Origin: an uncultured archaeon
GTDB lineage: Archaea > Asgardarchaeota > Lokiarchaeia > Sigyniarchaeales > SOKP01
DNA: 64,000 bases
Direction: 5' to 3'
NCBI GenBank assembly: GCA_964388035.1
Contig: CAYLZE010000001.1
Coordinates: 31,225 to 95,224 of the forward strand
A program made the position numbers and the translations under genes. Under the pieces are notes generated by a model. The model was not told the origin of the DNA, did not search any database, and saw only the letters and a list, made by a program, of their open reading frames with translations. Below, piece after piece: positions 1-64,000 of this stretch (the first letter of the stretch is position 1; the number at the start of each line of letters is the position of its first letter).

Positions 1-2
1 TT

Positions 3-161
3 GTATGGGGTTTAATCATAGGTATAATCATAACTGTCTTCTGGTTTACTTCGAAAGTCACCGCTCATCACCCAGAAGAAGCAGAGGAATTAGATCCAAA
101 ACCCTTAAAAGGTGTTGAAGAAGAATATAAAGATATACAAGAAGAAACAAGTGATCAATAA
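3..161 (+). CDS. C-terminal fragment of a membrane protein (runs off window start)
   Basis: Open frame from 3 to TAA at 159-161: VWGLIIGIIITVFWF (TM segment) followed by an acidic tail; co-oriented with the downstream genes. Confidence 0.6.
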   Translation, partial: VWGLIIGIIITVFWFTSKVTAHHPEEAEELDPKPLKGVEEEYKDIQEETSDQ

Positions 162-186
162 AAAAAACGAAAAGTAAAAAGTAAAA

Positions 187-885
187 ATGATTGAAACTAC
201 ATTTTTTTCTAAGGATAATGAAATTTTTTGTAAATTCGATAATTGTACGGAATCCAAATTTGAAATTCTTGCCTTACCGAGAGATTTTCTAACATGGCAG
301 TCATCCACGAGATTAAAAATGTTAGAAATAATAAAACGGGGACATGCCGATGCCATTAGAACTCAACCGGCACATCTTCCTGTCTTAGCCACGATGACAA
401 AAGGTCCTTTTTTCATAAATTTAACTACTAAAGGTATGGGATTGCTTCCCAAAGATGATAAGTTAGAAAAATTCACCGATTTATTCAATGATGCAATCAA
501 AAGATATAAATCAGGACCTTGGCAGGAAAGTTTAATGGAACGCATGGATATTGCAAATATGTTCTATGGGGACTTGGATAATTTTAATGATAAATTACTT
601 GGAGGGTTAGAAATATTCGAGGGTCATACGCCCCAAAACTTAAAAAAGTATCCCTTGGCTTCACTATTATATACTGGAGATGCTCCAAAATTTCTAAGTT
701 ATCAATTTAATGGTTTTATTGAATTCATTGATAAAGAAAGTAAGTATTACAAGTTTTTACGAGCAGCCAGAGAATTATTTGCGTTTGATGCATTTCACAT
801 CACACAAATTGACTATCCTTTTGGATATCTGTTCTATACCGTTGAAATTAAGAGTAAAACCCCCTATCCAAGAAGAACTAACTAA
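187..885 (+). CDS. Hypothetical protein, possibly split-barrel flavin-binding (pyridoxamine 5'-phosphate oxidase-like)
   Basis: 232-aa ORF; HTPQNLKKYPLASLLY resembles the xTxxNLxxNPxxSL motif of PNPOx-like proteins. Confidence 0.5.
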   Translation: MIETTFFSKDNEIFCKFDNCTESKFEILALPRDFLTWQSSTRLKMLEIIKRGHADAIRTQPAHLPVLATMTKGPFFINLTTKGMGLLPKDDKLEKFTDLFNDAIKRYKSGPWQESLMERMDIANMFYGDLDNFNDKLLGGLEIFEGHTPQNLKKYPLASLLYTGDAPKFLSYQFNGFIEFIDKESKYYKFLRAARELFAFDAFHITQIDYPFGYLFYTVEIKSKTPYPRRTN

Positions 886-984
886 ATTTTCAAACTTTAA
901 TAAATTTTAAATCAATTTTTTTTTAAAAAAATGGTATAAATTAATCGCAATACATTCACTAAATTCTAAATTTTAAAAAGAAAA

Positions 985-2448
985 ATGTATGATAAAATAT
1001 TATTGGCATTAGATGGTTCCAGCTACTCTGATATGGCCTTAGATGCAGGAATTTTACTTTCAAGAAATAATTCAACTACATTAGTTGGATGTCATGTTTA
1101 TTCCTCACAAATGCATGCCATAAGATTTGTAGAAATGGAACCTGGCTTACCGGAAAGGTATCAAGAAGAAGAGAGGATAAAATCCTTGAGAAATACCCAT
1201 ACTGATCTTATTGATACTGGTATGCAATTAATTTCAGATGCGTATATTTCTCCCATGATAAAAATGGCTCAGGAACATGGAGTAACATTTCAAGGAAGCA
1301 CACCAGAAGGGAGGAATTATGTACAACTCCTTAGATTGATATGTGAAATTAAACCTGATTTGGTTATTTTAGGCGGTTATGGTCACGGAAAAGAATGTAA
1401 CAATACATTAGGGAGCCTTACACAACGAATATTATTGCATGGAACTGATTCTGATCTTCTTATCGTGAAAGAACCGATCAATTTTAAATATCGTCCTATC
1501 ATTGTAGGTATCGATGGCAGCGAAAATAGTTATAATGCACTTACAAGAGCAATCAAGCTTTCCAAAATTGTTGGTGCTGAAATAAAAACCATCGCTGCGT
1601 ATGATCCTTATTTTCATTCAGGAGTGTTTCGCACTATTTCAGATGCACTGCCGGAAAAAGATAAAGAACGATTTAATTTTGTTGCTCAAGAAAAGCTACA
1701 CGATGAAATCATTGACAAAGGCTTGGAAAAGTTATATTTTGAAGGACTGAAAAGGGGAGAATTGCTGGCTGAATCCATGAAAAGCAAGGTGACAATGGAA
1801 GTCTTAATGGGAAAAGTATATACAAAAATTCTAAATTACGCTGATCTTAAAAATGCCGGGTTAATTGTCCTGGGCCGATGGGGACTTCATCAAGAGCAAG
1901 TGTCTTTAATAGGATCTAATACATTTAACATTGCCATGGCTTGTAATATGAATATCTTAATTGTATCGAAATCAAATGGTCAAATAGAAATTCCTAATCT
2001 TCCTAAAGTAGAAAAATTACCTTTGAAATGGACATCAGAGGCACAAGATTTAATTAAAAACGTACCCGTTTTTGCAAGAAAAATGGCAATTGCCGCTATT
2101 GAAGATTACGCCCGTGAAAAAGGATTTTCTGAAGTAATTCCCGAAGTGGTTGAGGAGGTCGCTAATAATATGGGGATGGGCGCAAAAATGGCGCCCTTAA
2201 AATCTACTGAGGAAGAGAAGCATGATAAACCGAAAGAAACTAACGAAAACAACATACCTGAAGCCCAGAAAATCGTGTTGAAAAAAATTAAGAAATTAGC
2301 TCCAAATTTTCATAAAAACATAGTGGGGAGCAAGATTGTTGGTGAAATCGTTGAGAAAGGAGAAATTAAATTAGTCTATGAAATAATAGAGGTATATCCT
2401 TCCAGTCCAGCGAAGGTAACAGAAAAAACAGCATTAGAGTTTAAATAA
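985..2448 (+). CDS. Tandem universal stress protein domains fused to a PCP_red-like helical domain and a small C-terminal domain
   Basis: KILLALDGS...DLVILGGYG...LGS and IIVGIDGS...LIVLGRWG...IGS (two USP domains); WTSEAQDLIKNVPVFARKMAIAAIEDYAREKG matches the PCP_red pattern. Confidence 0.8.
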   Translation: MYDKILLALDGSSYSDMALDAGILLSRNNSTTLVGCHVYSSQMHAIRFVEMEPGLPERYQEEERIKSLRNTHTDLIDTGMQLISDAYISPMIKMAQEHGVTFQGSTPEGRNYVQLLRLICEIKPDLVILGGYGHGKECNNTLGSLTQRILLHGTDSDLLIVKEPINFKYRPIIVGIDGSENSYNALTRAIKLSKIVGAEIKTIAAYDPYFHSGVFRTISDALPEKDKERFNFVAQEKLHDEIIDKGLEKLYFEGLKRGELLAESMKSKVTMEVLMGKVYTKILNYADLKNAGLIVLGRWGLHQEQVSLIGSNTFNIAMACNMNILIVSKSNGQIEIPNLPKVEKLPLKWTSEAQDLIKNVPVFARKMAIAAIEDYAREKGFSEVIPEVVEEVANNMGMGAKMAPLKSTEEEKHDKPKETNENNIPEAQKIVLKKIKKLAPNFHKNIVGSKIVGEIVEKGEIKLVYEIIEVYPSSPAKVTEKTALEFK

Positions 2449-2449
2449 A

Positions 2450-3400
2450 ATGCCAGAAATAATGAATTTAAAGTCCATTTCCAAGTCTTATGGGAAAATA
2501 TTGGCTTTAGAAGATATTTCTCTCAGTTTGAATGAAGGAGAAATATTAGTCTTGTTAGGGCCTAATGGATCAGGCAAATCAACATTAGTTCGAATCATTG
2601 CTTCTTTAATACAACCAGACGCAGGAGAAATATATCGAAATGGATATACTCGTGAGTCTAAAAAGTTACACTTTTATAGTCAATTGGGCTTATTGTTTGA
2701 TCTATCCATTCACTGGGATAAATTATCCGGCTATGAAAATGCTTGGTTTTTTGCTAAAAATTATGGTTTGAGTAACAAGGATGCCTCTGTTCGATTAGAG
2801 GAATTATTCAAATGGAGTAATTTATGGGAGAAAAAAGATGATCTCGTACAAACCTATTCCTTTGGAATGAAAAGAAAGTTAGCATTAATTGAAACTTTAA
2901 TTCACAAACCTAAATTGCTCTTGTTAGATGAACCTACGATGGGTTTAGATTATAAATCGCGCATTGCATTCTATACCCTTTTAAAAAATGAAGCAGAAAA
3001 AGGAACCTCGATCGTGTTAGCCACTAATGATGTGAATGAAGCGGCTTTTCTGGCTCATAAAGTAGCCTTCATGGATAAAGGGAGAATATTGTTATTAGAT
3101 ACGCCAAAAAATTTAATGAATTCTCTTGAAACCTTTGTTAAAATCGAAATCACTCTTGCGCTTCCCATCGATCTTACTTTTTTAAAGGAAATTTCGGACA
3201 TTCAATATCTAAAAATCCTCGAAAATGAGGTAAACCAATTTAAAGCAGAAATACTTCTAAAACCTGAAAATTTGAATAATTCCACGGGAATTTTAGCTCG
3301 AATTATCAATTTAATTGCAGTTAATCGGGGAATATTATTGAATTTTAATATAAAAAACCCCAGTTTAGGAGATATTTTTATAAAATTAACAGGTGATTGA
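2450..3400 (+). CDS. ABC transporter ATP-binding protein (ABC-2 exporter type)
   Basis: Walker A GPNGSGKS, signature YSFGMKR, Walker B LLLLDEP; H-loop reads TND. Confidence 0.92.
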   Translation: MPEIMNLKSISKSYGKILALEDISLSLNEGEILVLLGPNGSGKSTLVRIIASLIQPDAGEIYRNGYTRESKKLHFYSQLGLLFDLSIHWDKLSGYENAWFFAKNYGLSNKDASVRLEELFKWSNLWEKKDDLVQTYSFGMKRKLALIETLIHKPKLLLLDEPTMGLDYKSRIAFYTLLKNEAEKGTSIVLATNDVNEAAFLAHKVAFMDKGRILLLDTPKNLMNSLETFVKIEITLALPIDLTFLKEISDIQYLKILENEVNQFKAEILLKPENLNNSTGILARIINLIAVNRGILLNFNIKNPSLGDIFIKLTGD

Positions 3401-4101
3401 AAATGTTACCCAATAATTTATGGCAAGAAGAATTATTACTCTTTAGCAAGAATAAGAAAACCATGATAATCAAAATTTTATTGCCATTTATTTTAACATC
3501 CCCTATCTTTTTTCAAGGCATTCCCGATGCAGTTAAAAGCGGAATTTTTACCTTGGCAATTATCTTTATAGGAATCTTTAGTTCTACCATTGGATTAATT
3601 CAATTGAAAGATAGTAAAATGTTAGAACGCTTGGCATTATTGCCCATTTCGAAGAAAAGGTTGGTCCTAGAGTATATTTTTGTGAGAGGTTTTTTAGATT
3701 CTATTAAATTCGTCTTACCTTTAGGAATTATCATAATTCTCAATTTTCAGCTCTTTTCCGCTACCGCAATTGTTTGGCTTATAATTTGTTATCTATCTAC
3801 AATCTTTGCAGCAAATAGTTTTGGCATTATTTTTGCAATAGTCTCCGGATCTTCTGCAGAAGCTCATTTGTACGCGATTATCTCAGTGTTGTTAATTGTT
3901 GTTGTGTCGGGTGTTTTTGGGACCTTCAATTTTATTCTGCTAGATATCACATCTTCTATTTTACCCTTTCGATACTTTTCTAATTCATTAATCTTCTTTT
4001 TAAGCGGTCATCCTCAGGATCTATTTTTTTTGGCACCAATTTCAAGTATAGTAATCATCATCACAACTTTGATTATCTCTTCCAATCTTTTTAAATTTTA
4101 A
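3397..4101 (+). CDS. ABC-2 type permease
   Basis: About six hydrophobic segments; overlaps the ATPase stop codon; LERLALLP motif. Confidence 0.8.
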   Translation: MKMLPNNLWQEELLLFSKNKKTMIIKILLPFILTSPIFFQGIPDAVKSGIFTLAIIFIGIFSSTIGLIQLKDSKMLERLALLPISKKRLVLEYIFVRGFLDSIKFVLPLGIIIILNFQLFSATAIVWLIICYLSTIFAANSFGIIFAIVSGSSAEAHLYAIISVLLIVVVSGVFGTFNFILLDITSSILPFRYFSNSLIFFLSGHPQDLFFLAPISSIVIIITTLIISSNLFKF

Positions 4102-4344
4102 ACTAATATCAAAAATCTTTTTTTTAAGTGGGAGCAAATATAATTTTTATTTCTAAACAAGAATTTTATACATGAATTTTAGATCATTTTTCTTAGTGTA
4201 AATTTAAAATAATGATGAGAAGAAATTATAAATTAACAAATATACTTAATAATCAACGAACTTCATGTTTCAAACATGAACCTTATTTTTTTATATTTCC
4301 TAAGATCATGAATTTATAAAGTTATTATTACATGTGAATTAAAG

Positions 4345-5451
4345 ATGGCAGATTTATTAATCATAAATGAAGCTGGTCAATTACTATATAGTTGGCATGA
4401 AGGGGAAACTACGGGGGATGATACCCTCATAAGCGGGTTTTTGATCGCTTTAAATAGTTTTGCAACCATTGAGAGAGGAGAAGAAATTAAATCCTTGAAA
4501 TTAAAGGAAACTACCTTGATTTTCGAAAAATTTGAACAATATCTTCAGAAATTAGTATTCGTAATTACAACAAAATCCGAAGATCTAATCACGTTGCTTT
4601 CTGAACTTTTAAAAGATATTATTCGCAAATTTACGGAAGTCTATGAAACAGATTTAAATAAGCAATTTAACGGAGATGTTTCCATGTATAATAAATTTAC
4701 TCCCGTAATGGAAGAACTTTTAAGATCTTATGGCATGGATGAATTAACTGCATACAAAAACAATATTGATGATGAAAACACCATGAAGGCAGTGATGTTT
4801 ATAACACCTAAAGAGGGAGAGATTCTCTATATTCATGCCAAACAATATATCGATAAAAATAAAGTAAGTTATTTAATGCCTTTTATTCACACCTCTGCAT
4901 CTGTCTTCTTTAATAAAACCTTTAATCAGGAAATTAATCGAATTTTAATTCGAACTATTAAAGATGAAGGGCTCATGGTAGAAAGTAGAAGTCTCGTATT
5001 ACTCGCTACTCTCTATAAATTTCATGATGATTTTGAAGAACTCTTTGAGGCTCAGATTTCGTCTAAAAAACTAGATAAATACGTGAAAAATATAGAGAAG
5101 CTTGAAAAAGTATTTCAGAAAATAAATTGGAATTCTGCCATTTCCGAATTGTATATTGTCAATCCGTTAGGAAAACCACTTTTTCATTCATCACTAATTC
5201 ATTCACAACAACAACAAGGAATTCTCTTCCCGGAGCTCATTACAGTTTTAACAAGCTCAGAAAATTTGTCCAAGCAATTTTTCAACCGAGAATTATTTTT
5301 TTTTAGCATTTTGGGAAATCAAGAATTTGGGATTGCTTGCTTAAATTTTAAGGTATTTTATATGGTAATGTTATTTGATATTAAAAAGATGAACGATTTC
5401 CATTCCATTGAAATAGTTTGGAAAACATTATTGGAGGAAATCAATTTTTAA
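4345..5451 (+). CDS. Asgard-type longin-like domain protein with additional longin/roadblock-like repeats
   Basis: N-terminal LLIINEAGQLLY...LISGFLIALNSFA...FNGDVSMYNKF pattern; similar strand-turn units recur (MFITPKEGEILY, LYIVNPLGKPLF). Confidence 0.65.
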   Translation: MADLLIINEAGQLLYSWHEGETTGDDTLISGFLIALNSFATIERGEEIKSLKLKETTLIFEKFEQYLQKLVFVITTKSEDLITLLSELLKDIIRKFTEVYETDLNKQFNGDVSMYNKFTPVMEELLRSYGMDELTAYKNNIDDENTMKAVMFITPKEGEILYIHAKQYIDKNKVSYLMPFIHTSASVFFNKTFNQEINRILIRTIKDEGLMVESRSLVLLATLYKFHDDFEELFEAQISSKKLDKYVKNIEKLEKVFQKINWNSAISELYIVNPLGKPLFHSSLIHSQQQQGILFPELITVLTSSENLSKQFFNRELFFFSILGNQEFGIACLNFKVFYMVMLFDIKKMNDFHSIEIVWKTLLEEINF

Positions 5452-5774
5452 CGATAGATAATTTTTGCCATATATATTTCATTAAAGTTATCTTTAAATC
5501 TCTATTTAGAAAACTAATAGGCAATTTAAAATTCAATTTTTAAATAATTTCTTGTAAGATTAATTCGTGCTTCATAATCTTTCACTTTCTTGAATAAGAA
5601 AGCGTTAAGACATGATGAAATAAAAATGTGATTGGAAACGTCAATCCCTAAAAACTGAATTCAGCTTCATCACTTGAAATGAGAATTGAGAATAGGTTAA
5701 GATTTATAGAGATAAAGAATTTCAATGGTAAAGATTTATATATCATAGTCTTAATCTTAGAATGAACTAAAAAT

Positions 5775-6776
5775 GTGAAATTTAAAATGTTTACACCTGA
5801 ACAAATAAAAGATGTATTAAATGAAAACTGTATAAATCTTCGATTTCATGCGAGAGGCGGTCAAGGAGGAGTTACCGCGTCCAACTTATGCGTCGAAGCG
5901 TTTCAAGGGTATGGCGTATGTCAACCAAGCTTTGGCGCTGAAAGAATGGGCTCCCCTACTGAAAGCTATGTAAGACTTTCCTTGAATGAAAATTTAGTTC
6001 GATCCAATGAACAAGTGTATGTTCCCCATTTTGTTTCTGTATTGGATCCCACGTTATTAACAGAGGTTGATGTAACCGCAGGAGTACCAAGTGGAGGATG
6101 GTTAATCGTAAATACTACCATGAATCAAGAAGAAATACAAGATTTGGTAAAGCGAAAGGACTTGAATGTCGCTACAGTAGATGCCTTAAACATCGCAATG
6201 GAAATCTTGGGAAGAAACATTACAAATACTATTATTTTAGGTGCCTTAATCCGTGTATCTTACCTCTTTTCCTTGGATCAACTTTCCGAAGCCATCATGA
6301 CAAGATTCGTGGGAGAAATAGCGGGAAAAAATATGGAAGCAGTGAAACGAGCTTATGATGAAGTATGCGTTTACGAAAGCGGAGTTCAACTTGATTTCAC
6401 CGTAGACTCTAAAATTCCTTGGCAACAAGTTCGACCTGGTTTGCCGGGATATAAAGAGCTTGATAAGTCCGGAGTATGGTATTGTGATGAAGATGTAATT
6501 GAATACGGAAGTAATCAAGTAAAAACGGGATCGTGGGGAGAATGGGATGTAATTTGGATTGAAGATAAATGCACGGATTGTGCCCTATGTTGGTATATTT
6601 GCCCCGATTTTGCCATCATGAGGAAAAAAGGAGATGATGGTCTGTGGCACATGGCAGGTATTGATTCTTATCATTGTAAATCTTGTTTAAATTGTCTCAA
6701 CATTTGTCCTGTAAATGCAATTGATAAAAAATTAAGACAAGGGCCAGCATCATGCGCTGCGCCAGAAAAAGCATAG
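5775..6776 (+). CDS. porC: 2-oxoacid:ferredoxin oxidoreductase gamma subunit fused to delta (2x[4Fe-4S] ferredoxin) subunit
   Basis: RFHARGGQGGVT, FGAERMGSP, NTIILGA (gamma); C-terminal CTDCALCWYICP and CKSCLNCLNICP (delta). Start could be ATG 5787. Confidence 0.92.
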   Translation: MKFKMFTPEQIKDVLNENCINLRFHARGGQGGVTASNLCVEAFQGYGVCQPSFGAERMGSPTESYVRLSLNENLVRSNEQVYVPHFVSVLDPTLLTEVDVTAGVPSGGWLIVNTTMNQEEIQDLVKRKDLNVATVDALNIAMEILGRNITNTIILGALIRVSYLFSLDQLSEAIMTRFVGEIAGKNMEAVKRAYDEVCVYESGVQLDFTVDSKIPWQQVRPGLPGYKELDKSGVWYCDEDVIEYGSNQVKTGSWGEWDVIWIEDKCTDCALCWYICPDFAIMRKKGDDGLWHMAGIDSYHCKSCLNCLNICPVNAIDKKLRQGPASCAAPEKA

Positions 6777-6786
6777 AGGTGGTATC

Positions 6787-8016
6787 ATGTCTATCGAACC
6801 TATGAAGTTATTCTTTAAAGAAATAAAAGAACCTGTCGAAACTGCGATGATAGGAAATTATGCAGTGGCTGGGGCAGTTACTCAAACGGATCCCGATGTA
6901 ATTTGTGCGTTTCCTATAACCCCACAAACTCAATCTGTAGAAGGTCTCTCGGATGTCGTTCACCAAGGAAGACTCAAGGCTGCTTTCGTGAATGTTGAAT
7001 CTGAACTGGCAGCAATAAGTTATTCTACTGCTGCGAGTGCTGCAGGTGCCAGAGCATTTACGGCGACCGCGTCTCAAGGTTTTTTATTGATGACAGAAGC
7101 CCTTCCCATGGCAGTGGGATGGCGCGTTCCTTTAACCATGATGATTTCAGCACGAGCTTTTAATTCTCCTAATTTATCTATTTGGAATTCATGGGAATTT
7201 ACCGAAGTAAATTCGGAATTGGGATGGAATTGCTTGGTCTCTGAAAATGTCCAAGAAACTTACGATGCAGCAATTATATCAGTTATGGTTTCTGAAGATT
7301 CCTTATTTCCCACCATGTTTGTCCACGATGGCTTTATCATCTCTCATTCCGTACAAAAACTCTGGCTCATCCCCGATGAAATTGTACGAAAAATGACACC
7401 AAAGAAACCCCGGCAAACGATTAATCCAGAAAATCCCGGAACATGGGGCGGAATCGTGACTCCGGATTTTTTCATGGAAGGTAGAAAAAAGTTAGATGAA
7501 GATAAAGAAGCGGTATTGGGCATCATGAAAAACTGCTTTAAAACGTTCGAAAAGGAGACGGGGCGCAAGTATGATCTAATTGAAACCTACAATCTTGATA
7601 ATTCTTCAAAAACAGCCATCATAACGATGGGGTCAATGTGTGGAAATATTATAAGTTGGATGACGAAAAATCCCGATATCGGCTTGATAAAAATTCGTGC
7701 CTTTCGTCCATTTCCCTATGCAGAATTGAGGAAAATCGTGGAAGAACACAATATTGAAAAGATCATCATCATTGAAAAATCAGATTCATTGAATGGAATG
7801 CTCCCTCCCTTTTCCATGTCGATTGCTAGCGCGTTATATCCCCTTGGAACTCTTTTCAGGAGCTTCATCGCGGGATTAGGTGGGCGAGATGTTACCCGGG
7901 ACGAATTTAATGTAGCTAAAAAGAAAATGGAAAAAGTAACGGACATGAATGGAAAATTATACATGTATTTAGGGGTTAGAGAAACAAAACAAAAAATTCA
8001 CGAGGTTGATGCATAA
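6787..8016 (+). CDS. porA: 2-oxoacid:ferredoxin oxidoreductase alpha subunit
   Basis: GNYAVA, AFPITPQT, VESELAA, FTATASQG, DGFIISH, FRPFP, GLGGRD; preceded by SD-like GAGGTGG. Confidence 0.95.
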   Translation: MSIEPMKLFFKEIKEPVETAMIGNYAVAGAVTQTDPDVICAFPITPQTQSVEGLSDVVHQGRLKAAFVNVESELAAISYSTAASAAGARAFTATASQGFLLMTEALPMAVGWRVPLTMMISARAFNSPNLSIWNSWEFTEVNSELGWNCLVSENVQETYDAAIISVMVSEDSLFPTMFVHDGFIISHSVQKLWLIPDEIVRKMTPKKPRQTINPENPGTWGGIVTPDFFMEGRKKLDEDKEAVLGIMKNCFKTFEKETGRKYDLIETYNLDNSSKTAIITMGSMCGNIISWMTKNPDIGLIKIRAFRPFPYAELRKIVEEHNIEKIIIIEKSDSLNGMLPPFSMSIASALYPLGTLFRSFIAGLGGRDVTRDEFNVAKKKMEKVTDMNGKLYMYLGVRETKQKIHEVDA

Positions 8017-9134
8017 TGTCAAAACCAGAAAATAATATCATTAACATGGAAGAAATTCTCGAGAGAAAGGAAAAAAGTAATGTCTTGTTTGTCAATTATG
8101 ATAATGAGGCGTTCATGAATACTGGAAATTGAAAAAAAAATATTTTTTCAAACAGAGTTCAAGAATCAGGCGGAACGCCTCCACATGCATCCACGACCAC
8201 GGGTCCTGGGGGAGAAAAGATTCCTGGGAAGGTCGGTGTCAAGCAAGATTTAGTGACTCCATTCAGCTTTTTTGGAACTAAATCACTATTTCTGGCCACG
8301 GCAAATCCAGCTTATCCCATGGATTTAATGGGAAAAGTAATGGAAGCATTAAAGACGAATGGTTCCGGTTTTATACAAATCTTCAGCGATTGCATGCGTG
8401 GGTGGCGGCACGGCGCGGAAGACACGCTTAATGTCTCAAAATTGGCGACAGACTGTGGTTATTGGCCCCTTTTTACCATTCGAGTTAAAAATGCCAAGCC
8501 TGTATATTCTTACTATCGTGGATTAGATGTAGATAAAGAAAAGTTTGAACAATTCTTGAAATCAATGGGTAGATTTAAACATTTATTTCGTCCTAAATTT
8601 ATGGAAGAGGAAATAGATGAGATTATCTACTACACGGAACAACGAAATGCCCGATTAAAAGCTTTAATACAAGTGTTTGGAGCTGAAAAACCTGTAGATA
8701 TTTATAGAATCAACCGAAAGAAATTAGAGCCTCAATACCATCTCCAACCAGGTCACGGTCTTTGTCCGGGATGCGGTGCGGGCATGTTCTTGAACCAAAT
8801 GGCAACCGCAGCCACTCAAGTTGCGGGGAAAAATATTATTTACGTGAATAATACCAGCTGTTCCGAGGTTTCCACTTCAAAAGACAATGTATCTTCATGG
8901 AACGTTCCATGGGTGCATCATCTTTTTGAATCAGGGGCTACTATTGCGGAAGCTATTAGTACAACGTATAAAATTCTCAAATTTAAAAATATATATCAAG
9001 GAGAAGTGCCCTACGTCATACATATCGGAGGAGATGGCTCAACTTATGATATAGGTTTCCAATTCCTAAAATCGGCTCTCGTTAGGACAAGCAGTTTTGT
9101 AGAAATGAATGAATATTTAGCAAATCAAAAATAA
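8016..9134 (+). CDS. porB: 2-oxoacid:ferredoxin oxidoreductase beta subunit; circularly permuted and interrupted by a 30-nt in-frame insert containing TGA (8130-8132)
   Basis: ATG 8016 overlaps the porA stop (TAATG) and is in frame with ORF 8253-9134. Reads MSKPEN...NVLFVNYDNEAFMNTG[N*KKNIFSNR]VQESGGTPPHASTTTGPG...SDCMRGWR...GRFKHL...PGHGLCPGCG...NTSCSEV...GGDGSTYDIG. Confidence 0.88.
8128..8157 (+). other. Candidate bulge-helix-loop mRNA intron (30 nt) in porB
   Basis: 9-bp hairpin TTGAAAAAA(8129-8137)/TTTTTTCAA(8143-8151), AAA bulge 8126-8128, CTG(G)/(A)CAG central helix, exon helix TGAA/TTCA; removal restores MNTGIQES. Confidence 0.55.
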
Positions 9135-9268
9135 TTTTTTTAACCTTCTATTTTTTTTAACTTAAGAAATCCTTTCTTTTTTTATCATTTTCAAAAATCG
9201 CAATGAGTATTGAACAAAATTTTCTCATCGCTCGATTTGGAAAAGAATATACTACTTATATGAAAGAG

Positions 9269-9291
9269 ATAAATGGAATTATCCCATTTAT
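9269..9291. terminator. Hairpin between convergent porB and VWA genes
   Basis: ATAAATGG-AATTATC-CCATTTAT 8-bp stem; T-tracts directly after the porB stop (9135-9183). Confidence 0.35.
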
Positions 9292-9336
9292 TTACTAATC
9301 AAATAAAATTTTCAAATTCAGACTAAAAAAAATTTT

Positions 9337-11910
9337 TTAATTAAAAAATTCTTTAACGATTAACTGGCATAATTTTACCATTTTTTGACCTAAATCTTGT
9401 TCATCTTGCGAATTAGTTAAGATCCAATCTTTTTGGTATAATTTATCCAAATATTCCCCCTTTGCATCAATAGAGAAAGCATATACTTTAAAGCGTTTCC
9501 TAACGTCATGAATATCATTCATGGCTTCGTTTAAGCCATAATTCCCATCTCCCGCAGGCTGCCCATCCGAAATAACAATTATAAAGTCGTCCTTTTGTAG
9601 TTTATTAGCTTCATGTTTTATTGAAATCCCGTCTAAATTTTGACAATCATTAGCATGGCTTCCAAATTTGTCCATCTTCTTAGGATTCAAGGGTTCATCA
9701 AAATTTTTTACCAAGATATTTAATGCATCATGTTTTCCCGTGAATAGAACGATCCTTGTATTTGCTAGATATTCTAAAGCTTCACATAGCAATACAAGAG
9801 CAATTTTTGCCGCTTTCATCTTAACCCCTTTCATACTCCCGGAAATATCTACTATAATCAATAATCTTAACTCTCTCTCAACTGTTTTCTTTGTAAAACA
9901 TTGTTTATATCTATAATCACTGGTGACTGCCTTAATTAATTTGCTATTTAGCCGTCCTCGCTTCTGAAAAGAATCGTAGTCTCTCTGATTTTTTAATTCT
10001 GCAAAAACTCTTTTAATTTTTTTTATTTGGTTATCATAATTAATTTTCATTTGAGCTAAAGTTAAATCGACAGGTATCATATTTTCTTTGTCAATCGTTG
10101 TTTCAATTACCTTTCTATCCTTAAAATCTCCTCCTATTTTAAGTACGCGCATCCCTAATTCTAATGTTTTTAATCGTCTATCCATCTCTTCCTCAGCTTT
10201 TTTAAGATTGTCTGCGATCTTTTTTAGTACTTCGACTTTGAATCTATGTCTTTTATCGTTGAGCAATTCCTCAATGTCAATTTTCTCATCTTTTTCATCA
10301 AATAGCTCTAATTGCTTAAAAATGGTTTCAAGTTGTTTGGAATTGAGCTTATCAACGCCTAATTTCTCACAGAGTCTTTCTTCAAATAAATCCAGGTCAG
10401 TTTTAGGATCTCCTTCACTTAGTCCATTATTTTTTATCTCATCTAACTCCATGAAAATATCTTTGAGGTCTTCACAGGAAATATCGCAATTCTCGAAGGT
10501 TTTATTTAATTCTTTAGATAAGTTCTCTAAATTAGACCCATAGTCTAAAGAGCCATTATTACTTCTTAAAAAATCCTCTTTTTGTTTTAATTCCTGGATA
10601 TCCGAAATTAAATCATCTAATACCCCGTCTTCCAGATTTAAATCATCAAATTTCTCACGTAGGTTTTTTTTTAGCTCCTCTAATGCTTCTCTACTTTCAA
10701 AATGATTATTTAATAGATCTTGATTTTTTTCAATTTCTTGTAGGAATTCCTTCACTTGATCTGAATTTATCTCATTTTTATCGTGTGTTTCATTCCAACT
10801 TCTGGTGAATTCATCAATATCTTTTTCATAGGACATTTCCTCAGATTGAGATCCATAATAAGTACCATTCTCTCTAAAATTAGCTAGATCTTCTTCAATT
10901 TTCTCTAAATCTTTTGTAGATAAATCATATTCCTCCAAGTTTTTTATCAAATCTTCACTGTATTCTTGTAATTCCGTTTTTTCCTTGGTTAGCTTGTCAA
11001 ATGTATTATTCTCAAATTGTTGGCTTTCATTCCAACGGGTTAAAAGATCAAAGTCTTCCATTGGGTTGCCCTGCTTTGGATTATCTTCATAGTTATAATA
11101 TATTTCTCCATCCTCAATTTCAGATTCCATATCCTCCTCCCCTTCCTCAGGAACCATCGGGATAGGATAAGATCTCGATCCTCCGCCTGAACTAGACCCT
11201 GAACTTCCAGGAACACCTCTAACTTGAGGAAATTGATTAACTTTTCGTTCGATTTTTTTTGGAAAATATTTCTTTAAGATATTGCAAAGTTTATAGACGG
11301 AAAGTAAGGTCACGTTAGGAGTACGGAATTTTATGATAAACTTTTTGATATTAACAACGGAATTCCAATCTGAAATACTAATCTTAAATGGACCTAAATT
11401 AGGAATAGTCAAAAATCCTTCAAAATCCTCCATGAACAAATAGATGTAAGTTACAATATCTTTTAATTTTACAATTCTCGATTTAATTATGGGGATTAGT
11501 GTCAACTCTAAATTTCTCAAGTTTCTATAAAAACCGGGAAACTTTTTATCATTTATTGCATTAATCCTAACGTCTTCTACTACATTGACTAATTGTCGTA
11601 CAAATCCCGAAGGTAAATCAAATTTCTTAGAAACTACCGCGACTAACTTGGCAAAATTTAATTCGAATGACCCATAACCCACATGTCCTGCTTCATGGGC
11701 AACCAATCCCTGACTTCCTTTGATATCTTCTTTATACTTTTGTGGAATATAAATAATTCTACAGTCAGTAAAAGCAGCATAATCGTTTCGTAAATAAGAA
11801 ATGAGAATATCTTTATTACCACTGATTCTCTTTGCAGTATTTGTAAGGGCTAGTAAATCAGTATTTACATCTCGCTCAAATAAATCAAATAATCCTAATT
11901 CTTTAAACAT
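9337..11910 (-). CDS. VWA domain protein (partner of MoxR-type AAA+ ATPase)
   Basis: C-terminal MIDAS DISGS...ISDGQP; N-terminal HEAGH and NVVEDVRI (CobT/NorD-like N-terminus); long acidic helical linker. Confidence 0.85.
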   Translation of the reverse strand: MFKELGLFDLFERDVNTDLLALTNTAKRISGNKDILISYLRNDYAAFTDCRIIYIPQKYKEDIKGSQGLVAHEAGHVGYGSFELNFAKLVAVVSKKFDLPSGFVRQLVNVVEDVRINAINDKKFPGFYRNLRNLELTLIPIIKSRIVKLKDIVTYIYLFMEDFEGFLTIPNLGPFKISISDWNSVVNIKKFIIKFRTPNVTLLSVYKLCNILKKYFPKKIERKVNQFPQVRGVPGSSGSSSGGGSRSYPIPMVPEEGEEDMESEIEDGEIYYNYEDNPKQGNPMEDFDLLTRWNESQQFENNTFDKLTKEKTELQEYSEDLIKNLEEYDLSTKDLEKIEEDLANFRENGTYYGSQSEEMSYEKDIDEFTRSWNETHDKNEINSDQVKEFLQEIEKNQDLLNNHFESREALEELKKNLREKFDDLNLEDGVLDDLISDIQELKQKEDFLRSNNGSLDYGSNLENLSKELNKTFENCDISCEDLKDIFMELDEIKNNGLSEGDPKTDLDLFEERLCEKLGVDKLNSKQLETIFKQLELFDEKDEKIDIEELLNDKRHRFKVEVLKKIADNLKKAEEEMDRRLKTLELGMRVLKIGGDFKDRKVIETTIDKENMIPVDLTLAQMKINYDNQIKKIKRVFAELKNQRDYDSFQKRGRLNSKLIKAVTSDYRYKQCFTKKTVERELRLLIIVDISGSMKGVKMKAAKIALVLLCEALEYLANTRIVLFTGKHDALNILVKNFDEPLNPKKMDKFGSHANDCQNLDGISIKHEANKLQKDDFIIVISDGQPAGDGNYGLNEAMNDIHDVRKRFKVYAFSIDAKGEYLDKLYQKDWILTNSQDEQDLGQKMVKLCQLIVKEFFN

Positions 11911-11940
11911 GATCCCTCAATCATTCCATGTATTCTGTCT

Positions 11941-13182
11941 TTAAAGTACGGGAAATGTTGTTCTCATCAATTCTGTTAATTCCGCATTCATTTTTCGATA
12001 TAGCCATTTAATGTATTTTAAAGTGATATTGCCAGCATAGATATGAGTTTTCCCAGTTTGCTGCTTGTACATATTATGATAACCTAACTCTTCTGTTAGT
12101 TTTATGTATTCCTGCAAGATTTTCTTATTATATGACCAGATCCATTCCAACGGAGTCCAAATTATTTTCCCGCTTCGATTCGTAATGGATCTATAATTGT
12201 TGTTTTTTCTATAATTATGTAACCATAACCGCATTTCTCCTATTACGTTAGAGTTTTTGTCTGATTCCTCTAATTTAATGGAACTTTGAATCTCTTCCTT
12301 AACCTCTTTTTTAACTATTAATTCATCCTTGAGTTTTTTTTCCAGCATCTTCCCATCGAGTATCATCGCAATGCTTTTCTTTTCCTCAGTATTTTCAGCT
12401 AATCTATTAATGATAGCATTTTCGATATTGCACTTGATATATTGTGGCTCCATACGGGTTATTAGATAGCAGAAATTTACAATCAGTCGTGTGGAAAAGA
12501 TTTTGGTTAAGGAGAAATCTTCGAGGGCTTGTTTTCTAATTTCTCTTGCCGCATCTACCACGACCTCAGCAATTCGAGAACTGCAGCCTGAAATCCGAGA
12601 AGCAATGAGAATCTCCTTGTTTTTATCGGGATAATTTATCTCGGGGCTTGCAATAAAGCGATCATCAAATGCTTCCTGCAATTTATTAATTCCTATCACC
12701 CCCTTATTCATGGTACCAATGACAATCAACTTGCTTTCTGAGTTAAGTTCATACTTTTCAAATCCTTTGGAGATGAGGTTGATATGGTTCTCTGATAAGA
12801 GTGAATTAAGAGAAATCTGTTCACTCTCTCTAATTGCATTAACTTCATTTATAATTACAAAAGAAATTCCATTCTCATTCGCAGATTTTATTGCTAATGT
12901 GAGTGGACCATAATTAAATAGTGTATTTCCCTTGATCAATTCCCAATTCCCTTCTATATCTCTTCTGTCAAGATCAGGAGAGCCATCAATGATAAAATAA
13001 GGTGCATTAAAGTCCTTTGCTAAAGTTATTGCTAATAACGTCTTGCCAGTTCCAGGAGGCCCATGCAATAGAATACCTGCACACCTCCCTGGTTCCAATG
13101 ATTCTATTAAACATTTTAAATAATCAAATTCGTCTTTTTGTTGAATATATTTTGGAGCTTTAATTATTGAAGCTTCTAACAT
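11941..13182 (-). CDS. MoxR-family (CbbQ/NirQ/NorQ-like) AAA+ ATPase with C-terminal extension
   Basis: Walker A GPPGTGKT, Walker B IINEVN, GTMN, AFDDRF, STR sensor 2; upstream of a VWA gene. Confidence 0.88.
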   Translation of the reverse strand: MLEASIIKAPKYIQQKDEFDYLKCLIESLEPGRCAGILLHGPPGTGKTLLAITLAKDFNAPYFIIDGSPDLDRRDIEGNWELIKGNTLFNYGPLTLAIKSANENGISFVIINEVNAIRESEQISLNSLLSENHINLISKGFEKYELNSESKLIVIGTMNKGVIGINKLQEAFDDRFIASPEINYPDKNKEILIASRISGCSSRIAEVVVDAAREIRKQALEDFSLTKIFSTRLIVNFCYLITRMEPQYIKCNIENAIINRLAENTEEKKSIAMILDGKMLEKKLKDELIVKKEVKEEIQSSIKLEESDKNSNVIGEMRLWLHNYRKNNNYRSITNRSGKIIWTPLEWIWSYNKKILQEYIKLTEELGYHNMYKQQTGKTHIYAGNITLKYIKWLYRKMNAELTELMRTTFPVL

Positions 13183-13341
13183 TTTCCATCCTTATTACAT
13201 TTTTTACTCAAATTTTTATTCTTTGGTCTTTATCTCTTATACCCTTAAAGTATTTTGTATAGAACTGAACTTTATTATAATTCAGATTTATAAACTCCTA
13301 AAAAAAGGGTGGAATTTTTATGGATCTAACAATTAAAATTA

Positions 13342-13361
13342 TTTGTCATGATCATGAAAAA
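13342..13361. promoter_or_regulatory. Palindromic operator copy
   Basis: TTTGTCAT-gatc-ATGAAAAA, 23 nt upstream of the D-aminoacylase start, followed by TTATTTAAAA. Confidence 0.7.
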
Positions 13362-13384
13362 TTATTTAAAATGAGGTAAATATC

Positions 13385-15025
13385 GTGGAGAATTCAATTT
13401 TATTAAAAGATGCCAAGATATTTGATGGAACGGGAAATCCCTGGTATAAGGGGGATATTTCTATTAAGAATGGGAAAGTTGAAGCGGTTAGCAGGCACGT
13501 TCATATTTCTCATGATAAAATAATTGATTGTTCCTCGCTCGCAATTGCCCCGGGATTTATTGATATTCATACCCATTCTGATTTAACGGTAGATATTAAT
13601 CCCAAATTAGAAAGTACCATAAGACAAGGAGTCACGACCCACGTGGTGGGAAATTGCGGCATTAGCTATGCTCCCGTAAATCCGAATAAAGCCCACTTGC
13701 TTCAAGAATATACTCAAGGGATATGTCCATTGGATGTAAAAGTGAACATTTCTTGGAGCACTTTTGAAGAGTATTTAAACCATGAAGCAAAGCGTGGAAT
13801 GTCCTCCAACATGGTGTATTTCGTGGGACATGGTACTGTTCGAATTGCAGTGATGGAATTTGATTCAAGAATTCCTACTGATGAAGAATTAGAACAAATG
13901 AAGGCGCATGTGGATGAAGCAATGAGGGCAGGTGCTTTTGGATTATCAACCGGGCTAGGGCATCCTCCCGGATTATTTGCTAAGACACCTGAATTGATCG
14001 AATTAGCAAAAGTAGCCAGTAAGCATGGGGGAATGTACGTATCTCATATCAGATCCTACGCCAGTGCATTGATGGAAGCAATAGACGAGATTATTACTAT
14101 TGGAAGTAAAGCTCAATTACCCATTCACGTGTCTCATTTATCTGTATATGGCTCACCAAATTGGGGTGCCAGTAAAAAGGCTCTTGAAATGATTGAAAGG
14201 AAAAGAGAAGAGGGTATGGAAATCACTACAGATCTACACCCTTACGATTCCACCAGTTCTTTTTTAATTAATGTATTACCTCCTTGGGTGATTGATGGAG
14301 GAATGCAAAAACTACTGGAACGATTGAAAGATGATAACACGCGGAAAAAAATTACCCATGATTTGAAAAATGGTATTCCCGGATGGAAGGAATGGATTCC
14401 TCCCGAAAAAGTGGGTTTCAATAATCTCTTGGCAGTCTCTCTAAAATCCCCCAAAAATAAAAGGCTGGAAGGAAAAAGTTTTGAAGAAATTGCAAGGATA
14501 TGGAACACGGATGTATATTCAGCAATTTATGACCTTTTAATTGAAGAAAATGGAGAAGTCACCATGATGATAAAGCACATGAGAGGGGAAGAAGATATTA
14601 TTAATATCATGAAACATCCACTATCAGCCTTTGGCTCGGATGCTTGGACAATGGCACCCTATGGTCCTTTAAAAACAGGCAGCCCGCATCCCCGTATATA
14701 TGGAACATTTCCTAAATTTTTGGGAGAATATGTACGAGAGAAAAAAGTTCTTTCTCTTGAAAATGCAATCCGAAAAATGACGTCATATCCTGCACAGATC
14801 CTCAAACTTCGGGATCGGGGATTGCTTAGAAAAAATTTTTGTGCAGACATCGTGATTTTTGACCCCAAAACGATTCAAGAAAAAGCGACCTATGAAAATT
14901 CCCATGTCTATCCGGAAGGGATAGAATACGTAATTGTCAATGGACAAATGGTAATAGAAAAGGGAGAGCATCTCGAAAATCTTCCCGGAATGGTATTACG
15001 CCATGACTCAAGTCATGTGCATTAA
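13385..15025 (+). CDS. N-acyl-D-amino-acid deacylase (D-aminoacylase, amidohydrolase superfamily)
   Basis: PGFIDIHTHSD, GVTT..GNCG, SHIR, HVSH, GSD, PHPRIYGTFP, ADIVIFDP. Confidence 0.92.
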   Translation: MENSILLKDAKIFDGTGNPWYKGDISIKNGKVEAVSRHVHISHDKIIDCSSLAIAPGFIDIHTHSDLTVDINPKLESTIRQGVTTHVVGNCGISYAPVNPNKAHLLQEYTQGICPLDVKVNISWSTFEEYLNHEAKRGMSSNMVYFVGHGTVRIAVMEFDSRIPTDEELEQMKAHVDEAMRAGAFGLSTGLGHPPGLFAKTPELIELAKVASKHGGMYVSHIRSYASALMEAIDEIITIGSKAQLPIHVSHLSVYGSPNWGASKKALEMIERKREEGMEITTDLHPYDSTSSFLINVLPPWVIDGGMQKLLERLKDDNTRKKITHDLKNGIPGWKEWIPPEKVGFNNLLAVSLKSPKNKRLEGKSFEEIARIWNTDVYSAIYDLLIEENGEVTMMIKHMRGEEDIINIMKHPLSAFGSDAWTMAPYGPLKTGSPHPRIYGTFPKFLGEYVREKKVLSLENAIRKMTSYPAQILKLRDRGLLRKNFCADIVIFDPKTIQEKATYENSHVYPEGIEYVIVNGQMVIEKGEHLENLPGMVLRHDSSHVH

Positions 15026-15028
15026 TAA

Positions 15029-15967
15029 TCATTTATATTTTTTAATATACTCGGTATTCGAGAGCTCTTCAATCAACTTATTTATTTTTTTATATTGAAG
15101 TTTTTTAAGAGAGGGTAAGGGAGATCTTACGATATTCGTTATGGGTAATCCAAGAGCGATTAACGTTTCTTTCATTAAACTCGGAGCACCGGATGGATAT
15201 ACTGCCCCAAAAATTGCTCCTACTTTCATCAAATAAGGAAGACAATCAGCAATTCTTTCCTTATTTTCCGCCTGAAATGCTTCATAAATGTCCACATAAA
15301 TGCTGGGAAACATATTCAATCCTGAGAAAATTCCCCCATCAAATTTCAAATTCGCTTCACTAAATTTTCTCACGATGATTTCTGAACCAATAAAGAATAA
15401 AAATTTACTTCGGTCACTCAGATTATCAAGAAGAGGCATGACATAATTATCCCAATCTCCCCCAGAATACTTGATCCCATTTATAATGTTCTCATTTGTC
15501 AATTCGATAATTAAGTTATAGGATAATGCGGCTGTGGAAGGAACGGTACTGCTCAATTCATAAGCAAATAAGGGTTTAACTCCACAATTCTTGCTTAAAA
15601 CCATATAATAGTTTTTTATTTCGCTATTTTGCAAGTTAAAATATTGGGGAATATTAGCCACATATCCACTTATACCTAAATCATCTCCAAATTTCAATAA
15701 TTTTAAAGCTAATTTTAGCGAGGTGCAAGATAAGTTCATGAGAATAGGAACTCGTGATTTCACTTGATCTTTAATAATTTCAACACATTTCATTCTCTCT
15801 TCCAGATCCATGTAAGCAAATTCACTCGACGATCCGAGAGCGAAAATACCCGATACTCCTTGCTCTATTAAATAATCAACCACGATCCTGAGCCCCTCTT
15901 CATCAATATTTTCATCTTGTTTGAATGGGGTAATGATAGGTGGAATCATCCCGTTAATTTGAATCAA
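15029..15967 (-). CDS. DHDPS/N-acetylneuraminate lyase family class I aldolase
   Basis: PPIITPF, FALGSSSEF, Schiff-base lysine in GIKYS, VRSPL. Confidence 0.88.
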   Translation of the reverse strand: MIQINGMIPPIITPFKQDENIDEEGLRIVVDYLIEQGVSGIFALGSSSEFAYMDLEERMKCVEIIKDQVKSRVPILMNLSCTSLKLALKLLKFGDDLGISGYVANIPQYFNLQNSEIKNYYMVLSKNCGVKPLFAYELSSTVPSTAALSYNLIIELTNENIINGIKYSGGDWDNYVMPLLDNLSDRSKFLFFIGSEIIVRKFSEANLKFDGGIFSGLNMFPSIYVDIYEAFQAENKERIADCLPYLMKVGAIFGAVYPSGAPSLMKETLIALGLPITNIVRSPLPSLKKLQYKKINKLIEELSNTEYIKKYK

Positions 15968-16104
15968 AAATTTAACCTCTATATGTTTTAATGCTTTAAT
16001 TTCTATTATATTGTAAAATTAATGGTATGTGTTTTGATACTTGGGACGCTAGATCTTTTATTCCCTATATCTTGGTAAAATATAATTTATCTTATTTTAT
16101 AAAA

Positions 16105-16124
16105 TTTGTCATGATTATGAAAAA
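16105..16124. promoter_or_regulatory. Palindromic operator copy
   Basis: TTTGTCAT-gatt-ATGAAAAA, adjacent to TTTATAAA, upstream of the aldolase (- strand). Confidence 0.7.
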
Positions 16125-16410
16125 TAGAGGAGATCCATTGGGCTTCAATGATTTTCCAATCAATGGATAATCCCCAAAAAAAAGGCAACTATTAGGAAAA
16201 AAATTATTTTATCATGGCTATACGTGCTTTTTTCCTCAATCATGCCCATTCTTTTTATTATTGATTTTATTTACGCTTTAATGCTTTATATTTCTCAATA
16301 ATATTGGATTTGGAGACCTGTTATACTTCACTCCCTCATTATTTGAGGACTTCATAGATAAGAATCGATTAATAAAACCATTACATTAGAAAAAAACAAA
16401 AGAGCAGAAG

Positions 16411-17910
16411 CTAAGTTAATTCAATGATATTAATTTTTACAGAATTATCAAAGTGAACGACAAATTTTTTTCCAACCATGTCTTCTTCAAGTAATCTAGA
16501 CAACATGTCCGGTTCTGCATTTAATTGAGCAAGTGTCCTTCTGCCATTTCCAAGAGTGCCTATAAAAATCCCTTTAATAGGATTTCCTTTACGATTATAA
16601 ACCAAGGTATACCCTTCTACTTGAATAGTACCATTTGCCTCTTGTTGAGGAGGATCCAGAGCTTTTGATAAGATCAAATCTTGCATTTCCTCGTCGTTTA
16701 TTTGTTCCCACGAGATTACCGGAGGAGTTCTTCCATATAACCCAAACGATTGCTTATGATTATATCCTCCATTTGCAACAATCATGACATTTAAAGCAGG
16801 ATTAGTTCGAATTTTTTCAACTGCAGTAACCACGGCATGCATGGAATAATTACTCCACGGACCTCCAAAATATGGCAATCCTCCTGCAATGGTTAAATCT
16901 CGTGAATCACCTTCGGGAATTCCGATCTCATTCTTAATTATTTGTATGATAGAGGGAAAACAGCTATAAATGTCAAACACATGGATGTCCTTGAGGGAGA
17001 TTCCAGCTTGATTTAAGGCTCTTTTAGAACCCACTCTTGCTGCGGGTGAGTCATGTAGGTTTGGGCGTCTGGTTATCTCGTATACATTTTGAAAATCAGC
17101 TCCCCCCCTTAAATATACCCAGTAATTCTCGTCTATACCTAAATCACGTGCTTGCTCAACTGTCATCATGAGGAGAGCAGCGGATTGATCCACAAACATG
17201 TTAGCACACATGCGTTTCGTATAAGGATAATTTATCATGCGATTGGAAGGCGTGGGGTTGATTATTTCTTTGGCACTAAATGATTCCTTAGTCCAAGAAA
17301 AGGGATTCTCTGATGCAATTTTCGAAAATCTTTCAAATAATTTTCCCATAGAAAGTTGATGTTCCTCCACAGTCCTTGCTAGCGATTTTCTTAACGCTGT
17401 TTCAAAAATTGCATAGGAGATTGATGGATTCTTGAGCCCATAACTATTTTCAAACTCATTAATACCATCCCATAATTCTCCTTCCATGTAGGAGGGTTTT
17501 TTAGAAGGCGGCCAATTCTTTATCTTCTTTGATTTATAAGCCGTATAAAAACATTCTCCTCCCGTAATAAGTATTGCTTTCGAACGTTCATGAAAAAAGT
17601 CTCTTGATGCTCTATTTATTAGGGCTTGAGGAGTATTTCCCCCATCGGGCAAATACACTCTCCTCCGAGGGATAATCCCAAGAGTTTTCCCCAATTCTCC
17701 CGGAGCATCTTCATAAGACCAGCTCCTAATATTCGTCATGAAGATCGTATCTATGGAATCTATGATTTGCGAAGAGTTCGCATTGGTATCTTTAATAGCA
17801 TTTTCACATGCTTTAATTATCAAAGCCAAGGGATCTAAAGGACTTTCAATAATCTTGCGTTGAGTATATTGAGCAACTCCCACGAGCACGGCAGATTTAT
17901 CTTTTTTCAT
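16411..17910 (-). CDS. Thiolase-like protein (acetyl-CoA acetyltransferase superfamily) with extra C-terminal domain
   Basis: VLVGVAQ, GGNTPQ, VDQSAALL, DIYSCFP, GGLPYFGGP motifs. Confidence 0.85.
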   Translation of the reverse strand: MKKDKSAVLVGVAQYTQRKIIESPLDPLALIIKACENAIKDTNANSSQIIDSIDTIFMTNIRSWSYEDAPGELGKTLGIIPRRRVYLPDGGNTPQALINRASRDFFHERSKAILITGGECFYTAYKSKKIKNWPPSKKPSYMEGELWDGINEFENSYGLKNPSISYAIFETALRKSLARTVEEHQLSMGKLFERFSKIASENPFSWTKESFSAKEIINPTPSNRMINYPYTKRMCANMFVDQSAALLMMTVEQARDLGIDENYWVYLRGGADFQNVYEITRRPNLHDSPAARVGSKRALNQAGISLKDIHVFDIYSCFPSIIQIIKNEIGIPEGDSRDLTIAGGLPYFGGPWSNYSMHAVVTAVEKIRTNPALNVMIVANGGYNHKQSFGLYGRTPPVISWEQINDEEMQDLILSKALDPPQQEANGTIQVEGYTLVYNRKGNPIKGIFIGTLGNGRRTLAQLNAEPDMLSRLLEEDMVGKKFVVHFDNSVKINIIELT

Positions 17911-18322
17911 TAAAACCCCTAAATAACAAGTAAGATTTTATCATAATTTTAATTTCCATAATGAATTAAAATTAATCTTTCTTACATTTTTACCGAGATC
18001 TCTTTAGAAATTTAAGCACCTACTTTAAATTTTTCATTTAGAACAAGATTGAAAAAAAAATCATAGAATTACGAGATTTGTTAGACTCCAAGACATATGG
18101 TAAAAATTAACCTTACGATTTAAATCCATTTTAATCACAGAACTTTATGGCGGAATGAACTTCATTAATACCACAAAAAGCTATTCCAAAGAATTCTAAA
18201 ACTGACCCAATGACTAAGCGAATAAGATTGAGAATATGGAAAATCCCAGAAGAAAAGATTAAGTATTCAATTAAATCCTTGATCTCTCCTTAGATATTCC
18301 AGACACTCATAAGCCATAGAGA

Positions 18323-18342
18323 TTTGTCATTTTTATGACAAA
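18323..18342. promoter_or_regulatory. Palindromic operator (perfect)
   Basis: TTTGTCAT-tttt-ATGACAAA immediately followed by cTTTAAATA, upstream of an MFS gene. Confidence 0.8.
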
Positions 18343-18418
18343 CTTTAAATAACATTGTGACGAAATTTAAATTAGCTTCTTTAAAACAAAATTTAAAATA
18401 AAAAAATGGGAAAAAAGA

Positions 18419-19834
18419 ATGGAACAAATTAAAAAAGATGGAATAAATGAATCAAGATCCCAATCTACACCGATAATGATTTCCTATTCCCTAGGTAATT
18501 TAATGTCCGAAGCCTTTTTCTTCATTTTCGGCACGTATTTCTACTTCTTCTATGAAGTAGAGGTGGGACTCTCTATTTGGTTAGTAAGCTTAGGCTACAC
18601 GATCTACGCCATATGGAATGCGATCAACGACCCTATAATTGGAGTATTTACCGATCGTCCAAATAGGATGTGGAAAAGGTGGGGCAAGCGATTCCCCTTT
18701 GTCTTTATCGGGATTCTTGGATGGATTTTTACGTTAGCTTTATTATTTACTCCTCCAGATGTAAGTGCTGCCTCAGGGAGCATCATTTTGTTTATTTGGC
18801 TAATATTTTCCGCTTGCTTGTGCGATACATTATTTTCTTTAGGAGCAGTGAATTATGGTGCGTTATATCCCGATAAATTTAGAACGGATGGTGATCGACG
18901 GAAAGTAGCAGGTTATGGTAACATTTTTGCTCTGTTAGGTACTTTGGTCGGAGCAATAATTCCTCCGATGTTCATCACGTACGGTGATATATCCTCATAT
19001 GCCACGATGTCTTGGTTAGTAATCATTATTTTACTTGTTGCGTTCGTGTTTTACATTCCAGGCATACGAGAAACGAAATGGATGAAGGAGCGATATTTGG
19101 AAAGGTGGGAAGTGGAAAAAGCGGAGAAAATTTCATTTGTTGATACTGTCAGGCGCGTCTTTAAACAGAAAAACTATGTCGTGTTCATGGTGGTTTACCT
19201 CGTAAGTGATATCGCTAGTGCTTGTTTAATGGCAAGTTTAAATTATGAGATTATCTACGTTCTAAATGAATCAACGGATGCACTCTTATTTATAATGTTA
19301 ATCTATGTACTTTCCTCAATAATTTCGATACCATTTTGGGTATTGTTATCTCAAAGAATCAAAAATAACAAGAAAGTCTTCATTATTTCCTGCATTGCAA
19401 ATGCCGCATTTTTGATTCCAATGGGGTTTATAAACATTCTATGGGCTTTTCTCATCGGAGCTGTCTTTTTGGGCATCGGAATGGCGGGCTTCAAGGTTAA
19501 CTTGACTCCGCTTTCTGGGGATGCCCTAGATGAGGCATTGGTTCTTAATAAGCGCCACATGGAATCTTCTTATGGTGGCTTTATGGTCTTTATCTTGAGA
19601 TTTTCATTAGTGGCACAAGCTCTTATATTCGGTATCGTGCACACCTTGACGGGATTCGATACGACCCCTGGAGCTACTCAACCCCCAGCGGCTGTCTTTG
19701 GTATTCAATTACACTTCGCCCTCATTCCGGCAGTTTTATTCATCATCGGAATCATCATTTTCTGGAAATATTACGGACTTACCCCTGAGAAAACAAAAGA
19801 ATTGAAGGAAAAGATAAAGGAACTTCAGCAATAA
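18419..19834 (+). CDS. MFS transporter, GPH (glycoside-pentoside-hexuronide) family
   Basis: WNAINDPIIGVFTDR...WGKRFP motif; about 12 TM segments. Confidence 0.9.
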   Translation: MEQIKKDGINESRSQSTPIMISYSLGNLMSEAFFFIFGTYFYFFYEVEVGLSIWLVSLGYTIYAIWNAINDPIIGVFTDRPNRMWKRWGKRFPFVFIGILGWIFTLALLFTPPDVSAASGSIILFIWLIFSACLCDTLFSLGAVNYGALYPDKFRTDGDRRKVAGYGNIFALLGTLVGAIIPPMFITYGDISSYATMSWLVIIILLVAFVFYIPGIRETKWMKERYLERWEVEKAEKISFVDTVRRVFKQKNYVVFMVVYLVSDIASACLMASLNYEIIYVLNESTDALLFIMLIYVLSSIISIPFWVLLSQRIKNNKKVFIISCIANAAFLIPMGFINILWAFLIGAVFLGIGMAGFKVNLTPLSGDALDEALVLNKRHMESSYGGFMVFILRFSLVAQALIFGIVHTLTGFDTTPGATQPPAAVFGIQLHFALIPAVLFIIGIIIFWKYYGLTPEKTKELKEKIKELQQ

Positions 19835-20106
19835 ATTAATTTTTTTCTTTTTTGTTACTTTATTCTTTTTTTTATGATTTTATTCAATTAGGTTAGGCTA
19901 ATTTTACAAAAGAATGATCTTTTGCTTTGTGCGCGTTCAGGAAGTCACGAGCACCAGATGTAGCTCAAACTCCTTTATCCCGTCAATTACAAAAGATTTC
20001 AGAACTGCTTTTCATAAAATATTAATTTTCTTCAATCTTGTATATCATGAATTAATGAAAATTTAATTAGAAATAAAGATATGCATCTCATTAAAGACTA
20101 GAAAAT

Positions 20107-21639
20107 GTGATATTGATGAGTGAAAAAATGAATGTATTGTTAATAATCACGGATCAACAACGTGCGGATCATTTGGGTTGTGCCGGTAATCCTATCTTGA
20201 AAACACCTAATTTAGATAGATTGGCAAGCGAAAGCATGAGATTTTCAAGTGCGTTTTGTGCTAATCCCATGTGCATGCCTAATAGAGCAACCATTCTTAC
20301 TGGTCTATATCCGAATATGCACGGAGTTAGAAGTAATGGAATAAATTTGCCTGATGGGGTTCCCACAATAATGGAATGTCTTGAAAAAAAGGGATATCAT
20401 ACCATCAGTATCGGAAAAATTCATCTTCAATATTGGGTAAGAGCATTTGATCCATCTAATCAATCGGTGGAAGCTATCCGAAATTGGTTGAGCGATAGCC
20501 AACGACCAATCATGAAAGAAATTCTAACCAAACCATACTATGGGTTTGAAGAAGTGGATTTGGTGTTAGGTCATGGGGACCTTTGCACGGGACATTATTT
20601 CGATTGGTTGGAAGAAAAAGGGCCACAATATGTTGAATCAACTAAAATAAAGTTCAAAAGTTTTTTCACGCAGCCTTTCTATGAAACGGATTTACCAGAA
20701 AGCCTATACCCTACCACTTATATTACAGAAAAGACCATTAATTTTTTAGAGAGATATGCTAAGGGGGATTACGGGGAAAAGCCATTCTTTTTACACTGTT
20801 CAATTCCCGATCCCCATCATCCCGTATGTCCTCCGGGAAAATATAAAGAGATGTACGATCCCGGAAAAATTAATCTTCCCTCAAGTTATAATGATGCGAA
20901 AAAGTTAGAGGAACATGAATTTTTAGGCAAGCATATAAAAGATCCCCTATTTCGAGGAGCAATGTTAAGAATATCCCCTGAAGATGAGATTAGACAATTT
21001 ATATCCTCAACGTATGGTAGCATCACGATGATTGACGATGGTATAGGGAAAATTTTAGCTTCCCTGGAAAAACTGGGTCTAGCGGATAATACCATGGTGA
21101 TTTACACTAGCGATCACGGAGATTTAATGGGAGATCATGGTATGATTTTAAAAGGGCCATGTCCTTTTAAGGGTATATTAAATGTTCCTCTAATATGGAA
21201 GGTACCGGGGCTTACAAGACCAGGGACCTCTGATTCACTCACAGGTTCGATAGACATTCCCATGACCATCTTAAGTCTACTCAAGATTAGAAGAAGAGCT
21301 AGACCACCCGACATGCAAGGCGTAGATCTAACGCCAATTTTAAAAGATCCGAACCAGCAAGTTAGGGATTGCTTATTAATTGAAGAAGATGAAGAGTTTC
21401 CCATGTTAAGCGGAGAAGTTATCGTGAGATTACGACATTTAGTTACAAATGAATACAAGTTAACTCTTTATGAGCACATGAAAGGTTTTGGGGATTTATA
21501 TCATCGAAAAAATGATCCCGATGAAGTCAATAATTTATGGTATTCTCGTAAGGATTTGCGATGTGAATTAATAGAACAAATATTTCATGAAACTCTTAAG
21601 GCTCAGAGTCGATACCCCAAAAGAGTCGCTCCAACATGA
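20107..21639 (+). CDS. Formylglycine-dependent sulfatase
   Basis: IITDQQR, CMPNRATILTG (CxPxR), GKIH, PDPHHP, YTSDHG. Start probably ATG 20116. Confidence 0.93.
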   Translation: MILMSEKMNVLLIITDQQRADHLGCAGNPILKTPNLDRLASESMRFSSAFCANPMCMPNRATILTGLYPNMHGVRSNGINLPDGVPTIMECLEKKGYHTISIGKIHLQYWVRAFDPSNQSVEAIRNWLSDSQRPIMKEILTKPYYGFEEVDLVLGHGDLCTGHYFDWLEEKGPQYVESTKIKFKSFFTQPFYETDLPESLYPTTYITEKTINFLERYAKGDYGEKPFFLHCSIPDPHHPVCPPGKYKEMYDPGKINLPSSYNDAKKLEEHEFLGKHIKDPLFRGAMLRISPEDEIRQFISSTYGSITMIDDGIGKILASLEKLGLADNTMVIYTSDHGDLMGDHGMILKGPCPFKGILNVPLIWKVPGLTRPGTSDSLTGSIDIPMTILSLLKIRRRARPPDMQGVDLTPILKDPNQQVRDCLLIEEDEEFPMLSGEVIVRLRHLVTNEYKLTLYEHMKGFGDLYHRKNDPDEVNNLWYSRKDLRCELIEQIFHETLKAQSRYPKRVAPT

Positions 21640-21879
21640 GATTACTTTCTAAAGAATAAAATAAAATGAAAATTTATTCAGAAAAGTTAAAGTAAAATCA
21701 ATTATATTGATTTATCTAATTTATTTTTGAGCTTATTAAATTTTCAAGTGAGTAGAAATTAGGATATAAATATAATCTTGTGCAATTGGCGTTAATTGAC
21801 AAAAGATGATTGTAATATAAGAGAAATATATTCAAGGTAAGAATTTTACTATTTTCCAAAAGGGTGGGATGCCCCCTTA

Positions 21880-21899
21880 TTTGTCATCGATATGACAAA
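21880..21899. promoter_or_regulatory. Palindromic operator (perfect)
   Basis: aTTTGTCAT-cgat-ATGACAAAt followed by CGAAAGATTTAAAA (BRE/TATA-like). Confidence 0.8.
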
Positions 21900-22033
21900 T
21901 CGAAAGATTTAAAATTAAAAATTGCTTATTACAATTTAAAATAATTGTTTTTCTTTTTTATTGACGTTATACTAGTTTGAAAGTATGTGGAATAAAAAAG
22001 AATTCTAACATTACAATCAAAAGAATCATTATC

Positions 22034-23485
22034 ATGTTAAACCCAGAAATTTTGGAAGAAGAAAAGGCAAGAGCTAAAATTACAGAACATGAAAAATCAT
22101 TTTTAATGGAATTTCCGGAAGATAAAAATCATCCTTCCATTTTACATGTCCAAGGTTCAGCGTATGAAATGGGACATGCTCATGGCTATCTATTAGCAGA
22201 CCGTATCAAGGATTTAATGAGTCTCTATGGAACGGTGGTTGCGGCTGCCGTGGGCGGTTGGAACATGGAATCCAAAAGGCCCTTTAGGATGCGGCATGTT
22301 GAGAAAGGATTAAGTCTCATGAAGCAATTTTGGGACCAAAATCAATTACCAGCAATACAAAAGCAAGCTCCCGAGATTTTAGAGGAAATCAATGGTATGG
22401 TTGATGGATTAAAAGCAAAAAATTCTCCGGTAACCCATAATCACATCTGTATTATATATGGGAATCCAGATCCTATTCAGGCAACTCAAATGGGCTTGCA
22501 TTGCAGCAGCTGTTGCGCTTGGGGCGGTGCCACCGCAGATGGAAAGGTCATCCATGCTGGAAATTTAGATGAATTGAATTTTGATTATTTTCATAAAGCT
22601 CAAATAATAATGGTCTGCAAGCCGGAAAAAGGAAATAGTTTTATTGGATTCACAACCACGGGATCTGGAAACGTGGTGAGATGGATGAATGATAAGGGGC
22701 TTAGCTATACCGAAATGACATCTTTATCGAAGAACATGGAATGGCCTCAAATTCCAATGGGAATCTCAAGGAGGATGGTTGCTCAACACGCATCAAGCAT
22801 AAAGCAAGCATATGAACTATTGAAATCTTTTGGAGGATCCACGGGATCTAATCACATGATCTGTGAAGGTACTGGTTCCAATCCTCATGGAGTTATTATT
22901 GAACAATCTGGAACTGAAATTGCGATGAGAGAAAAGTTAAGCGAGTTTCCAAATTTACTCTTTTCAACGAATTATTATAATTGCTATCCCGGATGGCAAG
23001 GATATAATGGTTATAATATGGTCCCAGGTCAAATAGCAGCATTTCAAAAATTAGGTGGCATTCCTTTTGGACCAAATCAAGGGAAGAAAGTCGAATGGAA
23101 GGACGTGGATACTGTCGAAAAATGGCGAGAAATGGTCAAATGTCCCCGCTATGAAAGATACATGGCCTTCTTTAAACGGAATAAAAGTAATCTTGACCTT
23201 AATAAAATCGTAGAGATACAAAGTGCTTATGAAATGACACTTGGACAATTAGAAAGTTTGGGATTAAAAGAAAAAGTAAGAATGGAATTATGTCAATCCT
23301 GTGCCCATCTATTTGGTGTGAATAAGGCCGTGGTGATGGAAGAATGCCCCAGTACGAATAGCATAATATTCAAACCAAGCGAAGGAGAGATTTGGGTTGC
23401 AGCAGGCGGCGTTCCTGCGCAAGAAGGTCCCTTCTGGAACATAAATTTTCAAGATCATTTAGAAATGCTGGAAAAATACGAATAA
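22034..23485 (+). CDS. C45 family Ntn-hydrolase (acyl-CoA:6-APA acyltransferase-like cysteine peptidase)
   Basis: GSAYEMGHAHG, EEINGMVDG, HCSS (nucleophile Cys), HAGNLD, MNDKGL, STNY. ATG 22034 preferred over TTG 21977. Confidence 0.8.
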   Translation: MLNPEILEEEKARAKITEHEKSFLMEFPEDKNHPSILHVQGSAYEMGHAHGYLLADRIKDLMSLYGTVVAAAVGGWNMESKRPFRMRHVEKGLSLMKQFWDQNQLPAIQKQAPEILEEINGMVDGLKAKNSPVTHNHICIIYGNPDPIQATQMGLHCSSCCAWGGATADGKVIHAGNLDELNFDYFHKAQIIMVCKPEKGNSFIGFTTTGSGNVVRWMNDKGLSYTEMTSLSKNMEWPQIPMGISRRMVAQHASSIKQAYELLKSFGGSTGSNHMICEGTGSNPHGVIIEQSGTEIAMREKLSEFPNLLFSTNYYNCYPGWQGYNGYNMVPGQIAAFQKLGGIPFGPNQGKKVEWKDVDTVEKWREMVKCPRYERYMAFFKRNKSNLDLNKIVEIQSAYEMTLGQLESLGLKEKVRMELCQSCAHLFGVNKAVVMEECPSTNSIIFKPSEGEIWVAAGGVPAQEGPFWNINFQDHLEMLEKYE

Positions 23486-23569
23486 ATTAAATTTAAATAC
23501 TTTTCTTAAATTTTTAATCTTCTAATAGTCAAGATTTAATATTAATTTTAAATTAAATTCAAAGAACGT

Positions 23570-24961
23570 GTGATGAATTCTCAAGATACAAATCCTATTA
23601 CTCGTCCATTTACAAGAGAATTGGAAGGTTATTGGAAAACGGAAGGATACAATTACTTCCTCGAAATTAAGGAAGGCAATTACATCGTTCATGAATATAC
23701 CCAAGTTAGTTGTTTAACAATTAAAGGATTCATGGGATATCTGGACCCTACCGCTCCTACCTTCATTGCGAGGATAAATGATAAAAAAAACTTGGTATGT
23801 GAAAATCTTGGCACGACCTTTTATATTGAATCCAAGAGGATACCAGAGCTTCCTGAATTTCACCAGAGCACGAAGCTTTCTGAACCTGATAATCCCGAGA
23901 TGAATTTTGAAGTGTTCTGGCACACCCTTAATGAGCTATATCCTTTTTTTGAACAAAGAAAAATCGATTGGAGAGAAATCCACGATACATATCGTTCTAA
24001 AGTAACTAATGAAACCTCAAGGGAAGAGCTAGCATATCTCTTACGTGAAATGGTGAATCCATTAAATGATGCTCACATGTTCTTGAAAGCTAAAGAAACA
24101 GATACCATTGATATCCTTGTGGTTTTCCCTCAGTGGGCGCGTGGTCCTATTAAGAATGCATTAAATGCTATTGAAGAAAATGCGGCCTTAGGCAAATGGA
24201 AAGGTGCAGAAGGGAAAGTTGCCTCTGTCTTAAACGAAACCTTTCAAGACTTTCTCCCCGTAATCAAACAAAAATATTTACACGGTAATTTTAAGACAGC
24301 ATGTAATGAGATGATATTTTATGGAAAAGTAAGTGAAACTATAGGATACATTTATCTGGCACGTGTTTTTAATTATGCCAGCGATGTGAAGCATGAATCA
24401 TTAAAAGAGATTGAAACCTTTAATAAAGCATTTGATTCGATCATTGACGAGTTCGATACTATGGAAAGCATTATATTAGATATTAGATTCTGTCTAGGAG
24501 GGGATGACTCTATAGGATTAGCAGTAACCGAGCGGTTTGCAGATAAGAAAAGAATGGTGCTTGCGAAGAGAGCAAAAGGTGCCGAAGGATTATCTCCCCC
24601 GAGAGAATTTTTTGTGGACCCTTCGGGAAAAAAAACTTTTGCACGGAAAAAGATATTTATCCTGACTAGTGGAGTCACGATTAGCGGGGGAGAAAACTTG
24701 GCAATCATGATGAAAGCACTTCCGAATACCACATTCATTGGAGAGTCTGGACCCGGAATCTTATCCGATACCATAGTGCGACATCTTCCGAACGGATGGC
24801 AGTTTTTTCTTCCCATGGAAGTATTTTATGGTCATGACGGCAAGGCTTATGAAACGCAACCCTTTCCCATTGATGTAAAAGTACCTTTAAATAAAGATCA
24901 TTTTCAGCAACAAAAAGATGATATCTTGGAAAAAGCTATAGAATTAGTAAAAAAATCATGA
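23570..24961 (+). CDS. S41 family peptidase (tricorn C1-like plus catalytic domain)
   Basis: NFEVFW...YPFF...IDW, LNDAH, IILDIRFCLGG, TISGGE, LPNGW. Confidence 0.88.
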   Translation: MMNSQDTNPITRPFTRELEGYWKTEGYNYFLEIKEGNYIVHEYTQVSCLTIKGFMGYLDPTAPTFIARINDKKNLVCENLGTTFYIESKRIPELPEFHQSTKLSEPDNPEMNFEVFWHTLNELYPFFEQRKIDWREIHDTYRSKVTNETSREELAYLLREMVNPLNDAHMFLKAKETDTIDILVVFPQWARGPIKNALNAIEENAALGKWKGAEGKVASVLNETFQDFLPVIKQKYLHGNFKTACNEMIFYGKVSETIGYIYLARVFNYASDVKHESLKEIETFNKAFDSIIDEFDTMESIILDIRFCLGGDDSIGLAVTERFADKKRMVLAKRAKGAEGLSPPREFFVDPSGKKTFARKKIFILTSGVTISGGENLAIMMKALPNTTFIGESGPGILSDTIVRHLPNGWQFFLPMEVFYGHDGKAYETQPFPIDVKVPLNKDHFQQQKDDILEKAIELVKKS

Positions 24962-24966
24962 CTCAC

Positions 24967-26427
24967 TTATTTAAAAGTTTCTTTCAATGTTTCGGAAAGA
25001 ATTATTATGAGATCATTCACATTTTGAGGATTTAATGCCCATACACATAAGATTGCCTCCTCATTTAACTTGAACACGACTATTGCAGGACCTTCTCCGG
25101 TATTACCGGGTTTTTCTAAATTTGGAATATTGCCGAATATGGGAACCCATTCCTTCTTAAGGGTATAATTGATCCAATAGACAGTACATTCAATTCCATG
25201 AAGTGTTTGATGAGTCTCTTCACCAGTAATCTTTAATTGTTTTTCCAATCGTTCAATATAATCCTTGCCCCCCTCTAAAGTATCGGCGAACGCTCTTTTA
25301 ATTTGATTTGGAATGGCAACACCTTTCTTAATCGGAAAATATCTCAAACCGCATAATTTAAAAAATGCTCTTTCTGGACCAGGAGATGCTAATCCTAACT
25401 CATCGGCACTATCGTGGCTGTTAGTATGATCTAGAAGAATTTTCCAATCTCTATTGAATAATTTCTGGATAAGGTTTGTCATGATTTTACTTTTTCTCAT
25501 TCTTGGTCCCAAGAGATTAATATCTTCTTTTCCGTGTAATTCTATTTCTTTTTCAAGATAAATATGGGACAAGAGAATTGCATAGGTGTCTGCCACGTTT
25601 TTATCCGAAATTCTCATGGATAAACCAAATCCCGAGGTCACATTGCTAGTAAACACAAAATCGTCCAATACAATTAGTTGCGTTTGGATCTCGTTTGGAT
25701 CGACTAATATCCGAACTCGCTCGGGAAGATTTTCTGTTATAGGTTTGGTTGTTTCCTCCTCTGAATCCGCATCATTATCATTCTTTTCATTTTTCATATT
25801 ACGTGCAACAATCATTGCGAACCTATCCCTTCTATATTCGTCTCTAATTCTAATATTATTCTTTTCGTATATTTTAAAAATGCGTTGGAGCGAATTTAAT
25901 ATTGTTGGTTTCAATTCTTCAAAAAATTCAAAGGAAATGTAGAACATGATTCTCGTATCCGCATGTTCCATGTATTCTATCACTTGGCGATACAGTTCTG
26001 CTGTTGTTGGGATGACAAAAGTATTGGAGACTCTCCCCCCATAAAATTTATCTGAAGCTAAATAAGCGGTGACTTTTTCATCCACTAAGGATTTCAGTTC
26101 TTTTAACCTTTTTAATTTATTCTCTTGCTGGGTAATATACTTGTTCAATTTAACATTTGGATTCATTCCTCTAAATTGTAGTGGCTTCGTACCCACCTTT
26201 TTTGATTCTATCCATCCATCACGGTCTAATCTATTAAGTATTGTATAGATATGAGTCCGCTTTAATTTGGGAAATTTGCTCGTTATTTCAATACCGGTAA
26301 GATATTCTTTAGCTTTTAGTAATTCTATATAAACTCTCAAATCTTCTCCTTCTAATAATTCCAATTCAGTTAGACCGGAAGAGAGCAAGCTCGCCCAATC
26401 CAAATAACTCTCCATTTCTTTTAGCAA
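24967..26427 (-). CDS. TrmB-family wHTH transcriptional regulator
   Basis: LRVYIELL...LTGIEI...KRTHIYTILNRLDRDGWI...KPLQF N-terminal HTH; paralog of 61521-62972. Confidence 0.82.
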   Translation of the reverse strand: MLKEMESYLDWASLLSSGLTELELLEGEDLRVYIELLKAKEYLTGIEITSKFPKLKRTHIYTILNRLDRDGWIESKKVGTKPLQFRGMNPNVKLNKYITQQENKLKRLKELKSLVDEKVTAYLASDKFYGGRVSNTFVIPTTAELYRQVIEYMEHADTRIMFYISFEFFEELKPTILNSLQRIFKIYEKNNIRIRDEYRRDRFAMIVARNMKNEKNDNDADSEEETTKPITENLPERVRILVDPNEIQTQLIVLDDFVFTSNVTSGFGLSMRISDKNVADTYAILLSHIYLEKEIELHGKEDINLLGPRMRKSKIMTNLIQKLFNRDWKILLDHTNSHDSADELGLASPGPERAFFKLCGLRYFPIKKGVAIPNQIKRAFADTLEGGKDYIERLEKQLKITGEETHQTLHGIECTVYWINYTLKKEWVPIFGNIPNLEKPGNTGEGPAIVVFKLNEEAILCVWALNPQNVNDLIIILSETLKETFK

Positions 26428-26690
26428 TCTTCTTTTTTTACGTAGTTTATTTCAATATAGGATAAATATCAAAATATTTTTTATGTAAGTAATAACTTTT
26501 ATTGTTTTTTAAGTGATTTGATAAGGAGTGACAAATATTTTCTTTGAAATCTTACTAAATCTCATAATAACTGAATATAATTCTTTCTTCTTGGGATATG
26601 ATTTCACGAACTGCACGAAAACATAATTCACGTTAGCTCCTCCTTAACTTATTACAATAAAGGAATAATAAAAAAAGTTTATGGGTAAAT

Positions 26691-28124
26691 TTATTTTCTT
26701 AATGTTGCTCTCGGTAATACATCTATTTTTTTTATAACTTCGATAAATCCTTTTGTTACGGGTTCGAGCTGGTTAACGGCAACCTTATCTATGGTATCTA
26801 GCGGGTGCCAGTTGTAATAGGGGCCGCTAATAAAGCTCAATACAGGAATTCCTTCTTCAAAAAAAGGCGTGGCGTCTGTCCATAAAGACATCTCTTGGGA
26901 ATACTTGCTGTCGCTTCCTTCCTCTGAAGTCACTCCTGATGCAATGGGCATTAACCCCGTAAGTTCCAAGTTATTTTCGATTACCATGGTTTTAGCAGCA
27001 TCTTTAAATTCAGGAATGTCAGAAACGTAGAGCCCCCTTATTTGAGGAAAGCCCGAAGTGATTAACTGACCATCTTTAATGATGGGCTCCTTTGCAATAT
27101 GCTCCACGTGTATGCTGGTTACGACTCTCGAAACAATATCCTTATACTTTTTCTTGAATTCATATCCTCCAATAGAACCATAGAAATGACCTGTTGAAAA
27201 AAGGACGAGGATTGAACGATTTCTTTTCTCTTTGGGTATCTGAGAAAAATATTTAGCAAGCGCTAAAATCACCGATACTCCCGAAGCGTCTTGAACTGCA
27301 TTGTGGAAAGCAGCATCATGATGAGATCCTAACTCTATCAATTCTTTAGATTTGCCGGGAAGGATTCCAAACACATTGGAGGTCTTACCGGGAGATTCTT
27401 TACCCGTTAAAATTATGTGTCCAGTCACGTTCTTTTTTCCACTGGAAAGTTGATCTTTTAATTTTAAGCCATCTGATTTGGATAAGAAAATTCCGGGAAT
27501 TGGTCTGGGAAAATCATCCGTGCCTTCTGCTGGAAAGTATAAAATGGGACTATCAATGGGATAATTTGATAAAATTCCTACAAATCCAATTGCTCCTTTT
27601 TTAGCCGCACGATGATATCCCGCCCAATTTATCCCTCTTGACATATCCGGAATATTATGCTCCTGAAAATTAATGTTTCTCGGGTTATGTACATAATAAC
27701 AGATGTGTGCTAAAAGGTGGTACTCCAAAAAATAGAATTCTAAATCCATCACCGCAATTTTTCCTTTCAGATCCACTCCTTCCAAGTCTTCTTCATTTCC
27801 CTTGCCAATATAGACAAGCTCTCCGGTCACTCCTTCTGGCTTAGTAAAAGCAGTATAACACGTATAAAAGCAAGGAAATTCGTAATTTTGATCATCTATC
27901 TTATAAGTGAAGCGCCAATATTCTGGCTCCCATAATTTAATATCAATAGATTGCTTCTCAACCGTTTCAAATCCAAAACTTCTTAATTGATTAGCTAAAA
28001 AATCCTCCACTTTATGGGAAGCGGGCATTCCGGGGCGACGATAACCCTTATCACAAATTGCCATGATCCATGATGTGATTTCTTCTTTTTTCGGAATGGG
28101 TATATTATCTTCCATATTTTTCAC
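26691..28124 (-). CDS. M28 family metallopeptidase with PA domain
   Basis: GELVYIGKG..DLKGKIAV (PA domain), GSHHDA, QDASG, YNWHPLDT. Confidence 0.82.
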   Translation of the reverse strand: MKNMEDNIPIPKKEEITSWIMAICDKGYRRPGMPASHKVEDFLANQLRSFGFETVEKQSIDIKLWEPEYWRFTYKIDDQNYEFPCFYTCYTAFTKPEGVTGELVYIGKGNEEDLEGVDLKGKIAVMDLEFYFLEYHLLAHICYYVHNPRNINFQEHNIPDMSRGINWAGYHRAAKKGAIGFVGILSNYPIDSPILYFPAEGTDDFPRPIPGIFLSKSDGLKLKDQLSSGKKNVTGHIILTGKESPGKTSNVFGILPGKSKELIELGSHHDAAFHNAVQDASGVSVILALAKYFSQIPKEKRNRSILVLFSTGHFYGSIGGYEFKKKYKDIVSRVVTSIHVEHIAKEPIIKDGQLITSGFPQIRGLYVSDIPEFKDAAKTMVIENNLELTGLMPIASGVTSEEGSDSKYSQEMSLWTDATPFFEEGIPVLSFISGPYYNWHPLDTIDKVAVNQLEPVTKGFIEVIKKIDVLPRATLRK

Positions 28125-28205
28125 TTTACCTTAATATTTTATATTATTTTAAATGCAGTTATATAGCCTAGAAAAAACCAGTATTTTATTTAAAGTTTGT
28201 CGTCA

Positions 28206-28225
28206 TTTGTCATAGTTATGACAAA
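28206..28225. promoter_or_regulatory. Palindromic operator (perfect)
   Basis: aTTTGTCAT-agtt-ATGACAAAt with an extra half-site TTTGTCGT at 28196, between divergent M28 peptidase and enoyl-CoA hydratase genes. Confidence 0.8.
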
Positions 28226-28384
28226 TAGTGTCTTTTTCCACTCGCCTTCTAATGTCCATGTATTATAAGTATAAACTTTCTTTTAAGCTATCAGCATGAG
28301 AATTTTAAATTACACATCAGAATTTTTTCATGCTTTCTCCTCTTACAGAAAAAGACTTAATAAATTTCTCATCCTAATTTTAAT

Positions 28385-29149
28385 ATGCCCGTAGAAATTG
28401 AGATTGCTTATCCGATTTATACCATACTTATAAACAATCCCGAAGTGCGAAATGCAGTAGATGGTCCCACCGCTTTACAGCTGGCCGATGCTTTCCGAAA
28501 ATTCGAAAGTGATAAAAATGCATTGGTTGCCGTATTGCATGGGACTAATGGTACCTTTTGTTCGGGTGCAAATCTAAAAGCCATAACTGAAGGGAAAGGA
28601 AATAGAATTGAAAAGGAGGGAGATGGCCCCATGGGCCCCACGCGCATGCTATTAACAAAACCTGTCATCGCAGCTATCGCAGGACACGCCGTTGCGGGGG
28701 GATTAGAATTAGCTCTCTGGTGTGATTTGCGAGTTGTGGAGAAAAATGCCATTTTTGGAGTATTTTGTAGAAGATTTGGGGTACCTTTGATCGATGGTGG
28801 TACGGTAAGGCTTCCAAGATTGATAGGCTTGAGTCGAGCCATGGATATGATCCTCACCGGGCGTCCCATCACGGCAGAAGAGGCATACCATTGGGGATTA
28901 GCAAATACGATTGTAGAAGAAGGACGTTCAAGGCAGGAGGCAGAATTATTAGCCCGTGACATCGCAAAATTTCCACAGCATTGCATGAGAAACGATAGAA
29001 TGTCAACAATCCAACAATTTGGCATTTCCATTAAAGAAGCCATGAAGAATGAATTTGAACTGGGATTAAAGAGTTTAGAAACGGGAGAATATCTGGAAGG
29101 AAGTACGAAATTCACAGAAGGAAAAGGAAAGCACGGAAATTTTGATTAA
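28385..29149 (+). CDS. Enoyl-CoA hydratase/isomerase (crotonase) family protein
   Basis: FCSGANL, KPVIAAIAGHAVAGGLELALWCD, GVPLIDGGT, MILTGR. Confidence 0.95.
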   Translation: MPVEIEIAYPIYTILINNPEVRNAVDGPTALQLADAFRKFESDKNALVAVLHGTNGTFCSGANLKAITEGKGNRIEKEGDGPMGPTRMLLTKPVIAAIAGHAVAGGLELALWCDLRVVEKNAIFGVFCRRFGVPLIDGGTVRLPRLIGLSRAMDMILTGRPITAEEAYHWGLANTIVEEGRSRQEAELLARDIAKFPQHCMRNDRMSTIQQFGISIKEAMKNEFELGLKSLETGEYLEGSTKFTEGKGKHGNFD

Positions 29150-29220
29150 CCATGCGTTCACTTTAGAAAGTAATAATTATATCCTTCCCTATTCATGATC
29201 AATTATTCAAATAGAAGTCG

Positions 29221-30165
29221 TCATATTTCTTGTTTATCAAGGTAATCCTGGTCTATTTCTTTAATTACTTTATTAATCTTTTCTTTATATGACCTCAACT
29301 TTTTTAATACTATTTCCTTGAATAGAACTTGTTGCTCCGGAATCACCTTCATGGCGTTAATCGCATCCGTAGAAATAGTATCATCAAAAAGAATTGGAAT
29401 AAAAAGTGAATCATTATCAATGATGGGGAATAGCGATGAAAGCTCTAAAATAAAGTTGGGATCAATTAATTCTGGATCTTCAAAAATGTCGGAAAGGTTT
29501 TTATTTGGATACAATTGTTTCATGATTCTAAATACAATCGTAAGATGATTCTGCATCTGAAGGTTGATGTGGTTTCTAAAAAATCTTGCCATGGGAATAA
29601 TTAATTGATTCAGATCTCCTAAAGTTGTTAACATGGTGAAAGCTTCTGGAATTCCCTTCTCAGTAATCGTATAGAGATTTCTGCTTTTCCCTTGATATTG
29701 CTCCGTTCTGGAAAACTTTATTAATTTCCTTTTCTCCAAGCTTTTTAACACCTGATAAATAGCTGGGGGTTTTTGCCAAGCCTCTAAATCCGATTTATCC
29801 TTCTGGGTAATGATTCGTGCATCCTTAATTAAATCCTTTAAATTTGCTTGAAGCTTGACATCTTTCTTCCCTTGTTCCAAGAACTCTAATAGAAGTTTTT
29901 TAGAGAAGGGAGATTCAATGCTATTAATCAAGGATATTATCTTCTTTTCTTGATTGCCATCTGTCTCTTCATTATCGAAGAAATCCATGATCATCGAACT
30001 ATATTTAATCAATAATTCAAGGTTCCTTACTGGGGGTTTTTGTTTCCCCGCTACTCGTTCTATAAGTGTTTGATAAATTTCATAGGGATGGCTCTCTCCT
30101 TTTTCCATGATTATCGATAATATCATGAATTCCGAAGCAGCCCGTGTAATTTTTCTAAACTTCAT
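29221..30165 (-). CDS. PadR-like wHTH regulator with a large internal insertion
   Basis: ILSII...HPYEIYQTL and, about 90 aa later, AIYQVLKSLEKRKLI...RNLYTITEKG. Confidence 0.7.
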   Translation of the reverse strand: MKFRKITRAASEFMILSIIMEKGESHPYEIYQTLIERVAGKQKPPVRNLELLIKYSSMIMDFFDNEETDGNQEKKIISLINSIESPFSKKLLLEFLEQGKKDVKLQANLKDLIKDARIITQKDKSDLEAWQKPPAIYQVLKSLEKRKLIKFSRTEQYQGKSRNLYTITEKGIPEAFTMLTTLGDLNQLIIPMARFFRNHINLQMQNHLTIVFRIMKQLYPNKNLSDIFEDPELIDPNFILELSSLFPIIDNDSLFIPILFDDTISTDAINAMKVIPEQQVLFKEIVLKKLRSYKEKINKVIKEIDQDYLDKQEI

Positions 30166-30205
30166 TGTTTTATAATAACCTTTTTATAATATTAAGATTT
30201 GTTAT

Positions 30206-30237
30206 TATTAAGAAAAATTAATATTAAGAAAAATTAA
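30206..30237. repeat. Perfect 16-bp tandem direct repeat in a divergent promoter
   Basis: TATTAAGAAAAATTAA x2 (30206-30221, 30222-30237). Confidence 0.75.
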
Positions 30238-30265
30238 TGATACAAATTGCAATAAATGATGAAAA

Positions 30266-30664
30266 ATGAAGTTGAAAATGATTCCTAAATTGGTGTGCAT
30301 TTATGGCTCCTTGTTAGATGGTTTCATGGGAATTATAATGATCCTTACCACTATGGCTCCTACAATCATCATTCCATATTCTTCCAATGCGATGAATTAT
30401 CAATATATAATGGGTGTAGCAGCATCTCTAATGTTTGGATGGACAGTTCTATTATATTGGGCAAGTCTTGATCCCATTGCAAGGAGAGATGTAATGCTCT
30501 TGACTATTTTTCCCGTTGTCTTGGGACTTATCCTTACAGAAATATTGATTGACCCGCTCAAATTATTCTCAATATGGCTATATCAGATTATCGGTTGCAT
30601 CATCCCGCTAATAATTGGATACGTCATAGCTCTTAAAATTGAAAGAAGTAAGGTGGTGGTCTAG
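30266..30664 (+). CDS. Small membrane protein (4 TM)
   Basis: ASLMFGWTVLLYWASLDPIARR; paralog of the next gene. Confidence 0.75.
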   Translation: MKLKMIPKLVCIYGSLLDGFMGIIMILTTMAPTIIIPYSSNAMNYQYIMGVAASLMFGWTVLLYWASLDPIARRDVMLLTIFPVVLGLILTEILIDPLKLFSIWLYQIIGCIIPLIIGYVIALKIERSKVVV

Positions 30665-31174
30665 ATGACCGAAAATACAACGATTTACAACTTCTCTCAG
30701 ATTTTTCTTGGCTTTCTTCCCCAAATCTTTACATTAGGATGCATAATCGTCGCCTTGGCCTTACTTGGATTGTTTATCATTAAATCAATAAAAAAAACCC
30801 TGAATCCGATATTTAGGATTAATTTATTAAGGTTTGGCTTTTGGGCAGGTGCACTAATCGATCTTTTCGCGTTTTTTAACATGATCGCCTCTATCTTCAC
30901 GAATGTCTATTCCGGATATGAAGTTCATGGAACATCCATTGAATACATGTTCGCCATTGGATGGGGTGCGAGTTTAATGTTAGGTTGGACAAGCTTACTC
31001 ATATGGGCGGATAGAAAACCAATTGAGAGGAGAATTACCATCCTCTTCACAGCCGTCCCGGTTATTATCGGAATTATCTTAACAAGTATTTTAACCAATA
31101 TAGCATGCATGAATCAATTAATCGGTATATTTCTGTTTCTTTTTTGCTATTTTCAATCCCTATACGTCAAATAA
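30665..31174 (+). CDS. Small membrane protein, tandem paralog of the previous gene
   Basis: ASLMLGWTSLLIWADRKPIERR; abuts the upstream stop codon. Confidence 0.75.
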   Translation: MTENTTIYNFSQIFLGFLPQIFTLGCIIVALALLGLFIIKSIKKTLNPIFRINLLRFGFWAGALIDLFAFFNMIASIFTNVYSGYEVHGTSIEYMFAIGWGASLMLGWTSLLIWADRKPIERRITILFTAVPVIIGIILTSILTNIACMNQLIGIFLFLFCYFQSLYVK

Positions 31175-31488
31175 GAATCATTTGGGAACGGAATCACTAA
31201 GAATAGAGCTAAAAATAGCACGGAAATTACATTACACTGATTTTATTTTCAATCCCATATTAATTATCTTTTTCTTAATTCTATAATATATCGGAATATT
31301 TCTTTATACGTGAAAGTGTGGTTTCACGAATTGCATGAAAATATAGTTGGCATTTAAACCAGCTAAAATTAAATTAATTAACTTCTATTTATCCAAGCCC
31401 TAACGCTTTAATCTCTAAGAAGCTTAAGACTCTGATTAAAAGATCGTCAAAATCGTGATAAATAACAAGTGTAATCTTTTACGCATTT

Positions 31489-32337
31489 CTAACCAGGAAG
31501 CTCTAACTCCTTTACATCTTTAGCGAGGGTCTTTGGACCATAATATAGGATAATGCCTATTGCTATTGCAATATCTATCAAAGCACGGTAATATTCAAGA
31601 GTTTGTGGCAAGTTTAAAAATTCTCCAATGAAATTTCCCATGAAATGATAAAATATTGCTCCCAAGATGCTATGTTTAGTATGATTAAAAATCCAAGTCA
31701 TGATTACCGATGTTGCTATTAATCCGATACAATAATTTAGCCAAAATCTCAATGAGCCGAAAACCAATTCTTCTTTCTGATATGTCCCTTCCATAAAAAA
31801 CAGGGGAAGGTGCCATGCAATCCAAAAAAATGCGACGATGAGCGTTGAAATGAAAGCATTCCACTCCTTTTGTAATCGCTCCAAGGCAAGGCCCCTCCAT
31901 CCTAATTCTTCTGGAAGAGGCCCCACAACAAATGTCATTACCACAAAAATAATTAAGTTCAAGGGATTAGCTAAAAAAGTTTTCGTGGTTTCAAAATCGG
32001 GAATAGTCCCTGTTATCGCGAGATTAAGAAATATTGCAAGGAATGAAACAAGTGGTGGCAAGAAAATGATTAGAAGGAACCATCGAAACGTTAGTCTTTT
32101 TATGTTTATTAATCGATTAAGATAATTCATTTTCTCATCTCTATTATTATTGAGATGTAATGAAATTAATGCTCCAATAGTGGGCCCTAATCCCCCTAAT
32201 GCAAATAATACAAGGTTTGGCATGGTATAAGACCCTTCATTGGAAAAAGTAATAGGAATCCAGAACAACCAGCTCCAACTTAATGTGATTAGGAAAAAAA
32301 TCCATGGCCCTTTACTAAATTCTTTTAGACTGGACAT
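31489..32337 (-). CDS. CPBP (CAAX protease/Abi) family intramembrane metalloprotease
   Basis: EELGWRG, WIAWHLP, HFMGN motifs. Confidence 0.92.
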   Translation of the reverse strand: MSSLKEFSKGPWIFFLITLSWSWLFWIPITFSNEGSYTMPNLVLFALGGLGPTIGALISLHLNNNRDEKMNYLNRLINIKRLTFRWFLLIIFLPPLVSFLAIFLNLAITGTIPDFETTKTFLANPLNLIIFVVMTFVVGPLPEELGWRGLALERLQKEWNAFISTLIVAFFWIAWHLPLFFMEGTYQKEELVFGSLRFWLNYCIGLIATSVIMTWIFNHTKHSILGAIFYHFMGNFIGEFLNLPQTLEYYRALIDIAIAIGIILYYGPKTLAKDVKELELPG

Positions 32338-32455
32338 TGTTTCTCTTTGCTCCTCCTATGATAATAATTTAACTCGGGAATAAAATTGAATAATATGAAT
32401 TTAAATTTAAAGATCTAATTAAAATATTATGATGATTAAGAAATTTGGTGATTAG

Positions 32456-32872
32456 ATGATAATTTGGGAAGAACTGCATGTAAAAACTCCAGAAAGGGAG
32501 ATATTAATCGACATTAGCGATAAAATTAAAACCGTGCTGAGAAAATCTGATATTAAAGAAGGCGCATGTAAGATATTTGTACCCCATACTACCGCAGCGA
32601 TAACGATTAATGAGAATGCGGATCCGAATGTTTTGAAAGATATTATCACTTATCTTAATAGATTAATCCCTAAAAAAAGTGGTTTAGGATATATCTTTCG
32701 GCACGGAGAAGGTAATTCGGACGCTCACATTAAAAGCAGCTTGATAGGACCTTCCTTAGAAATTTTAATCCATGAGGGAAAGTTGATGTTAGGGACCTGG
32801 CAAGGTATCATGTTCGCTGAATTTGATGGTCCTAGACCTCGAAAAGTGTTGGTCCAAATACAAGGAGAATAG
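32456..32872 (+). CDS. yjbQ: YjbQ/UPF0047 family protein
   Basis: PHTTAAITINENADP, HGEGNSDAHIK, LGTWQGI..EFDGPR. Confidence 0.93.
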   Translation: MIIWEELHVKTPEREILIDISDKIKTVLRKSDIKEGACKIFVPHTTAAITINENADPNVLKDIITYLNRLIPKKSGLGYIFRHGEGNSDAHIKSSLIGPSLEILIHEGKLMLGTWQGIMFAEFDGPRPRKVLVQIQGE

Positions 32873-32920
32873 ATAACACGAATTAAAAATTAAATAAGAA
32901 AAAGTAGAATTAAATTGAGT

Positions 32921-34342
32921 TTACAATTTCATTTCTTTCAAGATTTCCTTGTTCTTTTTTGTTCGGTCTGGAGTCAGAGTATAGAATTTCCAGAAGACTA
33001 ATAATCCGACAAATAAGATAATTGCAGGAATAAGCGAAGCTTGCAATCTAATCCCCAATAAAGCTAATGGCGTTTGTTCTGACAACTGTGCATCAAATCC
33101 CGTGAATTGGTGAACGAATGCGAAAATTACTGCTTGAGCAATAAGAGAAAAGCGCATGAAAAAAGTTTGCACTCCCATATAAATCGATTCTTGATGTTCT
33201 TTAGTATTAATTACCGCCTCATCAAGACAATCTCCGAGACAAGGGAACCTAGGTACCTTAAATGCTCCCACGCTTACCCCTAAAAGAATTAACACGATGA
33301 TCATGGAAGTCAAATCCCAAAAAATCATGAGACCTAAAATGAATATCGTTAATATGATTATTCCAATAATATGCATTTTCCTATTGTTATTCAATTTATT
33401 TATCAGTTTTAACCAGAAGGGCATCGATACTACTGCTCCAATAAGATATGCGGCCATTATTAAAGTTGCCATATCTGCAGAAGCTTGTAAATTATATCGA
33501 ACAAAATAATGGATGGATCCTGTAAGACAGGAAAACGCCACGTCTCCAATAAAAGTAATAAAAACTAATACGAGGAAGTTCTTTTGTTTGACGACTTTTT
33601 TCACTGAAGTCAAAAAACTCTCATTCGGCTTGTATACATCCCTGGCAGTATATCGCTCAATCATCTCTTTTTTTTCTCGAACCCCAGGAATCATCATTAA
33701 GAAGAAAATAATTGCTACTCCTGCCATGATCCAGGCCATCGTGGAATAACTTCCGCGATTTCCATATACAATTATTAAAGGAGGGATGAGCGCACCAAGA
33801 GTCGTTCCAAAGATTCCCAAAATCAACCCTAACCCCCCTGCCTTTCTCCTATCTGAATCTAAACGGAATTTGTCTGGAAATAAAGAATAATGATTGTTCT
33901 GCACCAAAGAATAAAAAGTATCAAATAAACAGGTGGAAAATAGCATCCATCCGAAAAGTAAGCCCGCATTTTGAACAGGATCGACGTCCGGTGGAGATAG
34001 GATGAGAACAATACATAGAATCCAAGGCACCGTACCCATCATGATTAAGGGAAACCTTTTTCCAAGACGAGTCCATAATCGATTTGGACGATCAAAAAGA
34101 TATCCTAAAAGAGGATCATTTATAGAGTTAAAGATGGCATAAATACTATAAGCCGCAGTAACTAACCATACATAAAGTCCGACCTCTGTTTCATAAAAAA
34201 AAAATACGTAAGTTCCAAATACTGCATTCATAATTTCCATGATTAAATAACCAATTCCATAGGATGTAATGGTCAGATTTGAGACTTTTCCTATTTCGCT
34301 TGTTTTTTCACTTAATTTTTCGTTCATTTTTTCATTCATCAT
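32921..34342 (-). CDS. MFS transporter, GPH family
   Basis: FNSINDPLLGYLFDR...GKRFP; about 12 TM segments. Confidence 0.9.
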   Translation of the reverse strand: MMNEKMNEKLSEKTSEIGKVSNLTITSYGIGYLIMEIMNAVFGTYVFFFYETEVGLYVWLVTAAYSIYAIFNSINDPLLGYLFDRPNRLWTRLGKRFPLIMMGTVPWILCIVLILSPPDVDPVQNAGLLFGWMLFSTCLFDTFYSLVQNNHYSLFPDKFRLDSDRRKAGGLGLILGIFGTTLGALIPPLIIVYGNRGSYSTMAWIMAGVAIIFFLMMIPGVREKKEMIERYTARDVYKPNESFLTSVKKVVKQKNFLVLVFITFIGDVAFSCLTGSIHYFVRYNLQASADMATLIMAAYLIGAVVSMPFWLKLINKLNNNRKMHIIGIIILTIFILGLMIFWDLTSMIIVLILLGVSVGAFKVPRFPCLGDCLDEAVINTKEHQESIYMGVQTFFMRFSLIAQAVIFAFVHQFTGFDAQLSEQTPLALLGIRLQASLIPAIILFVGLLVFWKFYTLTPDRTKKNKEILKEMKL

Positions 34343-34531
34343 TTTTACAAATCGGTTACTTTGTCATCTACGCAACAACATATTTAAATGTTAGTAAAAG
34401 AGTTAAAAGTTCATTTTATAGAAATTTTTTCAATAATATCAAAATATAGGAAAAAATAATTTTAAAAATAATAGAACCTATCTTTTGGGAATATATTTTT
34501 AAACCAGATCAAGAAAAAGGATTGATTTTGC

Positions 34532-35278
34532 TTATTCAATTCTTCTCACTAACCAGTCCGGCATCACCAAGGAAAGATAAGAGAGAATAACAAAACCAAC
34601 GGCAAAAAGCCACCCTACATATAAGAATGCTGAATATCCGGGATGATCAAATAGGACTACGAGTAGATTATCACCGGTTATACAAATAAAGAGGAGGATC
34701 AAACAGATCATTCCATAAATTAAAAGTTTTAATCCCGTTTTCGTAACTTTACTTTCTGACGTTTTTAAAACCATCTTACAAATAGCTATAATGTAAGCAT
34801 AAATTGCACATGAGAAAATAACAAAGCTGCTGGTAGTATATAATCGTATGCTTAATTTTCCCGTATAATCCTCGTTAGGAACACCCCACCAATTCCATGG
34901 TAAAAAAAGAGCAATCATTATAAAAATACCTATAATAATGATAAATGGGATTAACTTTTGCCCTCGATTTGTCATGTAAGTTGCGAATATATACAAAGCG
35001 AAGTCTGCCAGCACTACTAAGCTATAAGCTAACGGTAAGCTTATTCGATAAATTTCCATGAAATATCCCGTGATTGCTGCTTCTGCCAGGCCCGTTGTAA
35101 GAGAAATTAACGCTAAGGTGAGAAATATGAATACCAACATTAAATATAGTGGAGATCTTACCCGCCTTTCACGATATTTTCGAAACATTTGTATCGAAAT
35201 TAATCCACCAAATATGGATAGGATGATATAATAGATAAAAATCGGAAATAAATTCGGAGAGAATGGTGTATATCCCAT
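34532..35278 (-). CDS. Stand-alone ~7-TM membrane protein
   Basis: Seven hydrophobic segments ending in LVMPDWL; no soluble domain. Confidence 0.7.
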   Translation of the reverse strand: MGYTPFSPNLFPIFIYYIILSIFGGLISIQMFRKYRERRVRSPLYLMLVFIFLTLALISLTTGLAEAAITGYFMEIYRISLPLAYSLVVLADFALYIFATYMTNRGQKLIPFIIIIGIFIMIALFLPWNWWGVPNEDYTGKLSIRLYTTSSFVIFSCAIYAYIIAICKMVLKTSESKVTKTGLKLLIYGMICLILLFICITGDNLLVVLFDHPGYSAFLYVGWLFAVGFVILSYLSLVMPDWLVRRIE

Positions 35279-35330
35279 AACATACTAATTAAAATTCATC
35301 GTTAAAAATTCATCGTAACATAAATTTCAT

Positions 35331-35375
35331 TTTTAGATCTTTCTATTTTAGATCTTTCTATTTTAGATCTTTCTA
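35331..35375. repeat. Perfect 15-bp tandem repeat x3
   Basis: TTTTAGATCTTTCTA at 35331, 35346, 35361. Confidence 0.85.
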
Positions 35376-35381
35376 TTTTTT

Positions 35382-36113
35382 CTAATTCTCCGATTTTTTA
35401 AATTCCCTATTATTTAGCACTTTTAAATATTTTCTTAGATCTTCGGCATCGAAGGGCCCCCCATGAGCAGGATAAATCTTTTTGGCGCCATTCTTTAGCA
35501 ATTTTTCCCAACTTTGAAATACTTGATTAATATCCTTAACAAAAATAGGTCTTCTTTTAAGCCCTGCGAATTTTAGAAAATTCATAGTAATGTCACCAGC
35601 AAAAGTTGAGCCATCTGGTAAAATTATTGCTTGATGATCATCCGTATGACCAGGAGTGGAGAGAATAGTCCCGTTAATTCCTATAGTTTTTAAGAATGAT
35701 TTATCATCGCCCCGAATAATGACATCCTCTTCAGATAATTCAATGGGGGGAAAAGTAAAGCGGTGAAAGAGACTCATTAATCCCATGATAATTAGAATCC
35801 TTTTATTTAAAGGGCTAGAATCTCTTAGGGATTCTCCCGATTTTAGGGGGGATAGCGCTTTTTCCTGAGCAATAATCTTGATGTCCGAATTTTCTTTAAG
35901 TTGTGAAAGAAAACCCGCATGGTCATCATGATGATGCGTTAGAAACAGATATTTGATTTCCGAAAGAGAGATATTAAGATTTTGAATTTTATTTAAATAT
36001 TTTTTGTAATCTCCCGGATAAGAAGTGTCAATTTGCATATACCCATCATTACACGGGATAAAATAACAATTCGTGAAGCTTAATTTAACCTTTAAAGGAG
36101 AATTTTCTGTCAT
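35382..36113 (-). CDS. MBL-fold metallo-hydrolase
   Basis: THHHDDHAG, TPGHT, AGD, YPAHG. Confidence 0.9.
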   Translation of the reverse strand: MTENSPLKVKLSFTNCYFIPCNDGYMQIDTSYPGDYKKYLNKIQNLNISLSEIKYLFLTHHHDDHAGFLSQLKENSDIKIIAQEKALSPLKSGESLRDSSPLNKRILIIMGLMSLFHRFTFPPIELSEEDVIIRGDDKSFLKTIGINGTILSTPGHTDDHQAIILPDGSTFAGDITMNFLKFAGLKRRPIFVKDINQVFQSWEKLLKNGAKKIYPAHGGPFDAEDLRKYLKVLNNREFKKSEN

Positions 36114-36153
36114 ATTATAAATTAATTCAACTAGTAATTATATTTTTTATTAA

Positions 36154-36612
36154 TTAGTATTGAAAATAATCTGAATTTAAATGATTTTTTCCACATTCTT
36201 TATTGATTTCTTTCATCGTAGCAGCAAAATCCGCCCACCAAGTTTGTCCTTGTTGGGAAACGAAAATGGTATCTACTTTGCTCGAATCCAGGCACCTCAT
36301 TTCTTCGTTATTTTTTATTTTATCTTGCCAGAGTTGCGAGAAAATTTTTTGCATGATTATTTTTACTTTTTTTAATAGCTGTTCATGGGTTACTCCCACG
36401 GATTCCTTTTTCTGTAGCTTTTTAAGTTGCTCGTATTTTGCTTTTTCTTGTAGTTGAGTTAAATCATTACAGTTGATTACCACCGTAAAAGGATTATCTT
36501 TTCCATTAGTACAATATTTTTGAATTTTGCATGGCACGCAATATTTTTGGAACGTCATGGAATAATCTTGCAAGCCGAACCTGGAAAAATCTAAAATTAC
36601 TTTATTTATCAT
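36154..36612 (-). CDS. Hypothetical Cys-containing protein
   Basis: 152-aa ORF with YCVPCKIQKYC...INC and two further Cys residues. Confidence 0.6.
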   Translation of the reverse strand: MINKVILDFSRFGLQDYSMTFQKYCVPCKIQKYCTNGKDNPFTVVINCNDLTQLQEKAKYEQLKKLQKKESVGVTHEQLLKKVKIIMQKIFSQLWQDKIKNNEEMRCLDSSKVDTIFVSQQGQTWWADFAATMKEINKECGKNHLNSDYFQY

Positions 36613-36768
36613 GATTTTACATCAATATTCTTTATTTTTAAGGACAATTAACTCCGGGATTGTGAATATTAAATAAGGATCAACAAAGAGTTATCGATGA
36701 TTGGTTAAATTTTTTAATTCAATACACTATTAATTTTACAAGAATAGAATATATTTTGTATAGAAGAT

Positions 36769-37179
36769 ATGGGGTTAATCGAAGATTTATGGATAATGAC
36801 CGATGCCGGAATTGTATTATTTCATCGACAATACGATGAAAAATTAGATGATCAGCTCTTTGGAGCATTACTTACCGCATTAAATTCATTTGCAGAAGAA
36901 TTGACAAAAGGTGGGCTTTCCAACTTAAAAGTAGGGGATGTTATTTTCTATATTAAAAAAGAAGATGAATACATGTTTGTAGTTAATGCTCCGCGGGATG
37001 CTAAGCCTAAAAGAGTTCATGAGGAAATTGATAATATCATAAAGAGCTTTTTTAATACATATCCAAGAGATCTTCTTGATAGATGGGACGGTGAAGTGGA
37101 CATGTTTAATGATTTTGAAAATAAAATAACCGATAATTTGAAACTTACTGCCGAGAGGTTCCAAAAAGCTTTTTGGTAA
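36769..37179 (+). CDS. Stand-alone Asgard longin-like domain protein
   Basis: LWIMTDAGIVLF...QLFGALLTALNSFAEEL...WDGEVDMFNDF. Confidence 0.7.
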   Translation: MGLIEDLWIMTDAGIVLFHRQYDEKLDDQLFGALLTALNSFAEELTKGGLSNLKVGDVIFYIKKEDEYMFVVNAPRDAKPKRVHEEIDNIIKSFFNTYPRDLLDRWDGEVDMFNDFENKITDNLKLTAERFQKAFW

Positions 37180-37389
37180 ATGCTTTTTGGTAATTATGCA
37201 AATCTACCTTTTTTCATGAAAATTTCAACTATTTTCTCGATGGTTCAATGTATCTGTTTTTCAACTTGCTGAGAGAAATGCTTCATTCAGTAAGATACAA
37301 GGAAAAGGAGAAGAGTAAAGAAAAAAATATCAAAAACCGAAGATTAAATAAGAATTAGGTCGGTTTTTTTGAGATAGCAGATGAAGCCC

Positions 37390-38493
37390 TCATGAAAAAT
37401 GATCAATGCAATATTTTACTGCATTTAAAATCTTGAACCCATTCCCAAAAGTATGCGGATCGAGATTTGATAGGGCATCCGTGTAAATTTTAACGTCGTG
37501 CTTGATATTTAAAGTTTGAAGCGTATCATGGATTTTTCGGGTCTCTTCAGCCAACCCATATTGGTCTTTTTTATGGCAATACATTAGGAGATGAATGGAT
37601 TTTAACGCATCGGGATGTTCTTTAATCACGTTTTTGATATCATATTTTTTCCAGTTCTCAGCAGCCTTTTCGTCCATTTTGATGATTCTTCCATTTTTAT
37701 CTTTTTGGATGGAGGGTAATAAGGGATCTTCTTTAGAAAAAATCAGATCACACGCTTCGTGAATATCATGTAAGGATTGAAAGCCCATTTCTTTAGCTTT
37801 ATCCTCTCCAAATAAGAGTGCATTGAAAGGAGAAACCATTTCCCATTCTAGCGAATCCAAATTTAAATTTGCAGGTGCTAATGCTACAGCAGAACTGAAG
37901 TATTCAGGATGATGTAGTGTAATGTAAAGGGTACCATATCCTCCCATTGATGTTCCCATGATTGCTCGCCCATTCTTTTCAGGAATGGTGCGATAATTTG
38001 TATCCATGTATTCGATCACATCTTTTACGATATAATCAAGATATTTTCCGGTATATGGAGAATTAATATAAAAGCTCCCTTTCGTCTTGACCGCGCCCGT
38101 GAGCTCCTTTAATCCTAAATAATGGGGAAGATAAAGACTTGCATCTGGTTGTACTAAAATGAACGGTTTCCAGTTCTGTTTAGATATCAGCTCGTCAAAT
38201 CTCTCATAAGAAGCCAATTTGTCAGTATCTACCATCTTTAAGAGTTCTTTGGGGATCTGATCAAATGATAAATTAGGGTTGGCATTCCATTTAATGTAAA
38301 TATTTTGGTTATTCGTATTTCCCGTATATCCATGGATGCAATAGATTACAGGATACCGCTTTTTTGAATCCTCATGATATTTTAGGGGAAGATAAATGTG
38401 CAAGTCTCGGTCTACTGGGCTATTAATTGGATTCCCTTCTAACGATGCACCGTGGAAACTTATTATGAGATATCTATTCTCAGTTTTTAACAT
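37390..38493 (-). CDS. Putative esterase (alpha/beta hydrolase, Fes/antigen-85-like family)
   Basis: IYLP..Y...RYPVIYCIHG, nucleophile elbow GTSMGG. Confidence 0.85.
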   Translation of the reverse strand: MLKTENRYLIISFHGASLEGNPINSPVDRDLHIYLPLKYHEDSKKRYPVIYCIHGYTGNTNNQNIYIKWNANPNLSFDQIPKELLKMVDTDKLASYERFDELISKQNWKPFILVQPDASLYLPHYLGLKELTGAVKTKGSFYINSPYTGKYLDYIVKDVIEYMDTNYRTIPEKNGRAIMGTSMGGYGTLYITLHHPEYFSSAVALAPANLNLDSLEWEMVSPFNALLFGEDKAKEMGFQSLHDIHEACDLIFSKEDPLLPSIQKDKNGRIIKMDEKAAENWKKYDIKNVIKEHPDALKSIHLLMYCHKKDQYGLAEETRKIHDTLQTLNIKHDVKIYTDALSNLDPHTFGNGFKILNAVKYCIDHFS

Positions 38494-38690
38494 TAGTGAT
38501 AACCAACTTTATTAATTTTAATTATAAGATATATTCTTTGAACTGATATTAACTTATTTGAACCGTAACTTCGCCATTGATTAAGTATTAAAAATAAGGG
38601 GTTAGTCCTTTTTAATAAAGAGATGTACTCTACTAAAATAAAATTGAATGAATGAAATGCAAGGAGTTAAATAATTTGGGAAAGATTGAA

Positions 38691-39884
38691 TTAATTTTCT
38701 TCCAAACTTACTAAAGTGCTTAATACTGCTTTACATAATTTTGAAACTTGTTCAAAATCTATCTTATCTATGGTATCTGCGGGAGTATGATGATACGGAT
38801 TTCTTTCCCCATCAGTATCAGTAAAAAATATTGCTGGAATTCCCGCTTTAAGAAAATTGGTATGATCCGATCCGAGTAATCCCCGTGAAAATTGAAATAA
38901 TTCATTAACAGAAAATATATTTGAAAAATAAGCATGAGAAAGATTAATTAAATCTGATTTACAGAACCCTCGTAATTTATCTCCAACATTTTTAACTTCG
39001 GCAGAAGCAAGAATAAATATAAAATCTCCCAGTTCATTCTCGATATCCACGTTATATAACTCGAAGATATCTTTACTTAAAGAGGATGGAATTTGTTGGG
39101 AATGAGATTTTTTAATGACCGTGCCTAATTCATCGAAACATAAAGCCATTTTGATTTTCTTACCAAGAGATAGCGCTTCTTCTACCCATTTATGGCTCCC
39201 TATTAAGTTAGTTTCTCCAAAAAGATCCAGGGCACTTTTATTAGGATAAAGATATTGATACTCGCTCATGAATTTTATCGCGGGTTCGGGGAGTTCCCCT
39301 CTTAGTTTCTTGAGAGTTTTGGACATAATTTTAACGAAACTTTTTCCTGATGCTTGATACTTATTGAAAATCGTACTAAATTTTTCATAAAATTGTTTGT
39401 ATGCATAGGAAGTAAAGTTAAGCTCATCATCTATAATTCCATGCTTTTGGGCAAGTTCCCTATACTTTAATTCTATTAGGGGATGCCATTCTTCTAAAGT
39501 CGAAAATAAGAATCGAAAATTTCCCTTGATATTTTCACTCGCAAGAACACGCGCAATTTCCAACATTAAAGCATTACTTGAAGCATTATCATTGGCTCCA
39601 GGGGAATTCCATACGGTATCATAATGACTCACCAAAATAATGGAAGGCTCCGTTTCTTTGCAATTACTTCCTTCAATATTCCTGAATGTGGGGGGAAAAT
39701 CTCCGATCTTGAAATCTTGTTCCCTAACGATAAGCCCAAATTCTTTCAATTTTTGATTAAAATAATCTGCGGCAAGGTTTAAATTCTCTAAAGCATCAAT
39801 GGGATGTCTTACACCTTCTAAATTTCTTACATGACGATATAAATTATCGATCTTTACCTCATTAATGATTTCATCTTCTTTCAT
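38691..39884 (-). CDS. M28 family metallopeptidase
   Basis: SHYDT, PGANDNAS, EE, SDH, YHHTPADT. Confidence 0.88.
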   Translation of the reverse strand: MKEDEIINEVKIDNLYRHVRNLEGVRHPIDALENLNLAADYFNQKLKEFGLIVREQDFKIGDFPPTFRNIEGSNCKETEPSIILVSHYDTVWNSPGANDNASSNALMLEIARVLASENIKGNFRFLFSTLEEWHPLIELKYRELAQKHGIIDDELNFTSYAYKQFYEKFSTIFNKYQASGKSFVKIMSKTLKKLRGELPEPAIKFMSEYQYLYPNKSALDLFGETNLIGSHKWVEEALSLGKKIKMALCFDELGTVIKKSHSQQIPSSLSKDIFELYNVDIENELGDFIFILASAEVKNVGDKLRGFCKSDLINLSHAYFSNIFSVNELFQFSRGLLGSDHTNFLKAGIPAIFFTDTDGERNPYHHTPADTIDKIDFEQVSKLCKAVLSTLVSLEEN

Positions 39885-40086
39885 TTTTTAATCCTTTAGT
39901 TAAAACTTCTGGTTCTTGATAATGATGGCATTTGTGGTGGAGAAAGGAGGCAAAACATTTAATTTTTTTGTATTGCCTTTAATTATTAGAATCTGAAATG
40001 GGCAATCATTTTTTGTTATTCACTCTGAAGTTAACCATCGTAATGCATTCTTTCATATCAAAAATTATATATTAGGTTAAAAATAA

Positions 40087-41040
40087 ATGAATAATAATAA
40101 CATTTACTTTAGTGATAATCTAATGGTTGAATTTAGTATTTTAACTTCTTTCATAGGGTTTATATTATGCGCACTTGCTGTAATTCACGTGTTTTTCGAT
40201 ATTAAAGAAAATCGCTTGCAAAGAATCCTAATGTTAATCACTCTATTTTGTTATGCCGTTATTTTTGAATACATCGGTATCGAGACGGGGAACCATGTTT
40301 ATGCACGAGATGTTGTCATGATCTTCGGGCAAGTTGCCCTATCAATTCCCTTAGCTTGGGTCGGAATTATCTATAGTACATTTATCATCGCGGAACGCTT
40401 AGAATTGAGTACTTGGAAACGAATCTTGACCACTTCCTTAATATCACTTAGCTTGGATTGGGGGATGGATCCCATTGCAGTTAAAATGGGGTTATGGACC
40501 TGGTTGCGCGCAAATGGGGCCTATTTTGGAGTCCCAAGTTTCAATTTCATCGGGTGGTTTTTTATCCCCATCATGTATCTGATTTCTTATTCATTCAATT
40601 GGAATGCAGAAAAAAGGCGCCTGAAACTATTATCTATCAATGAAATAGATACTCATGACACACTTTATCGCAAATTATATACCCTATTCTTAGTCATCCC
40701 AATTGCGATAGGATTTTTATTACTGACTAGCATTCTCTATTTAATCCCAACAATATACAATTTACCAATATTTATTGTAATTCCCCTCGAGATTTTATCT
40801 ATTGGTGGTGTTTCTCTTGCAATAATTTTAAAAAGAGATAAATTAAAAAGGTTGTATTGGAAAGACATGATTCCACCTTGTACATTATTATTCATTGCGC
40901 TTGATTATGGATTCATAGGATTATTTCAAGTGGATGTCTTATTGGGATTTTTAATGTTTGTAACCTCGATCCCCCTATTTCTAATTTTTATCTTTACATT
41001 TAGGAAAAAGAATGATACAAATCCTGAATCCGAAAATTAA
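40087..41040 (+). CDS. CruF/DUF422-like membrane protein (carotenoid biosynthesis family)
   Basis: FEYIGIETG, LDWGMDPIAV..GLWTW...YFGVPSFNFIGW; extra C-terminal TM segments. Confidence 0.72.
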   Translation: MNNNNIYFSDNLMVEFSILTSFIGFILCALAVIHVFFDIKENRLQRILMLITLFCYAVIFEYIGIETGNHVYARDVVMIFGQVALSIPLAWVGIIYSTFIIAERLELSTWKRILTTSLISLSLDWGMDPIAVKMGLWTWLRANGAYFGVPSFNFIGWFFIPIMYLISYSFNWNAEKRRLKLLSINEIDTHDTLYRKLYTLFLVIPIAIGFLLLTSILYLIPTIYNLPIFIVIPLEILSIGGVSLAIILKRDKLKRLYWKDMIPPCTLLFIALDYGFIGLFQVDVLLGFLMFVTSIPLFLIFIFTFRKKNDTNPESEN

Positions 41041-41258
41041 TATCAAATCTACTGAAGAAATTGTGGATTTTTACTATTACATTTTTCAAAGAAAAAGAGA
41101 ATACATGGACGGGACTAAATAAAAAGATCAAAATGATGGTTATTTTATTTATTATTTAGTCGCTTTACCAATTCTATTATTTGCTTTATTTTAAAAGGAT
41201 GTGAGAAACTTTCAGTCCAATTTAAAAAGAAAAAATGGGATTAAGAGCGGAACCATTC

Positions 41259-41801
41259 TCAATCCTCAAGAATATTGCTCTTCTTCAAAATAAGATTTAC
41301 TAAAGTTAAGAAGATTTCTTCAACATTTTCTAAAGTTTTTGATGAACATTCAAAGTAATGATCAAAATTGAATTTTTTAGCTAAATTCTCACCTTTTTTA
41401 GATTTTACTTCTCTACTTCCAACTAAATCCGATTTTCCCCCTACCAATAAAAGAGGATTGCCAGACCCCCCTTCCATGCTACTTCTTCGAAAAATATTTA
41501 TCCATTCCTCTACATTCTCTAACGTATACTCTCGCGTGAGGTCAAACATGAAGATTCCCCCATATGCCCCCCGAGCATAAACAGGAAGCAAGAACCTGAA
41601 CCTTTCCTCGCCTCCAAAATCCCAAATCTGTAATGTCACTTTTGCTTTTTTTATAATGAGGAATTTCACATGAATGGCGGCCCCCAACGTTTTTTGTATT
41701 TTAGGATCAAAAGCTCCCGTTAGAAAGCATTGAGCTAAAGTGGATTTTCCAACTCCACTCTCTCCAAAAATGCAAACCTTAAAAGCTAAATCTTTTTCCA
41801 T
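41259..41801 (-). CDS. Rab-like Ras-superfamily small GTPase
   Basis: G1 GESGVGKS, G2 T, G3 WDFGG, ERFRFL, YARGA, G4 GGKSD, G5 ECSSK; no C-terminal Cys prenylation motif. AGAGGTGA SD favours ATG 41801. Confidence 0.92.
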   Translation of the reverse strand: MEKDLAFKVCIFGESGVGKSTLAQCFLTGAFDPKIQKTLGAAIHVKFLIIKKAKVTLQIWDFGGEERFRFLLPVYARGAYGGIFMFDLTREYTLENVEEWINIFRRSSMEGGSGNPLLLVGGKSDLVGSREVKSKKGENLAKKFNFDHYFECSSKTLENVEEIFLTLVNLILKKSNILED

Positions 41802-41885
41802 TTTAAATATCACCTCTTATAGAACTTTAAACGAGCTGAGCCATAGAAAACCCTGGTATAAGCATTTAAACGTCAAATTAACACT

Positions 41886-42998
41886 TCAAAAGAAAAATTG
41901 CTCCACTAAATTATCGACAGGTTTGAAAATTCTTAAATCTCCATTCCAATTTTCAAGAATCCCGTGGTATATATCTTCGAATTCTCTTATAAATTTTTGC
42001 AATAATATTCGCATTGAAAGTAAAAACTCATCACATATTATAATCACCAATACATTAATTGAAGGACAGATGGCCAAGGTTTTTTTCTCTTTCTTGATGA
42101 GAATAATGTCCTTTTCGGCAGTTATTTCTTCCAAAAGGAATTGAATCATGGTGACCCATCCAGAAATAATATTTACATTCACTTCGCTGTCTTTTGGACT
42201 GAAATATTTTTCATATAAAAACAATCCCGAATCTTTCACGATATATAAACATTGAATTTTCTCTTTCCAATGGTATTCTGTAAATTCGGGTAAAATTAAT
42301 AAACAAATTGAGAAGAAGATAAGACTAATTAATTGTAAAATATCGCCTGCTAAACGGATATTGATCCCAGCTAAATTTACTATCTCTTCTACTGTTAAAT
42401 GATAACCAATTACTAGAAGAAAAAAGTTCACGACTAACAGCAGATAGGGGATCCTGTATTTTTCAAAACCTTTTTTAAAATAGAAATTTTTCGCAGTTTG
42501 TATGAAGTACATGAGCACGAATAGAATAAAAATGATCCAAAGAGCATGTAAGAATATTAAGGAAAGAGAGAATGATATGAATAGGAAAATTACATACATT
42601 AATTCTGCAAGAAAAAATATTGTACTAAAAACGTATTTTCGATAAAAATAGCTTCTTTTTTCCAATCGGAAAATGAAAAATAACACCCCCGTCATTAACA
42701 TGAGATTTCCAATGTTAATGATAACATCCCTCCAGAAAGTTGAATAAATATAATAATCTCCAATAATATTAAAGATCCAACTGAAAGAATACCCCAAGAA
42801 AATACTTAAAAAAGCTTCATACTGTAAAAACCCGCTTTTACCTCTATTTGTTTTTATCTTTTTTGAAAAAATTAGCGCCAATTCTAGAGGAATAAACACG
42901 AGAATCCATTCCAAATTTATTAAATAATATCGTAACTCCCCCGTTATTGGATATATAACAGAAAACATGAAAGCTGATATTAATTGAACGATTATCAT
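41886..42998 (-). CDS. 7-TM membrane domain fused to C-terminal longin-like domain
   Basis: About seven TM segments, then LYIVKDSGLFLY...IISGW...WNGDLRIF, which resembles ORFs 4345 and 36769. Confidence 0.65.
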   Translation of the reverse strand: MIIVQLISAFMFSVIYPITGELRYYLINLEWILVFIPLELALIFSKKIKTNRGKSGFLQYEAFLSIFLGYSFSWIFNIIGDYYIYSTFWRDVIINIGNLMLMTGVLFFIFRLEKRSYFYRKYVFSTIFFLAELMYVIFLFISFSLSLIFLHALWIIFILFVLMYFIQTAKNFYFKKGFEKYRIPYLLLVVNFFLLVIGYHLTVEEIVNLAGINIRLAGDILQLISLIFFSICLLILPEFTEYHWKEKIQCLYIVKDSGLFLYEKYFSPKDSEVNVNIISGWVTMIQFLLEEITAEKDIILIKKEKKTLAICPSINVLVIIICDEFLLSMRILLQKFIREFEDIYHGILENWNGDLRIFKPVDNLVEQFFF

Positions 42999-43016
42999 AA
43001 TAACTTTTTTCTATTG

Positions 43017-44159
43017 TTATTCTAATAATGGAATAATGAATTTATTAAAATATGTGAAAAAAATTGATTTATCGCCAATAAGGTTGGTTAAATGAGTGAA
43101 AATTGTTTCATAAGTCGATACAAATTTCTCTATGATCATTTGTAAAAAATAATGAATACTTTTCATGTCTTTTTGTATCATTAATAGAAAAATAATGGAA
43201 TGAGATCCTATATCAGTATATTCCAATAAAATAGTCACATCCCCGTGAGCAATGATATTTATCTTCTTAGATGCAGAATTTGTTATATTGGCAAAAATTT
43301 TTTCAATGCCCTTAATCCCCCCTAAAGCAATTAGCATTTTGGAATCATTATGTGGTTCTATTAATGTATCGGCATTTGAGTTTTCAAAATAGGAACGAAA
43401 ATCAAAATGAAATAACAATTCAAAATTTTCTTCATTAAAAATGTAAAGGGTTATTAAGTTCTTTCTCCACTCGAACTCTAAAAATGCTGGAAAATCATAA
43501 ATTCCCAAAATAACGATAATTAATCCTAAAATTTGTAAAAACATCAAGATCACCAAATATGGTTCATGGTAAATAACAGAGATAAAATTAAGCACTTCTT
43601 CACTTCCTATTAAGAGAGTTAACAAAAAAATGACCTCCCCGGCCATAATATAAAGCAAGCGGCGTTTGATATTCCCATAAGTTAATTTAATTAATCTTAA
43701 GTTAAAAAATACGATATATATTAATCCCACTGCGTCTGCACTAAAAATTAAAATACTTCTAATAAAAATATCATGACTAATAAAAATCATGAAGCTAAAA
43801 AATATATTTAATAGAATTAATGATTTAGAAATTTTGATATTTAATACTTGATTGAAATCTTTCGAGGATACTATTATTTGAAATAGCAAAGTTCCTATAA
43901 TAAGGATCACGTGTGAAATATCATCCAAAGGGTCTTTTATACTAACATCGGTTAGATAATAACTGTTTATCGTCCGTAGAAAAACGCCTGTGAATCCAAA
44001 TGCATATAATAATCCGAAGGCAAGTAATATTTTGTTCAATCCCAGATTTTTATCTTTATATTTAAAATAGGTGTATATAAAATAAATTGCAACTTGCCAA
44101 CTGATAATGTATGCAATGATTATTCCGGGTAACTGGGCTTCTACTAAAAGTATTAACAT
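43017..44159 (-). CDS. 7-TM membrane domain fused to C-terminal longin-like domain
   Basis: About seven TM segments; junction FPAFLEFEWR matches LPEFTEYHWK of its neighbour; then LYIFNEENFELLF...GGIKGI...IGDKSIF. Confidence 0.62.
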   Translation of the reverse strand: MLILLVEAQLPGIIIAYIISWQVAIYFIYTYFKYKDKNLGLNKILLAFGLLYAFGFTGVFLRTINSYYLTDVSIKDPLDDISHVILIIGTLLFQIIVSSKDFNQVLNIKISKSLILLNIFFSFMIFISHDIFIRSILIFSADAVGLIYIVFFNLRLIKLTYGNIKRRLLYIMAGEVIFLLTLLIGSEEVLNFISVIYHEPYLVILMFLQILGLIIVILGIYDFPAFLEFEWRKNLITLYIFNEENFELLFHFDFRSYFENSNADTLIEPHNDSKMLIALGGIKGIEKIFANITNSASKKINIIAHGDVTILLEYTDIGSHSIIFLLMIQKDMKSIHYFLQMIIEKFVSTYETIFTHLTNLIGDKSIFFTYFNKFIIPLLE

Positions 44160-44360
44160 TGATACTATATTATTTTTCTCTATTTAAATTAAGAATTCCT
44201 TCCTTAAAATATATATTTAAGGACTTGTCCTATCATCCTATTATTTGTAGAACATCTTAAAATTGAAGGTGGAAAGCAATAATTTTTAGTTAATTTTATT
44301 ATTTATCTTTTCAAGTTTTAATATATTATAAATATCGTAAATTATACTTAGGAAAGAGAA

Positions 44361-47249
44361 ATGGCTCCAGAATTAACAGATAAAATTGGATTTTATTCGG
44401 GCAATAAAAAATTGGACACCTCCCATCTTGAAGAACCTGAGAACGATACGGAAGAGGTTCGGGAAAGATGGTTAGGTGGTAAAAAAGAGATAAAATTTCA
44501 AAGAAAATTAAAGAGATGGAAAGATAAGATTTCTAAGACGTTAAAGTTTGAAGACTTAACCATCCACATGGTGGGAGAGTCACACATTGATGTGGCATGG
44601 ATGTGGCCATTCATCCAAACCAGAAAAAAAGCACAAAGGACCTTCCAAAAGGCCATTTTACATTCCCACATGTTTCCCGAAACCTTTCATTTTGCCTTGA
44701 GCGAACCTATTCTTTTAGAATGGATCAAACAAGATAATCCCGAATTATTTAGAAATATTCAAGAAACGGTAAAGAAAGGGAATATAGAATTGGTGGGCGG
44801 TTCTTATGTCGAACCGGATTGTCAAATGCCTTCTGGAGAAGCGATTATCCGGCAGAGATTGTATGGTATGCGCTTTTTTAAAGATAATTTCGGTATTTTA
44901 CCAAAAGTTGAATGGTTTTTAGATTCTTTCGGATATAATCACGGATTACCTCAGATATTAATAAAGTCAGGAGCGAAATATTTCTGGACAACAAAAATAA
45001 CTTGGAATAGAATCACCACTTTTCCATTCGTTCATTTTTGGTGGCAAGGACCTGATGGAACGCGCATATTAACCGCAAATTTCAACATGGGAGATAATTC
45101 TTTGGAGAGTTGGGATAAGTATGAAGTAGGACGTCATCTCTTAAAAGAAGGTGGGAAAAAAGCATGGAATTATACGGACGATTATAGTGAGTATGAAAAC
45201 CACATTGATAGAAATTTAGCTTGTCCTCATGCTGGTTATTTCTTTGGAGAAGGGGATGGAGGGCACGGTCCTACGCATAAAGAAGTCGCCATGGCAAACA
45301 AATTGGCAGAACTACCTACTTTTAAATGGAGTACCGTGGAAACCTTCTTTACCTCCATTGAGAAATATGCGGATAAATTTCCAATCTGGCAAGACGAAAT
45401 GTATTTGGAAACCCACAGAGGATGCTTTTCGAACCATGCAGTAGTTAAAAGGCAAAATCGTAAATTTGAAAATCTGATTGGATCTTTGGAAATATTGGCG
45501 TTAATCGCTGCATTAGAAAATGAAACATGCGAATATCCAATGCCTCAGCTTGAAAAGCTCTGGAAAATAACATTAAAAAATCAATTCCATGATACTCTTC
45601 CTGGAAGTTCCATTCCAGAAGTGTATGACGAAGTATGGGAAGATTGGATGGAACAAGATAACATCATTTCTAAAATAAAAAAGAATATTTCCTCTGCTTT
45701 AACATTCCAAGAAAAGGATGCTAAAAACAATGATATGGCCCACGTATTCCTTTTTAATTCACTCTCATGGAAAAGAAAAGCCAGAATTTTTATTCCTATT
45801 ACGATCTTCAACGTGCTCCCTGAACTTGATTCTGAAGGAAAACCTCCTTATGCTAAAATCGAAACATGTAACTCGGAAAAAAAAATAGAAATTTGCCAAC
45901 CTATTTCCAAAGAATCGGATGATCTAATTGGTAATAGACCTGCGGGATGGTGGACCATTTTAGATTTGAACCCCCTAGCTTACGTCATAGCAAAAGTAAC
46001 CTTATTGGAGGGGGAACAAGCAAATGAACTTACATCGAACTCCAAGTTGAATGTAACTCAAGACGCAATTTCTAATAATCTAATACAATTAAAAATAAAC
46101 CCAAAAAATGGAGCAATGAATGAAATCACGAGCAATGGGATTAATCAAAATCGGAATTTGATAAAAGGTGATTCATCAAATCTTAGTCTTGGATTTTTGG
46201 ATGATGTTCAAGTAGGATTTCATGCTTGGAATATAAAAGATGAGTATTGGCAGTATCCCATTCCCCTATCAAACGAGCAGGACGTTAATATCAAAATAAG
46301 TGAACAAGGTCCGATTTTTAATACGATCATGATATCTAAGACTCTAGGAGTAAGTCCCGTCAGTCAAACCATCACGCTTTTCAAGGAAAAACCGGAAATA
46401 TTTTTTGAATACATGGCAGATTGGAAACAAAAAGATATAATGTTAAAAATCTTATATTCAACCGCAACGAATGCCGAGCATGTGCATGCAGACAGCATGT
46501 TTTGTGCTTTACAGTCAAAAACAAATCCTGAAGTCCCCTGCGATAAAGCAAGATATGAAAAAATATGCCATAAATATTTTGACTTGAGCACCCCGGATAA
46601 TTCTTGGGGAATTGCTTTATTAAACGAAGGAAAATATGCCTTTGACGTGAATGGAGGAGATTTTAGACTGACATTGTTACGAGCCTGCAGATACCCCGTG
46701 ACTGCTCCAGAAGCATGGTCGAATATTGAACGCGAGATGAACATGAAAAAGTTCAATCATCAAGTACCGGAGTATAGCGGATTGGGTCCCTTTAGATGTA
46801 GGTATGCCTTGCTTCCCCACGAAGCGGGTACATTAAAGTTTGCCGACGGAAGACCCAATGTAGTGGTTAAAAGAAGTGCAGAAGAATTCAATAATCCCGT
46901 GATGGTAATACCAGTACAAAATACCACCAAAACTCAAAATAACACTTCCTTTCTCAATAAAAGCCTTTTAGAAATTCTTAATGAAAACGTAATGCTCAGT
47001 GCTTTAAAATTCAAGGAATGGAATAATAATAACTCCCTCATCGCGCGATTCTATGAGGTTTCTGGAATCCCTACTAATGTTAAAGTAAAACTAAATTCCT
47101 CCTTATTCAAACAAATTGAAAGAATTATATCCGTAGATTTAATTGAAAGGGAAGAAGATAACAAGTTTGAATGGGATGAAGAGATCGGAATGTTGTCCTT
47201 TTATGTCAATAAATTTGAGATTCGCACGTTTGAATTTAAACTGGCTTAG
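44361..47249 (+). CDS. Alpha-mannosidase, glycoside hydrolase family 38
   Basis: SHIDVAWMWP, VGGSYVEPD, LDSFG, GDGGHGP, EMYLETHRG, NQFHDTLPGS. Confidence 0.95.
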   Translation: MAPELTDKIGFYSGNKKLDTSHLEEPENDTEEVRERWLGGKKEIKFQRKLKRWKDKISKTLKFEDLTIHMVGESHIDVAWMWPFIQTRKKAQRTFQKAILHSHMFPETFHFALSEPILLEWIKQDNPELFRNIQETVKKGNIELVGGSYVEPDCQMPSGEAIIRQRLYGMRFFKDNFGILPKVEWFLDSFGYNHGLPQILIKSGAKYFWTTKITWNRITTFPFVHFWWQGPDGTRILTANFNMGDNSLESWDKYEVGRHLLKEGGKKAWNYTDDYSEYENHIDRNLACPHAGYFFGEGDGGHGPTHKEVAMANKLAELPTFKWSTVETFFTSIEKYADKFPIWQDEMYLETHRGCFSNHAVVKRQNRKFENLIGSLEILALIAALENETCEYPMPQLEKLWKITLKNQFHDTLPGSSIPEVYDEVWEDWMEQDNIISKIKKNISSALTFQEKDAKNNDMAHVFLFNSLSWKRKARIFIPITIFNVLPELDSEGKPPYAKIETCNSEKKIEICQPISKESDDLIGNRPAGWWTILDLNPLAYVIAKVTLLEGEQANELTSNSKLNVTQDAISNNLIQLKINPKNGAMNEITSNGINQNRNLIKGDSSNLSLGFLDDVQVGFHAWNIKDEYWQYPIPLSNEQDVNIKISEQGPIFNTIMISKTLGVSPVSQTITLFKEKPEIFFEYMADWKQKDIMLKILYSTATNAEHVHADSMFCALQSKTNPEVPCDKARYEKICHKYFDLSTPDNSWGIALLNEGKYAFDVNGGDFRLTLLRACRYPVTAPEAWSNIEREMNMKKFNHQVPEYSGLGPFRCRYALLPHEAGTLKFADGRPNVVVKRSAEEFNNPVMVIPVQNTTKTQNNTSFLNKSLLEILNENVMLSALKFKEWNNNNSLIARFYEVSGIPTNVKVKLNSSLFKQIERIISVDLIEREEDNKFEWDEEIGMLSFYVNKFEIRTFEFKLA

Positions 47250-47517
47250 CTTTTTTTTTCTAATTTTAATTGTATAAATAATTAGATCACTTTTTTCATT
47301 TTTCTGAACATGCTCAATGAAAATATTGTAAACGAATTCAAAAAGTTCATTCTTACACGTAGATATGAAATCAAAATCAAGATATATTAGTGGAAATGTT
47401 TTTATCTGTGGAAAAAAAACTATGCGGGGTGATAAGATAAAAGTAAAATATTGCCGGAATTCCAATAATGGGAAAAACACTAAAAAAAATAAAAAAAAGT
47501 AAATGCTGATTAATATT

Positions 47518-48918
47518 TTAAAGACCTAATTCTTTAATCTTTGCTTTTAATTCTTGACTTTTCTCAGGAGTTAAGCCATACCATTTCCAAAAGATGATGA
47601 TGCCGATAGCGAAAAATATCGCAGGAATCAAAGCGAAATGAAGTTGAATGCCGAAGACTGCGAGTGGAGTTTGTTGAACGTCAGGTACTGGATTAAACCC
47701 AGTAAGGGTATGGACCGTGGCAAAAATCACGGACTGAGCTACTAATGAAAAACGCAAGATAAAAGTCCTGAATCCGGTAAAGGAAGCTTCTATATGCCTA
47801 TTATTAACGACAACGGCTTCATCAAGGGCATCCCCCGCTAAAGGTACTAACCCTACTTTAAATCCCGTCATGCCCACTCCCAAGAAAATAGCAAGGAATA
47901 AAAAGAGCCCTAACACTGATATAAGCCCGATTGGAACCAAAAATGCCAAATTGACAATGCACGCAATTGCTAATAACTTTTTGTTGTTGTTCATTCTTTG
48001 GGACAACTTTAACCAGATAGGAATTGACGCTATTGAGCCGATGATGTATAATAGCATTAATATCATCAGCATATCTGCTGATTGTCCCAAGACATATACG
48101 ATAACGTAATTAAGAGAAGCCATTAAGCAGGCCGATGCAATATCGCTCATGAGGTATATAACCATTAAAACAACGTAGTTCTTCTGTCTAAATACTCTTT
48201 TAGCTGTATCAATAAATCCAATGTTTTCTACCTGTTTCACTTCTCCCCCCTCGAGATAGTTTTCTCTCATCCATTTAGGTTCTCGTATACCTGGGATAAA
48301 AAGGGCAAAAAGAACAAGTAATATCGCGATCATAACAAGCGCCATTGATGCGAATGATGATCTATCACCATATATGATGATCATGGGAGGAATAAGTGCG
48401 CCAACAACCGTCCCTAGTAAACTAAAAAGATTTAAATAGCCAGATACTCTTCTCCGATCTTGCTGGGAACGAAATTTATCCGGAAATAATGCTGCTTGGC
48501 TACATGCTACTACAGAAAAGAAAGTGTCGCATAAGCAAGTCGAAAACACTAACCATCCAAAAAGCAACATCGCGTCTGTTACAGCGCTTACGTTAGGTGG
48601 TGAAAAAATTAAGTAAATGCACAATAGCCAAGGAACGGTAAATAAAAGCATATACGGAAATCTCTTTCCCCATTTTTTCCATAGACGATTTGGTTTATCA
48701 ATCAAAAATCCTACTAGCGGATCGTTAATTGCGTTGACTATAGCGTAGATGGCATATCCCAATGCTACTAACCATACAGCAAGTCCAACTTCCACTTCCC
48801 AAAAGTAATAGAGATATGTTCCGATGATGAAAAAATAGGCTTCAAATGACATGTTAGCGATTGAATAGGAAGCAATCGTTCTTGTGGATTGTTTAACTTC
48901 TACATTTTGCTCCATCAT
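47518..48918 (-). CDS. MFS transporter, GPH family (close paralog of 18419-19834)
   Basis: NAINDPLVGFLIDK...WGKRFP; shares SDIASACLMASLNY and AVFGIQLHFALIPA with the paralog. Confidence 0.9.
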   Translation of the reverse strand: MMEQNVEVKQSTRTIASYSIANMSFEAYFFIIGTYLYYFWEVEVGLAVWLVALGYAIYAIVNAINDPLVGFLIDKPNRLWKKWGKRFPYMLLFTVPWLLCIYLIFSPPNVSAVTDAMLLFGWLVFSTCLCDTFFSVVACSQAALFPDKFRSQQDRRRVSGYLNLFSLLGTVVGALIPPMIIIYGDRSSFASMALVMIAILLVLFALFIPGIREPKWMRENYLEGGEVKQVENIGFIDTAKRVFRQKNYVVLMVIYLMSDIASACLMASLNYVIVYVLGQSADMLMILMLLYIIGSIASIPIWLKLSQRMNNNKKLLAIACIVNLAFLVPIGLISVLGLFLFLAIFLGVGMTGFKVGLVPLAGDALDEAVVVNNRHIEASFTGFRTFILRFSLVAQSVIFATVHTLTGFNPVPDVQQTPLAVFGIQLHFALIPAIFFAIGIIIFWKWYGLTPEKSQELKAKIKELGL

Positions 48919-49026
48919 GAAAAATTTTCCTCGATTATTTTATTTAAAAAATCCCCTATTTCTTTTTTCTTAATTTTTTTTTGACAAAGTTGATTAACAT
49001 AAAAAATTTTTCTTGATATATAAAGA

Positions 49027-49046
49027 TTTGCCATGGTTATGACAAA
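49027..49046. promoter_or_regulatory. Palindromic operator copy
   Basis: aTTTGCCAT-ggtt-ATGACAAAt, directly upstream of TTTATATA on the - strand, before an MFS gene. Confidence 0.75.
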
Positions 49047-49579
49047 TAAATCTTTAAAGAAGAAAAATTAAATCTCTCTCAAATTTGTTACCTATCACAA
49101 TATTAGGTCTCTTTAATCATTGCTAATTTTATTTATATTAGGTATTTTCATTAAATGAAATTTTTAAGATGGTTTCTCAAGAAACACCTCCCTTTATAAT
49201 CGATGAGAAAATGCATAAAAAAGGGTTTAAAATCGTCCTTGATTTCCTCCTAAGTTGCAATTTCCCTATTATAATTATGCTTGGAAAATCAAACGAGTTT
49301 GCTAATACTGATAGGGATGAAAGGGTTAAAGCCCTAGCAAAATAATTTGCTTTTCAATTTTAACTATAAAATTTTGTAAAATTTAAGATATGAAATACAC
49401 ACTTTACAGATCGGTCTTGGAACAAACTTGTTTAAAGTATAATTAAAAAGAGAACCGTGATTAATAAAATAAAGTCTAAAAAAAATAGTGCTGTTCATTT
49501 AGAGAATCACTCTTCTATCAAAAAAAAAAACCTAATTTTCTTAGAGTTTTTATTTTTTCGATCAATTAATTTATTTAAT

Positions 49580-50797
49580 ATGAATGATTGGACTTCTTTT
49601 AAGCGAATAGAAGCTGTATTTAATAAAGAAATACCCGATCGGGTACCTAAATATGAGGGGTCCATCGAAATCAAGGATTTAAACCCTACAGCAGATGGTC
49701 AAAGGAGCGGTTCCGCTATCCTCTTTTTCTCACCAGAGATTATAGCAAGCTTTCATGGCAATCCTGCATTTCTTTCTTCCCTGGAAAGCTTAATTACTGA
49801 TCCACGAAGTTTACGACGTTTTACGGGAGGATCAGTAAAAAAAAGAACGAGATTGCATAAGCAATTTAACTATGACATGTTTCTTACAGAACCGGGGGTG
49901 CCGATGGTATTTAATAAGATTCTTTTTAAAGATTTCCATTGCGAGGAAAATAATAGAGTGGTCAGAGACTCCAATGAACGCCTCATATGGCGTACAAGCC
50001 CCGATGGAGCCCATACTAGACATGGGTTCATGCAAAACATTGAGGATTGGGATAAATACATGGATTTTAACGCAGATCATCCCGCGAATTGGACTCTAGT
50101 TCAATCAACTATGAAAGAATGTAGAAAATTAGATATAGTTCCCGTGTTCTTGGCTTATGGTTGCGCGTTTTTTGAAGAATTGTGTGGAATATTCGGATTT
50201 GAAATGTTATTTAGATTGCTAATCAAACATAAGGATTTCATTCATAAAATAGTTCAACAGATGAGTGACTTTTCCATCAAAGTCGGAGAGAGAATCATAG
50301 AAGAAGGAGGAGAATATCTCTACATGACTAATGATATTGGATTAAAAGAAAAGAGCATGATCTCTCCTAAAATGTTCAATGAATTTTTCAAACAAGGGAT
50401 TAAGAAGTTTTGCGAAAAAATACATAAAGCTGGGGGTAAAATCTTGATGCATTCATGTGGATATGTAATGGAAATGTTACCCCACTTCATTGAATGTGGG
50501 ATTGATGCTTTACATCCAATTGAACAAGCTGCGGGAAATGATATCGTTGAAATAAAGGAAAAATATGGAAATGATTTAGTCATCGTGGGAAATGTACCAA
50601 TTCCCTTACTAACCCAGGGTACGCCTCAAGAGACTCGTCATTACGTTAAGTTTCTTTTGAAAAACATTTCTAAGAATGGCGGACATATCATTTCCTCCTC
50701 TCATTCTATAACGCAATGGTGTAAGTTAGAAAATTTTCTAGCTTATCATGATGCATTAGCGGATCATGGAACTTATCCGATTGATTTTTTAATGTAA
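49580..50797 (+). CDS. Uroporphyrinogen decarboxylase family (MtaA/CmuA-like) protein
   Basis: PDRVP, NDIG...MISP..F, HSCG, GIDALHPIE, GGHIISSSHS. ATG 49580 preferred over GTG 49457. Confidence 0.85.
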   Translation: MNDWTSFKRIEAVFNKEIPDRVPKYEGSIEIKDLNPTADGQRSGSAILFFSPEIIASFHGNPAFLSSLESLITDPRSLRRFTGGSVKKRTRLHKQFNYDMFLTEPGVPMVFNKILFKDFHCEENNRVVRDSNERLIWRTSPDGAHTRHGFMQNIEDWDKYMDFNADHPANWTLVQSTMKECRKLDIVPVFLAYGCAFFEELCGIFGFEMLFRLLIKHKDFIHKIVQQMSDFSIKVGERIIEEGGEYLYMTNDIGLKEKSMISPKMFNEFFKQGIKKFCEKIHKAGGKILMHSCGYVMEMLPHFIECGIDALHPIEQAAGNDIVEIKEKYGNDLVIVGNVPIPLLTQGTPQETRHYVKFLLKNISKNGGHIISSSHSITQWCKLENFLAYHDALADHGTYPIDFLM

Positions 50798-51200
50798 AGG
50801 ATTGGTCATTTTTCTTAAATCCCTAATATATGCTCTATATTACTTTTCTTAAACGCGAGACTATTTAGATTGATCTCTATGAATTTTCAACTTTTTCCTT
50901 TATTTAAGAGATTTAAAAAGATCGAAGACAAGTCAATAATTCTCAGCAATTTTGGGTTTAATTTCATTTTCTCTTCTTTTTAATATTTGAACATTAAAAA
51001 TTTTAGCCTATGTTGGTAAAATTAAAAAATCTTTAATGGTTGATTAAGAAACACAAGTGGCATTTTCTCTTGACAAAAATGTGTACTCTGTTAAAGAAAT
51101 ATTATGTGATAATTTGCTTTTAATCAAGTTTTTATATTAAAAGTTATTTCTAAATTTCATGAATTATATTAGGTTATATAAAAAAGAGGGGTAAACTCTG

Positions 51201-51938
51201 ATGGGAATCGAAGATTTAGCCTATGAAGATGTATTATATGGAAGTCTAAGCTTGATTTTAGTTATTATCTCATTGATCGTGGGTATAAGAATACTCTCCA
51301 AGTATTTTACTTATAAGAAGTTTACACTCATTACGGTGGGATTATCTTGGGTATTCATTACTTCTGCTTGGTGGGTCTCTTCCAGTACCTTCGTACTAAT
51401 AGCGCTTTTTGATTATAGATATAGTCCTTTCATGTATCTCTTGATTGAAAATGCATTCAGTCCGATCGCAGTCGTGTTATGGATCTATTCCTTTACAGCT
51501 ATTATTTATCCTCAATATACCAAGATATTCACGACGATTTATTTCATCATATCTTTAGCATTCGAAATTGCGCTAATTATTATGCTGAATATTAATACCG
51601 ATTTGATTGGTACGGGAATTGAGGAAGGTATCTTTACTTCCCAATTGACCCCATTTGCCGTTTCTTTTCAAATTTTTGGATTAATAACCTTAACAATCAC
51701 GGGGTTAGTGTTCTCATATGACTCTCTAAAAGCCAATGATATCTTGATTAAATGGAAAGGAAGGTTCTTACTCGCAGCATTTTTATCTTTCGTGATAGGA
51801 TCTATATTAGAAGCCTTATTTTTGTTAGACCCGCTTTCATTAATATTAGTTAGAATTCTGTTGATTTCATCGAGTATTGAATTTTACTTCGGATTCTTTT
51901 TGCCAAAACGATTAAAGGACTACTTAATGCAAGAATAA
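51201..51938 (+). CDS. Stand-alone ~7-TM membrane protein
   Basis: Seven hydrophobic segments, KWKGRFL, ends GFFLPKRL; similar layout to 34532-35278. Confidence 0.72.
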   Translation: MGIEDLAYEDVLYGSLSLILVIISLIVGIRILSKYFTYKKFTLITVGLSWVFITSAWWVSSSTFVLIALFDYRYSPFMYLLIENAFSPIAVVLWIYSFTAIIYPQYTKIFTTIYFIISLAFEIALIIMLNINTDLIGTGIEEGIFTSQLTPFAVSFQIFGLITLTITGLVFSYDSLKANDILIKWKGRFLLAAFLSFVIGSILEALFLLDPLSLILVRILLISSSIEFYFGFFLPKRLKDYLMQE

Positions 51939-52198
51939 CCTTAAATTTTCATCTTTTTTTTCTTTCTTTTTGAGAACAATTCTAAATTAAGTTATTAAAA
52001 TATTTAAACAACCTTTTTACATTAAGGATAAAAGAGATTTATGCTTACGCTTCATTTTCTTTTATATATTAATCCTTTAGGGAAAAAAGGGCATAAAATC
52101 TTTAAAATACTTTCATTCATCTTTTCTACAGAAGTTAAACACAGTTTCTTTGTTATCTTTATAAATATGAAATTATTCAGAAAATTTCAATGACTTTC

Positions 52199-54826
52199 TT
52201 ATGTTTTTATTCTATTTAGGAAATATTTTAAAATTTGAGCTAATAATTTAACATTTGGTTCCTTTAAAATATCCAAATGTTGACCTGGAATTATATAAGC
52301 ATTGAATTTTCCAATCGCAATCTGTTTCCAAGGATTTATCCGAAATCTGGGATCTCTTGGAAATCGAGTTCTTTTACTTGACATGAATAACACGACTGGA
52401 CCCCCATATTTTTTAGGCTTGTATTTCTCTGTAGCATTCTGCGTCTTCTCAATAACGTTATAGCGATAAAGGCCGAATTTTAAAATATAGTTTTTTCTTG
52501 TGGTTTTTGGAAATATGATTTCCTGGAAATAATTTGCAAGTCCGCGTAACCTTATTTGCGATACTAGATTGAAAAGAACTTGTATAACGGATTTAAGTTG
52601 GCATATCGGTTTAATTGATGTCTGCTCTAACTGCAAGGAATGAGGCAAGATCGTGTCTATTAAAATGAGTAACTCCACATTATCATCTTTAGAGGCTAGT
52701 TGATGAGCCATTTCTAATGCAATTATTCCTCCAACCCCGGCTCCTCCTAAGATATATGGACCAATTGGTTGAATTGCCCGAATCTCTTTCACGTAATGAG
52801 ACGCCATATCTTCAACTCTCGTATAAGGTTCCTGCAGCCCCTCAAGACCTTGTGCCCTTAAAGCGTAATAAGGGAATTCTGGGGGAAGGTACTTGGTTAA
52901 GGTATTAAAGAACATAATTTCTCCCTCACAAGCGTGCACGCAATAAATCGGTGGTTTAATACCCGTTTTACGAATTGCAACTAAAGATGCGGAAGGAATC
53001 GCGAAGTCTTTTTGGTTTAATATTTGAGCCATTTTCTTTATTGTAGGTGCATGAAGGAAAATGGACAATGGAATTCTTTTTAAATGAAAGGAATCACAAA
53101 TTATAGAAAGAATGATTGCCCCTTGTATTGAATCGCCCCCCAATTGAAAATAATTATCATTAATTCCAATTTGATCTAAACGTAATACTTCAGACCATAT
53201 CTTTACTAATTTTTCTTCAATGGGAGTTTCAGGGGCTTTGTATAATGCTCTATTTTTTTCCGTTATGGAAATAGATAGTAATCCTAAATTTTTAGCTAAA
53301 TTCACTCTCTGTAATTTTCCAGTAGGACCTTTTGGAATTTCTTCTAAAAATAGTATGTGATTGGGGACTTTAAAATCTGCTAATTGATTAGCCACGTACA
53401 TTTGAACATCCCATTCAGTTATATTTACATTATCCCGTAGAACAATTGCTGCTCCTATTTCCTCCCCTAATTTAGAACTTGGGACCGCAAAAGTCATTGC
53501 TTGTAAGATATCTGGGTGATTTAATAGAACTTCATCGATTTCTTTAGGTGAAATCTTCTCACCGCCTCGATTGATAATTTCCTTAATCCTACCGCGGATA
53601 ATAAGATAATCATCTTCATCAAAATACCCTTGATCTCCCGTGCGGAACCAACCATTAATAAAAGAACTTACATTTGCTTTGGGATTGTTTTCATAACCTC
53701 TAAATAGATTCGAACCTCGTACCACGATTTCTCCGATATCTCCCTTCTTTAAAAAATTTCCATTATCATCTATTATCGCTATTTCAGGACCAGTAGGTAA
53801 ACCTACAGATCCAGCTTTTCTTTTATAGGGAGGAAGGGGATTGCTGGCTATTTGATGGGAAGCTTCCGTCATTCCATAGGATTCTATCACCGGAACATTA
53901 AACATCTCCTCCAGCTCATTCATTACTTTAGGAGATAAAGCGGAAGAAGAGGAACGAATCAAGCGTAACTTATTATAATTTAAAGGTTTTTTGCATTTCT
54001 TCAAACGCTCCAATATAGCTTGGTGCATTGTTGGTACAGCAGTATACCACGTTGGCTTGAATAATTTCACCCATTCAAAAAAATGAGGAGCATAAAAACC
54101 AGGAGTACAAGCGATACTTGCCCCAGCGATTATCGTTGATAGTAAAGCACCAATTAACCCATGAACATGAAACAATGGCATGATGTTTAAACAACAATCT
54201 TCTTCTTGAAGCTGAAGCGTTTTTTGAATACTTTTAGCTGAGGTGCATAGATTATAATGCGTTAGGGGTACCAATTTAGGTCGAGATGTTGTTCCCGAGG
54301 TATGTAAGATAAGTGCAATGTCATCGGATTGAGTAAATTGTTTATGAACATTAGGGTTAACAATTTTACTTTCAAGGGTAAAAAGACCTGCCTCTGACAA
54401 GGGGGATAAGTAAATAATTCCCATTTCTTGTCTCTCTGCAATTTTTATTGCTGGGGATTCCATATCAGTTGGTATTATAAGTGCTTTAGCTTTTAGATTC
54501 GAAAAGTAAAAATCAAATTCTTTGATCTTATAATTAGGATTAAGAGGAGCACAAGTAGTAGCTGCTGTAAGTGATAAAAAAGCCGTTGCCGTGTCTGGAC
54601 CATTAGGTAATACTATAGCAACACGATCCTCTCTAGTTATATCCATTTCATTTAGACTTTCAACAGTTTTCTTAATATGTTGGTATAAACGAGAGTAAGT
54701 AAGAGGAAAACGATTAAGCCCCTTAATTGCAATAGAATTTGGCCGTTTTTCTGCCCATTTTGCTATAAGAGAATAAATTGTATGGCTAAATCTATCATCA
54801 TTCAAGTTAGAATCCAATTGGGCCAA
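52199..54826 (-). CDS. NRPS-like protein: adenylation domain (oxalate-CoA ligase-like), carrier protein and thioesterase-like domain
   Basis: LHTSGTTSRPK, ESYGMTEASHQ, FRTGD, PKGPTGK (A); LGGDSI (T); GPYILGGAGVGG...GQH (TE-like). Confidence 0.9.
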   Translation of the reverse strand: MAQLDSNLNDDRFSHTIYSLIAKWAEKRPNSIAIKGLNRFPLTYSRLYQHIKKTVESLNEMDITREDRVAIVLPNGPDTATAFLSLTAATTCAPLNPNYKIKEFDFYFSNLKAKALIIPTDMESPAIKIAERQEMGIIYLSPLSEAGLFTLESKIVNPNVHKQFTQSDDIALILHTSGTTSRPKLVPLTHYNLCTSAKSIQKTLQLQEEDCCLNIMPLFHVHGLIGALLSTIIAGASIACTPGFYAPHFFEWVKLFKPTWYTAVPTMHQAILERLKKCKKPLNYNKLRLIRSSSSALSPKVMNELEEMFNVPVIESYGMTEASHQIASNPLPPYKRKAGSVGLPTGPEIAIIDDNGNFLKKGDIGEIVVRGSNLFRGYENNPKANVSSFINGWFRTGDQGYFDEDDYLIIRGRIKEIINRGGEKISPKEIDEVLLNHPDILQAMTFAVPSSKLGEEIGAAIVLRDNVNITEWDVQMYVANQLADFKVPNHILFLEEIPKGPTGKLQRVNLAKNLGLLSISITEKNRALYKAPETPIEEKLVKIWSEVLRLDQIGINDNYFQLGGDSIQGAIILSIICDSFHLKRIPLSIFLHAPTIKKMAQILNQKDFAIPSASLVAIRKTGIKPPIYCVHACEGEIMFFNTLTKYLPPEFPYYALRAQGLEGLQEPYTRVEDMASHYVKEIRAIQPIGPYILGGAGVGGIIALEMAHQLASKDDNVELLILIDTILPHSLQLEQTSIKPICQLKSVIQVLFNLVSQIRLRGLANYFQEIIFPKTTRKNYILKFGLYRYNVIEKTQNATEKYKPKKYGGPVVLFMSSKRTRFPRDPRFRINPWKQIAIGKFNAYIIPGQHLDILKEPNVKLLAQILKYFLNRIKT

Positions 54827-55059
54827 AATATTCCCTCCATTAAATTACAATTTAGCAATTACTTGGATGGGTTTATAATTAAATTTAAACTAAAGAAAAT
54901 AATGTGATTTATCAAATTTATAAATAATACATAAAACTAATAGAAAATTGAATTTAAAAACGGGAATCTCATCTAATATATTAAAACTTTCACTCACTAT
55001 TTTCTCTTTAATTTAAAATATACGCGATTACCTTCTTTAATTCTCCATATTAATTAAAG

Positions 55060-55971
55060 TTATAGCCATTTTCTTTTGAAATTCTCGAGTTCTTCTTCTG
55101 TATAAAAATGTCGAGCGTATTTAGAATTATATAATTTTTCTACATAAACTTGAGAAAGAAATTTCTCGGAGATAAATTTTCGATATATTGGATAATAAAA
55201 TTTTGTTTCAGAAACATTGGAATTTTCAAGAGTAAATTCATCGACGTTTAAGAATTCTTTAAAAGCAACTGGAGCATATTGAGTGAGATTTTCTAACCTA
55301 ATTAATAAAATTTCAAGCTTGTTTTTAGTTTTATATATTTGATATCCTTTTTTTTTAGGAAAGTTTACTGAATATATATCGATTCCAAATACCTTTTTCA
55401 ACTCTAAATCAAACTATGTTAATGGAAAATCATGAGGATACGATTTAATAAAAATATCTTTTAATTGACTAATAGTTCTTTTCTTACCGCAATATTTCTT
55501 GAAATATCGATAATAATAATGGGAATCCCACCTTTGGAAAAAGGAAGATATATTTCGAATTATAGGTTCTCTTACTAAGCAAATTATCTTCCATTTTTTA
55601 GGTGTCCACTCTCGTGCTAGCTTTCTTTGTATATAAATACTATCCCTATAACCAGTTCGGGGAATCTTCCATCTTTTTATATTTTCAAGAACTAAACAGT
55701 TTACTTGATAATTGAGAAATCCTTCCTTTTCCAAGGATTTCGCAATGGTTGTAGAACCTACCTTACCCATCTGATATATTAATATTTTGGGACTTTTTTC
55801 AATTAGTTCTAAATCTCCAAAATATTCTTTGAATATGGAAATGACTAAAATACAGAATTTTAAGAGGGGATATCCCAATCTAAAGCTATAACCTTCTAAT
55901 CTTTTTAAAATAGGGGGAATAACTTCAAGAGCTCTCTTTTTAAGGAAAAATAATCTTTTTTTTATGTTCAT
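55060..55971 (-). pseudogene. Sulfotransferase-like capsular polysaccharide synthesis (NKWYS-type) gene with one in-frame TAG
   Basis: YQMGKVGSTT, LVREPI.RNISSFFQ; ...HDFPLT*FDLELKKVFGID continues in frame across TAG 55414-55416; NVSETKFY near the C-terminus. Confidence 0.7.
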
Positions 55972-56127
55972 TAACCTAAATTTAAACAGATATCTTTTTT
56001 TTTAAATAGAAAAATCATAACGATACAAGAAGGATATAACATATAAAACATTACCTTCAAATGAAATTAGTGAATTTGGAAAGGAATATCAATAATTATT
56101 TTTAAAATATTAGAAGAGGGTTAAAAG

Positions 56128-56907
56128 ATGGAATTAAAACACCAACACCCGTCAATTAAACATTTTCCTGCGTGGAAACATCCAAAATTCCCTATTGAAC
56201 TCTCAATAAAAGAAACTCATATCTGGAGATTAGATTTGGATGATTCTTATCAAATTATTTATAATTTTAATCTCATACTCTCGGATCAGGAGAAAATGAA
56301 GGCATGTAAATTCTATTTTAAAAAGGATGGATTATGCTACATTATTACTCATGGGGCATTACGAACTATTTTAAGTTATTACTTAAAAATAAAGCCAAAT
56401 CATATTAATTTTCGGTATAACTCTAAGGGGAAACCCTTTTTAAGTAAGCTAATCGATCCGCAAAATATTTTTTTCAATATATCACATTCGAATAATCTTA
56501 TCCTATTTGTATTCGCAATTAATAAGAGAATAGGAGTTGATGTAGAGTACCTTGAGAAATTTCCTAACTTCGAAATAATTCTTTCTCGCTATATTGCTAA
56601 TAAAGAGCAGTTTAGATTTCGTCCATTATCAAAAAATCGTCTATTAAAAGCATTCTTTAACTACTGGACGAAGTATGAAGCTTATCATAAAGCAATTGGA
56701 ACGGGGTTAATCAATTCTCCTAATATATGTGAAAATTTTCTATTAAAAAATGAAATGACGCGTAATGTTGAAATTGAGCAATATAGCAAAATAATCCCTA
56801 ACTGGAGCATTCACAATTTTATTCCTGCTCCTGGTTATCTCGCATCAGTAGCTTTTGAGGGAAAATGTAATAAATTTCGTTACTTTCATTTTAATCAATT
56901 AATATAA
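56128..56907 (+). CDS. Sfp-type 4'-phosphopantetheinyl transferase
   Basis: GKPFL, FNISHS, IGVDVE, WTKYEAYHKAIGTG. Confidence 0.92.
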   Translation: MELKHQHPSIKHFPAWKHPKFPIELSIKETHIWRLDLDDSYQIIYNFNLILSDQEKMKACKFYFKKDGLCYIITHGALRTILSYYLKIKPNHINFRYNSKGKPFLSKLIDPQNIFFNISHSNNLILFVFAINKRIGVDVEYLEKFPNFEIILSRYIANKEQFRFRPLSKNRLLKAFFNYWTKYEAYHKAIGTGLINSPNICENFLLKNEMTRNVEIEQYSKIIPNWSIHNFIPAPGYLASVAFEGKCNKFRYFHFNQLI

Positions 56908-57031
56908 TCAGTGTTGGAAATGGATCAATCATCTCATTGATTCATTTGAAATTTATGATTATATAAAATTTCTTGCAAGAAATAATCTGAATGATGATAT
57001 TCTCAATAATCATCCTGCTTTAAAAAAACTT

Positions 57032-57051
57032 GTTGTCAGAACAATGACAAA
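57032..57051. promoter_or_regulatory. Palindromic operator copy (2 mismatches)
   Basis: GTTGTCAG-aaca-ATGACAAA followed by TTTAAATA; implies the MFS gene starts at 57128, not 57044. Confidence 0.6.
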
Positions 57052-57127
57052 GCAATCACAAGATTTAAATATTTTGCGAATTAATTTGCAATTATCTATA
57101 ATTATAGGATTTAAAAATGTATCAATT

Positions 57128-58549
57128 ATGAATATTTCAAATGAGGAACAAGTAAAATCAACTAAAGATAAAAAAAATTCTTCTCTAATCATGGCTTCAT
57201 TTGGTTGCGGTGTGTTCCTATCAGAATTTTTTAATGCCGCTGCTGGTGCATTTGGCTTCTTTTATTATGAAACTGAGGTTGGGTTAAACGTCTGGTTAGT
57301 ATCTCTCGCATTTAGCCTGTATGCCATTTGGAACGCGATAAATGACCCATTAATTGGTTATCTTGTAGATCGCCCTCAAAAGTTTTGGTTGAAATGGGGG
57401 AGGCGCTTTCCGTGGATTTTTGGTTCAGCAGTGCCTTGGTTTATTTGCCTCGTTTTGATGTATTCTGCTCCAGATGTGGATCCGACGCAAAATACCCTTC
57501 TTTTATTCTTTTGGCTCTTGATTTCGATGTGTCTATATGATACCTTTTATTCGATATATTCCGTGTCGTATTACTCTCTCGTACCTGAAAAATTCCGCTT
57601 AGACACGGAACGGCGGAGAGTTCAAGGGTTTTCAGGAACGATGGGATTTATTGCAATGATGTTAGGATTTATAGTTCCTTCCCTATTAGTTAGTTATGGA
57701 AATCGATCCTCCTATTCTTTTATGGCGTGGGTTATTTTTTTTAGTGGAATAGTAGTTCTAGTTGCGTTAATCCCGGGAGTTCGAGAAGATAAAAGCCGGA
57801 TTGTAAATTATCTTGAACGAGAACATCAAGTCGAAAATGATTCATTCGTCCATCTCATGGTTTCCGCTTTGAAGCAAAAGAATTTTTTAATCTTTATTTT
57901 TGTTTATTTCATGAATCAAGTTCTCATGGGTTGCTTGGGGAGTTCCATTCATTATGTCGTCAGGTACGTATTACAAGAATCCTCGGATGCTGCATTAATA
58001 GTATATTTAGGTTATTTTATCGGTACTCTTTCGGGCGTTCCAATTTGGGTTAAGATAGGGCAAAAATTGAATAATAATAAGAAATTATTAATAATTTTAG
58101 GATTTTTGTTAGTCGTTGCTCAAATCCCGTTAATGTTCATAGGCGAATTAGGGCTTATAGGAACTGCAATAATGGTGATTCCCTATGGCTTTAGTTTTGC
58201 AGGGTTTTGGACAACTCTCACAATTCCTATTAGTGCCGATGTCATAGATGACGTGATCATAAACCTAAAGAGGCGGAAAGAGTCCACTTTTAATGGGATC
58301 CGCGCTTTTTTTGCTCGCTTAGCTATTGTTGCCCAATCCCTAATTTTTGCCATAGTGCATCAAATGACAGGGTTTATTGAGGGTGCAGAAACGCAATCAC
58401 CTTTAGCTCAATTTGGAATTTTGTCCCACTTGGCATTGATACCTTTAATATTAATTTTTATTGCTACCATTGTTTTCTGGAAGTTTTACGATATTACTTC
58501 TGAAAGAAAGAAGATAATGTTGCAAAAGATGAAAGAATTAGGATTATAA
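57128..58549 (+). CDS. MFS transporter, GPH family
   Basis: WNAINDPLIGYLVDR...WGRRFP; ATG 57128 gives the same length as its paralogs. Confidence 0.9.
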   Translation: MNISNEEQVKSTKDKKNSSLIMASFGCGVFLSEFFNAAAGAFGFFYYETEVGLNVWLVSLAFSLYAIWNAINDPLIGYLVDRPQKFWLKWGRRFPWIFGSAVPWFICLVLMYSAPDVDPTQNTLLLFFWLLISMCLYDTFYSIYSVSYYSLVPEKFRLDTERRRVQGFSGTMGFIAMMLGFIVPSLLVSYGNRSSYSFMAWVIFFSGIVVLVALIPGVREDKSRIVNYLEREHQVENDSFVHLMVSALKQKNFLIFIFVYFMNQVLMGCLGSSIHYVVRYVLQESSDAALIVYLGYFIGTLSGVPIWVKIGQKLNNNKKLLIILGFLLVVAQIPLMFIGELGLIGTAIMVIPYGFSFAGFWTTLTIPISADVIDDVIINLKRRKESTFNGIRAFFARLAIVAQSLIFAIVHQMTGFIEGAETQSPLAQFGILSHLALIPLILIFIATIVFWKFYDITSERKKIMLQKMKELGL

Positions 58550-58570
58550 CCAGAAGAGAGGTGAAAGATT

Positions 58571-60376
58571 ATAGAAAAGATAGTAGGGGTTAATTTAAGT
58601 AATGGGAATGTTTCTGTAAAAGAAGTAGCTAATGATATTTCTGAGAAATATATTGGTGGGAATGGGGTCGCTGCTGCCATATTTACCTCGGAAGTCTCTC
58701 CCGATATTAAACCATTTGATGAAAAAAATTATCTTATATTCTCAACTGGCCCTTTCTGTGGAACGAAGGTCCCCTTTTGCAGCCGGCATTTTATCATGGC
58801 AAAATCTCCTTTAACTGGAATCATAGGTGAATCTTCATCCGGAGGATTTTGGGGCAGGGAATTACGCAAAACGGGGCACGAGCACGTACTTATTGAGGGT
58901 AAGAGCGATTCACCAGTATATTTATGGATCAAAAATAATGATGTGGAAATCAGGGATGCAACACATCTTTGGGGCAAGGGGAATTATGAAGTAAATAGCC
59001 TCATTAAAGAAGAACTCGGAGATAAAATGATTCGCATTGCTTCCATTGGGATTGCCGGTGAAAATTTGGTTAAATATGCATCCATTATGAATGAAAGAGA
59101 TCGCGCAGCAGGAAGGTGTGGGTTAGGGGCTGTCATGGGGAGTAAAAATTTGAAAGCCATAGCCGTAAGGGGAACTAACAAGATTCCCGTAGATGACGAA
59201 GAAACTCTTTCTAAAGCCGTGGAAAAAATTCGTGGTTTAGTGGATTTAGAATATATTTTATTTTCTGTACACGTGCAATATGGTACAACCCTTGGCATGG
59301 AAAATGGCCCGCATATGGGAGATGTTCCCATTAAAAACTATACAATGAGTCGCTGGCCAAAAATAAAGAATATTGGAGGTAATCCACTTTTTGAAATGAA
59401 ACATAGAACCAATGCGTGCTTTAATTGCCCAGTGGGATGTGCGAAAGAGGTATGTTATCGGAATGAATGGATAAGATGGCCTGAATATGAGACACTTGCA
59501 ATGTTAGGAGCAAATTTGTTGGTGGATGATTTGGATGCGCTAATTAGATGGAATTACATGGCAAATGACCTTGGAATGGATACAATCTCCCTTGGGTCTA
59601 CCTTGAGTACGTTTTTTGAAAGCTTAGAACGCGGATTTCTAAAAGACGAGATCAATGAACCGGTATTAAAAAAATTAGTGGCGGAAAATGCTTTTTGGGG
59701 GGCTAAAGATGCTATTGAACTCTTAATCGAAAGAATTGCTAATCGAGAAGGTATTGGTAATGATCTTGCTGAAGGAGTTAAAAAATTTATAGAGATGAAA
59801 AATTTACCCGAAGATCTTTCTGTCCACGTAAAAGGTTTGGAAGTTCCCGCCCATGAACCTCGATCTAATAATTTAACTGCTTTAGATTATGTTACTACTC
59901 CTAGAGGTGCTTATCACTGTTACATGCCCATGGATTTATCTTCAGCAATGTATGTAAAAAAGGAACTGGGATTAGTAGAAAAGATTGATAGATTATCCAA
60001 AGAACCTATTGTGGTAGAATCCGTAATTAAAGTACAAGATTCCAGTGAAGCCTACTCGGCATGTGGAGGATGCATTTTTGGATTTAAATGGATACCTGAA
60101 ATCACTCCTTGGATTGAAGCTTTAAATGCAATCACGGGAAGAAATTATACTGTAGATACTTGGATGGCCGTGGGAGAGAGGAATTTCAACATGAAACGAA
60201 AATATAACATGGAATGCGGAATAACCAAATCTGATGATAAATTAAGCGCCCGATTTAGAATTCCAATTAAAAAAGGAGCTACCATGGGAAACATACCCCC
60301 TATTGAAGATTTCTTGCCTCTTTATTATGAGTTAAGGCGATGGGATGAGGAAGGAAAACCTACTTATAATTATTAA
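58571..60376 (+). CDS. aor: Aldehyde:ferredoxin oxidoreductase (tungsten AOR family); start codon non-canonical or frameshifted
   Basis: The frame upstream of 58796 is open to TGA 58562 and encodes IEKIVGVNLS..YIGGNG..STGPFCG; also KSPLTG, GRCGLGAVMGSKNLKAI, CFNCPVGC, PEYET, GMDTIS. Confidence 0.9.
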   Translation: MEKIVGVNLSNGNVSVKEVANDISEKYIGGNGVAAAIFTSEVSPDIKPFDEKNYLIFSTGPFCGTKVPFCSRHFIMAKSPLTGIIGESSSGGFWGRELRKTGHEHVLIEGKSDSPVYLWIKNNDVEIRDATHLWGKGNYEVNSLIKEELGDKMIRIASIGIAGENLVKYASIMNERDRAAGRCGLGAVMGSKNLKAIAVRGTNKIPVDDEETLSKAVEKIRGLVDLEYILFSVHVQYGTTLGMENGPHMGDVPIKNYTMSRWPKIKNIGGNPLFEMKHRTNACFNCPVGCAKEVCYRNEWIRWPEYETLAMLGANLLVDDLDALIRWNYMANDLGMDTISLGSTLSTFFESLERGFLKDEINEPVLKKLVAENAFWGAKDAIELLIERIANREGIGNDLAEGVKKFIEMKNLPEDLSVHVKGLEVPAHEPRSNNLTALDYVTTPRGAYHCYMPMDLSSAMYVKKELGLVEKIDRLSKEPIVVESVIKVQDSSEAYSACGGCIFGFKWIPEITPWIEALNAITGRNYTVDTWMAVGERNFNMKRKYNMECGITKSDDKLSARFRIPIKKGATMGNIPPIEDFLPLYYELRRWDEEGKPTYNY

Positions 60377-60465
60377 TATTTTTTTATTATTTTCAAATTT
60401 CTGTTAATTTAAAAGTCTTTAATCATTAATTTAGTAATACTTACAAGAATAGTCCTAAAAGAATT

Positions 60466-61380
60466 ATGATAAGCGAAGAACTAAGAAAATATAAAACCGA
60501 TCTTAAAAAAATGCAAACCAGGATTTTAAAATACATGAAGCCCGAACAGCTTAATGCACAAAAACTGAGACAAGCAGAAATTTTACTTGGAACACCTCCC
60601 GTTTTATCTGAAAAAGTAAGTTGGAAAGAATTCAAGGTCAGTGATAAGATCCCATGTGAATGGGTCTCATTTTCTGGAGCTCTTTCCGAGAAAGTCATTT
60701 ATTACATTCATGGCGGGTCCTATTATGCGGGTTCTGCAGTTCAAAGTAGAGGATTTTTAGGTTATTGTATTGAGAACCTGAGGGTGAATGGTCTCTCAAT
60801 AGATTATCGTTTAGCTCCTGAATTTCCTTTTCCTTTAGGTTTAGAAGATTGTATCGAAGTATATCAATGGCTTATCACTTCAAAGAATGTTAAATCTCAA
60901 GATATAATCATTATTGGTTCTTCTGCTGGAGGAGGATTAGCTTTAGCAACGATAATTAAATTAAGGGAACTGGGGTCTCCCCTGCCAAGAATGACCATAT
61001 TGCTCTGCCCATGGCTTGATTTGTCTCTTTCGGGGAAATCTATTAAAGCTAAAGCGGTATATGATGGGGTGTTAAACGAAATGTTTTTGGAGGTATCTTC
61101 AAAATGGTATTGTGGTGAAAAAGATCCCAAGGATCCTTTACTATCTCCACTTTTTGCAGATTTGGCGGGGCTCCCTCCCTTTTTTGTACAAGTAGGATCG
61201 CATGACATTTTAATGGATGATTCTGTGCGGTTCTCAGAAAAAGCTAGAGCTGCAGGAGTTGAAGTAAAATTAGACCTTTGGGAAGAAATGCCTCATGGCT
61301 TTATGGGATTGAATATTAATGTTAAAGAAGTAAAGGAAGCACGAGCACATATGACGGATTTTATTCTTGAAAGATGGTAA
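60466..61380 (+). CDS. HSL-family alpha/beta hydrolase (esterase/lipase)
   Basis: HGGS, DYRLAPE, GSSAGG, D..., MPHGF. Confidence 0.92.
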   Translation: MISEELRKYKTDLKKMQTRILKYMKPEQLNAQKLRQAEILLGTPPVLSEKVSWKEFKVSDKIPCEWVSFSGALSEKVIYYIHGGSYYAGSAVQSRGFLGYCIENLRVNGLSIDYRLAPEFPFPLGLEDCIEVYQWLITSKNVKSQDIIIIGSSAGGGLALATIIKLRELGSPLPRMTILLCPWLDLSLSGKSIKAKAVYDGVLNEMFLEVSSKWYCGEKDPKDPLLSPLFADLAGLPPFFVQVGSHDILMDDSVRFSEKARAAGVEVKLDLWEEMPHGFMGLNINVKEVKEARAHMTDFILERW

Positions 61381-61520
61381 TTAATTTTCCGAAGAATAAT
61401 TCTTTGTAGTTTAAAATTCTCTTTTTAAGACCTTATTTTCCTTCGAAAATTAAATTTGAAATGTCCTTTACTCTATCGAAGATTCTTTAAAGACGTAAGC
61501 GACGTGCTTTAGAGAATAAG

Positions 61521-62972
61521 CTAATTCTCTTCAAAAAGTAAATCTAAGATATATTTCACGCGATCGGGATTTATTCCCCAGACACATAAAGCTCCTTGAT
61601 CCTCAAAATTAAACGTGGCACTCACTATTGCTTCTCCATTTATATCGACAGATTCTAATTTTGGGGTCTCTCCCACGATAGGAATCCATTCTTTTTTTAC
61701 TTTAAACGTGATTTTAAGAACATACATTTCTTGCCCGAACATGTTAACCGTATCCGCACGAGCTATAATCATGAATTGTCTCTTAATTCGATTGATATAG
61801 ATTTTCCCATTAACTAGATTAAACTCATACAGCTCTTTAACTTGTTCTTCTTTTGATTTAGTTTTTGTAAAAGGATGAAATTGGATGGCGCATATGCGAT
61901 AAAAATGCCGTTCAGTGCCGGGAGCCACAATACCCATCTCATAATCCCTTGCCATTGAATGATCTGGGATCATCTTCCAACCCTGATCAAACAATTTTTC
62001 TATTAAATTTCTAATTTTATCATTCTCTGCTAGAGCCTTGCCAATAAGATTTATGTCGGACTTTCCTAACAATTCACATTCTTTTTCTATGAACGTTTGG
62101 GTAAGCATCGTAGCATAAACTGAAGCGGTACTCGTATCTAAAATTCGAAGGGCTAATCCAAAACCTGTACCCACGTTATTAATAAATACATTGTCATCTA
62201 TTACAATTAACTGAGCTGCTAATACTCCCTTTTCAAAAATAAGAAGTACGGGAGATAATTCTTTCCATTTTCTAATTTCATCCTCTTGCTCTTCTTCTTC
62301 CATGCCCACGATTACTATTGGAAAATGATCTCTCCGATATTCCGATGAATTTCTAACTCCCTCTGTCATGGCCATTTCCAAAGTTTTAGTAATAGCGTTC
62401 AAGATGGGCTCCTGCAGTTCGGAAAATAGTTGCGCAGAAACATGCATCATGATTCGTTTCTCCGCTTGTTTTAAATGTTCGATAATTAATCTATATAATT
62501 CTGAAATGGTGGGAATGACAAAAGTGTTTGAAATTCTCCCCCCATAGAGTTGCTCGGAATTAAGAAGAGGTTCCACCTCACTTTTAATATATACATGTAG
62601 ATCTTTTATTTTTTTAACATTTTCTTCACGTTTCTTAATAATATTTTCAAGAGCTCTCGATGGATTGATCCCTCTATAAAGTGCTGGGCGCTTATTAGGA
62701 TTTGTCAGTTCAATCCAGCCCCCTTCTTGAAGACGATTTAAGATGGAATAAACGTGTGTTCTTTTTAAATCCGGTAATTTTTTAGAAATCTCACTTCCAG
62801 TTAATTCATTTTTGGATTTTAGAAGAATGAGGTATAATTCTAAATCATTGTCCTCCAAAATGCTAAGTTCATTGAATTTCTCTCTTATTTCTTTTTCCCA
62901 ACCTAAATTATCTTTTTGATACATGCCCGAAGTGTTGTCATTTGAAATATTATTAGAGTTCATTGTAAACAA
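61521..62972 (-). CDS. TrmB-family wHTH transcriptional regulator
   Basis: LTGSEI...KRTHVYSILNRLQEGGWI...RPALY; full-length paralog of 24967-26427. Confidence 0.82.
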   Translation of the reverse strand: MFTMNSNNISNDNTSGMYQKDNLGWEKEIREKFNELSILEDNDLELYLILLKSKNELTGSEISKKLPDLKRTHVYSILNRLQEGGWIELTNPNKRPALYRGINPSRALENIIKKREENVKKIKDLHVYIKSEVEPLLNSEQLYGGRISNTFVIPTISELYRLIIEHLKQAEKRIMMHVSAQLFSELQEPILNAITKTLEMAMTEGVRNSSEYRRDHFPIVIVGMEEEEQEDEIRKWKELSPVLLIFEKGVLAAQLIVIDDNVFINNVGTGFGLALRILDTSTASVYATMLTQTFIEKECELLGKSDINLIGKALAENDKIRNLIEKLFDQGWKMIPDHSMARDYEMGIVAPGTERHFYRICAIQFHPFTKTKSKEEQVKELYEFNLVNGKIYINRIKRQFMIIARADTVNMFGQEMYVLKITFKVKKEWIPIVGETPKLESVDINGEAIVSATFNFEDQGALCVWGINPDRVKYILDLLFEEN

Positions 62973-63055
62973 TCACTATATTAACTTATTTTTTTCATTT
63001 TATACTTTTGGATTATTATGTCTAATACTATTTTAATTAAAAAAAAAAATATATG

Positions 63056-64000
63056 CTATTTAGGGAGTTGGATGGAACTGGGTATAATACATGCGGAAGG
63101 TGAATTTCCAAATTGAGCTTCCAATTTACTTATCAGCGTTTCAAAAATCTTCTCGTGAACCAAAGTGTCTGGAAAAAAATGTTTAACATCTGCCTTTGTT
63201 ACATTAGGCGAAAATAAATACGTACTTCTCCTTCCAAATGTTTTCCAAAGAACATGTTCTCCATAATTTGTATAAATGGGGGCTCCCGTTTCTGCATTAA
63301 GAGAATGATATCCCCTTCCTTCTGTAGAGGCAGACATCATCACTACTGCCCCTTTAAATGCGATGAGCTTCGGCCTAAGCAGATACATGTTCAATGCTTT
63401 AATGCTCTGTGATAACTCTGTATCCTCTGGATAGGCATTAAAAAATCCAATGTCAAATTTTTTGCCTTCTGGTATCTCTGTCTCGTAAATAGTTCTTAAA
63501 AAGTCAATCGCACGCCTGTGAGCAGTCACAAAATTACCAGGAAAAATACCAGCACTCTCGCCATCCATCTTAGGTATGACATTTATGCTAAAATCTAAGC
63601 AAGCCTTAGTACATACTTCCTCAATGTCCCTTCGAAGATCTGTGATATACCCTAATCCTATTCCAATACCTCTTAAACTTGCCCGATGATTTGCTTCAAG
63701 CGTTTGCAATCCACATACGCCGGGTAAAACTATTTTTGCCCCTCCCCCGAATCCCGCAAGGGAATGAGGTATAACCCCACTAATAGCAATTTTTAATTCT
63801 GCATCTGAATACGTTTTATTAACCCATATTGGTGTACCTAATTGCGATTCCCCAACGTATTCCAAGTTCAAAAAGGGATGATGATTTTTTACATTTACCC
63901 GTTCCATGATCTCGAGTCCCACTTTCTTGATTAAATCTTCTCGCATCATGGGACGATGGGCTCCCAAGGCAACGATTACAGTAATGTCATCGTCGCTAAT
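63056..64000 (-). CDS. LarA (nickel-pincer lactate racemase/epimerase) family protein, 5' end outside window
   Basis: Frame open to window end: IVALGAHRPM, NHH, GTPIWVN, PHSLAGFGGGAKIVLPG, NH. Confidence 0.85.
   Translation of the reverse strand: MSDDDITVIVALGAHRPMMREDLIKKVGLEIMERVNVKNHHPFLNLEYVGESQLGTPIWVNKTYSDAELKIAISGVIPHSLAGFGGGAKIVLPGVCGLQTLEANHRASLRGIGIGLGYITDLRRDIEEVCTKACLDFSINVIPKMDGESAGIFPGNFVTAHRRAIDFLRTIYETEIPEGKKFDIGFFNAYPEDTELSQSIKALNMYLLRPKLIAFKGAVVMMSASTEGRGYHSLNAETGAPIYTNYGEHVLWKTFGRRSTYLFSPNVTKADVKHFFPDTLVHEKIFETLISKLEAQFGNSPSACIIPSSIQLPK

Follow-up and report, generated by a model that had tools for sequence, protein, structure and literature searches.

A Predicted tRNA-Type Intron in the porB Message of a Promethearchaeote

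The por cluster and the interrupted porB gene

The window analyzed here, a stretch of 64,000 nucleotides, comes from a genome labeled G000, and its relatives carry the labels G001, G004, and G280 to G282. It contains a cluster of three por genes whose last member codes for a circularly permuted beta subunit of a pyruvate-type 2-oxoacid:ferredoxin oxidoreductase (Table 1). In ortholog numbering, PorB residues 22-193 correspond to positions 118-282 of PDB 9BT4_C, and residues 226-347 to positions 3-115; the half after the GDG motif stands first, and the new termini lie inside the GDG...N TPP motif. This permuted order is normal in the family (it is matched by 107 of 135 genomes), is kept across the order, and is separate from the insert described below. 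Circularization at the RNA level was considered as the origin of the permutation and rejected on inspection, given that the additional peptides at the termini are conserved and that an open linker connects the two halves. Two canonical porB paralogs are also present in G000, on contigs C5 and C10. Upstream of the por cluster, positions 4345-5451 of the window encode a protein of 368 aa whose N-terminal longin domain (PF19036) scores just below the cut-off, and a gene pair for a MoxR/CbbQ-like AAA ATPase and a VWA-domain protein on the minus strand (9337-13182) is convergent with porB.

From its ATG to its final stop, the porB frame contains a single internal stop, the TGA at 8130-8132, and translation of an unspliced message ends after 38 aa. 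Reading through this region gives ...YDNEAFMNTG-N*KKNIFSNR-VQESGG, an excess of 10 codons inside the motif YDNEAFMNTG-IQES. The first-pass annotation had counted exactly 30 extra nts between intact flanks, a count confirmed by 94 distinct insert-free ortholog segments, which read MNTGIQES or MNTGIQQS. Removal of the insert leaves an ORF of 362 aa that keeps all five Cys residues (SDC, DCG, CPGC, and TSC). No match was obtained in a Pfam search with the read-through porB. The size of the insert, 30 nts, rules out a group I or group II catalytic core, which takes hundreds of nts. Its presence in DNA, which the first-pass annotation had proposed to check with reads, is backed by Logan contigs from two public DNA runs, both of which cross it with no gap: the contig of run X1, possibly the source sample, covers 7404-8377, and that of run X2 covers 7985-8211 without any differing letter.

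Table 1. Features of the por cluster and of the porB insert (window positions), and ortholog-verified inserts in other genes of the same genome (positions or contigs as given)
Feature	Position	Strand	Remarks
porC-porD (gamma-delta) fusion	5775..6776	+	333 aa; first gene of cluster
porA (alpha subunit)	6787..8016	+	stop overlaps porB ATG
porB (circularly permuted beta subunit)	8016..9134	+	third gene of cluster
porB exon 1	8016..8127	+	37 codons and first base of Ile codon; ends ...AAT ACT GGA A
Exon helix arm UGAA	8116..8119	+	pairs with 8158-8161 in predicted fold; relaxed, bulge-helix-loop-like
Central helix, exon strand CUGG	8122..8125	+	pairs with 8152-8155 (ACAG): 3 Watson-Crick pairs and G.A
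5' 3-nt bulge AA^A	8126..8128	+	predicted cut 8127/8128; cut rule from PMC2738675
30-nt BHB-type intron (predicted)	8128..8157	+	rank 1/2450 among structure-blind deletions
Intron hairpin	8129..8151	+	9-bp stem 8129-8137/8143-8151, 5-nt loop; contains UGA 8130-8132
Central helix, intron strand ACAG	8152..8155	+	relatives have GCAG or CUAG
3' bulge or loop AG^U	8156..8158	+	predicted cut 8157/8158
porB exon 2	8158..9134	+	spliced ORF of 362 aa, five Cys
Ubiquitin-conjugating E2 insert	L164:634-663 (C38)		BHB, ortholog-verified; also in G001 at 31 nts
Roadblock/LC7 insert	L165:716-747 (C66)		BHB, ortholog-verified
AMP phosphorylase, NAD synthetase (nadE), cinA-like, alcohol dehydrogenase, SCP2, and FGGY kinase inserts	C32, C45, C47, C50, C89, C149		28-30-nt BHB inserts, ortholog-verified

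Boundaries, predicted fold, and inserts in related genomes

The ends of the insert were located by scoring all deletions of 10-59 nts within 24 nts of the site (2,450 in total) against the orthologs, with structure ignored. The single best of these deletions removes 8128-8157 and coincides with the canonical BHB cut. The Ile at the insert site is invariant: 93 of the 94 distinct insert-free segments read MNTGIQES and one reads MNTGIQQS. The orthologs are mostly labeled Promethearchaeota or Promethearchaeia, which places the host among the Loki-type Asgard archaea. Among the cuts tried, the BHB register alone rebuilds both this Ile and MNTGIQES, and it is also the only cut yielding Ile in G280. 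Cuts after 8127 and 8157, as originally proposed, hold up in that they give the family consensus NTGIQ, and the other option considered at that time, removal of 8127-8156 to give NTGVQ, is disfavored because Ile is invariant in the orthologs. The predicted junction, with 8127 joined to 8158, is ACTGGAATTCAAGAATCAGGC.

The fold described in the first-pass annotation (a 9-bp stem, an AAA bulge, CUG/CAG with one G.A pair, and an exon helix UGAA/UUCA) proved to be the minimum-energy fold. Its stability gives a z-score of -3.95 for 8100-8180 (0 of 200 shuffles) and of -2.85 for 8116-8165. In the strict BHB register the exon helix of G000 has 1 bp only, and the insert falls outside the strict BHB form (4/4 central pairs and an exon helix of at least 2 bp), having the relaxed form only.

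Screening 400 genomes of the phylum for the pattern returned three further inserts at the same site, of 30 nts in G281 and G280 and of 31 nts, shifting the frame, in G004; these genomes fall in two other genera. The reversed-pattern control over the 400 genomes gave no matches, and a pattern scan of metagenomes returned, among the matches listed, chance matches and no porB locus. Identity to the G000 insert ranges from 27/30 (G281) down to 17/30. The 9-bp stem is retained in all four site-1 alleles, with 36 of 36 pairs kept, a count to be read as that of a few inserts sharing descent rather than as independent tests; the G004 stem has a 1-nt bulge, and its alignment requires a structure-based gap. 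Four stem pairs are altered on both sides in the MAFFT alignment, and the central helix joins CUGG with ACAG, ACAG, GCAG, or CUAG. The expectation that inserts at this site would vary among relatives while keeping their pairing was thus borne out, in length (30-31 nts) as well as in sequence. Furthermore, G282 contains a different 31-nt insert (L205:7409-7439), located 6 nts downstream of site 1. Its central helix is 4/4, both of its bulges have 3 nts, its 9-bp stem is perfect, and its predicted splicing restores IQES across a split codon.

The cut register, with a 3-nt bulge on either side of a four-position central helix and a cut after base 2 of each bulge, is found in all five porB inserts, and BHB splicing would lead to the consensus product in each. 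The central helix has a mismatch in G000 (G.A) and in G280 (G.G) and 4/4 pairs in G004 and G282; the minimum-energy fold of G280 has a competing exon-exon pairing in place of the BHB. For each of the five inserts, none of 3,000 shuffled inserts was as good; among random coding positions, 45 of 20,000 (0.2%) passed the BHB test; and none of 108 cuts displaced by 1-6 nts passed. These figures represent effect sizes rather than formal P values since the pass thresholds were fixed after the data had been seen and the alleles are related. The mirror geometry never passed at the porB insert sites.

Proposed splicing and competing explanations

The exact ends, the conserved pairing, and the intact frame support the candidate mRNA intron of the first-pass annotation, and we consider it very likely, judging from sequence comparison, that the porB insert is a tRNA-type mRNA intron (BHB, relaxed form) spliced by EndA and RtcB. 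The transcript is predicted to form a helix of exon CUGG and intron ACAG with a 3-nt bulge at either end, capped by the 9-bp hairpin. The (alpha-beta)2 EndA of the host would then cleave each bulge behind its second base, following the rule for cbf5 and tRNA introns, and RtcB would ligate the exons, which would restore the split codon A|TT and with it the motif at the TPP site. The full-length PorB would be translated from the spliced message, and the unspliced message would yield a dead peptide of 38 aa.

Machinery of this kind is encoded in G000, which has two EndA genes (alpha, L035; beta-like, L036) and one RtcB gene (L037, E 9e-166); the sequences of the two EndA proteins suggest an (alpha-beta)2 enzyme of broad specificity. 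The best solved relative of L035 is the EndA of A. pernix (APE). The catalytic triad Y143/H151/K182 of L035 aligns with APE Y125/H133/K164, the recognition residues R175 and W199 align with APE R157 and W183, and K60/R62 of a Crenarchaea-type specificity loop align with APE K44/R46. In A. pernix EndA, it is this loop that allows relaxed and bulge-helix-loop substrates to be cleaved, and K44 is required for this (PMC3241643). The loop of L035 fits the imperfect central helix of the porB insert, and the host EndA may well act on porB RNA. With regard to tRNAs, ARAGORN reported only 22 genes, 15 of them with introns, in this 97%-complete genome, and additional interrupted tRNA genes were probably missed by the program.

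Several other explanations were weighed against splicing. The insert might be an inactivating hairpin insertion that has left porB a pseudogene, or a message too poorly spliced to matter, with the paralogs covering its function. This is improbable, even though the two canonical paralogs mean that porB cannot be called essential, the central helix is imperfect, and approximately 100 orthologs are free of the insert. The gene has no further lesion. In exon 2, G000 differs from its insert-free sister G001 by 137 synonymous and 42 amino-acid differences, compared with 132/53 and 114/25 for insert-free pairs, and its branch length is 0.11 versus 0.091, so that both measures are as in insert-free alleles. 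Moreover, compensatory change preserves the stem across inserts with only 17/30 identity, and the exact BHB register recurs at two porB sites and in other genes. The first-pass annotation had named insert-free relatives together with relaxed selection on this copy as a pattern that would speak against an intron; instead, relatives carry inserts and exon 2 is undecayed. Removal by another route, through an enzyme other than EndA or through DNA excision as a tiny mobile element, is about equally improbable. It would agree with the patchy distribution described below and with the likeness of the G000 and G281 inserts, 27/30 identical across genera at a synonymous codon identity of only 43%, which hints at mobility. 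However, the geometry is that of an EndA substrate and its mirror image never passes, no target duplication is present, and the DNA contigs examined contain no joined form, a weak argument given that contigs drop rare variants.

Bypass, readthrough, and assembly error, all raised in the first-pass annotation, are contradicted by the data. Programmed ribosomal bypass with GGA as take-off and AGA as landing codon has even less to recommend it than the two explanations above. All four site-1 inserts do have a preceding GGA, an AGA at the landing position, and a hairpin-enclosed stop. In the bypass of T4 gene 60, take-off and landing codons are matched and the stop lies directly beside the take-off codon, whereas the codons here are unmatched (GGA/AGA and CAA/GAA) and the stop is not adjacent to the take-off codon. 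Skipping whole codons would give V, V, L, and I at site 1 (V in G000 and G281, L in G280), where the orthologs have an invariant I, and K at the G282 site, where they have E or Q; in addition, the AG of AGA is already accounted for by pairing with exon CU. UGA readthrough or selenocysteine insertion, which would leave a 10-aa insert in the protein, is hardly credible. In the three 30-nt alleles the frame is kept and the TGA falls at one common position, but readthrough is excluded as a general route because the 31-nt alleles at the same motif, those of G004 and G282, carry TAA/TAG. Besides, the 30-nt alleles would add different peptides (KKNIFSNR, RNNLFSNR, and KSLPLSGR), each interrupting an invariant motif of the cofactor site, and the inserts in other genes carry several stop types. 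The least probable explanation of all is an assembly error, for which one could point to a 9-A homopolymer and to a metagenome assembly with a contamination estimate of 7%; independent contigs of two runs cross the insert unchanged, and three other genomes hold homologous inserts.

As for the role of the predicted intron, the earlier suggestion that it could gate enzyme expression is unsupported, with approximately 100 orthologs lacking the insert. It is most likely a tolerated, semi-mobile passenger that selection keeps spliceable, rather than a regulator.

Similar inserts in other genes, known systems, and distribution

Besides porB, eight other G000 genes contain 28-32-nt inserts in conserved stretches when compared with close orthologs (Table 1), and in these no structure-blind deletion scores better than the BHB cut, which shares the top rank, although their initial choice was made partly by predicted structure. 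E2 and roadblock, both eukaryotic-signature genes, were identified by Pfam and the other six by motif. Five same-site inserts found by homology in relatives of these genes fold as BHB too. Five more genes of G000 likely contain BHB inserts, namely pyrG, thiolase, ACAD, lsrF, and an unnamed gene (on C37, C109, C4, C63, and C65, respectively), and in each of them the BHB cut opens the frame. The genome would thus have about 14 such inserts, porB included. Structure-only scans were not used for this count because they return BHB and mirror geometry in similar numbers, with a small excess at 27-33 nts and a flat length histogram. A paralog-based census with free boundaries gave 8 BHB versus 6 mirror cases; close orthologs are needed. 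In G281, the nadE match (L175) is approximately 39 nts longer than in sister genomes, with no stop and away from the site used in G000; it may contain an in-frame insert at another place in nadE. The small contigs C197, C200, and C204 are apparently far GC-richer than the genome average of 33% and are probable contamination.

Routine splicing of numerous protein-coding messages by the tRNA endonuclease and ligase is probable in Promethearchaeia. If about 14 genes of one Asgard genome need splicing, among them genes of metabolic enzymes as well as those of a ubiquitin E2 and a roadblock protein, mRNA splicing would be routine in the lineage, and annotation would wrongly present these genes as pseudogenes or as truncated ORFs, with consequences for metabolic reconstructions.

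The statement that spliced mRNA introns are rarely documented in archaea agrees with the searchable papers, which give cbf5 as the confirmed case within a coding sequence and add one intron in a 5' UTR (PMC2738675, PMC7714728); papers also mention predictions, still unconfirmed, of BHB introns in genes other than cbf5. According to PMC2738675, in which Watanabe 2002 and Yoshinari 2006 are cited, the cbf5 pre-mRNA intron occurs in Desulfurococcales and Sulfolobales and is cut between the second and third bulge bases. Like the inserts described here, cbf5 introns are short (16-44 nts, compared with 28-32 in G000) and ORF-less, have a relaxed BHB with a helix that is often not strict (they are also called 'unconventional'), go with a hetero-oligomeric EndA, and split a codon between its first and second base within a conserved motif (PMC2738675). 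They differ in being confined to one site of one gene, in their descent from a single ancestor (with some losses), and in having been verified by cDNA (PMC2738675), whereas the predicted porB intron interrupts a metabolic gene in a promethearchaeote, occurs at two sites and scattered on the tree, and is one of about 14 such inserts in one genome. The BHB intron of HVO_1309 in Haloferax volcanii is an EndA substrate on an mRNA, as proposed here for porB; it is located in the 5' UTR, with no frame at stake, and is associated with a homodimeric-type enzyme and cleavage shown in vitro (PMC7714728). Non-canonical tRNA introns of Asgard archaea resemble the predicted porB intron in motif and enzyme type and have been gained repeatedly, as the porB intron may have been, but are confined to tRNA genes (PMC11291895; bioRxiv 10.64898/2026.10.13.758758); the preprint focuses on Jordiarchaeia and Atabeyarchaeia, and the word 'mRNA' is absent from it (bioRxiv 10.64898/2026.10.13.758758). 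In the searchable literature, which consists mostly of papers outside subscription, no report of BHB introns in Asgard mRNAs was found. The porB insert is very probably a spliced BHB mRNA intron that differs from the known ones in host, gene range, number, and patchiness. In eukaryotes, an endonuclease and a tRNA ligase excise a short intron from XBP1/HAC1 and thereby open a frame, with IRE1 cutting at two stem-loops under regulation by stress. The endonuclease-ligase scheme predicted for porB is similar, and nothing observed for porB points to regulation.

Of the 107 family genomes that have the gene, 5 carry the predicted porB intron, which occupies two different sites. On the protein tree, the four site-1 alleles are scattered, each beside insert-free sisters, which takes four changes, at least three of them forced by strong branches; repeated gain and many losses fit this tree alike. 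Transfer between genera is hinted at by the identity of the G000 and G281 inserts despite near-saturated synonymous sites. In a comparison aimed at co-conversion of the flanks, G000 shares 12 of 15 codons near the site with G004 and 11 of 16 with G281, and insert-free pairs share approximately 50% (maximum 80%).

A free-standing nuclease-like gene adjoins porB, or the porA-porB pair, in two of the five intron alleles. In G280, a 962-aa zinc-ribbon/endonuclease ORF (L210:3160-6048; PHROG 559, HNH endonuclease, E 4e-45) lies immediately upstream of the intron-bearing porB; an N6-methylase-like gene is found near this ORF, and porA is missing from the stretch. In G282, a 798-aa GIY-YIG-like/wHTH ORF (L205:3452-5848; motifs recognized by eye only) precedes porA-porB at the usual place of porC-D. 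No nuclease-like gene lies beside porB in G000, G004, or G281, whose operons are intact; the window contains none, and G000 has no homolog of either nuclease. In phages, collaborative homing pairs a free-standing endonuclease with an ORF-less intron, and the arrangement in G280 and G282 resembles this, unlike that in the other three genomes. Free-standing nucleases of homing type could possibly help the porB intron to arrive or spread, which we offer as a lead. A combined reading, also tentative, is that routine mRNA splicing in Promethearchaeia serves a mobile, genome-wide, non-spliceosomal class of ~30-nt introns that target conserved codons of active sites, cross genera, and are assisted by nucleases; if it were true in full, the archaeal phylum closest to eukaryotes would possess a non-spliceosomal mRNA intron system. 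With two neighboring sites, insert-free sisters, and adjacent nuclease genes, porB makes the arrival of BHB introns directly testable. Four genomes considered as carriers of a truncated porB (G180, G278, G189, and G267) were rejected as cases of contig ends or gaps; in two of them, G189 (L208) and G278 (L206), a second partial porB 3' end was observed 1-2.5 kb downstream of the gene.
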